The notes under the pieces: model-generated | The model's database searches: none | What the model was told of the DNA's origin: nothing | Seen by the model: the letters and a program-made list of their open reading frames with translations, nothing else | In this document: positions 1-28,555 of the stretch, one piece after another | Layout: each line of letters begins with the position of its first letter | How positions within the stretch are numbered: the stretch's first letter is position 1 | Program-made: the position numbers and the translations under genes | Origin: a virus | Virus record (IMG/VR): IMGVR_UViG_3300032073_000172 | Coordinates: 1-28,555 of that record | Length of the DNA: 28,555 nucleotides | Reading direction: 5' to 3' (one strand)

Positions 1-127
1 CCTGTTTCTGCTTTTACTGCACCCAAAGCACTATCTATTACACCACTTGCGATTGCTCCTGCTCCAGAGGCTAAAAGAACATTAAGAGGAAAGGGTACAC
101 TTTTTAATATACTAGATACTAAACCAA
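1..127. repeat. Terminal overlap, copy A (identical to 28429-28555)
   Basis: Base-by-base comparison: cctgtttctgcttttactgcacccaaagc...atactagatactaaaccaa occurs at both window ends (127 bp). It lies inside a coding frame, not in non-coding DNA. Confidence 0.95.
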
Positions 128-1289
128 CTACAGCCTCCATTGACTCTGCTCTAACTATAGACTTCATAGCACTTTGTGCAGATTGACCAGAAAGTATTGC
201 ACCTCGCAATTCTTCTTCTAAATTCTGTTTTTTTATTCTACCTAACTCCATTTCTGATTTTACTCTATTCATAGTTGAATCAGCTAATTTAGAACCTTGT
301 TCAATTTCAGCATCCAAATCTAATTCAAATTTCTGTTTTTTTATTTCTTTTGTTGACTTATTCATTGCTTCCGCTAATATAAGTTGCTGATCCATTAACT
401 TTTGAACCTCTGGAGTTATTATAGGCATGGTACTTAATAAATCATTAATTTGATTGTTCATTTCAAGTAATGAATAAAATCCTAATTCATCAGTAACTTT
501 TTTAAAATCTTCCATTTGTGTATTTAACAACTGAAATTCAGCAGATGCTAAAGAATTACCATCTATAATATCAGAAAAATTATTTACTAAACTTCCTGTT
601 GCATTGGCTAAAGACGCTATATTACTTGCAACGCTTATTACTACAGGAGCAAGTAAGCTACCTATAGCCTCTCCTGCATCACCTACTGCATTTTTCATTT
701 GCTCTATAGAACCTGCAAGTGTTTGAGCCTGTGCTGATGCTTGTCCACCAAATAGCCTAGCAACATTATTTGTAAGTGATTCTAATCTTTCTGTACTCCC
801 AACTGCACCACTTACCTCTATTCCATACCTAGACATAGCATTTGTAGATGATCCTAATGTTTTTGCAACTAAATCACCTGCACTTTTTAAATCCATTCCC
901 ATAGCTACAGCTATATCTAAAGTTGCAGAAGTAGCTTTTTTTATTTGTTCTTCATTCTTTATAAATGCACCTATAGATGCTTGTACACCTATTATTGCCT
1001 CATCTCCGAAAGTGGTCATCTTTTGAAGTGCTGTTGCTTGGTCTAATAAAGACTTTGATGTTTTACCTAAAGCGACTTCTAGCTTTTTTTCTGCTTGTTC
1101 TTGCTCACCTGCTAATGTAATAACAGAACTAAAACCTGCTATTAAACCTTTAGCACCAAAGTAAGCAGTAGATGCAATCCCAACAGCTTTGCCCATTTTA
1201 CCAATAGCACCAGATACACCCTTTAATTCGTTCTGTGCTTTTTTAGCACCTTGTGCTGTTACTTTTATATTAACTTTTTGATCTGCCAT
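1..1289 (-). CDS. Tape measure protein, N-terminal 429 codons. The ORF leaves the window start and resumes at 28428->28221 on the circular map, 498 aa in total.
   Basis: ATG at 1289-1287 with AGGA 7 nt upstream. The frame is open to base 1. Translation starts MADQKVNIKVTAQGAKKAQNELKGVSGAIGKMGKAVG and is Ala/Gly/Ser/Gln-rich. The codon phase at bases 2/1 equals the phase of ORF 28221..28454 through the overlap (codon 28430-28428). It lies directly downstream of the frameshifting chaperone pair. Confidence 0.8.
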   Translation of the reverse strand, partial: MADQKVNIKVTAQGAKKAQNELKGVSGAIGKMGKAVGIASTAYFGAKGLIAGFSSVITLAGEQEQAEKKLEVALGKTSKSLLDQATALQKMTTFGDEAIIGVQASIGAFIKNEEQIKKATSATLDIAVAMGMDLKSAGDLVAKTLGSSTNAMSRYGIEVSGAVGSTERLESLTNNVARLFGGQASAQAQTLAGSIEQMKNAVGDAGEAIGSLLAPVVISVASNIASLANATGSLVNNFSDIIDGNSLASAEFQLLNTQMEDFKKVTDELGFYSLLEMNNQINDLLSTMPIITPEVQKLMDQQLILAEAMNKSTKEIKKQKFELDLDAEIEQGSKLADSTMNRVKSEMELGRIKKQNLEEELRGAILSGQSAQSAMKSIVRAESMEAVVGLVSSILKSVPFPLNVLLASGAGAIASGVIDSALGAVKAET

Positions 1290-1698
1290 CTTTTTCCTGT
1301 TTATGTCTTATTACTGATGCGAGTTCATTCTTAATGATAGTAAAGTAATCCAATTTAATTGCATCAGTTTTATTAAGTGTTTTTCCAAGTGGAATATTAT
1401 AGTCTTTGACATAGTGATATTCATTGATAATAGCAAAGTGATGTTCATCCAATACATATTGAGGATTAGCAAATAATGGCACAAGATAGTATAATTCCTG
1501 TCCAAGAGTTCGCTTTGGATCATGTGCATCAACGACATCTTTAATTGTTTGCCAAATATCATCTATAGTATTATAATCCCTTGTTTTCCGAGTGATGGGG
1601 TTCAAGCATGAGTAGGGGAGGATTAATTGCTCGTGTTCGTCTGGCTGTAAAAACCAATACCACACAGCATAACTTAAACCCCATCGGATTTTTTTTGA
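1270..1698 (-). CDS. Tail assembly chaperone, T-like extension frame, probably expressed as a G-T fusion by -1 frameshift from 1674..1958
   Basis: The frame is open from 1698 (TAA at 1701-1699). The only in-frame start is GTG at 1665, with no RBS. It is the -1 frame relative to the upstream ORF and overlaps that ORF's last 8 codons across an A8 run. It ends 20 nt inside the tape measure gene. Confidence 0.65.
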   Translation of the reverse strand, partial: SKKIRWGLSYAVWYWFLQPDEHEQLILPYSCLNPITRKTRDYNTIDDIWQTIKDVVDAHDPKRTLGQELYYLVPLFANPQYVLDEHHFAIINEYHYVKDYNIPLGKTLNKTDAIKLDYFTIIKNELASVIRHKQEKDGRSKS

Positions 1699-1958
1699 TT
1701 ATCACTCAGACCTAAATACTCACTCATTATATTAGTAAGTATCTTCAACTGCACTTCATAATCATATTCTTCAAGTGCTGTATCTGGGTTGTTAAAGGCA
1801 ATCTCTGCTGTATGTCCTAATAATAGATTAAATGCCTTCTGTGAGACATTATCTGTTCCATTAGCATATACATCTGCAAACTCACCCTGTAATCCTAACC
1901 TATCAACATAGTTAATAGGCTTAATCTGAATGGTGTAACCATCTACTTCTATCTTCAT
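1674..1958 (-). CDS. Tail assembly chaperone (lambda gpG-like by position)
   Basis: ORF track, 94 aa, acidic. It lies between the putative tube gene and the tape measure. It ends ...CAA AAA AAA TCC GAT GGG GTT TAA, which contains a slippery heptamer. Confidence 0.7.
   Translation of the reverse strand: MKIEVDGYTIQIKPINYVDRLGLQGEFADVYANGTDNVSQKAFNLLLGHTAEIAFNNPDTALEEYDYEVQLKILTNIMSEYLGLSDNQKKSDGV
1689..1696 (-). promoter_or_regulatory. Programmed -1 ribosomal frameshift slippery site (A AAA AAA within an A8 run)
   Basis: Minus strand reads tcAAAAAAAAtcc. The 0 frame is CAA AAA AAA TCC. Slipping back 1 nt reads AAA AAA ATC CGA TGG..., which is exactly the frame of 1270..1698. Confidence 0.65.
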
Positions 1959-1973
1959 TTCCTCCCCCTTCTA

Positions 1974-2996
1974 TTAACAGCTTACTTCAAATAGTGCTGT
2001 GCTAGAACCAATTCCTGCACCTACAGCCTTAACAGATGCGTTTAACATCATTAAACCTGCATCACTAAAGCTAACATCTGTAAGAACTGAACTAGCAAAC
2101 TTAAACTCAAACTCACCATTAGATGGTGTTGTATCAGTAGCCATTAATGTAGCACCTTCAGATGCTCCTGTTACTTGGTCATTAAAGTTTTCAAACATTG
2201 CTGAAGTATTACTATCATACACACAAGTAAACTCTGCTGTTGCACTTATTTCACCTGCCCTTGTTACACTTTCAAACCCTGTTGCTGTAAGTCCTACAAA
2301 TTCAACATCATTTGTAATGTTTAAACTAAAAGATGAAAGTATTACATCAGCGTGACCTGCTATTATTCTGTCATCAGCATCCCAATTACTCATATAGTAG
2401 TTATTAGCAGTTATAGCTGTGTCTATTGTAGTAGTAGAGCCTGTTAAATCTGATGCTAGACTTCCTGTCTTAAAAGTAGCAGAGAACTTTATTCTGCCCC
2501 CTTCTGTATTTGCATCACCATTAAAACTAAGAGCAGTACATAAAACATCTTTAAATGCTAAATCTGCATTAGTTCCATAAGCTGACTTATAGATTACAGA
2601 TAAAAGCTGTTGGTCTGTTTGGTTTACAGTTGCAGATGTTAATGTACTTGTTCCTGCATTACTTGCTACAGAATAAGGTACACTTGCACTTCCTGTTATA
2701 TTACTAAGTAATAAATCAAGTCCTTCAGTTGTTGCTGTTCCAGATACACTAAACTCTTTTACAGAGCCTTTAATATCTTGAAAAAAGTCTGTAGCCTGTA
2801 AGACACGACTTCCAGAGCGATGCTCTAATCCTTGATTAACATTTAAAGATGGAGTACCGATTGAATCCACATCAAGAGCAATATATGGGTTATCTGGTGA
2901 ACCACCACTATTAGGGTTTAATGTTCCCCAATCATCTTGCTCTGCAATTAGGAACGAGAATTGTTTTGGAGAAAATGCCTGTGTTGCTATAGCCAT
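1974..2996 (-). CDS. Putative major tail (tube) protein
   Basis: ORF track, 340 aa, Ser/Thr/Gly/Ala-rich beta-type sequence. It lies immediately upstream of the chaperone pair and tape measure, the conserved slot for the tube protein. Assignment is by position and general sequence character only. Confidence 0.6.
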   Translation of the reverse strand: MAIATQAFSPKQFSFLIAEQDDWGTLNPNSGGSPDNPYIALDVDSIGTPSLNVNQGLEHRSGSRVLQATDFFQDIKGSVKEFSVSGTATTEGLDLLLSNITGSASVPYSVASNAGTSTLTSATVNQTDQQLLSVIYKSAYGTNADLAFKDVLCTALSFNGDANTEGGRIKFSATFKTGSLASDLTGSTTTIDTAITANNYYMSNWDADDRIIAGHADVILSSFSLNITNDVEFVGLTATGFESVTRAGEISATAEFTCVYDSNTSAMFENFNDQVTGASEGATLMATDTTPSNGEFEFKFASSVLTDVSFSDAGLMMLNASVKAVGAGIGSSTALFEVSC

Positions 2997-3187
2997 TATT
3001 TCTTATCCTTTTTTTTAGGTTTTAATTTTACTTCTTTAACATATTTTTCAGCTTTTTTCGGAATCCGTTCAACTTCTACCTCTTCACCATCATTAAGCTG
3101 TTTTACAACTTCTGGATCATAAGCACCTTTATTAAAACAGATACCTAAAGCATCTCTAATAGGTTCTTTTATTAATTTTATTTTCAA
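2996..3187 (-). CDS. Hypothetical protein, 63 aa, with a Lys-rich C-terminus
   Basis: ORF track. Its stop shares one base with the next ATG (2996), and its start overlaps the upstream stop by 4 nt. Confidence 0.55.
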   Translation of the reverse strand: MKIKLIKEPIRDALGICFNKGAYDPEVVKQLNDGEEVEVERIPKKAEKYVKEVKLKPKKKDKK

Positions 3188-3603
3188 TTTGTTACCTCAT
3201 ATCCTATACAACTAAAAGTTATTAATGCTCTTACTTTGGTTTCATCTTCTTCATCTCTTTGATATTCAACTGATTCAACCTCACCACCAGACCAGACTGC
3301 ATTATTGTTTGCATTGTTATCTGGTGCAAATAAACGCTTAATATGCTCTGCTACATTTGCAACCTGTTTAAAGGTGTTTTCTGTGTAATTGCCACCAGAT
3401 GTAAGTTCATACGATATTAAGACTGTGTACTGCCTATTTTGCCCATTTGTGAGTATCTCTAGCAGATTATCGCTGATAGGTTCTATATATACAGAATGAT
3501 TTCCTTGATGTCCATCCATATAGATAGGCAAAGCCATCTCTTTCGCCACAATGTGATGAACTTGGTCTATTACTTCAAATATCTTATTAGAGTAATCTAT
3601 CAT
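3184..3603 (-). CDS. Hypothetical virion protein, possibly neck or tail-terminator/completion
   Basis: ORF track, 139 aa. It has 4-nt overlaps on both sides and sits between an adaptor-like gene and the tube gene. The functional guess is positional. Confidence 0.5.
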   Translation of the reverse strand: MIDYSNKIFEVIDQVHHIVAKEMALPIYMDGHQGNHSVYIEPISDNLLEILTNGQNRQYTVLISYELTSGGNYTENTFKQVANVAEHIKRLFAPDNNANNNAVWSGGEVESVEYQRDEEDETKVRALITFSCIGYEVTN

Positions 3604-4586
3604 ATTCGTTCTATATAAGCTGTTTTAATTGGTGTGTCACTTTGCCCTATCTCTCCAGATATTTCCATCTCCCAAGTATCGTTTAAGGTAAGTACACCTG
3701 CTGAAAAGCGTACATACATACCCCTACCGACATGATCCCATCCACCTGTTACTATCTCATCTTCTACCATCTCATCTACTTGTAGACCTTCTGAACTACT
3801 TCCAAAAGTAGAGTATTTAATTGTGGATTCTGTTCCTCTGGTAAGTGTACCTGCTGTTGTGATTTTTATCTTAATTAAATCCCACCTAGCTGTAGGTCTA
3901 CCACGCACATCAACAATATCTGAGGTTGTAGAACCATTTACTGATACCCTTCTTACAATCCCCTTATTCTTTTGTAAGGATTCTTGTTGGCTTATGCTTA
4001 TCTCACCTCTGCGAATCATATCTAACCAACCTGTTCCCTCTGGGTTAGATACCTTACTAGCTAATCTTTCAGATAGTTCATCATCATAAGGTGCAGTAAT
4101 AAAGGATGCAACCATGTGTGCTGTACTCATTACAATTATTTCTGGGTAATCATTCCCTGTTGCTGATGCACTTCCGACTCCCTTGCGTGGGTATATCGGC
4201 ATCCCTGCCATACTTCTAACAAAATCACTCGCCCTTGAGATGTTTTTAGTAAGGTTAGCATCTTGATCCTCACCAAACTCCCAGACACTTCCGTTAAGTG
4301 TATTTGCACTTCCACCACCTATGTAATACTCTAACCTACCATCAGCCTCTACATATCTCCATTGATTATCTGATGATGGTTGTGAGCCATGTTCAGCACC
4401 TAAGTCCTGCCCATCTTTAAATAGTACAGAATACCCAGAACCTGCTGAGTAGTTATAAAATAAATGACTTGTTCCACTAGCCACCCAATTCGGTGGTAAT
4501 ATAGATCGTTGCGAATATTTTGCCATCTCTGGTAAAACTTGAGCAACATCAGCCTGTGAACAATATGATGCCTCGTATGTACTCAT
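3600..4586 (-). CDS. Hypothetical virion protein, possibly a head-tail adaptor with a C-terminal extension
   Basis: ORF track, 328 aa. The N-terminus MSTYEASYCSQADVAQVLPEM resembles, from memory, the opening of DUF1320/Mu gp36-type adaptors. It is the first gene of the neck/tail block. Confidence 0.45.
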   Translation of the reverse strand: MSTYEASYCSQADVAQVLPEMAKYSQRSILPPNWVASGTSHLFYNYSAGSGYSVLFKDGQDLGAEHGSQPSSDNQWRYVEADGRLEYYIGGGSANTLNGSVWEFGEDQDANLTKNISRASDFVRSMAGMPIYPRKGVGSASATGNDYPEIIVMSTAHMVASFITAPYDDELSERLASKVSNPEGTGWLDMIRRGEISISQQESLQKNKGIVRRVSVNGSTTSDIVDVRGRPTARWDLIKIKITTAGTLTRGTESTIKYSTFGSSSEGLQVDEMVEDEIVTGGWDHVGRGMYVRFSAGVLTLNDTWEMEISGEIGQSDTPIKTAYIERI

Positions 4587-4808
4587 TTAAGCCTCGTTAT
4601 GGTTAAAGTCTAAAACTTCAAACTCTGTTAAGTTCTGTAACCTATAAATAAGTTCAGCTAACTCGCCTGTAGTCCTAGAACTTGGTGATATTAAATCTGT
4701 TAATGATATTTCTTTAGATAACTCTATACACTTATTTAAGCTATCAAATGTATTTGCTAACTCTAATTCTTCGTTAAATACTTGCATAAACTTTGTATTC
4801 TTATCCAT
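4587..4808 (-). CDS. Hypothetical protein, 73 aa, acidic
   Basis: ORF track. It abuts the next gene (4587/4586) and overlaps the upstream gene by 8 nt. Confidence 0.55.
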   Translation of the reverse strand: MDKNTKFMQVFNEELELANTFDSLNKCIELSKEISLTDLISPSSRTTGELAELIYRLQNLTEFEVLDFNHNEA

Positions 4809-5565
4809 TTATTACTTCTCCCCAGACAGTTGCCTGTCCTTTTACTATTTCAATAGTTTCTACTTGAAAGTTTCCTCTAGGTTTATCAAACCATGTAACA
4901 ATACCAAACGCATGATTCCAATTATGTAAACGACCTCTTAGCCATTTGTTTTTTTCTGCACTCATATCCTTTAAACAACCCATAGACCACGCTCCTATTG
5001 TACCAGAATCCAATTTAGTAAGCGAATGGCGTTGTATATCATGGGTATGCCCATATATAATGTTAGCTCCATAAGCCTCCAGATGTTTCTTCGCATGATA
5101 TGTAGTAGCGTATGCTCCATGTATAAAATTAACTTTACCTAATTTTAAAGGTTGATTGTAACTCAAGTATTTATAACCTCTGTCATCCCATCTACACGCT
5201 TTTCTAAAGGTGTAATCCTTCATATATGGGTATTTCTCAACAAACCCATAAGTAAGCCACTCATCATGATTTCCTGCACAAATATAGCGTTCTACGCACC
5301 CTATTTTATCAAGTACAGCATCAAACTGATCTATACCTTCATTGACTTGTTTAATCTCTTCATCAATTAAAGGTAGTTGATACTCTAATGGTGGTGTCTT
5401 AACCTTTTTATATCTGAACGGACTGCTGTGTTCCCACTCTCCCACATCACCTAAGTTTATAAATATTTCTGGTTTTATAAGTTCTAAGGCTTGTAAAACA
5501 ACATTTACAGCACTCTGATCATGTATCGGAAAGTGTTGGTCTGGTATTACTATTGCTCTTTTCAA
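4801..5565 (-). CDS. Calcineurin-fold metallophosphoesterase (Mre11/SbcD/CpdA-type motif set, not PPP protein-phosphatase type)
   Basis: All five motifs are present in order: VIPDQHFPIHD (DxH), NLGDVGEW (GD), AGNHDEW (GNHD), FIHGAY (H), YGHTHD (GHxH). It lacks the GDxHG/GDxVDRG signature of lambda-type Ser/Thr phosphatases. TTG start at 5565 with GGTGGGGGAG upstream. Confidence 0.8.
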   Translation of the reverse strand: MKRAIVIPDQHFPIHDQSAVNVVLQALELIKPEIFINLGDVGEWEHSSPFRYKKVKTPPLEYQLPLIDEEIKQVNEGIDQFDAVLDKIGCVERYICAGNHDEWLTYGFVEKYPYMKDYTFRKACRWDDRGYKYLSYNQPLKLGKVNFIHGAYATTYHAKKHLEAYGANIIYGHTHDIQRHSLTKLDSGTIGAWSMGCLKDMSAEKNKWLRGRLHNWNHAFGIVTWFDKPRGNFQVETIEIVKGQATVWGEVING

Positions 5566-5725
5566 AAAACTATCTTCTCCCCCACCTTTTTTTAGGTTTT
5601 TTAGGACATTTACTTAAAAGTTCTATCCTATTTTCACTTGTGGCTAACCCACAATAACTAAAATCTTGTTCTTTAGTGCTAAATGCACAAACTCGGTCTA
5701 TTTTTACACAATAATTAAACAATTA

Positions 5726-6103
5726 TTATAGAATCTCTATATGAACCAAATCATCAAATTTATTATCTTTAATTTCACCATCAGAATCCCAATCCCCACC
5801 CCATCTAACATAGTAACCTAGTTGCTTTGCTATTCCTCTTATCATACCACCCATATAATGAAAACGCTCCCTATCTTCCCAATTTATTGGATATGGTGCA
5901 AGGTCTACAGCTTTACCTTCAAGGTGTTTACTATATTTAGTCTTAGTAGCACCCTTTTTAAGTAATTCTTCCTGTCTTTCTGGTGACCTTATGCCTTCAA
6001 TAATAGTAACATCCATTATATCAATAAGTTTATCTAAGACCTCTCTTAATCTAGGATCAATACCTACCATTCTTTGCTTTGACCTGTTCCCAAATTTTGG
6101 CAT
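5726..6103 (-). CDS. Peptidase M15 (VanY / L-alanyl-D-glutamate peptidase type) cell-wall hydrolase, probable endolysin
   Basis: SKHLEGKAVD matches the LAS/M15 zinc-site consensus SxHxxGxAxD. A second His lies in DDLVHIE. 125 aa with no signal peptide. Its ATG shares a base with the upstream stop (TAATG). Confidence 0.85.
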   Translation of the reverse strand: MPKFGNRSKQRMVGIDPRLREVLDKLIDIMDVTIIEGIRSPERQEELLKKGATKTKYSKHLEGKAVDLAPYPINWEDRERFHYMGGMIRGIAKQLGYYVRWGGDWDSDGEIKDNKFDDLVHIEIL

Positions 6104-6195
6104 TACTTTTTCTTTCTTTTAATAGGTTTAAACATTGTTTTTTTCTTCTTAGAAGGTCTACCCCTCTTTTTATATGTACCCTTTCCGTAAGGCAT
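6103..6195 (-). CDS. 30-aa hyper-basic peptide with an AT-hook core (not in ORF track)
   Basis: Hand translation gives MPYGKGTYKKRGRPSKKKKTMFKPIKRKKK. KKRGRPSKK is a canonical AT-hook (RGRP flanked by K/R). Both ends are coupled by TAATG overlaps (6197-6193 and 6105-6101), so it exactly fills the gap between two genes. Confidence 0.6.
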   Translation of the reverse strand: MPYGKGTYKKRGRPSKKKKTMFKPIKRKKK

Positions 6196-6476
6196 TATTT
6201 TCTCCTAGTTTTAGATGGACTCCATTTAACACGATTTGCCCAATATGCTCCAGACATCTTGCCCCTTGCTATATTCTTAGCATGTCTAGCTTTAAATGCT
6301 CTGCGTTGTGCAGGAGTTTGATTAGTTCTTACCCCTTGCTGACCAAACCTTATTAACTTAGTCCTTGTGCCAACTTTAGCCAGAACCATGTGCGATTTAG
6401 TTTTATGTCGTGGTGTTCTTTTAGGTTTGTTAAAACCCTTAAGACCAAAGCGTTTAATTCTAGGATCACGAGCCAT
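6195..6476 (-). CDS. Hypothetical highly basic protein, 93 aa
   Basis: ORF track: MARDPRIKRFGLKGFNKPKRTPRHKTKSH...RRAFKARHAKNIARGKMSGAYWANRVKWSPSKTRRK, with a very high Arg/Lys content. Its ATG shares one base with the upstream stop. Confidence 0.7.
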   Translation of the reverse strand: MARDPRIKRFGLKGFNKPKRTPRHKTKSHMVLAKVGTRTKLIRFGQQGVRTNQTPAQRRAFKARHAKNIARGKMSGAYWANRVKWSPSKTRRK

Positions 6477-6712
6477 TACTTTTTAGCTAAATCTTCAAGT
6501 ATATCAGTAACCCAATCTATTAACTTTTCTAACAGTTCCTGTTCCTGCTCTTCATTTAAGAAAGGAAGATTTAATTTCTTATTTATTTTTGTAGCTAATT
6601 CTTCTTTTAACTCATCTGATTGTACATAACCAATAAACTCATCTTGATATTCTTCTACAATGTGGTCTTTAGCTTTGTCTATAATCTTTGCTAATACTAC
6701 TTTTTTCAACAT
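6476..6712 (-). CDS. Hypothetical acidic helical protein, 78 aa
   Basis: ORF track, Glu/Asp/Leu/Lys-rich. Its ATG directly follows the TAG of the preceding micro-ORF. Confidence 0.65.
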   Translation of the reverse strand: MLKKVVLAKIIDKAKDHIVEEYQDEFIGYVQSDELKEELATKINKKLNLPFLNEEQEQELLEKLIDWVTDILEDLAKK

Positions 6713-6850
6713 CTATAACTCCCTTTTGATTTTATATCCTAAATAAATAATAGTCATAATAGCCACTAAACATTGTAAGAATAAACTTACCTCTGATAGT
6801 GATAAACCATAATTAAATAAACTTGCAAATGATACTTTTAAACTATCCAT
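6713..6850 (-). CDS. 45-aa single-pass membrane peptide (not in ORF track)
   Basis: Hand translation gives MDSLKVSFASLFNYGLSLSEVSLFLQCLVAIMTIIYLGYKIKREL. Its ATG overlaps the upstream TAA (TAATG at 6852-6848). Its TAG (6715-6713) abuts the next ATG (6712). Confidence 0.6.
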   Translation of the reverse strand: MDSLKVSFASLFNYGLSLSEVSLFLQCLVAIMTIIYLGYKIKREL

Positions 6851-7122
6851 TAAAGATTTTCCTTTAACTCTTCAATATCTTCTAAAATAAATTCCAAAAT
6901 AATATCCTGCCTTACATCAGAAGGTATAGGATCATCCTGTGCATCTTTCATTTCTTTGATATAACTTGCTGTACGCTGACTCTCAACCTCTAAGAATTGT
7001 AATCTAGTGTTTAATTGTCCATAGCCATATACTAACGCACCAATAAACCCAACTGCCTGTATAATCATAGGTAGAGAGATTTTTAAACTACTTGAATCTG
7101 ATATGCCTTTAGGTTCTGGCAT
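6850..7122 (-). CDS. Bitopic membrane protein (TM + acidic helical tail), holin/spanin-class candidate
   Basis: ORF track, 90 aa. TM segment LPMIIQAVGFIGALVYGYG is followed by QLNTRLQFLEVESQ... It shares one base with the upstream stop. Confidence 0.65.
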   Translation of the reverse strand: MPEPKGISDSSSLKISLPMIIQAVGFIGALVYGYGQLNTRLQFLEVESQRTASYIKEMKDAQDDPIPSDVRQDIILEFILEDIEELKENL

Positions 7123-7457
7123 TACTTAGCGTTCCCATTTACTCTACCAGATAAGTAAGATACTTTTTCCTGTAAGTCTGATAGTTCTCTTATAATATCT
7201 TCTCTATGTCTTAAAGATGTATCATCAGATTTATTAAATCTATCTATAAGACGAATAATAATCTGTTTAGCCTCTTCTGTTTCTTTAAGTATCTCATATA
7301 TTTGTTTAGACTGCCCTTGATTTTCTATCTTTAAATCTTCTAATGATTTAGCCTGTTGGCTTGATCTTGTATTCATGCTATATACAAGAAACATAAACAT
7401 CGCTCCAACCACAGCAACCATTCCACCTTCACTATACAATTCCATAAACTCAGTCAT
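7122..7457 (-). CDS. Bitopic membrane protein (N-terminal TM + coiled coil), i-spanin/holin-class candidate
   Basis: ORF track, 111 aa. TM segment GGMVAVVGAMFMFLVYSM is followed by NTRSSQQAKSLEDLKIENQ... and a heptad-like Glu/Lys/Ile/Leu-rich tail. Confidence 0.65.
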   Translation of the reverse strand: MTEFMELYSEGGMVAVVGAMFMFLVYSMNTRSSQQAKSLEDLKIENQGQSKQIYEILKETEEAKQIIIRLIDRFNKSDDTSLRHREDIIRELSDLQEKVSYLSGRVNGNAK

Positions 7458-7502
7458 TTATATCTTAATTCCCTATTAATAAAAAATTCATGTGACACAT
7501 CA

Positions 7503-7790
7503 CTACTTTCGAGATTTACCCCATCTAAGAGGATTGGCTTTTTCGTACCAAGATTCAAGTTTTTCAATCTCTCTCTCATGTTTCTCTTCAAGTTTTTGTA
7601 TACGTTCACTTTGTTGTTCTAATTTTGTTTCTATGGTGTAAAGTTTTTTTTCTATGGTTGTATAAGCAAATATGAGTGATCCAAAGATTGCAAATAGATT
7701 AAGTAAAAATTTAAAATTCAATGTGATTGCCATTGAATCAGAACCTACTACTTCTGCCCTATATGACCTTGCTCCCTTGTTTTTTTCCAT
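7503..7790 (-). CDS. Bitopic membrane protein (TM + coiled coil)
   Basis: ORF track, 95 aa. TM segment FKFLLNLFAIFGSLIFAYTTI is followed by EKKLYTIETKLEQQSERIQKLEEKHEREIEKLE. Its ATG overlaps the upstream TAA (TAATG at 7792-7788). Confidence 0.65.
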   Translation of the reverse strand: MEKNKGARSYRAEVVGSDSMAITLNFKFLLNLFAIFGSLIFAYTTIEKKLYTIETKLEQQSERIQKLEEKHEREIEKLESWYEKANPLRWGKSRK

Positions 7791-7915
7791 TAAACATCTA
7801 ATTCATATTCACAGATGTAAACATCTTCACAGCTAACTGCTGTCGATACTAATAAACAAATAATTCCTATATACACTAATGCCCCTGCTATTCTTATTAA
7901 GGTGTTTTTAATCAT
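7790..7915 (-). CDS. 41-aa lipoprotein-like micro-ORF (not in ORF track), possible o-spanin-like element
   Basis: Hand translation gives MIKNTLIRIAGALVYIGIICLLVSTAVSCEDVYICEYELDV. It has a basic n-region, a hydrophobic core and TAVS|C, which fits the generic lipobox profile. There is an ATGA overlap with the upstream gene and a TAATG overlap with the downstream gene. Confidence 0.5.
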   Translation of the reverse strand: MIKNTLIRIAGALVYIGIICLLVSTAVSCEDVYICEYELDV

Positions 7916-8430
7916 GGTTTGTAATACTTGTAAAAATCTTCTGGGTTTTCTTGATCTACTACAACAAATATAGGTGATACGATTGCATTGCCTGTTCCAG
8001 AACCACCTATAATTGCATACAAGTATTGTCCTTCTTGATAAGGTGACTTAATTGTATCATTATCAAATAGATGTAGAAAGCTAGTATCACTAAATACAGG
8101 CACATAAGTACCATCTAATATTTCATCTACTTCTATTCTACGATTATCATTGTAATCAATAACCTCACCTATGCTTACAGTTCTATGTGGCTGACTTGGG
8201 AACTTACCCATGCCATTCACTTCTACTTGTTGATTGTACCACATCTGAGATGCCTTAACAATCTTCTCAAGGTTTGCCTTAGTCTGTTTAGCTTTAGCTC
8301 CCTCACCGATACGACTAAAAGCAGGAGCAGAGGTAGTTGCCAAAGTAGCCATGATAGCCATAGTAACTGCGAACTCAGCAAGGCTATTACCTTTCTTACT
8401 GCAAATACAATTATAAATACAACTGCACAT
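7912..8430 (-). CDS. Prepilin-like protein (type IV pilin / T2SS GspG-like pseudopilin N-terminus)
   Basis: I place the start at ATG 8430, 1 nt after the upstream TAA, rather than at the track's GTG 8463, which overlaps the upstream gene. The leader MCSCIYNCICSKKG ends in Gly. It is followed by NSLAEFAVTMAIMATLATTSAPAF, with Glu at +5 and about 20 hydrophobic residues. Next comes GAKAKQTKANLEKIVKASQMWYNQQVEVNGMGKFPS, which parallels GspG ...KEKADQQKAVSDIVALENALDMYKLDNNRYPT. Confidence 0.6.
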   Translation of the reverse strand: MCSCIYNCICSKKGNSLAEFAVTMAIMATLATTSAPAFSRIGEGAKAKQTKANLEKIVKASQMWYNQQVEVNGMGKFPSQPHRTVSIGEVIDYNDNRRIEVDEILDGTYVPVFSDTSFLHLFDNDTIKSPYQEGQYLYAIIGGSGTGNAIVSPIFVVVDQENPEDFYKYYKP

Positions 8431-8431
8431 A

Positions 8432-8860
8432 TTACTCAATAGATGAAGTCCACTCACTACCACTTAATACCGACATCACTTGAGCATGGCTTAGTTTATC
8501 GTAAGAACTGAATACGCTAGGATCATTATCTGCATCATTATCACAAGCAAACTTTAGTAGTGCTTTGGTACTATCTCCATCATCTCCATTATTCTTGCGT
8601 AATGTGTCTTTACTTGATTGTATTGCATTAGCAATAAAGGCATTTGATACAGGAATGGCTTGTAATAGGTCTGATTTACTCATATCCGAGGTATATTCAT
8701 AGCCATAGCTATCCATCCATGCTTTTATCTGTGCGATTGTATTTGAGTCTGTAGGAGCATCTGCTGAATCAATATCAGCTACAGGCACAATTAAGTATGC
8801 CCTACCTGCCCATCTACCACTATAGTCATCTGACCATCTGTTTGTTACTTCTTCACTCAT
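8432..8860 (-). CDS. Hypothetical acidic protein, 142 aa
   Basis: ORF track. It follows the giant LamG gene after an 11-nt gap. No motif recognised. Confidence 0.6.
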   Translation of the reverse strand: MSEEVTNRWSDDYSGRWAGRAYLIVPVADIDSADAPTDSNTIAQIKAWMDSYGYEYTSDMSKSDLLQAIPVSNAFIANAIQSSKDTLRKNNGDDGDSTKALLKFACDNDADNDPSVFSSYDKLSHAQVMSVLSGSEWTSSIE

Positions 8861-8871
8861 AATTAATTCCT

Positions 8872-11800
8872 TTAAGGTGTTGTTGTTGAACGATTTGTAT
8901 CACCTTTTGCATAACCATTAGGTTCTGCGTTTGGTGAACTTGCTAAGTCTGATGCCTCTGTATTGGTAGCAGTTCCATGATTACTTTGACCAGAGCGATC
9001 ATATATAGTGCCATTACCGACATCAGATAATCCTGTTGAGGCATCTAATGCTGACATTGCCCAATAGCCTTTTAAATTATCTGAGTAGCTATCAAGTAAG
9101 TTATCATGTCTGCCTAAAGTGTATATTGCACCGACTTCTGTTGCTGAAAGTGCTTTATTATATACTGCAACCTGCCCTATTTGTCCATTTGTATATAATG
9201 AATTATCATTTCTTCTACCAATATTTAAAGCACTATTAGTTATATTTATTGATGTTGATGTATTTACATCCGTTTTTGTACCCTCAACTTCACCATTTAC
9301 ATATAGCTTAAGAGTTGTATTTCCATCATAGGTGACTGCCCCATGATACCAAGTTCCTGTTGCAAAAGTAGTTCCAGAAGTCACTTGAAAATCATTAGCA
9401 CCTATTTGATTGTTCCAAGCAAGTTTATTTGTATTATATACTAAAAAAGTATTTTCTGCTCCACTACTTACAGCACCACTTGATGTTAGAGTTTGATAAG
9501 CGTCTACTGCATCTAAATTAAACCAACACATCATTGTAAAAGCATTAGAACCACTTATTCCAATATTGCTACTTGAGGCAATATATTCATCACTTCCATC
9601 CAAGTCTATGTAGTTATACGCAGAGTTTACCCCTGTGAGAAAGGATTGGTCTGGCAGAACTGAGGAATAGACTAAATCAGCAGAGTCTTGGTTGGTCATT
9701 GTGCCGACATTGCCACTTACTTGCTTTGCAGTAATATTATCAACTTCAAATGTGCAAACATCAGCAGAGGCAAATATACCTAATTGTTGATTTGAACCAA
9801 CTATTATGTAAGCAGTAAAATCTCCATTTGCATCTAAAGTAACAGAAACTTTATTTGCAGTATTTGTTTCATAAACTTTAAAAGATGAACTACTTGCTAT
9901 TGAACCACTTACAATCTGAATATTCCCTGTTACTTGTACAATTCCTGTAATACCACTAAAAGGATTAGTAGTTGTATTAATACCTATGTTTATAGTATTT
10001 CCAGAACTTGAATAAGCAATTCTTGCTTTACCATTATTATAAGTTACATCTGGTGTAGAACTTATATGAGTTTTCCCCCACCCTGTAATATTACTATCAA
10101 ATGTGCCATTAGTAATTAACTCTGCTCCAAGAACAGGCTCATTTACATCGATTATGGCAGGGTAAGAGTCACTTAGGTCTGCTGATTGGAGGACTTCTTT
10201 GACTGAAAAATCATCCATACTAAATGAAGATGATACACTACTTACTAATAACCTAAGTTGAGTATGTGCACTTGTTGGTGTCACATAAAAAGTATGTGTT
10301 CCAACACTATGACTTGCATTAGAAACTAGAGCATCTGCAACACTACCACCATTATAAGTATTAATTGCAAATGTTGCTGTATTGTCATAAATAGTAAAAA
10401 CAAGTTTGTATAATTTATTTAAGGTTAATACAACATCAGAATTGTCTTTTTTAGCATATAAATAAGCAATGCCACTATCTGAATATCTTAACCTACCATC
10501 AGATATAGTAAGTCCAGATAATTGAACTCTCCAATTACTATCATTTGTATCTTCTGATAAATCACTACTGAATGTTGGATCACCAAATCTTTCTGCTCCC
10601 AACTCTTCTGAACTACTCTCAAATGCCCCCATGTCATAACCTGCAACCATTTGCTGTACTATGTCATCTGATGCACCATTTGTAATAGTACCATCGTTTG
10701 AGTTAGAACTTGAATCTGCTATAGTAGGATATGATGCAGATGTGTCATCGCCCATTCTCCAATAACCTTGAAGTCCACTAAGTGAAGATTCATCATAAGT
10801 AATACCTTGCTGATAGATAGCGTAGATTTCATCTGCTGATTTTTCTACATTGTAAACAGAAATGTTAGATATACTACCCTTAAAATACTCACCTCCAGAA
10901 CCTGTCCAACCAATTTTAAATGTAGCTGGTCTTGCAGTTCCATGTCCTTGAGATGCAGTATTATCTAAAACTCCATTTATATAAAACTTTTTATTACTGC
11001 CAGATTGAACCATTGCTACATGAGTCCATACTTCATCTGCTATGGCTGTAGTAGAGCCTACATTGGTACTACCATTCCAACTATAAACTTTATTATCTGC
11101 GGGACTTATATAAAGTTGTACTTCTGTATTTGTACTATCTCTTACTCCAACTATTCCTGCATTAGCAGAATTTGCTGTATCGTGAGAAATCCAACCACTA
11201 ATAGTAAAATCCCCACTTGAAAAATCATGTACATCTACACCGCAATCTATATGGTCATTACTACCATCAAAATCCACTACAGAAAATCTCGAATTTCGTA
11301 CAAAACTAAACCTCGACTTTGCCATCTGTGAAATGGTTTGAGAATCGAGTTGAGTCTTATAAAGAGCAAGATTGGATATTTTACCATTTGCATAAGTAGA
11401 ACTAATTCTTCCAATTTCTAACTCTCCACCTAAATTTTCCATAGCTACATAAGTACCACCACCAGTTAGTGATGTTGATTTTTCAACACCATCTATATAT
11501 AATTTTATACCTGCATTAGCACTTGTTCCACCTACACCATTATATGTAGCACATACATGAAACCAAGAGTTTTGATAGCTTGTTAAAGCAGTATTAAAAT
11601 ATGCACCTTCATAAGTATTATCTACACTTTCATCATATAAACCTAAATATAATTTATCAGAACCATCTAATTGTAATATGTATTCAGCATCTGTATTAAA
11701 AACACCCTTTGATACTATTGTAAAGTTTGTAGCATCAACAGGATTAATCCATGCAGATATACTAAATGGTGTGTCTGATGAACCACTACCAAAAGATAAG

Positions 11801-12687
11801 TCATCGTTATCTGCAACACTCACAAAATGATCCGTACCATCAAAATCAGTATAGAAGTCACTTCTGGCGATTGAGGCATCACTTTCTGGTTCTACCTTAT
11901 CTCCACAGCGTAACCACAATTTAAGGTTGGCTGTTCTGTCTACTCCGTATGATGCTGATTTACTAAGATCAACTATTTTCCCATTATTATAGACAGATGT
12001 GACATCTGAGGCACTTAAAGCAGTATTCCAGACTGCAACTTCGTCAATTAAAGCGTCTAAGTAACTACTACCACTATCAAATCCAATTTGATTAAATGTA
12101 AAACTACCACCAGAAATAGTTTTTGTATCATCAATAGATGTTTTATCAACATATAAATCAACACTACTACCACTCCTAACTAATGCAAAGTGATGCCATT
12201 GATTTTCTAAAACAACACTTGCAGAGCTAAATGTTTCTCCACTAAAACTATTTATTCTTAATAAGAAATCCCCATTATCTCTAAAATACAAAACATAATT
12301 ACCTGCTTTATAAAATAATGGTGCAAATCCTTGAGTTTCATCTGTTACATACATCCACCAAGAAATACTAAAATCTCCAGATACAGCAATATCTTGGTCA
12401 AAAGATAAATAATCATTAGAACCATCTAAATTGAATGAATGGGTTGAACCAAATGCAATCCAATTCTTCCATCTGGTATTGAATGAGCCAGAACCCCCAT
12501 GTTTATGAAAAAGTCTTGTATTTAAACTTGTGCCTGTACCTTCTGCCCAATTCCTCCACTTCGTATTGTTGGAAGTACCAGATGCACCTTCTGAATCTAA
12601 AAAATCCCCTTGATTAGTGTCTAACGATCCACCACTATCATCGTGGTCGTATTGTTCTCTTATCTTACTATTTATACTTTCTGGCAT
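8872..12687 (-). CDS. Giant multi-domain lectin-like virion protein with about four LamG (concanavalin-A-like) repeats and two CBM-like modules, a probable fibre/adhesin
   Basis: ORF track, 1271 aa. LamG-type blocks recur: FDGSNDYLS...FSISWWMY...WHHFALV...LYVD; FDGTDHFVSV...FSISAWIN...WFHVCATY...LYIDG; FDGSNDHIDC...FTISGWIS...WTHVAMV...FYINGV; and LDGSDEYIAS...FTMMCWFN...WYHGAVTY...LYVNGE. Linkers are of the type LQGYWRMGDD and LKGYWAMSA...DRSGQSNHGT. The central ELITNGTFDSNITGWG resembles the start of a carbohydrate-binding module. Confidence 0.75.
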   Translation of the reverse strand: MPESINSKIREQYDHDDSGGSLDTNQGDFLDSEGASGTSNNTKWRNWAEGTGTSLNTRLFHKHGGSGSFNTRWKNWIAFGSTHSFNLDGSNDYLSFDQDIAVSGDFSISWWMYVTDETQGFAPLFYKAGNYVLYFRDNGDFLLRINSFSGETFSSASVVLENQWHHFALVRSGSSVDLYVDKTSIDDTKTISGGSFTFNQIGFDSGSSYLDALIDEVAVWNTALSASDVTSVYNNGKIVDLSKSASYGVDRTANLKLWLRCGDKVEPESDASIARSDFYTDFDGTDHFVSVADNDDLSFGSGSSDTPFSISAWINPVDATNFTIVSKGVFNTDAEYILQLDGSDKLYLGLYDESVDNTYEGAYFNTALTSYQNSWFHVCATYNGVGGTSANAGIKLYIDGVEKSTSLTGGGTYVAMENLGGELEIGRISSTYANGKISNLALYKTQLDSQTISQMAKSRFSFVRNSRFSVVDFDGSNDHIDCGVDVHDFSSGDFTISGWISHDTANSANAGIVGVRDSTNTEVQLYISPADNKVYSWNGSTNVGSTTAIADEVWTHVAMVQSGSNKKFYINGVLDNTASQGHGTARPATFKIGWTGSGGEYFKGSISNISVYNVEKSADEIYAIYQQGITYDESSLSGLQGYWRMGDDTSASYPTIADSSSNSNDGTITNGASDDIVQQMVAGYDMGAFESSSEELGAERFGDPTFSSDLSEDTNDSNWRVQLSGLTISDGRLRYSDSGIAYLYAKKDNSDVVLTLNKLYKLVFTIYDNTATFAINTYNGGSVADALVSNASHSVGTHTFYVTPTSAHTQLRLLVSSVSSSFSMDDFSVKEVLQSADLSDSYPAIIDVNEPVLGAELITNGTFDSNITGWGKTHISSTPDVTYNNGKARIAYSSSGNTINIGINTTTNPFSGITGIVQVTGNIQIVSGSIASSSSFKVYETNTANKVSVTLDANGDFTAYIIVGSNQQLGIFASADVCTFEVDNITAKQVSGNVGTMTNQDSADLVYSSVLPDQSFLTGVNSAYNYIDLDGSDEYIASSSNIGISGSNAFTMMCWFNLDAVDAYQTLTSSGAVSSGAENTFLVYNTNKLAWNNQIGANDFQVTSGTTFATGTWYHGAVTYDGNTTLKLYVNGEVEGTKTDVNTSTSINITNSALNIGRRNDNSLYTNGQIGQVAVYNKALSATEVGAIYTLGRHDNLLDSYSDNLKGYWAMSALDASTGLSDVGNGTIYDRSGQSNHGTATNTEASDLASSPNAEPNGYAKGDTNRSTTTP

Positions 12688-12710
12688 ATTTTAAATCTTT
12701 ATGTTAAGCA

Positions 12711-12732
12711 GGGGGGCAGTTGCCCACCCCCC
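12711..12732 (-). promoter_or_regulatory. All-G:C stem-loop directly after the capsid gene (attenuator or mRNA 3'-stabiliser candidate)
   Basis: Plus strand reads GGGGGGCAGTTGCCCACCCCCC. GGGC/GCCC closes a 4-nt loop, and a further GGG/CCC pairs across a 1-nt bulge. It starts 19 nt after the capsid stop. No U-tract follows. It is the most GC-dense spot in an AT-rich genome. Confidence 0.5.
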
Positions 12733-12750
12733 ATATTGATAAGTAAGCTG

Positions 12751-13626
12751 TTAAGCTGTGATCTGTGAGATCATTTCAACACCATAGCCATCTATGATTT
12801 CTGTAGAACCACAGAAACTAGATACCACAATGTTAGAGCGTAGGAAAGAACCTTCCCTGTATTCTTCAACTCTCATCATCTCACCTGCGTAACCGAATCC
12901 GATAGCATCCTGTACAAACACACCACCTTTTACAGATGATACAGTACCAGAACTAACAGTTGCAGTAAGCTCTGGTGATGAGTGTATTGCAATACCTGCA
13001 ATCCTAGAAACAAAACCACTTCTAGCACCTTCATCCTGTACACCAGAACCTGCAAACTGAGCCTGTGTAATAAGGTCATTATGAATACCATAAGTACCCC
13101 ATATCTGTCTAGGCTCTAGTACAGCGTTAGGTTGTCCGGGAGCAGAGTTCTGCTTTAGATGTGCAAGACATTGAAATAAGTGATCTACATTAATTGTAGT
13201 TGTTGCACCACCTACAGCATTGCTAAAATTATCGTAGTTAGCATTTACTAACGCATCTAACTTACTAGCCATTGCATTCCCTGCCAATGCACCTGCGTTT
13301 GCATATACATCATCAGCGTTTGATAGTTTAGCCTCATCATAGATAGGTAGCATTACACTATACATATCTAAGGTGATTGTTTTCTTCTCTGAATCCAAAG
13401 CAGTAGATGGGGTTACTGTACCCTCTGCTGTGTTAGCTACATCTGCCGATGTTACCTTATTACTACCTGCGTTATAAGCCATGAATGTAATCTGGTCTGC
13501 TTTTGGTTCACTCTTTTGCTTTACCAAAGGCACAGATACACTTGCCTCACTAAATTTAAGAATAGCCTCTGCCTCAATGACTTCTAATAAGCCACCTGCG
13601 TAATTCCCACTATCTCCTGTTGCCAT
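12751..13626 (-). CDS. Major capsid protein (HK97-fold type inferred)
   Basis: ORF track, 291 aa. It has a strong RBS (ACGGAGTAAATA-ATG) and lies directly after a scaffold-like gene in the terminase-portal-scaffold-capsid order. Composition is typical of capsid proteins. No search was done. Confidence 0.75.
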   Translation of the reverse strand: MATGDSGNYAGGLLEVIEAEAILKFSEASVSVPLVKQKSEPKADQITFMAYNAGSNKVTSADVANTAEGTVTPSTALDSEKKTITLDMYSVMLPIYDEAKLSNADDVYANAGALAGNAMASKLDALVNANYDNFSNAVGGATTTINVDHLFQCLAHLKQNSAPGQPNAVLEPRQIWGTYGIHNDLITQAQFAGSGVQDEGARSGFVSRIAGIAIHSSPELTATVSSGTVSSVKGGVFVQDAIGFGYAGEMMRVEEYREGSFLRSNIVVSSFCGSTEIIDGYGVEMISQITA

Positions 13627-13922
13627 TATTTACTCCGTTTCTCTCCAAATATAGAATCCCATCTATCTTGTGAAATATGAGAGAAGGTTGAACGAATACC
13701 TGTAAAGGGTACTTTTTCATGTCCTACAGACATTCTAAAGCCTTCCTCATAAGGTACTTCTTCATTACCTACCATATAGATATGTTCCTTATCTTTTGTA
13801 ATCGCAGATTTAATATCCCCTTTAAGCTGTAAGCCTGTTGTGGGGTTACTATCTACTGATTCGAGATGTGAACTTTTCTTTGATTTGCTCATAAGTCGTT
13901 TTATCAATCTTTCCAGATACAT
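13626..13922 (-). CDS. Hypothetical head-module protein, 88-98 aa, start uncertain (ATG 13922 or 13892)
   Basis: ORF track. Its stop shares a base with the capsid ATG (TAATG). AAGAGG lies about 11 nt upstream of ATG 13922. It overlaps the end of the scaffold gene by 74 nt (44 nt from the second ATG). Confidence 0.55.
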   Translation of the reverse strand: MYLERLIKRLMSKSKKSSHLESVDSNPTTGLQLKGDIKSAITKDKEHIYMVGNEEVPYEEGFRMSVGHEKVPFTGIRSTFSHISQDRWDSIFGEKRSK

Positions 13923-14409
13923 GGTCTTTTACAGCCTCTTTTAAAGTTGCATAACCTTGCATCCCTGTTGAATCAGATGTTTCTACACTTGGAATATTAT
14001 TTTTAGGTTTTAATATCTTTCCATGAACTGACCTTAGTTGTGCTAAAGTAAGTTCCTTAAACTCTTCCCTATCATCTTCTGGGAAGTCTGAAAGCAGTTT
14101 CTCTTTCTCTGCTGTGCGTTCAGCTTTATACTGATCCACTACAGGAGTTAATTCACTAAGCTGTTTAGCTCTTTCTTCAGCGAGGGTTTTCCATTCTTCA
14201 TTTTCCTCTAGCTGTTTCTGCCTCTCAACTTCTTGAATCTTCTCAAGTTCAGCAATCTTAGATTCTGCCTTCTGTAATCGTTCTTTCTTTTGCATTACTT
14301 CCTGCAATAGTTCAGACTCACGATCACTTATATTGTCTGCACTACTCTGGCTTTCAGTAGCCAACTCTTGTACACTCTCTTGTACTATCTCTTCCATTGT
14401 TTCCTCCAT
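13849..14409 (-). CDS. Scaffolding protein (putative)
   Basis: ORF track, 186 aa, Glu/Lys/Gln/Leu-rich with an acidic coiled-coil character. It lies immediately upstream of the capsid region. Confidence 0.65.
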   Translation of the reverse strand: MEETMEEIVQESVQELATESQSSADNISDRESELLQEVMQKKERLQKAESKIAELEKIQEVERQKQLEENEEWKTLAEERAKQLSELTPVVDQYKAERTAEKEKLLSDFPEDDREEFKELTLAQLRSVHGKILKPKNNIPSVETSDSTGMQGYATLKEAVKDHVSGKIDKTTYEQIKEKFTSRISR

Positions 14410-14420
14410 GTTAATGAAAT

Positions 14421-14879
14421 CTATTTGCCTATTTTAAAGTTGATAGGCTTTGCAGTTTCTTTATCTGCATTTCTTTTAATTCTTTGTCTCGCCTCTTGTT
14501 GTGCAATCTTTATTGAATTGTTACTAAGTGGTTTGCTGTTTGTTGTTACTGCCCTACCCATGTCTGCATTCCATTGTATCTTCTTAGCATTTGTACCACT
14601 CCATCCGATTGTTACACTATCAGAAGTAAATCCCCTTGTTTGTAATCCATTCATCATATCACCTGTAAGAGTAAGATTAACCTTACTACCAAACCCTGTA
14701 CCACCTCTTTTAAGTTTTGGCTTACGCTCTGCATATCCCCTACTATATGATTTAAAATTCTTATTAAATACATCCCTACCTTTGTTCTGTGTCTGTACTC
14801 GTATCTCATCGGTTATTTCATTACCTACCTGTTTCCAGAACGCTTTATCAAACTTTGGTATATTAGCTAGTTTACCCAA
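14421..14879 (-). CDS. Hypothetical head/neck morphogenesis protein (HK97 gp10 / Mu gpG-like pattern, tentative)
   Basis: ORF track, 152 aa. The block VNLTLTGDMMNGLQTRGFTSDSVTIGWSG...KKIQWNADMGR resembles, from memory, virion-morphogenesis/gp10-type proteins. It overlaps the upstream gene by 8 nt. Confidence 0.45.
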   Translation of the reverse strand: MGKLANIPKFDKAFWKQVGNEITDEIRVQTQNKGRDVFNKNFKSYSRGYAERKPKLKRGGTGFGSKVNLTLTGDMMNGLQTRGFTSDSVTIGWSGTNAKKIQWNADMGRAVTTNSKPLSNNSIKIAQQEARQRIKRNADKETAKPINFKIGK

Positions 14880-15642
14880 CCTTAATACCCTCTACAGTTA
14901 CAGGATTAAATCTTTTTTTATCTTGTATTAGTGATGATGCTCTATCTGGTTTAATAAGTTGCTCTGACCTTGATGTTTCTCTTGCCCATCTATGTCTGCA
15001 ATTAAATCCACCTGCATTGCTAAATGTATTAGGATATTTAGATTCTATCTCATCTCTAGTCAATGAACCTTCACTAGCCATTAGCAAACATATATCTCTG
15101 GTCTTATCATCTATAATTCCTAGATAAACATAAGTAGCATTAGCAGGATCAAGTTCTGCCATTTCTACTGTTACATTGCGTTCAAATTGATTTAGTGCTG
15201 TATTGGCTAATGTCTCAGCTTGATCTGCCCTTAAAACACCACCTGCACCCCTTAAAATGCCATCTGCTATCTCTTTCTCAGTAGCACCTGCAATAACACC
15301 CCTTGCTACCTCCTTCTTTATAAGTTCACCCATCACACCTGCTTGTTTAGCAAATGAGTTTCTATCTATTCTTTGTAAGGCTGTTAATGACTCTGCTGTT
15401 ACTGTGCCTGTCATCTCCATAGCACCTAGTACATTCTGATACTCAAGCATCAATCTGTCTATATCAGCGTTTAGGTTTAGTTTGTTAAGGATAATATCTT
15501 CCATGTCCAACCCTTGAAGTACAAGTAGTATCTCATTCTTACTGAGTCCTTGCTTTTGTAAGTCAAAAACCTGTTTAACAAGTTCCTGCTGTACTCTTTC
15601 AACAGCTTTAGCATATTGTAATGATGCTGTATCTTTAGCCAC
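14872..15642 (-). CDS. Minor head protein, SPP1 gp7 / Mu gpF family
   Basis: The C-terminal signature IIDDKTRDICLLMASEG...GGFNCRHRW fits the family hallmark D..TR..C...G ... NCRC/H. It lies directly after the portal gene with an 8-nt overlap. Confidence 0.8.
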   Translation of the reverse strand: MAKDTASLQYAKAVERVQQELVKQVFDLQKQGLSKNEILLVLQGLDMEDIILNKLNLNADIDRLMLEYQNVLGAMEMTGTVTAESLTALQRIDRNSFAKQAGVMGELIKKEVARGVIAGATEKEIADGILRGAGGVLRADQAETLANTALNQFERNVTVEMAELDPANATYVYLGIIDDKTRDICLLMASEGSLTRDEIESKYPNTFSNAGGFNCRHRWARETSRSEQLIKPDRASSLIQDKKRFNPVTVEGIKVG

Positions 15643-16957
15643 GCTGTAGTGCCTCTAGTAGTGGGTTAGTAGGTTGTTCTGGTTGCTCTGGTTCTAATTC
15701 TTCCATCTTTAAAGCTAACTCAGCCTCATCTATATCTGGGTTAAACTTTCGTATAAGTTCTTCACGAGTAATAAGATTATGTTCCATCATAAACTCTAAT
15801 TTGTTGCGTTCCTCTGTCCATGTCATAGGAAAGCCAACCTCTGGGTAATCAACGCTGTACTTATCAGATAGGTTTGTTCCTTCATGTACGCTTAATAGTT
15901 CTCTATCTATTTCATATCTATCATGTTCAAAATCTCTAAATACAGGGATGTCTGACTCTCTTGTTTCTATATTATCTACAGAAAGAATCTTTAATGCCTC
16001 ACCACTTGGTGGTGCAGATGACTCACCCCATCTAATTGTTAAGCTATGGTTCTGACCTACTTGATTGATTAAGTCTTTAACAGATTGAATCATCTGAGTT
16101 AGATTAGCACTTGGAGAAACATACTGCATTGATGCACCCTCTGGGAGAGCAATCAAACGATCTACACCGAACTTTAAGTAAGGTGGTATCTCTGTATCTA
16201 ATCCTGTAATTACAGGTGAACCCATCATTAACCTTGTAGCAATCATTACCTCTGTCCACGCATTAGAGGCATGAACAGCACAACGAGTAACATCCGATGC
16301 GTTAGTGTTAAACTCTACTTTAGATAATGGGATAAGGTTGTAAGGGTTTACCATCTCTAAGTTATTTCCTACAGGCATCATCTTACCATTTACATTAAAA
16401 CGAAAGTGCATACCTTGTTCACCATCTAAAGGCTTACTCCAGAAAGCGAACTGCCTATCTCCATTAAAGTCTCTATGTATCTCATAGCTTACACCATATA
16501 CTTCACCATCATATACATACTCTTTTACAATAGGATGTATCTTATATTCAATGCGTTGTGTCTTTGGGTTATACATACTCTGTAAGTGACAGCTACCTAA
16601 CAGCCAAGCAAGTTCTCCAAACTCCCTAACCTTAGTGTTTAGATTGTGAGTTTTTTCATTATAGTAATCATTAAACTCACCATTAATAAATCTTTCAGCA
16701 GGTTGCTTTAATAACATAAGTCTACTCTTAGCAAAACGCTTTACAAGTGACATAAGTACAGGGGGTATCTGTGATAAGGACTCTGTGCTGAAATACTGCT
16801 GTATATGTTCATCAAGGTTTCTATTATAGTAAAAGTCTAATGATGTATTCTTCTCAGCTATAGTATTATCTAACGCACTATATTCTGCATCTTTAACTGA
16901 ACGCAACACAGCCTCTTTACCGAGGTCTGGGAGCATTATCTTATCGTGTAATTCCAT
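15635..16957 (-). CDS. Portal protein
   Basis: ORF track, 440 aa. It lies between terL and the gp7/Mu-F-like gene. Size and position are canonical. No motif was independently verified. Confidence 0.75.
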   Translation of the reverse strand: MELHDKIMLPDLGKEAVLRSVKDAEYSALDNTIAEKNTSLDFYYNRNLDEHIQQYFSTESLSQIPPVLMSLVKRFAKSRLMLLKQPAERFINGEFNDYYNEKTHNLNTKVREFGELAWLLGSCHLQSMYNPKTQRIEYKIHPIVKEYVYDGEVYGVSYEIHRDFNGDRQFAFWSKPLDGEQGMHFRFNVNGKMMPVGNNLEMVNPYNLIPLSKVEFNTNASDVTRCAVHASNAWTEVMIATRLMMGSPVITGLDTEIPPYLKFGVDRLIALPEGASMQYVSPSANLTQMIQSVKDLINQVGQNHSLTIRWGESSAPPSGEALKILSVDNIETRESDIPVFRDFEHDRYEIDRELLSVHEGTNLSDKYSVDYPEVGFPMTWTEERNKLEFMMEHNLITREELIRKFNPDIDEAELALKMEELEPEQPEQPTNPLLEALQRG

Positions 16958-16966
16958 TATAAACCT

Positions 16967-17119
16967 TTATGATATGGCATAATCATTTGCCTTTATATGT
17001 TCGTGTATGAACTCCCCAATCTCAGACTTATTTCTTAAATGTAAATGTTTTCCGTAATAATGTAAGAATATAAAAGTGATAATGATTCCTACTACGATAC
17101 CTAATAAAAACTCTACCAT
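16967..17119 (-). CDS. 50-aa membrane-anchored micro-ORF (not in ORF track)
   Basis: Hand translation gives MVEFLLGIVVGIIITFIFLHYYGKHLHLRNKSEIGEFIHEHIKANDYAIS. Its ATG (17119-17117) overlaps the last codons of terL (GAATGGTAG). It fills the terL-portal gap. Confidence 0.5.
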   Translation of the reverse strand: MVEFLLGIVVGIIITFIFLHYYGKHLHLRNKSEIGEFIHEHIKANDYAIS

Positions 17120-18324
17120 TCTGTACTTATAGCCTTCTTAGTGCGTAAAGGAAAGTAGTAATTGCATAGATAACCAAGAGCATCACTTAGGTGTGTTTGC
17201 TTAATATCTCTTTTGTCTATGTCTCCAAGCCTCCAGACATTCTGCTCTAAATCCATAATTAGATTAGGACATCCTTCTACGCTAAAGTTTCCTTCTCTTA
17301 TAAGTTTGTTTACACTAGCAACCCTATCTCTTACAGCAGGGTTCTTTCTTGGTGCTTTTAAATTAAATCCGTAGGACTTCATAATCTCATGATCTGAAGA
17401 AACAGCAGAACTCTTACGAGCATTACCAGAGGCATCAGATACTACCGATACATTAGGGAAGTCTTTCTTAATTAGTTCTGCCATGTCGTATGTATTAGCG
17501 TTGCTCATGCGATACTCTTTGAATACATGAATCCATCCATTACCCATTCTAACAGCTAACGCACTCGCATAATCAACATTATAGTCTTGGCATATAACTA
17601 CAGGTAAGTGGTTTAAATCAGTTCTCTTTGAAATATGCTTAGTTCTATCAAAGTCTTTATATACTCTGCCTTGTGTAAGATTAATAAATTGACCATGTAC
17701 ATAGGCTTTTATTTCATCATCTGAGTAAGCTGATAGTAAGTTTTGTTTATATTCTTCTGGAAGATGTAGGTTGTCTAAGGTAGAACCATATACAATGCCT
17801 ATATCTATATCATCACGATTACTTAACTGATAACCCCAATTCAACTGCTCTGGAGTTCCTGTTAAGAATACCTCTGATTGTTTTGCCTCTGGATGCCTTA
17901 CCCTTGCAATCATCTGGTCAAATACTTCTTTCTTTTGTATAAATGGTTCATCAATTCCTGCCCATGCTAAATTAGAGCCTTTCAAACTATCTGGCTTATC
18001 ACCAGAACCTAGCCAAATGCGACCATCCCAATTATGTATATGGAACTCGCCTTTCATTTGGTTATATGTATAGTTTAGTCCACTTCTATTTAGAATATCT
18101 TTTAATGTTACTACTATTGTTCTCTGTGAAAGTCCATGTGATGGACTCACATACATCCCTGCATGGGGTTGATTCAAATAGCTTAAATATATTGATCTCA
18201 ATGCCCCTATGTAGGTTTTTCCACTTCCGTACCCACCTATGAGAACCTTGTAAAATTGTTTTAAATCCCACCATTGTGATTGATGTGGGAGAAAATTCTT
18301 TCTTTGTATTCTGAATTGACTCAC
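17113..18324 (-). CDS. terL: Terminase large subunit
   Basis: Walker A is LIGGYGSGKTYIG and Walker B-like is LAWAGIDEP. 403 aa. The GTG start overlaps the terS stop (GTGA). Confidence 0.9.
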   Translation of the reverse strand: MSQFRIQRKNFLPHQSQWWDLKQFYKVLIGGYGSGKTYIGALRSIYLSYLNQPHAGMYVSPSHGLSQRTIVVTLKDILNRSGLNYTYNQMKGEFHIHNWDGRIWLGSGDKPDSLKGSNLAWAGIDEPFIQKKEVFDQMIARVRHPEAKQSEVFLTGTPEQLNWGYQLSNRDDIDIGIVYGSTLDNLHLPEEYKQNLLSAYSDDEIKAYVHGQFINLTQGRVYKDFDRTKHISKRTDLNHLPVVICQDYNVDYASALAVRMGNGWIHVFKEYRMSNANTYDMAELIKKDFPNVSVVSDASGNARKSSAVSSDHEIMKSYGFNLKAPRKNPAVRDRVASVNKLIREGNFSVEGCPNLIMDLEQNVWRLGDIDKRDIKQTHLSDALGYLCNYYFPLRTKKAISTEW

Positions 18325-18635
18325 TCAATGATAAGAGAATCCTTGTGTGTAACTTCCCTTATCTCTTTGGATTTCCCCTCTGTCCTGTCTGATAAATAAT
18401 GAATGGCTGTCATGTTACCCCTAACTGCCATATCGTAAGCCTTACGGATCATCTTCTCTTTTTTAGACTTTCCATCTTGCTCTACTTCTTTAAAAACATC
18501 GTTTATAATGTCTGATAATGCCCCAAGCCTACCATTTGGGTTAGCAATCTGTCCTTTTTTAAACTGAGTATCTGGATTTCCAGAAGTCTTAAATTGTCCG
18601 TTTGACCTCCTTTTAACCTCCATTTCTTTACTCAT
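18321..18635 (-). CDS. terS: Terminase small subunit (putative)
   Basis: ORF track, 104 aa. It is basic, with GNPDTQFKKGQIANPNGR, an NPNGR-type motif that I recall from small-terminase/DUF5681-like proteins. It lies immediately upstream of terL and is translationally coupled to it. Confidence 0.6.
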   Translation of the reverse strand: MSKEMEVKRRSNGQFKTSGNPDTQFKKGQIANPNGRLGALSDIINDVFKEVEQDGKSKKEKMIRKAYDMAVRGNMTAIHYLSDRTEGKSKEIREVTHKDSLIIE

Positions 18636-18801
18636 GCTCTACTAATCCCATTGCTAGTGCTTTATTTAACATATCCATCAAATCTTTTACTTTTTCAGTC
18701 TCAACCTCGAACACATCAAACTCAATTCTCCATGCTCCTGTAATCTTGAGGTTTTTAATACCTACTAGTTCAACATTTAATGATACTCCTCTATCTGACA
18801 T
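18628..18801 (-). CDS. 57-aa hypothetical protein, first ORF of the late operon (not in ORF track)
   Basis: Hand translation gives MSDRGVSLNVELVGIKNLKITGAWRIEFDVFEVETEKVKDLMDMLNKALAMGLVEHE. It overlaps the terS start by 8 nt (ATGAGTAA). No SD was seen upstream. Confidence 0.5.
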   Translation of the reverse strand: MSDRGVSLNVELVGIKNLKITGAWRIEFDVFEVETEKVKDLMDMLNKALAMGLVEHE

Positions 18802-18810
18802 ATTTTAATA

Positions 18811-18824
18811 GTTGTAGCTACAAC
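18811..18824. promoter_or_regulatory. Perfect 14-bp palindrome GTTGTAGCTACAAC, 10 nt upstream of the first late ORF (operator/activator-site candidate)
   Basis: Read directly. It is one of several dyads in the 289-bp non-coding region. The others are TTAAGTGACTTAA at 18864-18876 and CTATATATAG at 18941-18950. Confidence 0.35.
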
Positions 18825-19010
18825 ACTAGCGTCATTGTTCCCTGTCTATCGCCCTATGCACAATTAAGTGACTTAACTTTTTCAAGGTCGTTAAACCTAC
18901 TTATTACTTCTAATAGCGAGTGAGGCACAATAACAAGCCTCTATATATAGTAGTAAAAGTCAACCAATATTGCACTATTTGGAGGGTAAAATAAAGGGGT
19001 AAAAAATGTA

Positions 19011-19031
19011 AACTCTAATATTGTTAGAGTT
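19011..19031 (-). terminator. Weak bidirectional-looking hairpin terminator after the HTH regulator gene
   Basis: AACTCTAA-tattg-TTAGAGTT forms an 8-bp AT-rich stem. On the minus strand it is followed by tacaTTTTTT and preceded by an A/T run. It lies about 60 nt after the stop at 19091. Confidence 0.35.
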
Positions 19032-19090
19032 AAAAAAATAAAAAAAGTTTTTAAATGTCAACCTTTGAACTTAAAAAAGTGCCAAATTCG

Positions 19091-19384
19091 TCAACCACTT
19101 AATCTATTAATAATATTGGTTAATATATCGCAAGACCTATCTATTGTTTTAGATACAGATTGTTTACTTATCTGGAAATCCCTACCTATATCATCGTAAG
19201 ATTCCCTACCTATGTAGTATTTAGCCATAAATATTTCTATTTGCCTGTGTGTAGCCTCTTGTGCGAATAAGATACCTGCTAATAAGAGATTCATTTTATT
19301 GTTCTCTAACTCTTTAATATCCCATTTATCTTTATGATCTCCATCATATCTGCCACACATTTCGCATGGTTCTACTTTATTCAT
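19091..19384 (-). CDS. Sigma-70 region-4-like HTH protein, a candidate late-gene activator (RinA/ArpU-like by position)
   Basis: ATHRQIEIFMAKYYIGRESYDDIGRDFQISKQSVSKTIDRSCDILTNII fits the region-4 pattern (..RQ.e.f.l.y..g.sy.EIa...gis...V...i.R). The N-terminus carries CEMCG. It is the last gene before the non-coding region upstream of the terminase genes. Confidence 0.6.
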   Translation of the reverse strand: MNKVEPCEMCGRYDGDHKDKWDIKELENNKMNLLLAGILFAQEATHRQIEIFMAKYYIGRESYDDIGRDFQISKQSVSKTIDRSCDILTNIINRLSG

Positions 19385-19515
19385 TAATTTATCCCATTCT
19401 TCTTCTCTGCCTGTTTCTTCCGTATATTTTCCACCTGTCTCGCAGTTCTACCTCGTGCTTTATTATCTTCGTTCAACTTTCTTTTATTTATTTTATTTTG
19501 TTTAGATTGTCTCAA
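19384..19515 (-). CDS. 43-aa basic protein with a TTG start (not in ORF track)
   Basis: AAAGGAGAG lies 6 nt upstream of TTG 19515, with an in-frame TAA just before it. Translation gives (M)RQSKQNKINKRKLNEDNKARGRTARQVENIRKKQAEKKNGIN. Its stop shares a base with the next ATG (TAATG). Confidence 0.55.
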   Translation of the reverse strand: MRQSKQNKINKRKLNEDNKARGRTARQVENIRKKQAEKKNGIN

Positions 19516-19547
19516 TGTTTACTCTCCTTTAGTATGTGTAAAATAGC

Positions 19548-19575
19548 TAGTGGGTAAACGCCAATCCACCCACTA
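19548..19575 (-). terminator. Stem-loop between the early operon and the regulator mini-operon (leaky terminator or RNA element candidate)
   Basis: TAGTGGGT / ACCCACTA form an 8-bp stem with a 12-nt loop. On the minus strand it is followed by gcTATTTTacac, only a short U-run. Confidence 0.3.
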
Positions 19576-19642
19576 ACATTGTCAATCTTTTCAACCACAA
19601 TACAAAAAGAATCCTTTCTGTAAGTTTAATTAAAAAGAGTTA

Positions 19643-19657
19643 TTGCTATCCTAGCAA
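19643..19657 (-). terminator. Short hairpin overlapping the stop codon of the last early ORF
   Basis: Minus strand reads TTGCTA-gga-TAGCAA followed by taactcTTTTTaatt. The stem is 6 bp, so it is weak. Confidence 0.3.
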
Positions 19658-19774
19658 TTCTTTTATTTTAGAGTTTAATTCCTTAACTCTTTCTAAATCT
19701 ATTAATTTAAAGTGACCTTGTTCAGACAATAATTCACTTACTTCTTTTAATATTTCTTTAATCTCTTTGTCCAT
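19646..19774 (-). CDS. 42-aa helical micro-ORF (not in ORF track)
   Basis: Hand translation gives MDKEIKEILKEVSELLSEQGHFKLIDLERVKELNSKIKELLG. It overlaps the preceding micro-ORF by 17 nt. Confidence 0.45.
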   Translation of the reverse strand: MDKEIKEILKEVSELLSEQGHFKLIDLERVKELNSKIKELLG

Positions 19775-19907
19775 AATAATCCTTAATTAAGTTATATAAA
19801 TTTGTTCCAATAAAAAACCATATCATTAAACCTATAGGCACAAGCACTAAAGCCATTCCTAACGCTAATAAATTAATAATAATCTCATATAAGTTTATAA
19901 TAATCAT
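19758..19907 (-). CDS. 49-aa membrane micro-ORF (not in ORF track)
   Basis: Hand translation gives MIIINLYEIIINLLALGMALVLVPIGLMIWFFIGTNLYNLIKDYYGQRD. There is an ATGA overlap with the upstream gene's stop (19907-19904). Confidence 0.5.
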   Translation of the reverse strand: MIIINLYEIIINLLALGMALVLVPIGLMIWFFIGTNLYNLIKDYYGQRD

Positions 19908-20125
19908 TCGCAGTCTCTACATATTTGTTTCTTTTTACCATATCTTGGTATATGGTCATATTTAAGCAGTTTCTTTATGCCATTAGAGTTTCTTTCCCAC
20001 TCCCATGTTCTTCTACATTTAGGACATAAAAATAACTTACTATCTGTTTTAATAGGTGATTGTGTTTTCTTCTTATTAGTGCATATCCTGTCACTAATGA
20101 TTACTTGATCCCTAAATAAATTCAC
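19904..20125 (-). CDS. Small zinc-ribbon-like protein, 73 aa
   Basis: ORF track. It has two Cys pairs, CPKC...CRDC. There is a 4-nt overlap with the replication gene. Confidence 0.6.
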   Translation of the reverse strand: MNLFRDQVIISDRICTNKKKTQSPIKTDSKLFLCPKCRRTWEWERNSNGIKKLLKYDHIPRYGKKKQICRDCE

Positions 20126-20976
20126 GCATTTCCTCCCATTATCTGATTAAGTGTTTCTTCTGTGTAATCCTTACCTTCATACTTTTGTGGCTTTTCTGGT
20201 ACAAATTCAACCCCACAACATACACTACTAAAGTTTAGTTCTTTTTGCTCTAAAAACATTGTATCACCACACTTAGAACAATAACCCCTATACATACCGG
20301 ATGGCATTATTCTAAATTGTTTCTTTTGTTTTATAGGCTGATGTGCAGTCTTAATAATATCATCATTCCATCGTTCACCATTAAGCCAAACATTTAACGC
20401 AGGTGTAAACTGAGCATCTGTTTCTTTCCAATTATTTAAAACTTGGTTTTTAAATGCCTTGTAGATTGTTTCGTGGTTTTCTTTTTTAACTACTAGTAGA
20501 TATTTCTGATAGGATTTCTTTTTATTAACTTTCTTAGGTACTAATTGCCAAAGTTTTTCAAACTCTTGAACATATATATTATTATTAATCTTCTTAGTCT
20601 TATTGTTTAGTGTTCGTTTGTTGTTCAGTTGTTGTTCACTTTGCTGTTCATCTAGTTGGTAGTCTGACCACCTAAGTATTGATATTAAGCGACATCGAGG
20701 GTTTGTCTGTTGTTCAATTTGTTGTTCGATTTCAAAGGTTTTTAAAATTCGTTGTATTTTACTCTCATTAATTTTTAACTCTTTTGATATAATCTTTCTA
20801 CCTGTAATAAACTGCCCTGCTTTTAGTGTTATTCTTTCACCTTCATATATTGTATCATGGTCTGAATGGGTAGCATTTAACAGTAACCACATCCAGACAG
20901 CTAAATGGTCTGTGTCTTTCATAACTATTGGATTATCCAAAGTTTTACGATGTAGTTTTATCCAACCATTACTCAT
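20122..20976 (-). CDS. Replication initiator/organiser (winged-helix N-domain, C-terminal Cys cluster)
   Basis: The N-terminus WIKLHRKTLDNPIVMKD...AVWMWLLLNA...LKAGQFITGRKIISKELKINESKIQRILKTFE matches the common phage replication-protein wHTH pattern. The central EQQ-repeat linker is encoded by iterons. The C-terminus has CSKCGD...CCG. Confidence 0.7.
   Translation of the reverse strand: MSNGWIKLHRKTLDNPIVMKDTDHLAVWMWLLLNATHSDHDTIYEGERITLKAGQFITGRKIISKELKINESKIQRILKTFEIEQQIEQQTNPRCRLISILRWSDYQLDEQQSEQQLNNKRTLNNKTKKINNNIYVQEFEKLWQLVPKKVNKKKSYQKYLLVVKKENHETIYKAFKNQVLNNWKETDAQFTPALNVWLNGERWNDDIIKTAHQPIKQKKQFRIMPSGMYRGYCSKCGDTMFLEQKELNFSSVCCGVEFVPEKPQKYEGKDYTEETLNQIMGGNA
20608..20730. repeat. 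Iteron array inside the replication gene (candidate origin)
   Basis: There are six copies of TG(y)TGTTC(A/G), with the TGTTC core at 20611, 20622, 20633 and 20645 (spacing 11, 11, 12 bp) and at 20711 and 20723 (spacing 12 bp). About 60 bp separates the two clusters. Confidence 0.6.
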
Positions 20977-21602
20977 TACTTATTTTCCAAAATCTCATAA
21001 AATAGTTCTGGTGGTATCTTAGATTTTTCATAAGCGTTCTTTAAGCCTTGTGTACCTGTTTGACTTCCTCTTGGTGCAGGTTGATGATGACAATCTCTAT
21101 TACCATTATGACATGGGTTTCTTGGAATCCAATTAAGATCATTAGTCCAGATGTCTGTAGGTTTTGCTCTATGGTCATTACCTTTAGGATTAGAATATTT
21201 ACAATACCATATAGTATTTCTTTTCTCTGTTCTATTCATTATACTTAGTTTTCTTAGCTTACCTCTAGGATTTTCAATATAATAATATTTAGGTTTTAAT
21301 ACTTCAATAATAAGTATAGTCCTTCTAATTATATGTAAACCTAATTTAGCTTGTTCTGTTTTAGGTGTGTGGTCTTTATTCCAATGCTTACCTATACTAG
21401 CTACACTAAAAAAGGTACAGGGTGGACTTGCCCAGATAATATCTGGTCTATAAGGTAATTTATAAGGATTAAAATCTAATATATCACATACTACATCTAT
21501 CTTATCAAATGGTTCTGAATCAGTAGTATATACATTATGACCTAACTCTTCAGCTACCTTACTAAATGACCTTGATCCTGCAAATAATTCTAATGTATTC
21601 AT
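20976..21602 (-). CDS. Compact DNA (cytosine-5) methyltransferase-like protein, 208 aa
   Basis: Motif I-like is LELFAGSRSF, motif IV is WASPPCTFFS (catalytic PC), and motif VI-like is YYIENPRG. The C-terminal KIPPELFYEI resembles motif X. There is very little room for a target-recognition domain. Confidence 0.75.
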   Translation of the reverse strand: MNTLELFAGSRSFSKVAEELGHNVYTTDSEPFDKIDVVCDILDFNPYKLPYRPDIIWASPPCTFFSVASIGKHWNKDHTPKTEQAKLGLHIIRRTILIIEVLKPKYYYIENPRGKLRKLSIMNRTEKRNTIWYCKYSNPKGNDHRAKPTDIWTNDLNWIPRNPCHNGNRDCHHQPAPRGSQTGTQGLKNAYEKSKIPPELFYEILENK

Positions 21603-22054
21603 TTTATATAAGATTCCCTGTATATACTCATATTTCTACCATATACAAACAAATAATGTTTTTTAACCAAGTAAGCTATCTTACTAGCATAGTCACCCTT
21701 ACCTACAAATTCAACAGGTGTAAGTCTTTCTCTGTGGATCATATCCCTTATCTGGTCTGGTTTAATAAAGATAAATTCTTCATCATCTAAGTGAAATACC
21801 CACCAATCTGCTTTAGTAGTGCTTAATGCTGATAATTTGCCATTCATTTGTATTTCTACAACCACATTACCTGTATGTTGTGATTTAAAGTCTTTCTTAA
21901 CTTCCACAGATGTATCTATTTCGGGTATAAATATGTCATATTCTTTAAAATATCCATCTTTAATATAAGCATTAGGGTATTTATGTTTTATGCGATTTAA
22001 AACGATTTTTTCAGATTTCTTACCTACTACTAAAGACTCTTGAAAACTACTCAC
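21599..22054 (-). CDS. PD-(D/E)XK-type nuclease (putative)
   Basis: GKKSE(15)...YD(40)IFIPEIDTSVE(51)VK(53)KD fits the E...D...ExK core with normal spacing. 151 aa. Its stop overlaps the methyltransferase start (ATGA at 21602-21599). Confidence 0.5.
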   Translation of the reverse strand: MSSFQESLVVGKKSEKIVLNRIKHKYPNAYIKDGYFKEYDIFIPEIDTSVEVKKDFKSQHTGNVVVEIQMNGKLSALSTTKADWWVFHLDDEEFIFIKPDQIRDMIHRERLTPVEFVGKGDYASKIAYLVKKHYLFVYGRNMSIYRESYIK

Positions 22055-22395
22055 TTTAAACCCTCGATTATATTATCAAAATCTGCATCTATGAATTTTT
22101 GTGGTGTGTTCTTTTTTATTTTAAGGTCATTATACCAATCATCGCCTCTTTTTTCTATTGCCCACTCTACAAACTCAGCAGGTGTTTTATGTGCAGAAAA
22201 TTTAGAACTAAATACATGACAACCTACACATAGACAGAATCCATTATCTATATCCCATCTAACTACTCTAATACTCCTAGAATAAAAATGATGTGCGTTT
22301 AAAGGTTTATTTTTACCACAAACCTCACACATCCCAAACTGCTTGATTCTATTCGACCAAGCAGTATCTAACTTCTTAATAAGGGTTCGTTTCAT
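22051..22395 (-). CDS. NinG/Rap-like Cys/His zinc-binding nuclease (putative)
   Basis: CEVCGKNKPLNAHHFYSRS...RWDIDNGFCLCVGCH resembles, from memory, the lambda NinG family core. There is a 4-nt overlap downstream and a 1-nt overlap upstream. Confidence 0.5.
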   Translation of the reverse strand: MKRTLIKKLDTAWSNRIKQFGMCEVCGKNKPLNAHHFYSRSIRVVRWDIDNGFCLCVGCHVFSSKFSAHKTPAEFVEWAIEKRGDDWYNDLKIKKNTPQKFIDADFDNIIEGLK

Positions 22396-23003
22396 TAAAA
22401 AGGAACATCCTCATCTTTAGGTTCTTCTTTTTTATTCTGGCTTTCTTCCCATCTTGCAAGTCCATGAACAGCTATATCCATTAAGCCTTTTGCAAAATCT
22501 TCTATATCTTCAAATATATGCCCCCTTGAATTATTTTTTGAAGATACTATTTTAGTTGCCTCTTTTACACACATACCCCAAGTAATGCCTAAACTGCCAT
22601 TTACAGGCTTTTTAGACTTATTCATTACCTCTAAGGGATGACTGCCACCACTCATAGGGATTACACTCCATCCTGCGTATGTACCTTTCTCGCCATTTAT
22701 CTCTTTCAGCATCACCTCAACTGTTGTACCAGAACCATTACCTACCAACTTCTTATATAATGCACCACTAAACTCAAAATCAGTCTGTTTACCAATTTTA
22801 AGTTCTACCCATTCACCTTTATCATTTTGAAACCACTTTACTCCAGAACCATCTGTTATATCGTGTCCAACCATCTCAACAGGAAGTGTGTATCTTTCCT
22901 TGTCAAACATATCCTTTTCTACTTTCGCAGTTGTTGGATCACTTAACAATTTCAGATATATACCTGTGTTTAAATGAAGGTCTTTCTTTATTTGAAATGC
23001 CAT
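22395..23003 (-). CDS. Non-canonical ssDNA-binding-protein candidate with a bacterial SSB-type C-terminal tip (DEDVPF)
   Basis: ORF track, 202 aa, with a strong RBS (GTAGGAGAGAAAT-ATG). The protein ends ...QNKKEEPKDEDVPF, compared with E. coli SSB ...DFDDDIPF. The body does not look like a classic SSB OB fold by eye. Confidence 0.5.
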   Translation of the reverse strand: MAFQIKKDLHLNTGIYLKLLSDPTTAKVEKDMFDKERYTLPVEMVGHDITDGSGVKWFQNDKGEWVELKIGKQTDFEFSGALYKKLVGNGSGTTVEVMLKEINGEKGTYAGWSVIPMSGGSHPLEVMNKSKKPVNGSLGITWGMCVKEATKIVSSKNNSRGHIFEDIEDFAKGLMDIAVHGLARWEESQNKKEEPKDEDVPF

Positions 23004-23027
23004 ATTTCTCTCCTACTTATTTGTTAA

Positions 23028-23144
23028 TTAAAGTCTTATTAATTGTGAAACGATAAAGCCAAGCCAAAAGCATATAAAATATGGTGCTATACGCTCTACC
23101 CAATACATCATATATTCATATAAATCTAAAATAAAATCAATCAT
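23028..23144 (-). CDS. 38-aa hydrophobic micro-ORF (not in ORF track)
   Basis: Hand translation gives MIDFILDLYEYMMYWVERIAPYFICFWLGFIVSQLIRL. GGGAGA lies 7 nt upstream, embedded in the end of the preceding gene. Confidence 0.45.
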   Translation of the reverse strand: MIDFILDLYEYMMYWVERIAPYFICFWLGFIVSQLIRL

Positions 23145-23145
23145 A

Positions 23146-23388
23146 TTATTCTCCCTTGTTTAAGATTGTTCTAATTTTACTCGTAATATTAATTTTTTCA
23201 TTATTAGGTTCAAATAAAACCTCTGATAATTGTGGCTGTCTATCTTCATATTGTTTGAATCTGGCATTAATGTCATCTATCAGTTCTTGCATGGTATTAC
23301 CCATAGCATTAGTAAAGGCAAAACCTTCCTCAGTTTCATAAATGATTTCAGCGTGGTAATTAAAATCGTGATTAACATTCTTAATCAT
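23146..23388 (-). CDS. Hypothetical early protein, 80 aa, acidic
   Basis: ORF track. Its start overlaps the upstream ORF's stop (ATGATTAA). Confidence 0.6.
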   Translation of the reverse strand: MIKNVNHDFNYHAEIIYETEEGFAFTNAMGNTMQELIDDINARFKQYEDRQPQLSEVLFEPNNEKINITSKIRTILNKGE

Positions 23389-23461
23389 TTAATGACCTTA
23401 TTAATTTTTCTAATTGTTCCACTTCAATATCTTGATCTATTACATTCTTAGTTTGAATCAT
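23381..23461 (-). CDS. Short ORF of 26 aa from ATG 23461. The same frame is open back to ATG 23581, giving the 66-aa version in the track.
   Basis: ATG 23461 lies 1 nt after the stop of 23463..23927, so it tiles cleanly. The longer version has GGAG 10 nt upstream but overlaps the upstream gene by 119 nt. In that overlap its third-position G+C is about 19/40, against about 11/40 for the other frame. Confidence 0.35.
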   Translation of the reverse strand: MIQTKNVIDQDIEVEQLEKLIRSLND

Positions 23462-23462
23462 T

Positions 23463-23927
23463 TTAAGATACTTCTTCAAAATCATCATAAGCATCTGATA
23501 CTCTTGTTCTGTACACCCTATTGCTTTCTTGTTTCTTTTGGCAAAGGCTTTTAGGCTGTCTAATGTGCTGATTGACATCATGTTCTATTTTCTCCACTTG
23601 GTTATCTATTTCATCAAATAACTGCATTATCTGGATTTTATCTAAATCACCCATTTCACCAGATGCTAAAAATCTTATTATACCTAATCTGGATTTTACC
23701 AAATTAGAGAGAGAGTTAAGAGCAATAAAAACAGAATCTACTCCTGCGAAGTCCGTAGAATCTGAAAACAAAACAACGCTCTCAACCCCCTCATTACATA
23801 CCTCTTGATAGCCACTAATAGTTTTATCGAATGTTAAGTCTCTGCTAGAACACTCGATGACTGCATTTCGGTCATCACTATCTGCTAATCTATCACTAGT
23901 AAATAGATTCAGTATGTATTTTATCAT
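23463..23927 (-). CDS. Hypothetical early protein, 154 aa
   Basis: ORF track. AAGGAA RBS. Third-position composition favours this frame in the contested 23463-23581 stretch. Confidence 0.6.
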   Translation of the reverse strand: MIKYILNLFTSDRLADSDDRNAVIECSSRDLTFDKTISGYQEVCNEGVESVVLFSDSTDFAGVDSVFIALNSLSNLVKSRLGIIRFLASGEMGDLDKIQIMQLFDEIDNQVEKIEHDVNQHIRQPKSLCQKKQESNRVYRTRVSDAYDDFEEVS

Positions 23928-23937
23928 TTATAATTCC

Positions 23938-24363
23938 TTAATGTGATTCATTACCATGTATTGCCATGTGACAATTAAAACATATTATAATACATTTATT
24001 AATTTCAGCTAATATTTTTTTCCAACTATAATTCATCATATTAGATATATTAGCTACTTTATTATCATCCTTATGATGAAATGTTAATGCCCTAGTGTGA
24101 AAGTTATTACCATCTCTTTTGTAAGAGTAGCCACAGCTACAGCTAGAATCATGCTTATAATTATTAAGTCTCTTTCTGTTTTCCAACCTACCACTAGGTA
24201 AATATTTTTTATGAGTCCAAAAACACTCTCGGCATTTGTGGGTTAGATAAGGGTTACCATTTATATCTATTCCTTTTCTTTTACCACCACCACCAGATTT
24301 ATAAAAATATTCTTCTGTTTGAGGTTTAACTTCTTTACAGATTTTACATTGCCTAGTTTTCAT
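23938..24363 (-). CDS. HNH endonuclease
   Basis: LTFHHKDDNKVANISNMM...KCIIICFNCHMAIH gives the His-Asn-His core plus CxxC pairs (CKIC, CREC, CFNC). GGGGG RBS. Confidence 0.8.
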   Translation of the reverse strand: MKTRQCKICKEVKPQTEEYFYKSGGGGKRKGIDINGNPYLTHKCRECFWTHKKYLPSGRLENRKRLNNYKHDSSCSCGYSYKRDGNNFHTRALTFHHKDDNKVANISNMMNYSWKKILAEINKCIIICFNCHMAIHGNESH

Positions 24364-24373
24364 TTATAACCCC

Positions 24374-24517
24374 CTATAAATGTTGAAAGCCAACTTGTTG
24401 GCATTTCTCACCCATATTATCAGCACACTCTACGCAGGTATGACTACCATAAACAACACCAATATCTTTGGTGTGTTTCTTTTCACCACAAACATTGCAA
24501 TATAAATAAACAATCAT
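24374..24517 (-). CDS. 47-aa zinc-ribbon micro-ORF (not in ORF track)
   Basis: Hand translation, codon by codon, gives MIVYLYCNVCGEKKHTKDIGVVYGSHTCVECADNMGEKCQQVGFQHL (CxxC...CxxC). AAGGGAGG lies 8 nt upstream, inside the end of the preceding gene. It fills the 24364-24518 gap. Confidence 0.6.
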   Translation of the reverse strand: MIVYLYCNVCGEKKHTKDIGVVYGSHTCVECADNMGEKCQQVGFQHL

Positions 24518-24518
24518 A

Positions 24519-24749
24519 CTACCTACCTCCCTTAATTAAATAATTACAACTGCCTTCTTCTTCAATCCAAATGTCAATGTTATCATTCTTTAAATATGAT
24601 TTATAATTAAGATTCTTTTTAACATTTGAAAACACTTGATTTAAATCATTTACCATTTTTTTAATAGATTCATTTTTTTCTTCTATGCTATTATTGTTTT
24701 TGATTAATCGCATAGAATCAAGGTTATCTATCTCTATTATTAATTTCAT
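24519..24749 (-). CDS. Hypothetical early protein, 76 aa, Asn/Lys/Glu-rich
   Basis: ORF track. AAGGGGGG RBS embedded in the upstream gene's end. Confidence 0.6.
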   Translation of the reverse strand: MKLIIEIDNLDSMRLIKNNNSIEEKNESIKKMVNDLNQVFSNVKKNLNYKSYLKNDNIDIWIEEEGSCNYLIKGGR

Positions 24750-24750
24750 T

Positions 24751-24954
24751 CTACTTACCCCCCTTTACCCAATGACCACATTTTTGAAATCTTTTAGAAA
24801 GATTATTAAAAGGTTTTTGACCACCATAGGTTTTATTGTGACCATTAGAACACCTTGCTTTTTGTATATAATTACTAGTTTTTTCGCCCTTTAGATTTGT
24901 GGCTGTAATTACTCTTTGTTGACCAACTAAGGTTACTTTTTTATTACATTTCAT
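24751..24954 (-). CDS. First early gene, 67 aa from ATG 24954, Cys/His-containing. The track's 125-aa GTG-started version is probably over-extended.
   Basis: The track start (GTG 25128) lies inside the terminator U-tract, and a promoter-like element lies within the extension. The segment 25029-24955 has high third-position G+C (about 10/25). The shorter version reads MKCNKKVTLVGQQRVITATNLKGEKTSNYIQKARCSNGHNKTYGGQKPFNNLSKRFQKCGHWVKGGK. Confidence 0.45.
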   Translation of the reverse strand: MKCNKKVTLVGQQRVITATNLKGEKTSNYIQKARCSNGHNKTYGGQKPFNNLSKRFQKCGHWVKGGK

Positions 24955-25045
24955 TATTGTCTCATCTTTCTTTGTAGGCACAAGGGAAGTATTAGTAAGC
25001 GATGAGACTAACCGAAGGTTACTCCCCATATCTGTGCCAAGTTTT

Positions 25046-25074
25046 ATATTATTTGTTAATCTCATCAATGACAA
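25046..25074 (-). promoter_or_regulatory. Sigma70-like promoter TTGTCA-N17-TAATAT (candidate early promoter)
   Basis: On the minus strand TTGTCA is at 25074-25069, the spacer is exactly 17 nt, and TAATAT is at 25051-25046. It lies about 40 nt downstream of the late terminator. A weaker overlapping TTGCAC-N17-TATCTT lies at 25101-25073. Confidence 0.45.
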
Positions 25075-25111
25075 GATACCTATACCAATAATTAGGTGCA
25101 AGTAAATAAAT

Positions 25112-25167
25112 AAAAAAAAATAACCCACAATGTAGCGATAGACAGGATTCGTTACATCATGGGTTAT
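25112..25167 (-). terminator. Strong rho-independent terminator ending the late operon
   Basis: It is a two-tier hairpin. ATAACCCA (25120-25127) pairs with TGGGTTAT (25160-25167). ATGTAGCGA (25130-25138) pairs with TCGTTACAT (25149-25157), with one mismatch. The loop is 10 nt. On the minus strand a run of nine U (25120-25112) follows immediately. It starts 15 nt after the stop at 25183. Confidence 0.75.
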
Positions 25168-25182
25168 CGGTAGCGTAATATA

Positions 25183-25935
25183 TTAACTGAGTTGTTCTCT
25201 TAATTTTAAAGAGGCACTAAATCGTTGAAATGCTACTTCTGTGAATTTAATAGGTGAGTCTAAGCGTACATAATGATAACTAGAATCATCATAGTACACG
25301 AATTTTTTAAAATTGGTAACATCCTGTTCAAAGCTGACCAGATTGTTTTTAAATGTTTGTGATATATTACTAAAGTTTAGTTGCCATGTGGTCTTAGGTT
25401 CGTGTCTCTTATTAGCGTATTCTACTCCACCAAGCGATGTATTTAGGTCTGTAGCAAAGATTTCCTGTGTAGCTATACCTATGTCTGGCTGATTTTCAAA
25501 CGACAACACAGCACCTAATATTAATTCAGTTATATTATCTACTGCTCCGTTATCTGCTCTTACAAACCAATATTGTTTTGATTGTGATGAAAATGTTTCA
25601 ATATTCCAACCTGCATTTAAATCACCTTCAGATGCTGATGCGACTTCGGTTAATCCAGATGCAGATGCTGTAGAATAATAGAATTTTAATGATTGTGCAT
25701 CACTAGCAGACATATACCATGTAATAAAATCAACAGCTTTGCTAGATGTTAAACTAATTCTAATAGTATCTTCATCATCAAAACTTGTTACTGCCTGTGA
25801 TAATGAATGATCTATTATAAAATGCTCATTAGTTACTTCTACACCACTAGCGTTAAAATTACCACTACTATATGTACCTGCTGTAATAGTAGCATTTAAT
25901 AAATTAGATGAATCATAATAAAACTTTTTTGCCAT
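25183..25935 (-). CDS. Tail-tip/baseplate protein, 250 aa, last late gene
   Basis: ORF track. It abuts the upstream 762-aa gene (25936/25935) and is followed by the terminator. No motif recognised. Confidence 0.55.
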   Translation of the reverse strand: MAKKFYYDSSNLLNATITAGTYSSGNFNASGVEVTNEHFIIDHSLSQAVTSFDDEDTIRISLTSSKAVDFITWYMSASDAQSLKFYYSTASASGLTEVASASEGDLNAGWNIETFSSQSKQYWFVRADNGAVDNITELILGAVLSFENQPDIGIATQEIFATDLNTSLGGVEYANKRHEPKTTWQLNFSNISQTFKNNLVSFEQDVTNFKKFVYYDDSSYHYVRLDSPIKFTEVAFQRFSASLKLREQLS

Positions 25936-28224
25936 TTAAATTTCCCTTGCTGTAATTTTTAAAGTACCTACTGATCTTTGAGTAGATACCACCATAAAAA
26001 ACTTTCCACTCCAAGACTCACCAAACGGATCAATATTCATAGTATTAAAAGCAAGTATATCTCCAACATCTATACCCATATAAGTAGGATTAATTACCAT
26101 TGTATCTACGATTATTTTAGGTGTTCCAAGTATATGGTCATAATATCTATAGAAATCATCATTTTTATCTGATGCGTTTGCAGGTGCTGAAGATGGTTGT
26201 GATACATTAGCATCTAATTCTACCTTTTTAATATTTTCAGCACTAGCTATATTGTAATCACTTCTAGTTGATGAATTTGTAGCTGTAACACTACTTATAT
26301 ATCTTTTTTCAGCAGGATGTTTTTCATATTCTATTTCCATTTTGGATATAATATTAGAGAATGGTGTAACAGATAAATCAATATCAGTTATATCATCTTT
26401 TGTAAGTGTAAAATCTGCACTAGGTGAAGATGGTATAAATATATAAATAAATTCATTTTGTCCGTTAAACCTTGCAATAAAACCTCCTTCAAATTGTAAC
26501 TTTTCAAGGACTTTAATCAATGGCATGGGTTCTAACATCCAATATCTAATCTGCCAATCTCTTACACTATTTATATTAAGTCCACTACTCCAATTTGTAG
26601 GAGTGTTTGAATTTGTATAAGATGTATGTCTATGCAATAAATCACGATGTGCCTCGTGTATTTCTGTAATAGCACTATTACTATTCCACCCATTATCTGT
26701 AAGTCCATCATTAGCTACATATAAAATATCTTCTGGAGTTTCTGAGACTCTCTGAGTAATTAAATAAACATCATATATTCTTATTTCTGCTACTAATGTA
26801 GGTGGTGATCCACCACTTTCACTAGCTGAAAACCTTACTTTTAATCTTATACTATCTGTTCCATTTGTAATATTTCTAATTAATGTATTTGTTGAAACAT
26901 TACTTGTTTTAGTTAGTAATAAATTATCACCATCAGTTTTTGTTTCTATTTGAACAACATTATTACCAAAATTAACTGAAAATACTATCTGATATTTTAT
27001 AGCTACAGCGTTTAAAGTCTGATCATAGTAAACTATCTCATTATCATCATGTGATTCTTTCTTACTACCAAAACCTCTTCTAACTGTTAATCTATCTGAT
27101 GATACCTCTGTAACAGCCATTTCCTCATCATCTACTTTAATAACATGGTTTACAAGTATATCCTCATCATCATCTATATCTACACTTGTTTCAGAATTAT
27201 CTAAATCTTCATTTAATAAAACTACATCGCCATCTGCATCTTTTAAAGTAATATAATTTCTGTCTGATTTACCACTAGCTACACCAAAGCCTAAATCAAC
27301 TGTTCTTGTGGCACTTGTTTCCTGTGATAAAAATGAAACAGAATATGATGCGTAATTAGAATTATCAGTATCTATTGCCCTACTTTCATTTGATACTGTA
27401 ATTGTACTTCCTGTTGTTCCTACAAGTTCTATTGAGTCTGCTCTTTGTTGGAATGATCTAACTTGTAATAAATCAGTTTTATCATGGAAAGTACCATCCA
27501 CAGAAGAACTATTATTAGCCTCTGCATTTGCTAAAGGTACAAATACATCTACACCTTTTTCATATACAGCTAACTCTCCAGATGAGGTAGTAGAAACACC
27601 ATCTACATATAATGCTTTCTTTTTATCCATCTTATTAAATGGCACAGGTCTATATGCCTTAGATGTTAAAGCTGATTCAAACTGAGGTGATGCAAATGTA
27701 GATGCAGGATTTTCTGTATAATTACCATAACTAATAGGTACATAAATACCATTATCTGTAGTTTTAGCAGTTGGAACTGTTATGTTATCCCAGACTCTTT
27801 TAGCTACAATATTAATATTTACTTTATCTGCTTTATGTGATACATCTGTAAGCCTACCTGTATATACAAGTAAACAATTAGAAAGATTATCATCATCATC
27901 TGGCTGAATGTAAATCTTTACATCTCTATTTATATATTTTCTTGTACCACCAAATAATTCTGCTGATAAATCATCTTGATTATATTTAAAATTTGCAATA
28001 CTTAAAGATACATTAGATGTTTTAGCTGTGGAATCTTCTAAACTAATTGATTCTCTTATACTTGGTTTATTTGTTATAGCACCATGATAAAAGTTGCTAG
28101 ATACAGTTGTATCGTAGAATGATAAACCTAGAAAGCTACTACCACCATCATAATATAACTGAAATAACCAATTTTCTTTTATAATTGATTTAGTGGTAAA
28201 TGCTGATGGTAAATTTAAACTCAT
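25936..28224 (-). CDS. Large tail-tip protein, 762 aa (distal tail/hub-like)
   Basis: ORF track. Its ATG overlaps the tape measure stop (ATGA at 28224-28221). The N-terminal block ...FYHGAITNKPSIRESISLEDSTAKTSNVSLSIANF...RDVKIYIQ...LLVYTGRLTDVS resembles, from memory, N-terminal beta-sandwich modules of tail-tip proteins. Not verified. Confidence 0.55.
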   Translation of the reverse strand: MSLNLPSAFTTKSIIKENWLFQLYYDGGSSFLGLSFYDTTVSSNFYHGAITNKPSIRESISLEDSTAKTSNVSLSIANFKYNQDDLSAELFGGTRKYINRDVKIYIQPDDDDNLSNCLLVYTGRLTDVSHKADKVNINIVAKRVWDNITVPTAKTTDNGIYVPISYGNYTENPASTFASPQFESALTSKAYRPVPFNKMDKKKALYVDGVSTTSSGELAVYEKGVDVFVPLANAEANNSSSVDGTFHDKTDLLQVRSFQQRADSIELVGTTGSTITVSNESRAIDTDNSNYASYSVSFLSQETSATRTVDLGFGVASGKSDRNYITLKDADGDVVLLNEDLDNSETSVDIDDDEDILVNHVIKVDDEEMAVTEVSSDRLTVRRGFGSKKESHDDNEIVYYDQTLNAVAIKYQIVFSVNFGNNVVQIETKTDGDNLLLTKTSNVSTNTLIRNITNGTDSIRLKVRFSASESGGSPPTLVAEIRIYDVYLITQRVSETPEDILYVANDGLTDNGWNSNSAITEIHEAHRDLLHRHTSYTNSNTPTNWSSGLNINSVRDWQIRYWMLEPMPLIKVLEKLQFEGGFIARFNGQNEFIYIFIPSSPSADFTLTKDDITDIDLSVTPFSNIISKMEIEYEKHPAEKRYISSVTATNSSTRSDYNIASAENIKKVELDANVSQPSSAPANASDKNDDFYRYYDHILGTPKIIVDTMVINPTYMGIDVGDILAFNTMNIDPFGESWSGKFFMVVSTQRSVGTLKITAREI

Positions 28225-28555
28225 GCTAAATTTTGATTCCTTGCGTTAGATATTTCTGGAATTAATACATCTCTTACAAATTCTTCATTACCTATCATAT
28301 TACCTTGTACATTTATATTAATACCACTACCACCTGCCTGTCCACCTAAAGGTGTTACAGAAACCTGCTCTGGCTTATTATTCTCACCTGTTAAAAATAA
28401 AGTAGGCTTAGTAACAACTCCCTCAAATCCTGTTTCTGCTTTTACTGCACCCAAAGCACTATCTATTACACCACTTGCGATTGCTCCTGCTCCAGAGGCT
28501 AAAAGAACATTAAGAGGAAAGGGTACACTTTTTAATATACTAGATACTAAACCAA
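28221..28555 (-). CDS. Tape measure protein, C-terminal part (continuation of 1..1289 across the circular junction)
   Basis: The frame is open from the window end to TGA at 28223-28221 and is in the same phase as 1..1289 through the duplicated 127 bp. The track shows only the internal-Met fragment MGAVKAETGFEG... Confidence 0.8.
   Translation of the reverse strand, partial: GLVSSILKSVPFPLNVLLASGAGAIASGVIDSALGAVKAETGFEGVVTKPTLFLTGENNKPEQVSVTPLGGQAGGSGININVQGNMIGNEEFVRDVLIPEISNARNQNLA
28429..28555. repeat. Terminal overlap, copy B (identical to 1-127)
   Basis: Direct comparison with 1-127. Confidence 0.95.

What the first reader, a model, noticed from the sequence alone, without database searches (positions are those of the whole stretch)
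6713..7915. Array of five small membrane proteins between the pseudopilin and the peptidase
The array is tightly coupled by TAATG/ATGA overlaps. It consists of:
- a 41-aa lipobox-like peptide whose mature part would be only 13 aa;
- three bitopic proteins of 95, 111 and 90 aa with one architecture, a single TM followed by a coiled coil;
- a 45-aa TM peptide.

The TM-exit sequences of the three look related: LIFAYTTIEKK, FLVYSMNTRSS and ALVYGYGQLNTR.

A normal holin plus i/o-spanin set needs at most three proteins. Three paralog-like TM + coiled-coil proteins together with a pseudopilin suggest something more elaborate than a textbook lysis cassette. It could be an envelope-spanning or superinfection-exclusion assembly.
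Basis: partly seen in the sequence, partly recalled or inferred. Interest (0 to 1): 0.6.

Follow-up and report, generated by a model that had tools for sequence, protein, structure and literature searches.

The report
Small membrane proteins beside phage endolysin
Five real, conserved small membrane-protein genes sit in a coupled chain ending at the phage's only cell-wall-cutting enzyme; they are most likely an unusually many-part lysis cassette of an abundant, uncultured group of marine phages, but their function is untested.

Summary
The five minus-strand ORFs (41, 95, 111, 90, 45 aa) are at the stated coordinates. All are under purifying selection.

- **Context:** the window is a complete 28.5-kb phage genome. 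The array lies in a start/stop-coupled gene chain from a type-IV-pilin-like gene to a soluble M15 endolysin.
- **Conservation:** 72 distinct versions in about 140 related marine viral contigs follow one gene order. This is [pilin-like or 3-TM protein] > [lipopeptide] > p95-type > [Zn-ribbon] > p111-type > [p90-type] > p45 or T78 > acid78 or F10 > M15.
- **Lysin swap:** five contigs carry a GH108 lysin instead of M15, with a different small membrane protein next to it.
- **Paralogy:** p95 and p90 are paralogues (hhalign 95-96%). p111 is not clearly related to them.
- **Accessory parts:** the lipopeptide is missing in 25 of 72 versions, and the pilin-like gene is also dispensable.
- **Topology:** charge counts place p111 and p45 N-out/C-in, unlike i-spanins.
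- **Database matches:** none significant in Pfam, PHROGs, NCBIfam or PADLOC.

Best reading (about 0.5): a multi-component holin-type lysis cassette, with the lipopeptide as an accessory partner of the p95-type protein. A classical spanin pair, superinfection exclusion and a pilus-like assembly are less supported.

First-stage notes e1-3443885, e1-3413423 and e1-3537842 describe look-alike cassettes on other genomes; I did not check them.

The parts
7790..7915 (-). p41: a 41-aa lipobox-type prelipopeptide. Its n-region carries K3 and R8, followed by a hydrophobic core and AVS|C29. The mature part is 13 aa and strongly acidic.
   Evidence: Its start overlaps the pilin-like stop (ATGA). The only relative (L034, 54% identity) has VTG|C. 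The exact sequence is on 83 contigs. pN is 0.23 against pS 0.78. In most relatives the slot is filled by an unrelated lipopeptide family whose mature part is 12 aa.
7503..7790 (-). p95: a bitopic protein of family F0 (p95-type). It has a conserved juxtamembrane motif, one TM at about residues 24-44, a heptad-rich helix and a basic C-terminal tail.
   Evidence: heptad z 4.2; dN/dS 0.11. It is present in every related locus examined. The family has 1501 clusters in metagenomes, none named.
7122..7457 (-). p111: a bitopic protein of a separate family. It has an acidic 11-residue N-terminus, a TM at about residues 12-28, then two helices separated at a conserved N-x-S-D-D turn, and a conserved G-x3-R-x-N-G end.
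   Evidence: All 59 members have more K/R on the C-side of the TM, which indicates N-out/C-in. AlphaFold2 gives helices 2-76 and 82-107 at pLDDT 58. The family has 4203 clusters at 90% identity and 202 at 50%. The nearest named protein-language-model neighbour is a BhlA/UviB holin-like cluster at 0.90, but the Pfam HMM finds no match.
6850..7122 (-). p90: a second F0-family member (p90-type), paralogue of p95. It has the same juxtamembrane motif and TM but an acidic C-terminal helix and no basic tail. It is an accessory gene.
   Evidence: hhalign against the p95-type gives probability 95-96%. A second F0 copy follows p111 in 12 of the 72 versions. dN/dS is 0.11-0.35. PHROG phrog_20984 (unknown function) matches at E 2e-6.
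6713..6850 (-). p45: a 45-aa protein with one TM (about residues 21-39), a conserved M-D-S-x-K-V start and a basic C-terminus. It is the holin-like gene of the lysin-proximal pair.
   Evidence: All 40 members are N-out/C-in by K/R count. In 36 of 38 versions it is followed directly by acid78 or F10. dN/dS is 0.15-0.31.
7912..8430 (-). Context: a type-IV-pilin-like protein of 172 aa from the ATG at 8430. It has a variable leader, then an invariant G|N-S-L-A-E-F and a hydrophobic helix.
   Evidence: The three best Protein Data Bank sequence hits are pilins aligned in register at the cleavage motif, but with E 0.07-0.7. NCBIfam PilA matches at E 0.047. The AlphaFold2 model is unusable, pLDDT 35. 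There is no relative in cultured phages or in 185,579 species genomes.
6476..6712 (-). Context: acid78, a soluble acidic helical protein. It is the constant downstream partner of p45 and alternates with the membrane-anchored F10 in relatives.
6103..6476 (-). Context: basic93 (6195-6476, phrog_7595) and a 30-aa hyperbasic peptide (6103-6195). In relatives this mobile insert sits either after p111 or after acid78.
5726..6103 (-). Context: a 125-aa M15 peptidase with no signal or TM segment. It is the only recognisable peptidoglycan hydrolase found and marks the end of the coupled chain.
   Evidence: PHROG phrog_465 endolysin matches at E 7e-39 and Pfam Peptidase_M15_4 at 29.3 bits, above its cut-off of 25. 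Its maximum Kyte-Doolittle mean is 0.85.

Best explanation
The five genes are the membrane-protein part of a late-expressed lysis cassette that ends at the soluble M15 endolysin.

**Proposed mechanism.**
- The M15 enzyme has no export signal, so it needs a membrane lesion to reach the cell wall.
- That lesion is made and timed by one or more of the small N-out/C-in bitopic proteins. These are p45, in the lysin-proximal pair with acid78, and p111, which has a BhlA/XhlA-like layout of an N-terminal TM plus a cytoplasmic helical tail.
- p95 and its paralogue p90 act as further holin, antiholin or partner subunits.
- The 13-residue lipopeptide p41 is an accessory membrane-anchored partner of p95.

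**Shown here.**
- The genes are real and conserved.
- The gene order is conserved.
- The block stays linked to interchangeable lysins.
- p95 and p90 are paralogues.
- The charge asymmetry around each TM segment.

**Inferred, not shown.** Membrane insertion, lipid modification, hole formation and which protein does what.
For: 1. **Holin requirement.** The M15 endolysin lacks any hydrophobic N-terminus. By established knowledge of canonical endolysins it therefore requires a holin. Only 7-8 ORFs in this complete genome have a TM-grade segment, and five of them form this array in the same coupled chain as the lysin.
2. **Conserved order ending at M15.** In 72 distinct versions the order is kept and ends at M15. 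The gene immediately before M15 is acid78 (13 versions), F10 (10) or a basic peptide (23). p45 or T78 is always directly upstream of acid78 or F10.
3. **Lysin swap.** In five contigs the lysin is GH108 plus PG_binding_3 (Pfam 3.3e-21). There p111, p45 and acid78 are replaced by a 71-aa coiled-coil plus C-terminal-TM protein, while the pilin-like gene, lipoprotein and p95-type stay. This is the non-orthologous replacement typical of lysis cassettes.
4. **Topology.** p111 (59/59), p45 (40/40), T78 (19/19) and F10 (23/23) all have more K/R after the TM, and p45 and F10 have basic C-termini, as holins do.
5. **Weak but repeated leads.**
   - The nearest named protein-language-model cluster for p111 is BhlA/UviB holin-like, at 0.90.
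   - There are sub-threshold PHROG hits to holin, Rz-like spanin and bacteriocin-release families.
6. **Precedent.** The PBSX XhlA/XhlB/XlyA and SPbeta BhlA/BhlB/BlyA cassettes use two small membrane proteins with one lysin (PMC6834076).
Against: - No protein reaches significance against any holin, spanin or other named family.
- In 18 of 59 p95-fetched loci with at least 2.5 kb of downstream sequence, neither M15 nor GH108 was found.
- In one such record, 70% complete, 12 kb further downstream showed no Pfam lysin.
- Strings of hyperbasic, DNA-binding-like proteins are interleaved in the cassette, which is odd for a lysis unit.
- The block lies between the capsid and connector genes.
- Five to six membrane proteins are more than any characterised lysis system needs.
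- Topology rests on a charge-count heuristic only.
- The host, and even its envelope type, is unknown.
Confidence: 0.5

Rival explanations
1. p41 and p95, perhaps with p90, form a two-component spanin-type pair. The outer-membrane lipoprotein and an N-in/C-out inner-membrane coiled-coil protein bridge the periplasm and disrupt the outer membrane after p111 or p45 act as holin. This overlaps with the lysis reading and differs only in the role given to p41, p95 and p90.
For: - A lipobox gene is translationally coupled to a bitopic coiled-coil gene in 45 of 45 cases where a lipoprotein is present.
- p95 has a clear heptad pattern.
- There are weak PHROG Rz-like spanin hits at E 0.008-0.046.
- The acidic mature lipopeptide and the polybasic C-tail of p95 have complementary charges.
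Against: - The gene order is reversed compared with the i-spanin-then-o-spanin layouts in PMC6139136.
- The mature lipopeptide is 12-13 aa, against 40 aa for Rz1, and it is not proline-rich.
- Asp or Glu at +2 in 46 of 51 sequences is the inner-membrane retention signal in E. coli-type sorting.
- No lipoprotein ORF is present in 25 of 72 versions, although the p95-type tail is unchanged.
- K/R counts weakly favour N-out/C-in for the p95-type: 48 members against 3, with 19 ties.
Confidence: 0.15
2. The array works with the pilin-like protein as an envelope-modifying or superinfection-exclusion module. It would block or hijack the host type IV, Tad or type II machinery, or form a small PilN/O/P-like platform. 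It is only incidentally near the lysin.
For: - A pilin-type class III signal lies just upstream and is start/stop-coupled to the array.
- The p95-type gene is almost always preceded by a pilin-like gene and/or a lipopeptide gene. Counts are both 11, pilin only 9, lipopeptide only 18, neither 1, with Fisher p 0.008, not corrected for relatedness.
- The layout of bitopic proteins plus a lipoprotein recalls PilN/PilO/PilP.
Against: - The pilin-like gene is missing in half of the unbiased versions.
- There are no matches to PilN/O/P, Gsp, Tad or PADLOC models.
- The proteins are about half the size of PilN/O and lack their ferredoxin-like domain.
- The genes are in the late operon of a phage with no detected integrase.
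- The pilin-like fold could not be modelled.
Confidence: 0.12
3. The proteins are not lysis proteins. They would be membrane-anchored helpers of virion assembly or genome delivery, for example membrane tethers working with the interleaved hyperbasic DNA-binding-like proteins and a virion-associated M15 wall hydrolase. Alternatively they are a mosaic of unrelated small genes with no joint function.
For: - The block lies between capsid and connector genes and is interleaved with hyperbasic proteins.
- In some relatives no lysin follows, and large unannotated structural-size proteins do.
- basic93 weakly matches part of a 'minor head protein and DNA pilot' PHROG.
Against: - Lipoprotein and prepilin signals target the producing cell's envelope, not a tailed virion.
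- The order of the membrane genes is conserved while neighbouring genes vary.
- The small stand-alone M15 enzyme matches endolysin PHROGs strongly.
- The tape measure and tail genes are elsewhere.
Confidence: 0.15

Closest known systems
PBSX XhlA/XhlB/XlyA and SPbeta BhlA/BhlB/BlyA lysis cassettes of Bacillus subtilis prophages
   Same: - Several small membrane proteins, each a single TM plus a helical coiled-coil-prone tail, are encoded next to one wall hydrolase in a late operon.
- p111 has the BhlA-like layout.
- The 71-aa protein in the GH108 variant has the XhlA-like layout of coiled coil then C-terminal TM.
   Different: - There is no significant sequence match. XhlA scores 20.1 bits against a cut-off of 34.7 and covers the coiled coil only. 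The BhlA HMM finds nothing.
- Here there are up to six membrane proteins plus a lipopeptide and a pilin-like gene.
- The host is probably a marine bacterium of unknown envelope type.
Two-component spanins (lambda Rz/Rz1; survey in PMC6139136)
   Same: A lipobox protein gene is coupled to the gene of a bitopic protein with a coiled-coil domain, close to an endolysin.
   Different: - The gene order is reversed.
- The mature lipopeptide is 12-13 aa and lacks prolines.
- Asp or Glu occupies +2.
- The lipoprotein is often absent.
- The predicted topology does not favour N-in/C-out.
- The bitopic partner has a polybasic C-terminus.
T4 holin T with antiholins RI and RIII (from my own knowledge, not checked here)
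   Same: Lysis timing is controlled by several small proteins. A membrane holin is bound by a small membrane-tethered periplasmic partner and by a small soluble cytoplasmic partner. This resembles p41 with p95 and acid78 with p45.
   Different: There is no sequence similarity, and T4 T is N-in/C-out with a large periplasmic domain. The analogy is to the logic only.
PilN/PilO/PilP alignment subcomplex of type IV pili
   Same: A pilin-type gene is followed by a lipoprotein and by bitopic TM plus coiled-coil proteins.
   Different: - The proteins are about half the size and lack ferredoxin-like domains.
- There are no Pfam or NCBIfam matches.
- The pilin-like gene is dispensable in relatives.
phiKT gp28 'disruptin' (bioRxiv 10.1101/515445)
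   Same: Small, highly cationic peptides are encoded next to the endolysin. The window's 30-aa peptide overlaps the M15 start.
   Different: The window's peptides are Lys/Arg/Gly/Pro-rich rather than amphipathic helices and look more like DNA binders. This similarity was not tested and lies outside the five-gene array.

Membership tests
Two-component spanin (i-spanin + o-spanin) | The o-spanin is a lipoprotein with a signal peptide and a lipobox Cys. | tested here: met
   p41 has AVS|C, which deviates from the consensus at -3; its relative has VTG|C. In the usual lipopeptide family, 54 of 55 sequences have [GAS]-C at the end of the hydrophobic core. Lipid modification itself was not tested.
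Two-component spanin (i-spanin + o-spanin) | The o-spanin is sorted to the outer membrane, and its mature periplasmic domain is long enough to meet the i-spanin (Rz1: 40 aa). | tested here: not met
   The mature part is 12-13 aa. Asp or Glu at +2 in 46 of 51 sequences is an inner-membrane retention signal under E. coli rules (PMC6139136). The host's sorting rules are unknown.
Two-component spanin (i-spanin + o-spanin) | The i-spanin is a class II (N-in, C-out) membrane protein with periplasmic coiled coils. | tested here: inconclusive
   The coiled-coil signal is clear for p95. K/R counts weakly favour N-out/C-in for the p95-type: 48 against 3, with 19 ties. The p90-type is tied. No topology predictor was available.
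Two-component spanin (i-spanin + o-spanin) | Both genes are present, with the o-spanin gene embedded in, overlapping the end of, or following the i-spanin gene. | tested here: not met
   The lipopeptide gene always precedes the bitopic gene (45/45). It is absent in 25 of 72 versions, and no embedded lipobox ORF was found.
Holin (functional class) | A small protein with at least one TM and a charged, usually basic C-terminus, encoded next to an endolysin that lacks its own export signal. | tested here: met
   p45 has one TM and a basic C-terminal end of four to six residues. It lies in the coupled chain leading to the signal-less M15. p111 has one TM plus a helical tail.
Holin (functional class) | Lethal, timed permeabilisation of the cytoplasmic membrane that releases the endolysin. 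| not testable with these tools
   This needs expression and complementation experiments.
Holin_BhlA (PF10960) / BhlA-UviB holin-like peptides | A match to the family HMM above its cut-off. | tested here: not met
   There is no match in the whole window even at E 10. The only link is a protein-language-model neighbour at 0.90 with 186 shared features.
XhlA (PF10779) | A match above the 34.7-bit cut-off, with a coiled coil followed by a C-terminal TM. | tested here: not met
   p95 scores 20.1 bits, over the coiled coil only, and its TM is N-terminal.
Type IV pilin / pseudopilin (the upstream neighbour) | A class III signal: a short basic leader, Gly at -1, Glu at +5 and a hydrophobic alpha-1 helix. 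| tested here: met
   The leader is variable, followed by an invariant G|N-S-L-A-E-F and a helix. The three best PDB sequence hits are pilins aligned in register, with E 0.07-0.7.
Type IV pilin / pseudopilin (the upstream neighbour) | A pilin fold in the globular domain, or a significant family HMM match. | tested here: inconclusive
   There is no Pfam hit at E 0.1. NCBIfam PilA matches at E 0.047. The AlphaFold2 model has pLDDT 35 and is unusable.
PilN / PilO / PilP or GspL / GspM platform proteins | A family HMM match, or a TM plus coiled coil plus ferredoxin-like domain of about 180-200 aa. | tested here: not met
   There are no such hits at E 0.1 in Pfam or NCBIfam. The proteins are 90-111 aa and helix-only.

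The most novel reading that the evidence does not exclude
The module is a new kind of envelope-breaching or lysis-control system of abundant marine phages. A bitopic protein with a polybasic tail (p95-type) works with a 12-13-residue lipopeptide and/or a type-IV-pilin-like protein, in place of spanins or a disruptin. It acts together with a set of N-out/C-in helical membrane proteins. The near-exclusive rule that at least one of the lipopeptide or pilin-like gene precedes the p95-type gene would reflect interchangeable periplasmic partners.
Probability: 0.15. Interest if true: 0.8.

Novelty: new variant of a known kind. Interest (0 to 1): 0.5.

Why it matters
- **Abundance.** The p111 and p95 families each have over a thousand 90%-identity clusters in ocean metagenomes, including Tara, and carry no annotation.
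- **Knowledge gap.** How most uncultured marine phages lyse their hosts is unknown. The spanin survey PMC6139136 found no spanin in about 13% of the genomes it analysed.
- **What this offers.** A conserved, testable gene order for a multi-part membrane cassette tied to interchangeable endolysins gives concrete candidates for that missing lysis machinery.
- **Odd parts worth study.**
  - A near-invariant 12-residue lipopeptide.
  - A pilin-type protein found in no cultured phage and in none of 185,579 species genomes.

Tried and rejected
- **Family searches.** Pfam, PHROGs, NCBIfam and PADLOC scans of all five proteins and of family members gave only sub-threshold, coiled-coil-type hits.
- **Cultured phages.** tblastn of consensus-like p95-type, p111-type and pilin-like proteins against 50,697 phage records gave no match. 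The large-terminase gene's best hits were about 35% identical Vibrio siphophages, so the host stays unknown.
- **Bacterial genomes.** A scan for the pilin-like protein found nothing.
- **Embedded lipoprotein ORFs.** In the 33 loci without a lipoprotein gene I searched for lipobox ORFs in other frames and found none.
- **Structure.**
  - The pilin-like model failed (pLDDT 35), so no fold search was run.
  - The p111 model is just two helices.
- **Protein language model.** The search for the p95-type gave no meaningful named neighbour.
- **Other pairs compared by hhalign.**
  - acid78 and F10 looked alike at the C-terminus by eye, but hhalign gives 0.8%.
  - T78 is not detectably related to F0.
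- **Possible chimera.** P0386 joins a p111-type TM to a p95-type tail and would argue for a shared topology. It is a singleton on an 818-bp contig, so I gave it no weight.
- **Lysin in relatives without M15.** None was found in five incomplete records or in 12 kb of extra sequence.
- **Signals.** The promoter and terminator scan was uninformative.
Full report
**What is there.** The window is a complete 28,555-bp viral record with terminal repeats, and essentially every gene is on the minus strand. The five ORFs of the finding are at the stated coordinates and sizes:

| Name | Coordinates | Length |
|---|---|---|
| p41 | 7790-7915 | 41 aa |
| p95 | 7503-7790 | 95 aa |
| p111 | 7122-7457 | 111 aa |
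| p90 | 6850-7122 | 90 aa |
| p45 | 6713-6850 | 45 aa |

The start/stop overlaps are as described, except for a 45-nt gap between p95 and p111. The coupling extends beyond the finding on both sides.
- **Upstream:** the pilin-like gene. Its likely start is the ATG at 8430, giving 172 aa, and its stop overlaps the p41 start.
- **Downstream:** acid78, basic93, a 30-aa hyperbasic peptide and then the M15 peptidase, each joined by a one-base overlap.

**Are they genes?** Yes.
- Nei-Gojobori comparisons with relatives give dN/dS of 0.11-0.37 for p95, p111, p90 and p45. For p41, pN is 0.23 against a saturated pS of 0.78.
- The exact sequences recur on 1-83 independent contigs from several sources.
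- Each protein has one strongly hydrophobic 19-residue stretch.
- Only 7-8 of about 54 ORFs in the genome have such a stretch, and five of them are consecutive here. I estimate the chance of that at roughly 1e-3.

**Relatives and gene order.** A scan seeded with the pilin-like protein brought 72 viral contigs. A scan seeded with a p95-type protein brought 80 more loci. After dereplication there are 72 distinct versions of the block, all obeying one order:

fibre-like giant protein > acid142 > [pilin-like, or a 97-aa multi-TM protein, or nothing] > [lipopeptide] > p95-type > [88-aa TM protein] > [31-47-aa zinc-ribbon] > p111-type > [p90-type] > p45 or T78 > acid78 or F10 > M15

A movable string of hyperbasic small proteins sits either after p111 or after acid78. 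The adjacency rules are strict:
- The lipopeptide is always followed by the p95-type gene (45/45), mostly with an ATGA overlap.
- p45 is followed by acid78 or F10 in 36 of 38 versions.
- T78 is followed by F10 in 18 of 18.
- M15 is preceded by acid78, F10 or a basic peptide.

The block therefore has two sub-modules. One is pilin-proximal (lipopeptide, p95-type, p111-type). The other is lysin-proximal (p45 or T78, then acid78 or F10, then M15).

**The three bitopic proteins.**
- p95 and p90 belong to one family, F0. BLASTP between the two sets reaches E 3e-9. hhalign gives probability 95-96% over the juxtamembrane motif, the TM and the first helix.
- p111 is a separate family with its own invariant motifs. 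hhalign gives 1-3% against the p95-type and a borderline 36% against the p90-type.
- The heptad pattern is clear only in p95.
- AlphaFold2 models p111 as two helices at low confidence.

So "three paralogue-like TM plus coiled-coil proteins" is right for two of them and unproven for the third.

**The lipopeptide.**
- p41 has a positively charged n-region, a hydrophobic core and AVS|C. Its single relative has VTG|C.
- Most relatives carry an unrelated lipopeptide family in the same slot. Its mature part is only 12 residues and nearly invariant, of the type C-D-G-G-W-S-V-A-G-Y-E-V.
- Asp or Glu is at +2 in 46 of 51 sequences.
- A few versions extend the same start into a 61-63-residue mature domain.
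- The lipopeptide is absent from 25 of 72 versions, and no hidden lipobox ORF was found in other frames.

**Topology.** No topology predictor was available, so I counted K+R in the 15 residues on either side of each TM.

| Family | Members with more K+R after the TM | Reading |
|---|---|---|
| p111 | 59 of 59 | N-out/C-in |
| p45 | 40 of 40 | N-out/C-in |
| T78 | 19 of 19 | N-out/C-in |
| F10 | 23 of 23 | N-out/C-in |
| p95-type | 48 (3 the other way, 19 ties) | leans N-out/C-in |
| p90-type | all 13 tied | undecided |

N-out/C-in places the helical tails in the cytoplasm, which is the opposite of an i-spanin.

**Link to lysis.**
- The M15 protein matches endolysin PHROG 465 at E 7e-39 and Pfam Peptidase_M15_4 above its cut-off. 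It has no hydrophobic N-terminus. By established knowledge such an enzyme needs a holin.
- The only other TM-grade ORFs in the genome are two isolated 49-50-aa ORFs, at 19758-19907 and 16967-17119.
- In five contigs the pilin-like gene, a 90-aa lipoprotein and the p95-type gene are kept. They are followed by a zinc-ribbon, then a 71-aa protein with a coiled coil and a C-terminal TM (the XhlA layout), and then a GH108 plus PG_binding_3 lysin, Pfam 3.3e-21.
- Swapping the lysin type and the adjacent small membrane protein while keeping the position is what lysis cassettes typically do.

Against this reading:
- 18 of 59 p95-fetched loci with at least 2.5 kb of downstream sequence showed neither lysin.
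- One 70%-complete record showed no Pfam lysin in a further 12 kb.

**Database and literature comparison.**
- No significant match exists in Pfam, PHROGs, NCBIfam or PADLOC.
- The p111 family has 4203 clusters at 90% identity and 202 at 50% identity. The F0 family has 1501 clusters. All come from marine metagenomes and none is named.
- The nearest named protein-language-model neighbour of p111 is a BhlA/UviB holin-like cluster at 0.90, but the Pfam BhlA model finds nothing in the window.
- The spanin criteria in PMC6139136 are not met on gene order, mature lipoprotein length or constancy of the pair.
- The Bacillus prophage cassettes XhlA/XhlB/XlyA and BhlA/BhlB/BlyA (PMC6834076) are the closest functional precedent for several small helical membrane proteins serving one lysin.

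**The pilin-like neighbour.**
- Its leader varies, while the sequence after the Gly is invariant. Glu is at +5 and a hydrophobic helix follows.
- The three best Protein Data Bank sequence hits are type IV pilins aligned in register, though at E 0.07-0.7.
- The globular part could not be modelled.
- It is not an obligate partner of the array. In the p95-seeded, dereplicated set the counts are pilin plus lipopeptide 11, pilin only 9, lipopeptide only 18, neither 1. At least one of the two therefore nearly always precedes the p95-type gene. Fisher p is 0.008, but relatedness of the contigs is not corrected for. I cannot explain this pattern.

**Verdict.**
- **Best-supported reading (about 0.5):** a multi-component, holin-type lysis cassette feeding a soluble endolysin. 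p45 and p111 are the likeliest hole-formers. p95 and p90 are paralogous partner or regulator subunits. p41 is an accessory lipopeptide partner of p95.
- **Classical spanin pair (0.15):** several defining features fail.
- **Pilus-like or exclusion assembly (0.12):** no positive support beyond the neighbour's motif.
- **Non-lysis assembly or delivery role, or no joint function (0.15):** not excluded.

None of the functions has been tested. The families are unannotated and extremely common in the ocean, which makes the cassette a worthwhile experimental target.

Noticed in passing
window 7912-8430 (-): A type-IV-pilin-like protein. Its leader varies between relatives, but the 40 residues after the predicted cleavage Gly are invariant. 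It has no relative in 50,697 cultured-phage records or in 185,579 species genomes.
   Followed up: partly
window 6103-6476 (-); L082:5413-7229: Hyperbasic small proteins (basic93, a 30-aa K/R peptide, and up to eight in a row in L082) sit inside the cassette. In relatives they switch between two positions, after p111 or after acid78.
   Followed up: partly
L054:6004-7861 (also L055, L068-L070): A variant cassette: pilin-like > 90-aa lipoprotein > p95-type > zinc-ribbon > 71-aa coiled coil plus C-terminal TM > GH108/PG_binding_3 lysin. M15, p111, p45 and acid78 are absent.
   Followed up: yes
L082:3598-3891, L088:3595-3888: In several pilin-less relatives a 97-aa multi-TM protein occupies the slot of the pilin-like gene, directly before the lipopeptide. 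It could be a classical holin.
   Followed up: no
L085:1903-2034 and about 50 other loci: The lipopeptide's mature part is only 12 residues and is nearly invariant, with Asp at +2. Longer versions (L046:6480-6755) add a domain of about 50 residues with two Cys.
   Followed up: partly
window 7458-7502; L085:2419-2520: Many relatives have a 31-47-aa four-Cys zinc-ribbon ORF between the p95-type and p111-type genes. The window has only a 45-nt gap there.
   Followed up: no
window 19758-19907 (-) and 16967-17119 (-): Two further isolated small ORFs of 49 and 50 aa each have one strong TM. One lies between the terminase and portal genes. They are alternative holin candidates.
   Followed up: no
protein P0386 (818-bp ENA contig): An apparent natural chimera of a p111-type N-terminus and TM with a p95-type C-terminal helix and basic tail. 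It is a singleton cluster, so it may be an assembly artefact.
   Followed up: partly
window 8432-8860 (-): The acidic 142-aa protein that opens the block is conserved in pilin-containing and pilin-less relatives. It shares a short helix-extended-helix-like segment with 145-187-aa proteins in the same position.
   Followed up: no

Follow-up and report, generated by a model that had tools for sequence, protein, structure and literature searches.

What a tailed phage could gain from encoding a type IV pilin subunit beside its lysis genes is the question raised by the window, by which we mean the whole stretch of 28,555 nucleotides analysed here (IMG/VR virus record IMGVR_UViG_3300032073_000172, positions 1 to 28,555). 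A sequence-only reading of this DNA had proposed a phage-encoded prepilin with a class III signal, and this proposal holds: Gly14, the Glu at +5, the hydrophobic helix and the amphipathic helix are all present (Table 1). The kinship with pilins is moreover not confined to the N-terminus, as the whole protein is homologous to pilins from cellular type IV pilus (T4P) clusters.

Table 1. Features of the pilin locus in the window, with coordinates in window positions.
Feature	Position	Strand	Remarks
Prepilin gene	7912..8430 (incl. stop codon)	(-)	172-aa precursor, mature protein 158 aa
Leader peptide MCSCIYNCICSKKG	8389..8430	(-)	ends in invariant Gly(-1), Gly14
Alpha1-N assembly helix NSLAEFAVTMAIMATLATTSAPAFS	8314..8388	(-)	mature residues 1-25; Glu+5, Leu16-Ala17, Pro22, Phe24
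Alpha1-C amphipathic helix	8215..8313	(-)	residues 40-72; AlphaFold2
Variable surface region	8089..8178	(-)	mature residues 71-100; site of ~50 extra residues in host pilins
Conserved C-terminal beta-rich head	7915..8088	(-)	motifs SPYQxGxY, GGSGTG, SPI, DxE, common to host pilins
142-aa gene	8432..8860	(-)	phrog_12526, unknown function; stop abuts pilin start
1271-aa LamG-repeat virion/fibre-like protein	8872..12687	(-)	phrog_8510 virion structural protein, E 6.3e-41
41-aa small hydrophobic ORF	7790..7915	(-)	overlaps pilin stop (ATGA); only in the window's own subclade
95-aa protein, one transmembrane segment and coiled coil	7503..7790	(-)	first conserved gene after pilin
111-aa protein, transmembrane segment and coiled coil	7122..7457	(-)	part of downstream module
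Endolysin (Peptidase_M15_4)	5726..6103	(-)	end of putative lysis cassette starting just after pilin

In the ORF map of the window the ATG of the pilin gene, at 8430, is placed one base past the TAA of the upstream gene, a layout common to the close relatives L035 and L037. Starting at the in-frame GTG at 8463 instead would add 11 aa to the leader and bring about an overlap with the upstream gene. The leader ends in SKKG and is followed by NSLAEF with the Glu at +5; this residue (E19) is followed by FAVTMAIMATLATTSAPAF, and the hydrophobic, Ala/Thr-rich stretch extends up to Pro(+22)-Ala-Phe(+24). Removal of the leader by a host prepilin peptidase after Gly14 is predicted. No other ORF of the window was found to carry a class III motif. 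Promoter and terminator scans around the gene yielded the same counts as shuffled sequence; gene position and orientation are what suggest a place in a late operon, and the timing of pilin expression is likewise presumed.

The pilin belongs to a large family recovered from marine metagenomes, with 281 protein clusters and 199 IMG/VR contigs. Near-identical DNA was not found among cultured phages, and a tblastn search of 50,697 phage records with the pilin protein returned only two matches (E 0.4). The phage pilins form a monophyletic clade, and in each of the 80 phage loci compared the mature protein has exactly 158 aa. Among 36 aligned members G14 (36/36), N15, F20 and P36 are invariant, and Glu(+5), i.e., E19, is nearly so, with Asp in one sequence. 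The leaders are variable and basic (K/R/N-rich), most of them 7-10 aa long (e.g., MNGLGNRG). The four Cys that had been noted as odd in the leader are indeed present in the pilin of the window, but they are not a family-wide trait and belong to an 11-aa Cys-rich insertion confined to one subclade. The family dN/dS of 0.11 indicates purifying selection. Mature residues 71-100 show the highest column entropy of the alignment and a dN/dS of 0.20 against about 0.08 elsewhere in the pilin, a region-averaged value that is raised yet below 1 and thus gives no sign of positive selection in this region.

The alignment of the first helix with that of type IV pilins, which the sequence-only reading had proposed, is confirmed by the family profile. 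In hmmsearch against PDB sequences this profile matches solved pilins in register (Geopilin PilA-N, E 2.9e-5; MshA, 1.1e-3; PilA, 6.9e-3), and the phage family aligns in register with pilins of the G|FTLIEL type. In hhalign, comparison with 13 N_methyl-positive canonical pilins of the host loci gives a probability of 93.9% (E 1.7e-7, 143 columns). The single phage sequence remains sub-threshold in scans of Pfam, PHROGs and NCBIfam: Pfam N_methyl (PF07963) is matched in register with 12.6 bits against a cut-off of 21.2 (E 0.1), and TIGR02532 is not matched. The cellular homologues of the same GNS class likewise fall below the N_methyl and TIGR02532 cut-offs.

The pilin lollipop fold combines an N-terminal helix, about 53 residues long, with an antiparallel beta-sheet head. 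AlphaFold2 predicts one continuous helix (residues 16-72) and a beta-rich head of 3-4 strands; the head-only model has a pLDDT of 92.5, with the strands above 90, and in a truncated model alpha1-C forms helix 2-30, also with pLDDT >90. The pilin alpha-beta roll was sought with Foldseek, as the sequence-only reading had advised, and was not recovered: the full model has no significant match in PDB or BFVD and the confident head-only model has none in PDB, where no hit with E<1 was obtained, and the pseudopilins EpsI, XcpV/W, EpsG and PilW appear in the lists only at E>3 (E 4-9). Like type IVa major pilins (PilA/PilE, MshA, Geobacter PilA-N), the phage protein has a short, basic leader with Gly as its last residue, together with Glu5, Leu16-Ala17, Pro22, an aromatic residue at 24 and an N-terminal helix some 55 residues long. 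It differs from them in having Asn instead of Phe at +1 and Ala instead of Gly at 14; moreover, the mature protein has no disulfide-bounded D-region, and its head has no significant Foldseek match.

The strongest evidence for the identity of the protein as a pilin comes from the gene clusters of its cellular homologues. Full-length homologues occur in 34 Marinimicrobia-type genome loci, with 1-5 tandem copies in each. Wherever upstream sequence is present, they are immediately preceded, in order, by pilD, pilB, a gene for a sigma54 activator (pilR) and pilC; where downstream sequence is present, they are followed by 1-15 canonical N_methyl pilins. The product of pilD has the PilD-type architecture (A24_N_bact and Peptidase_A24), the PilB ATPase comprises T2SSE and MshEN, and the pilC product comprises T2SSF. 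Minor pilins, a LamG protein, an AAA_22 protein and PilO are encoded farther along these loci, which we regard as Pil/MSHA-like clusters from their gene content. Their pilin arrays hold two pilin classes in tandem, with up to 18 paralogues. In the host pilus loci, matches to the scanned window genes were limited to the pilin and the LamG protein.

Homology between the phage pilin and these GNS-type pilins of Marinimicrobia covers the full length, with 27-46% identity overall, and is very unevenly distributed. In alpha1-N the mean identity is 76% (up to 88%), compared with 15% in the loop region and 41% over mature residues 111-158. The host pilins of the GNSLAEF class (e.g., L005, 9956-10621), whose 1-5 tandem paralogous genes adjoin pilC, have the mature N-terminus NSLAEFA and the C-terminal motifs SPYQxGxY, GxG, SPI and DxE in common with the phage pilin. 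However, they are 198-243 aa long in mature form, compared with 158 aa in the phage, and all 33 host sequences carry about 50 extra residues, inserted behind mature positions 82, 88 and 99. Many of the host paralogues also carry Cys, in most cases two, which the mature phage pilin lacks. The best reading of this pattern is that the phage gene is a host-derived type IV pilin that was streamlined after its acquisition.

Marinimicrobia (SAR406) are accordingly a probable host, as suggested by pilin homology and a similar G+C content. The phylum belongs to the FCB group, and we know of neither cultured members nor cultured phages of it. The window has no tRNAs that could serve as a host clue. Among 185,579 species-representative genomes no prophage copies were found; TerL relatives, as expected from prophages or infected single cells, were also absent from the genome collection, which contains no phage contigs. 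The sequence-only reading had spoken of a virulent-looking siphovirus, which the phage may be: its TerL is only 35% identical to that of a Vibrio siphophage, and integrases or other signs of lysogeny were not found among the scanned ORFs of the window, which represent a part of the ORFs of a partial genome.

In the phage loci the pilin stands between genes of quite different constancy. The 142-aa gene precedes the pilin in only 14 of the 80 related loci, the LamG-repeat protein in 41. The latter is weakly similar to the LamG protein of the host T4P loci. On the downstream side, a homologue of the 41-aa ORF was detected in 1 of the 80 loci, while the 95-aa protein, weakly XhlA-like (Pfam XhlA E 7e-4, below threshold), is syntenic in 54 and the 111-aa protein in 71. 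Most loci keep the order of pilin, XhlA-like transmembrane coiled-coil protein, further transmembrane coiled-coil proteins, small transmembrane proteins and M15 endolysin; the endolysin of the window matches phrog_465 (E 6.9e-39) and Pfam Peptidase_M15_4 (29.3 bits, cut-off 25 bits). This downstream module, including the 111-aa protein, recurs in 35 related phage loci without any pilin, and we therefore regard the pilin as an accessory, moron-like gene. Within 10 kb on either side of the pilin none of the 80 phage loci has pilD, pilB, pilC or pilR, and no second pilin was found in them; in the absence of such machinery from its own loci, the phage pilin must rely on the host.

With a confidence that only moderately favours it, we explain the gene as a streamlined Marinimicrobia pilin that the phage acquired and that, once cleaved by PilD, enters host pili, alters or blocks them, and excludes pilus-binding phages. 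The pilin would probably be co-transcribed with the adjoining fibre-like and lysis genes, and its precursor would enter the inner membrane by means of the class III signal. As neither a peptidase nor assembly proteins are encoded by the phage itself, a PilD-type peptidase of the host would cut the leader after Gly14. The mature subunit of 158 aa may then join the PilB/PilC assembly pathway, because its polymerisation helix is nearly identical to the helix of the host GNSLAEF class. Once incorporated, a subunit without some 50 loop residues and without Cys could alter the pilus surface or block assembly. The likely gain is that adsorption to an already infected or lysing cell would fail for pilus-binding phages, the phage's own progeny among them. 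If the pilus serves as a phage receptor, the outcome would be receptor masking or superinfection exclusion.

Several observations do not fit comfortably with this explanation. The single sequence stays below the curated cut-offs of N_methyl and TIGR02532, Foldseek finds no significant match to a solved pilin, and the residue at +1 is Asn instead of the usual Phe or Met. Moreover, the place of the gene, where the lysis cassette begins, looks late, whereas exclusion functions are often expressed early.

Pilus interference or superinfection exclusion, one of several roles offered by the sequence-only reading, thus appears to be the best-supported function, also in view of experimental precedents in other phages (PMC12952977). 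Prophage-encoded P-FimU takes the place of the host's FimU, and phages that bind the pilus tip are thereby blocked (Sztanko et al., Cell Rep 2026, PMC12952977), and PilA-like genes are present in prophages and virulent phages, among them phages of Pseudomonas and Xylella (PMC12952977). P-FimU and P-PilA resemble the marine pilin in being phage-borne homologues of a host subunit in which the assembly helix is kept and the exposed parts differ. In both cases assembly machinery is missing from the phage, apparently non-temperate phages are included, and mimicry or masking of the receptor against pilus-binding phages is proposed as the role. The marine pilin is distinguished from P-FimU by a different host phylum (uncultured Marinimicrobia/SAR406) and by its divergent class (G|NSLAEF, with Asn at +1 and scores below the N_methyl thresholds). 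Furthermore, P-FimU gained loops relative to the host protein, whereas the marine pilin lost about 50 loop residues and, unlike P-FimU, has a fixed place at the start of a lysis cassette. Among phage inhibitors of type IV pili that are not pilin homologues, Tip of phage D3112 and Aqs1 of DMS3 are small cytoplasmic proteins that target PilB; their outcome is possibly the same as that of the phage pilin, with the pilus lost or altered as a phage receptor.

Among the alternatives, the one that fares best, although we consider it rather unlikely, is that the phage specifies functional pili on the infected cell, to the benefit of phage or host, which would serve for attachment to particles or other cells, for uptake of DNA or nutrients, or as a receptor for another virus, the pilin thus being an auxiliary fitness gene. 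The evidence for an assembly-competent pilin applies here equally, and the strong purifying selection across the head, together with the fixed length of 158 aa, points to a surface domain that is folded and functional, not to a mere plug. A precedent is found in haloarchaea, where the pilins PilA1 and PilA2 of the SNJ2 provirus of Natrinema hijack the host machinery; the filaments made of them predominate, and a second virus uses them as its receptor (Xiang et al., Cell Rep 2025, PMC12426801). These proteins and the phage pilin are alike in being encoded by a virus and dependent on the host peptidase and assembly machinery. However, SNJ2 is an archaeal, temperate provirus, while the marine pilin belongs to a tailed bacteriophage in which no sign of lysogeny was seen. 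The scanned ORFs of the window without integrase and the 185,579 species-representative genomes without prophage copies argue against this reading, and expression beside the lysis cassette of a lytic phage would leave little time for a pilus to be useful.

It is improbable that the protein acts in lysis, either as a SAR- or pinholin-like membrane protein or as a periplasm-spanning element together with the transmembrane coiled-coil neighbours and the M15 endolysin. The gene order from pilin to endolysin, conserved in most of the 80 loci, and the Ala/Thr-rich helix would agree with such a function. Lysis nevertheless does not need the pilin, because the 35 related loci have the module without it, which also speaks against the disruption of the envelope jointly with neighbouring membrane proteins that had been proposed from the sequence; it is mainly for this reason that we rejected the SAR or lysis-protein reading. 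Nor is the likeness of the helix to a SAR domain supported: the Ala/Thr-rich composition is common to the cellular pilin homologues and hence not a SAR trait specific to the phage, both this helix and the C-terminal domain are inherited from pilins of cellular T4P loci, and profile scans of the phage pilin found no enzymatic or catalytic domain.

The pilin could also be conceived of as a working part of virus release instead of a receptor mask, and to this we attach only slight probability. PilB and PilC of the host would in that case build a short pseudopilus from the streamlined, late-made pilin, and this would jam open or breach the pilus channel of the outer membrane or strip the dying cell of pili. 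If this were true, a lysis or egress step in a globally abundant, uncultured bacterium of the ocean would be driven by a hijacked type IV pilus machine.

It is very doubtful that the protein is a major pseudopilin of a type II secretion system (GspG-like) or a Tad pseudopilin (TadE/Flp-like) acting on the secretion system or the Tad pilus instead of a type IV pilus; the sequence-only reading had called it GspG-like and noted a resemblance to the TadE/Flp motif. JGI automatic annotation names some family members PulG, the motif G|xxxxEF resembles that of Tad pilins, and a canonical pilin of the same host locus is weakly matched by TIGR01710 (E 1.5e-10, below the cut-off). Other members are, however, annotated as PilE or FimT, and the phage protein itself matches neither T2SSG nor TIGR01710, nor TadE or Flp at E<=10. 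The host machinery is likewise of another type, with the PilD-type peptidase, an ATPase carrying the MshEN domain, and loci of the Pil/MSHA-like kind that include PilO, several minor pilins and up to 18 pilin paralogues; the scanned ORFs of L001 and L005 gave no match to GspC/L/M or TadA/B/C. Both readings were rejected on the profile results and the type of the host machinery.

That the pilin is a virion protein, e.g., a fibre accessory with an incidentally pilin-like N-terminus, is extremely improbable: it is encoded on the same strand downstream of the head genes, and upstream of it only the 142-aa gene stands between it and the 1271-aa fibre-like protein, but full-length homology to cellular pilins, the unlikelihood of a membrane-inserted and peptidase-processed protein as a virion part, its absence from related phages and the lack of a matching PHROG structural family all oppose this.

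Phage-borne pilins as such are already known, having first been described in 2025-2026, and the marine family is a new and widespread example of them. Whereas the earlier demonstrations are restricted to these two years and to small genome sets, the 199 IMG/VR contigs and 281 clusters suggest that under pilus interference the strategy would be common in the open ocean, and with a different design in which loops are deleted instead of added. The pilin gene may further serve as a host marker, which would tie a group of uncultured marine phages to Marinimicrobia/SAR406. It also provides a lead on the biology of this host, whose unusual pilus system has tandem arrays of two pilin classes, and such arrays look like the outcome of an arms race with pilus-targeting phages.

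The phage pilin gene begins with an ATG located 1 base past the stop codon (TAA) of the 142-aa gene that precedes it, a junction that is identical in the close relatives L035 and L037. Its product starts with MCSCIYNCICSKKG|NSLAEFAVTMAIMATLATTSAPAFS, and the class III (prepilin) signal recognised in the sequence-only reading is borne out: a leader terminating in Gly, Glu at +5 and a hydrophobic segment are all present, and no class III-like motif was found in other ORFs of the window. The hydrophobic segment carries Leu16-Ala17, Pro22 and Phe24 (mature numbering, starting after Gly14), at which type IVa pilins, PAK PilA among them, are conserved. AlphaFold2 with the family alignment predicts a single helix for residues 16-72, then short helices and 3-4 strands (pLDDT 79), with low pLDDT confined to the leader and membrane segment; residues 43-172 modelled alone are confident (pLDDT 92.5, pTM 0.86).

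The family profile aligns in register with solved type IV pilins (Geobacter PilA-N, E 2.9e-5; MshA, 1.1e-3; PilA, 6.9e-3), and hhalign of the family against thirteen N_methyl-positive pilins returned 93.9% probability (E 1.7e-7, 143 columns). The pilin likeness proposed earlier does not register when the single sequence is judged by curated thresholds: Pfam N_methyl reaches 12.6 bits against a cut-off of 21.2 and TIGR02532 gives no match, while PilA_Myxo, ComGE and a ppd protein match weakly, in register. Likewise, the anticipated pilin fold did not emerge from Foldseek searches of PDB and BFVD, which gave no significant match for the full or the head-only model (the pseudopilins EpsI, XcpV/W and EpsG and C. 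difficile PilW surface only at E 4-9), which leaves the head fold unconfirmed as that of a pilin. We regard the genomic context of cellular homologues as the decisive evidence for pilin identity.

With one genome scanned per species, full-length homologues were recovered at 34 loci, mostly with 27-39% identity over the whole protein and up to 60% in the best aligned segment. Of the records that name a lineage, nearly every one is a MAG or single-cell genome of Candidatus Neomarinimicrobia/Marinimicrobia (SAR406). On the 583-kb contig L005, a prepilin peptidase (A24_N_bact and Peptidase_A24), a T2SSE ATPase with MshEN, a sigma54 activator and a T2SSF platform protein are followed by an Mrr-like nuclease, the homologue (221 aa, leader ...KSISG|NSLAEFAVT), two further "GNSLAEF" (GNS-class) pilins and fifteen canonical "G|FTLIEL" (GFT-class) pilins. 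Wherever the loci are long enough, the order is pilD-pilB-pilR-pilC, then 1-5 GNS-class and 1-15 GFT-class pilins, and all four machinery genes are present in 16 of the 34; farther downstream lie minor pilins, a 550-633-aa LamG protein, an AAA_22 (MshM/ExeA-like) protein and PilO. Among the window genes scanned, none but the pilin and the LamG protein matched these loci, which therefore show no TerL, portal or capsid homologues; they are cellular pilus loci rather than prophages. In these bacteria, the probable hosts, the system has the appearance of a type IV pilus of the Pil/MSHA type and resembles neither a T2SS nor a Tad system. The GspG-like and TadE/Flp-like readings are not supported, and a T2SS or Tad role of the phage pilin is less likely.

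These Marinimicrobia loci form very large two-class tandem pilin arrays (L005 9956-20116; also L008, L013, L014, L020, L021, L024). The L005 array holds up to 3 "GNSLAEF" and 15 "GFTLIEL" genes, with a 252-aa GNS pilin exactly duplicated at 10875-11633 and 13357-14115. Such arrays could be variation cassettes under phage pressure, or in part assembly artefacts. The Mrr_cat restriction-endonuclease-domain gene between pilC and the first pilin (L005 8737-9747; L006, L007, L008, L011, L012, L016) belongs to one Marinimicrobia lineage. This bacterial T4P locus also occurs in MAGs labelled "Methanobacteriota archaeon" (L024, PAYZ01000004.1) and Balneolaceae (L027, DEBM01000053.1); these contigs are probably mis-binned.

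All phage pilins fall into one clade of the neighbour-joining tree. Identity between phage and host pilins is 76%, and up to 88%, at mature residues 1-25, the part forming the filament core, compared to 33-34% in the rest of the helix, 15% at residues 76-110 and 41% in the C-terminal domain. About 50 extra residues are inserted between mature positions 82 and 99 in 33/33 host sequences, some of which also carry two more short insertions. Two Cys are present in most of the host proteins and none in the mature phage proteins. This makes the phage pilin a minimised subunit that retains the assembly interface and conserved core without the exposed loops.

The family comprises 281 relatives among 5.8 billion proteins searched, nearly all marine-metagenomic (Tara, JGI, ENA) and a few automatically annotated as PulG, PilE or FimT. 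Scanning IMG/VR gave 199 viral contigs with a member, and 80 of these underlie the phage-locus comparisons. G14, N15, F20 and P36 are invariant in the alignment and E19 nearly so. The mature phage pilin is exactly 158 aa long in 80/80 phage loci (59 distinct sequences) and is under purifying selection (pairwise dN/dS 0.11 overall, 0.20 at mature residues 71-100, where the protein varies most). Leaders differ in length and sequence and are mostly short (e.g., MNGLGNRG). The four leader Cys noted earlier are present, but represent an 11-aa insertion confined to one subclade, where its pattern CxCI[YF]xC[IT]C is conserved and where it comes after the start codon and is thus translated. There is no obvious reason why a cytoplasmic leader that would later be cleaved off should contain four Cys. 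The alpha1-N codons (window 8314-8388, minus strand; 66 phage sequences) show a dS of 0.49 against about 1.1 in the remainder of the gene, which suggests nucleotide-level constraint or recombination in that segment. Two members of the 50%-identity library, P0134 (477 aa) and P0165 (368 aa), have 3 matched stretches each and could hold several pilin-like repeats, as fusions or unsplit tandem genes.

All substantial ORFs of the window lie on the minus strand.

Features of the window, in listed order
Feature	Position	Strand	Remarks
DnaD-like protein		-	first listed
TerL		-	35% identity to MAR10-like Vibrio siphophage TerL
Probable portal, 440 aa		-	without PHROG match
Protease-like protein		-	
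HK97-type capsid protein		-	after protease-like protein
LamG-repeat virion protein, 1271 aa	8872-12687	-	upstream of 142-aa gene
142-aa gene, unknown function		-	between LamG-repeat protein and pilin
Pilin gene	7912..8430	-	172-aa product
Cys-rich leader insertion	8398-8430	-	also in leaders of phage loci L040, L075, L083; MCSCIYNCICS, KCACIFFCICN
41-aa hydrophobic ORF		-	next after pilin; lipobox-like ...AVSC
Three TM + coiled-coil proteins, 95, 111, 90 aa		-	weak XhlA, Rz-like, DUF6744 matches
Small membrane proteins		-	including 45-aa TM protein; ahead of endolysin
M15 endolysin		-	after small membrane proteins
Metallophosphoesterase		-	after M15 endolysin
Possible tail tube protein		-	last listed

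In most of the 80 phage loci the pilin is followed by the TM coiled-coil genes and then the endolysin, with a variable upstream side; pilD, pilB, pilC and pilR were found in none of the 80. The 111-aa neighbour retrieved a sister group of 35 more distant marine phage contigs (47-61% identity in this protein), which share the lysis module (TM coiled-coil and M15 endolysin) and lack any pilin detectable by hmmsearch at E<=10; at least a dozen include 2-4 kb of upstream sequence. In two of them (L128, L129) the 142-aa gene homologue is directly followed by the XhlA-like gene, leaving the pilin slot empty. This makes the pilin an accessory gene, inserted at the structural/lysis gene boundary, a typical moron position. 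As these 35 loci keep the lysis module without it, it is no required component of lysis, and a lysis role in general is less likely; the same grading applies to a virion role.

We suggest that the precursor would insert into the inner membrane, be cleaved after Gly14 by host PilD and feed into the host PilB/PilC pathway, where the mature subunit may co-polymerise, producing pili with an altered surface, or stall assembly. The most likely pay-off would be that infected or lysing cells no longer adsorb pilus-binding phages, own progeny included. This would agree with the mechanism demonstrated by experiment for P-FimU, and with the PilA-like genes noted in virulent phages (PMC12952977). The main rival is a constructive role, in which the phage would specify pili as in the SNJ2 provirus (PMC12426801). 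The principle of phage-encoded pilins is already known. New aspects are the family scale, the marine setting, a probable host phylum that is uncultured, a divergent pilin class (G|N), a design with loops deleted and the fixed position beside lysis genes.

The LamG-repeat protein of the window shares weak similarity, with 25-34% identity and E 1e-5 to 4e-9, with the LamG domain of the host protein encoded directly after the minor pilins (L014 6574-8475; equivalents in L008, L010, L017, L019, L022, L024, L025, L029). This host protein may act at the pilus tip or as an adhesin, and its resemblance to the phage protein may be no more than LamG domains have in common. The run of small membrane proteins between pilin and endolysin (6713-7915, minus strand) resembles a holin/spanin set, though an unusual one for an FCB-group host. 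In the early region, a short ORF and an HNH-like ORF are located at 20976-21602 and 22051-22395 (both minus strand); the former partially matches C-5 cytosine DNA methylase (E 4e-5).
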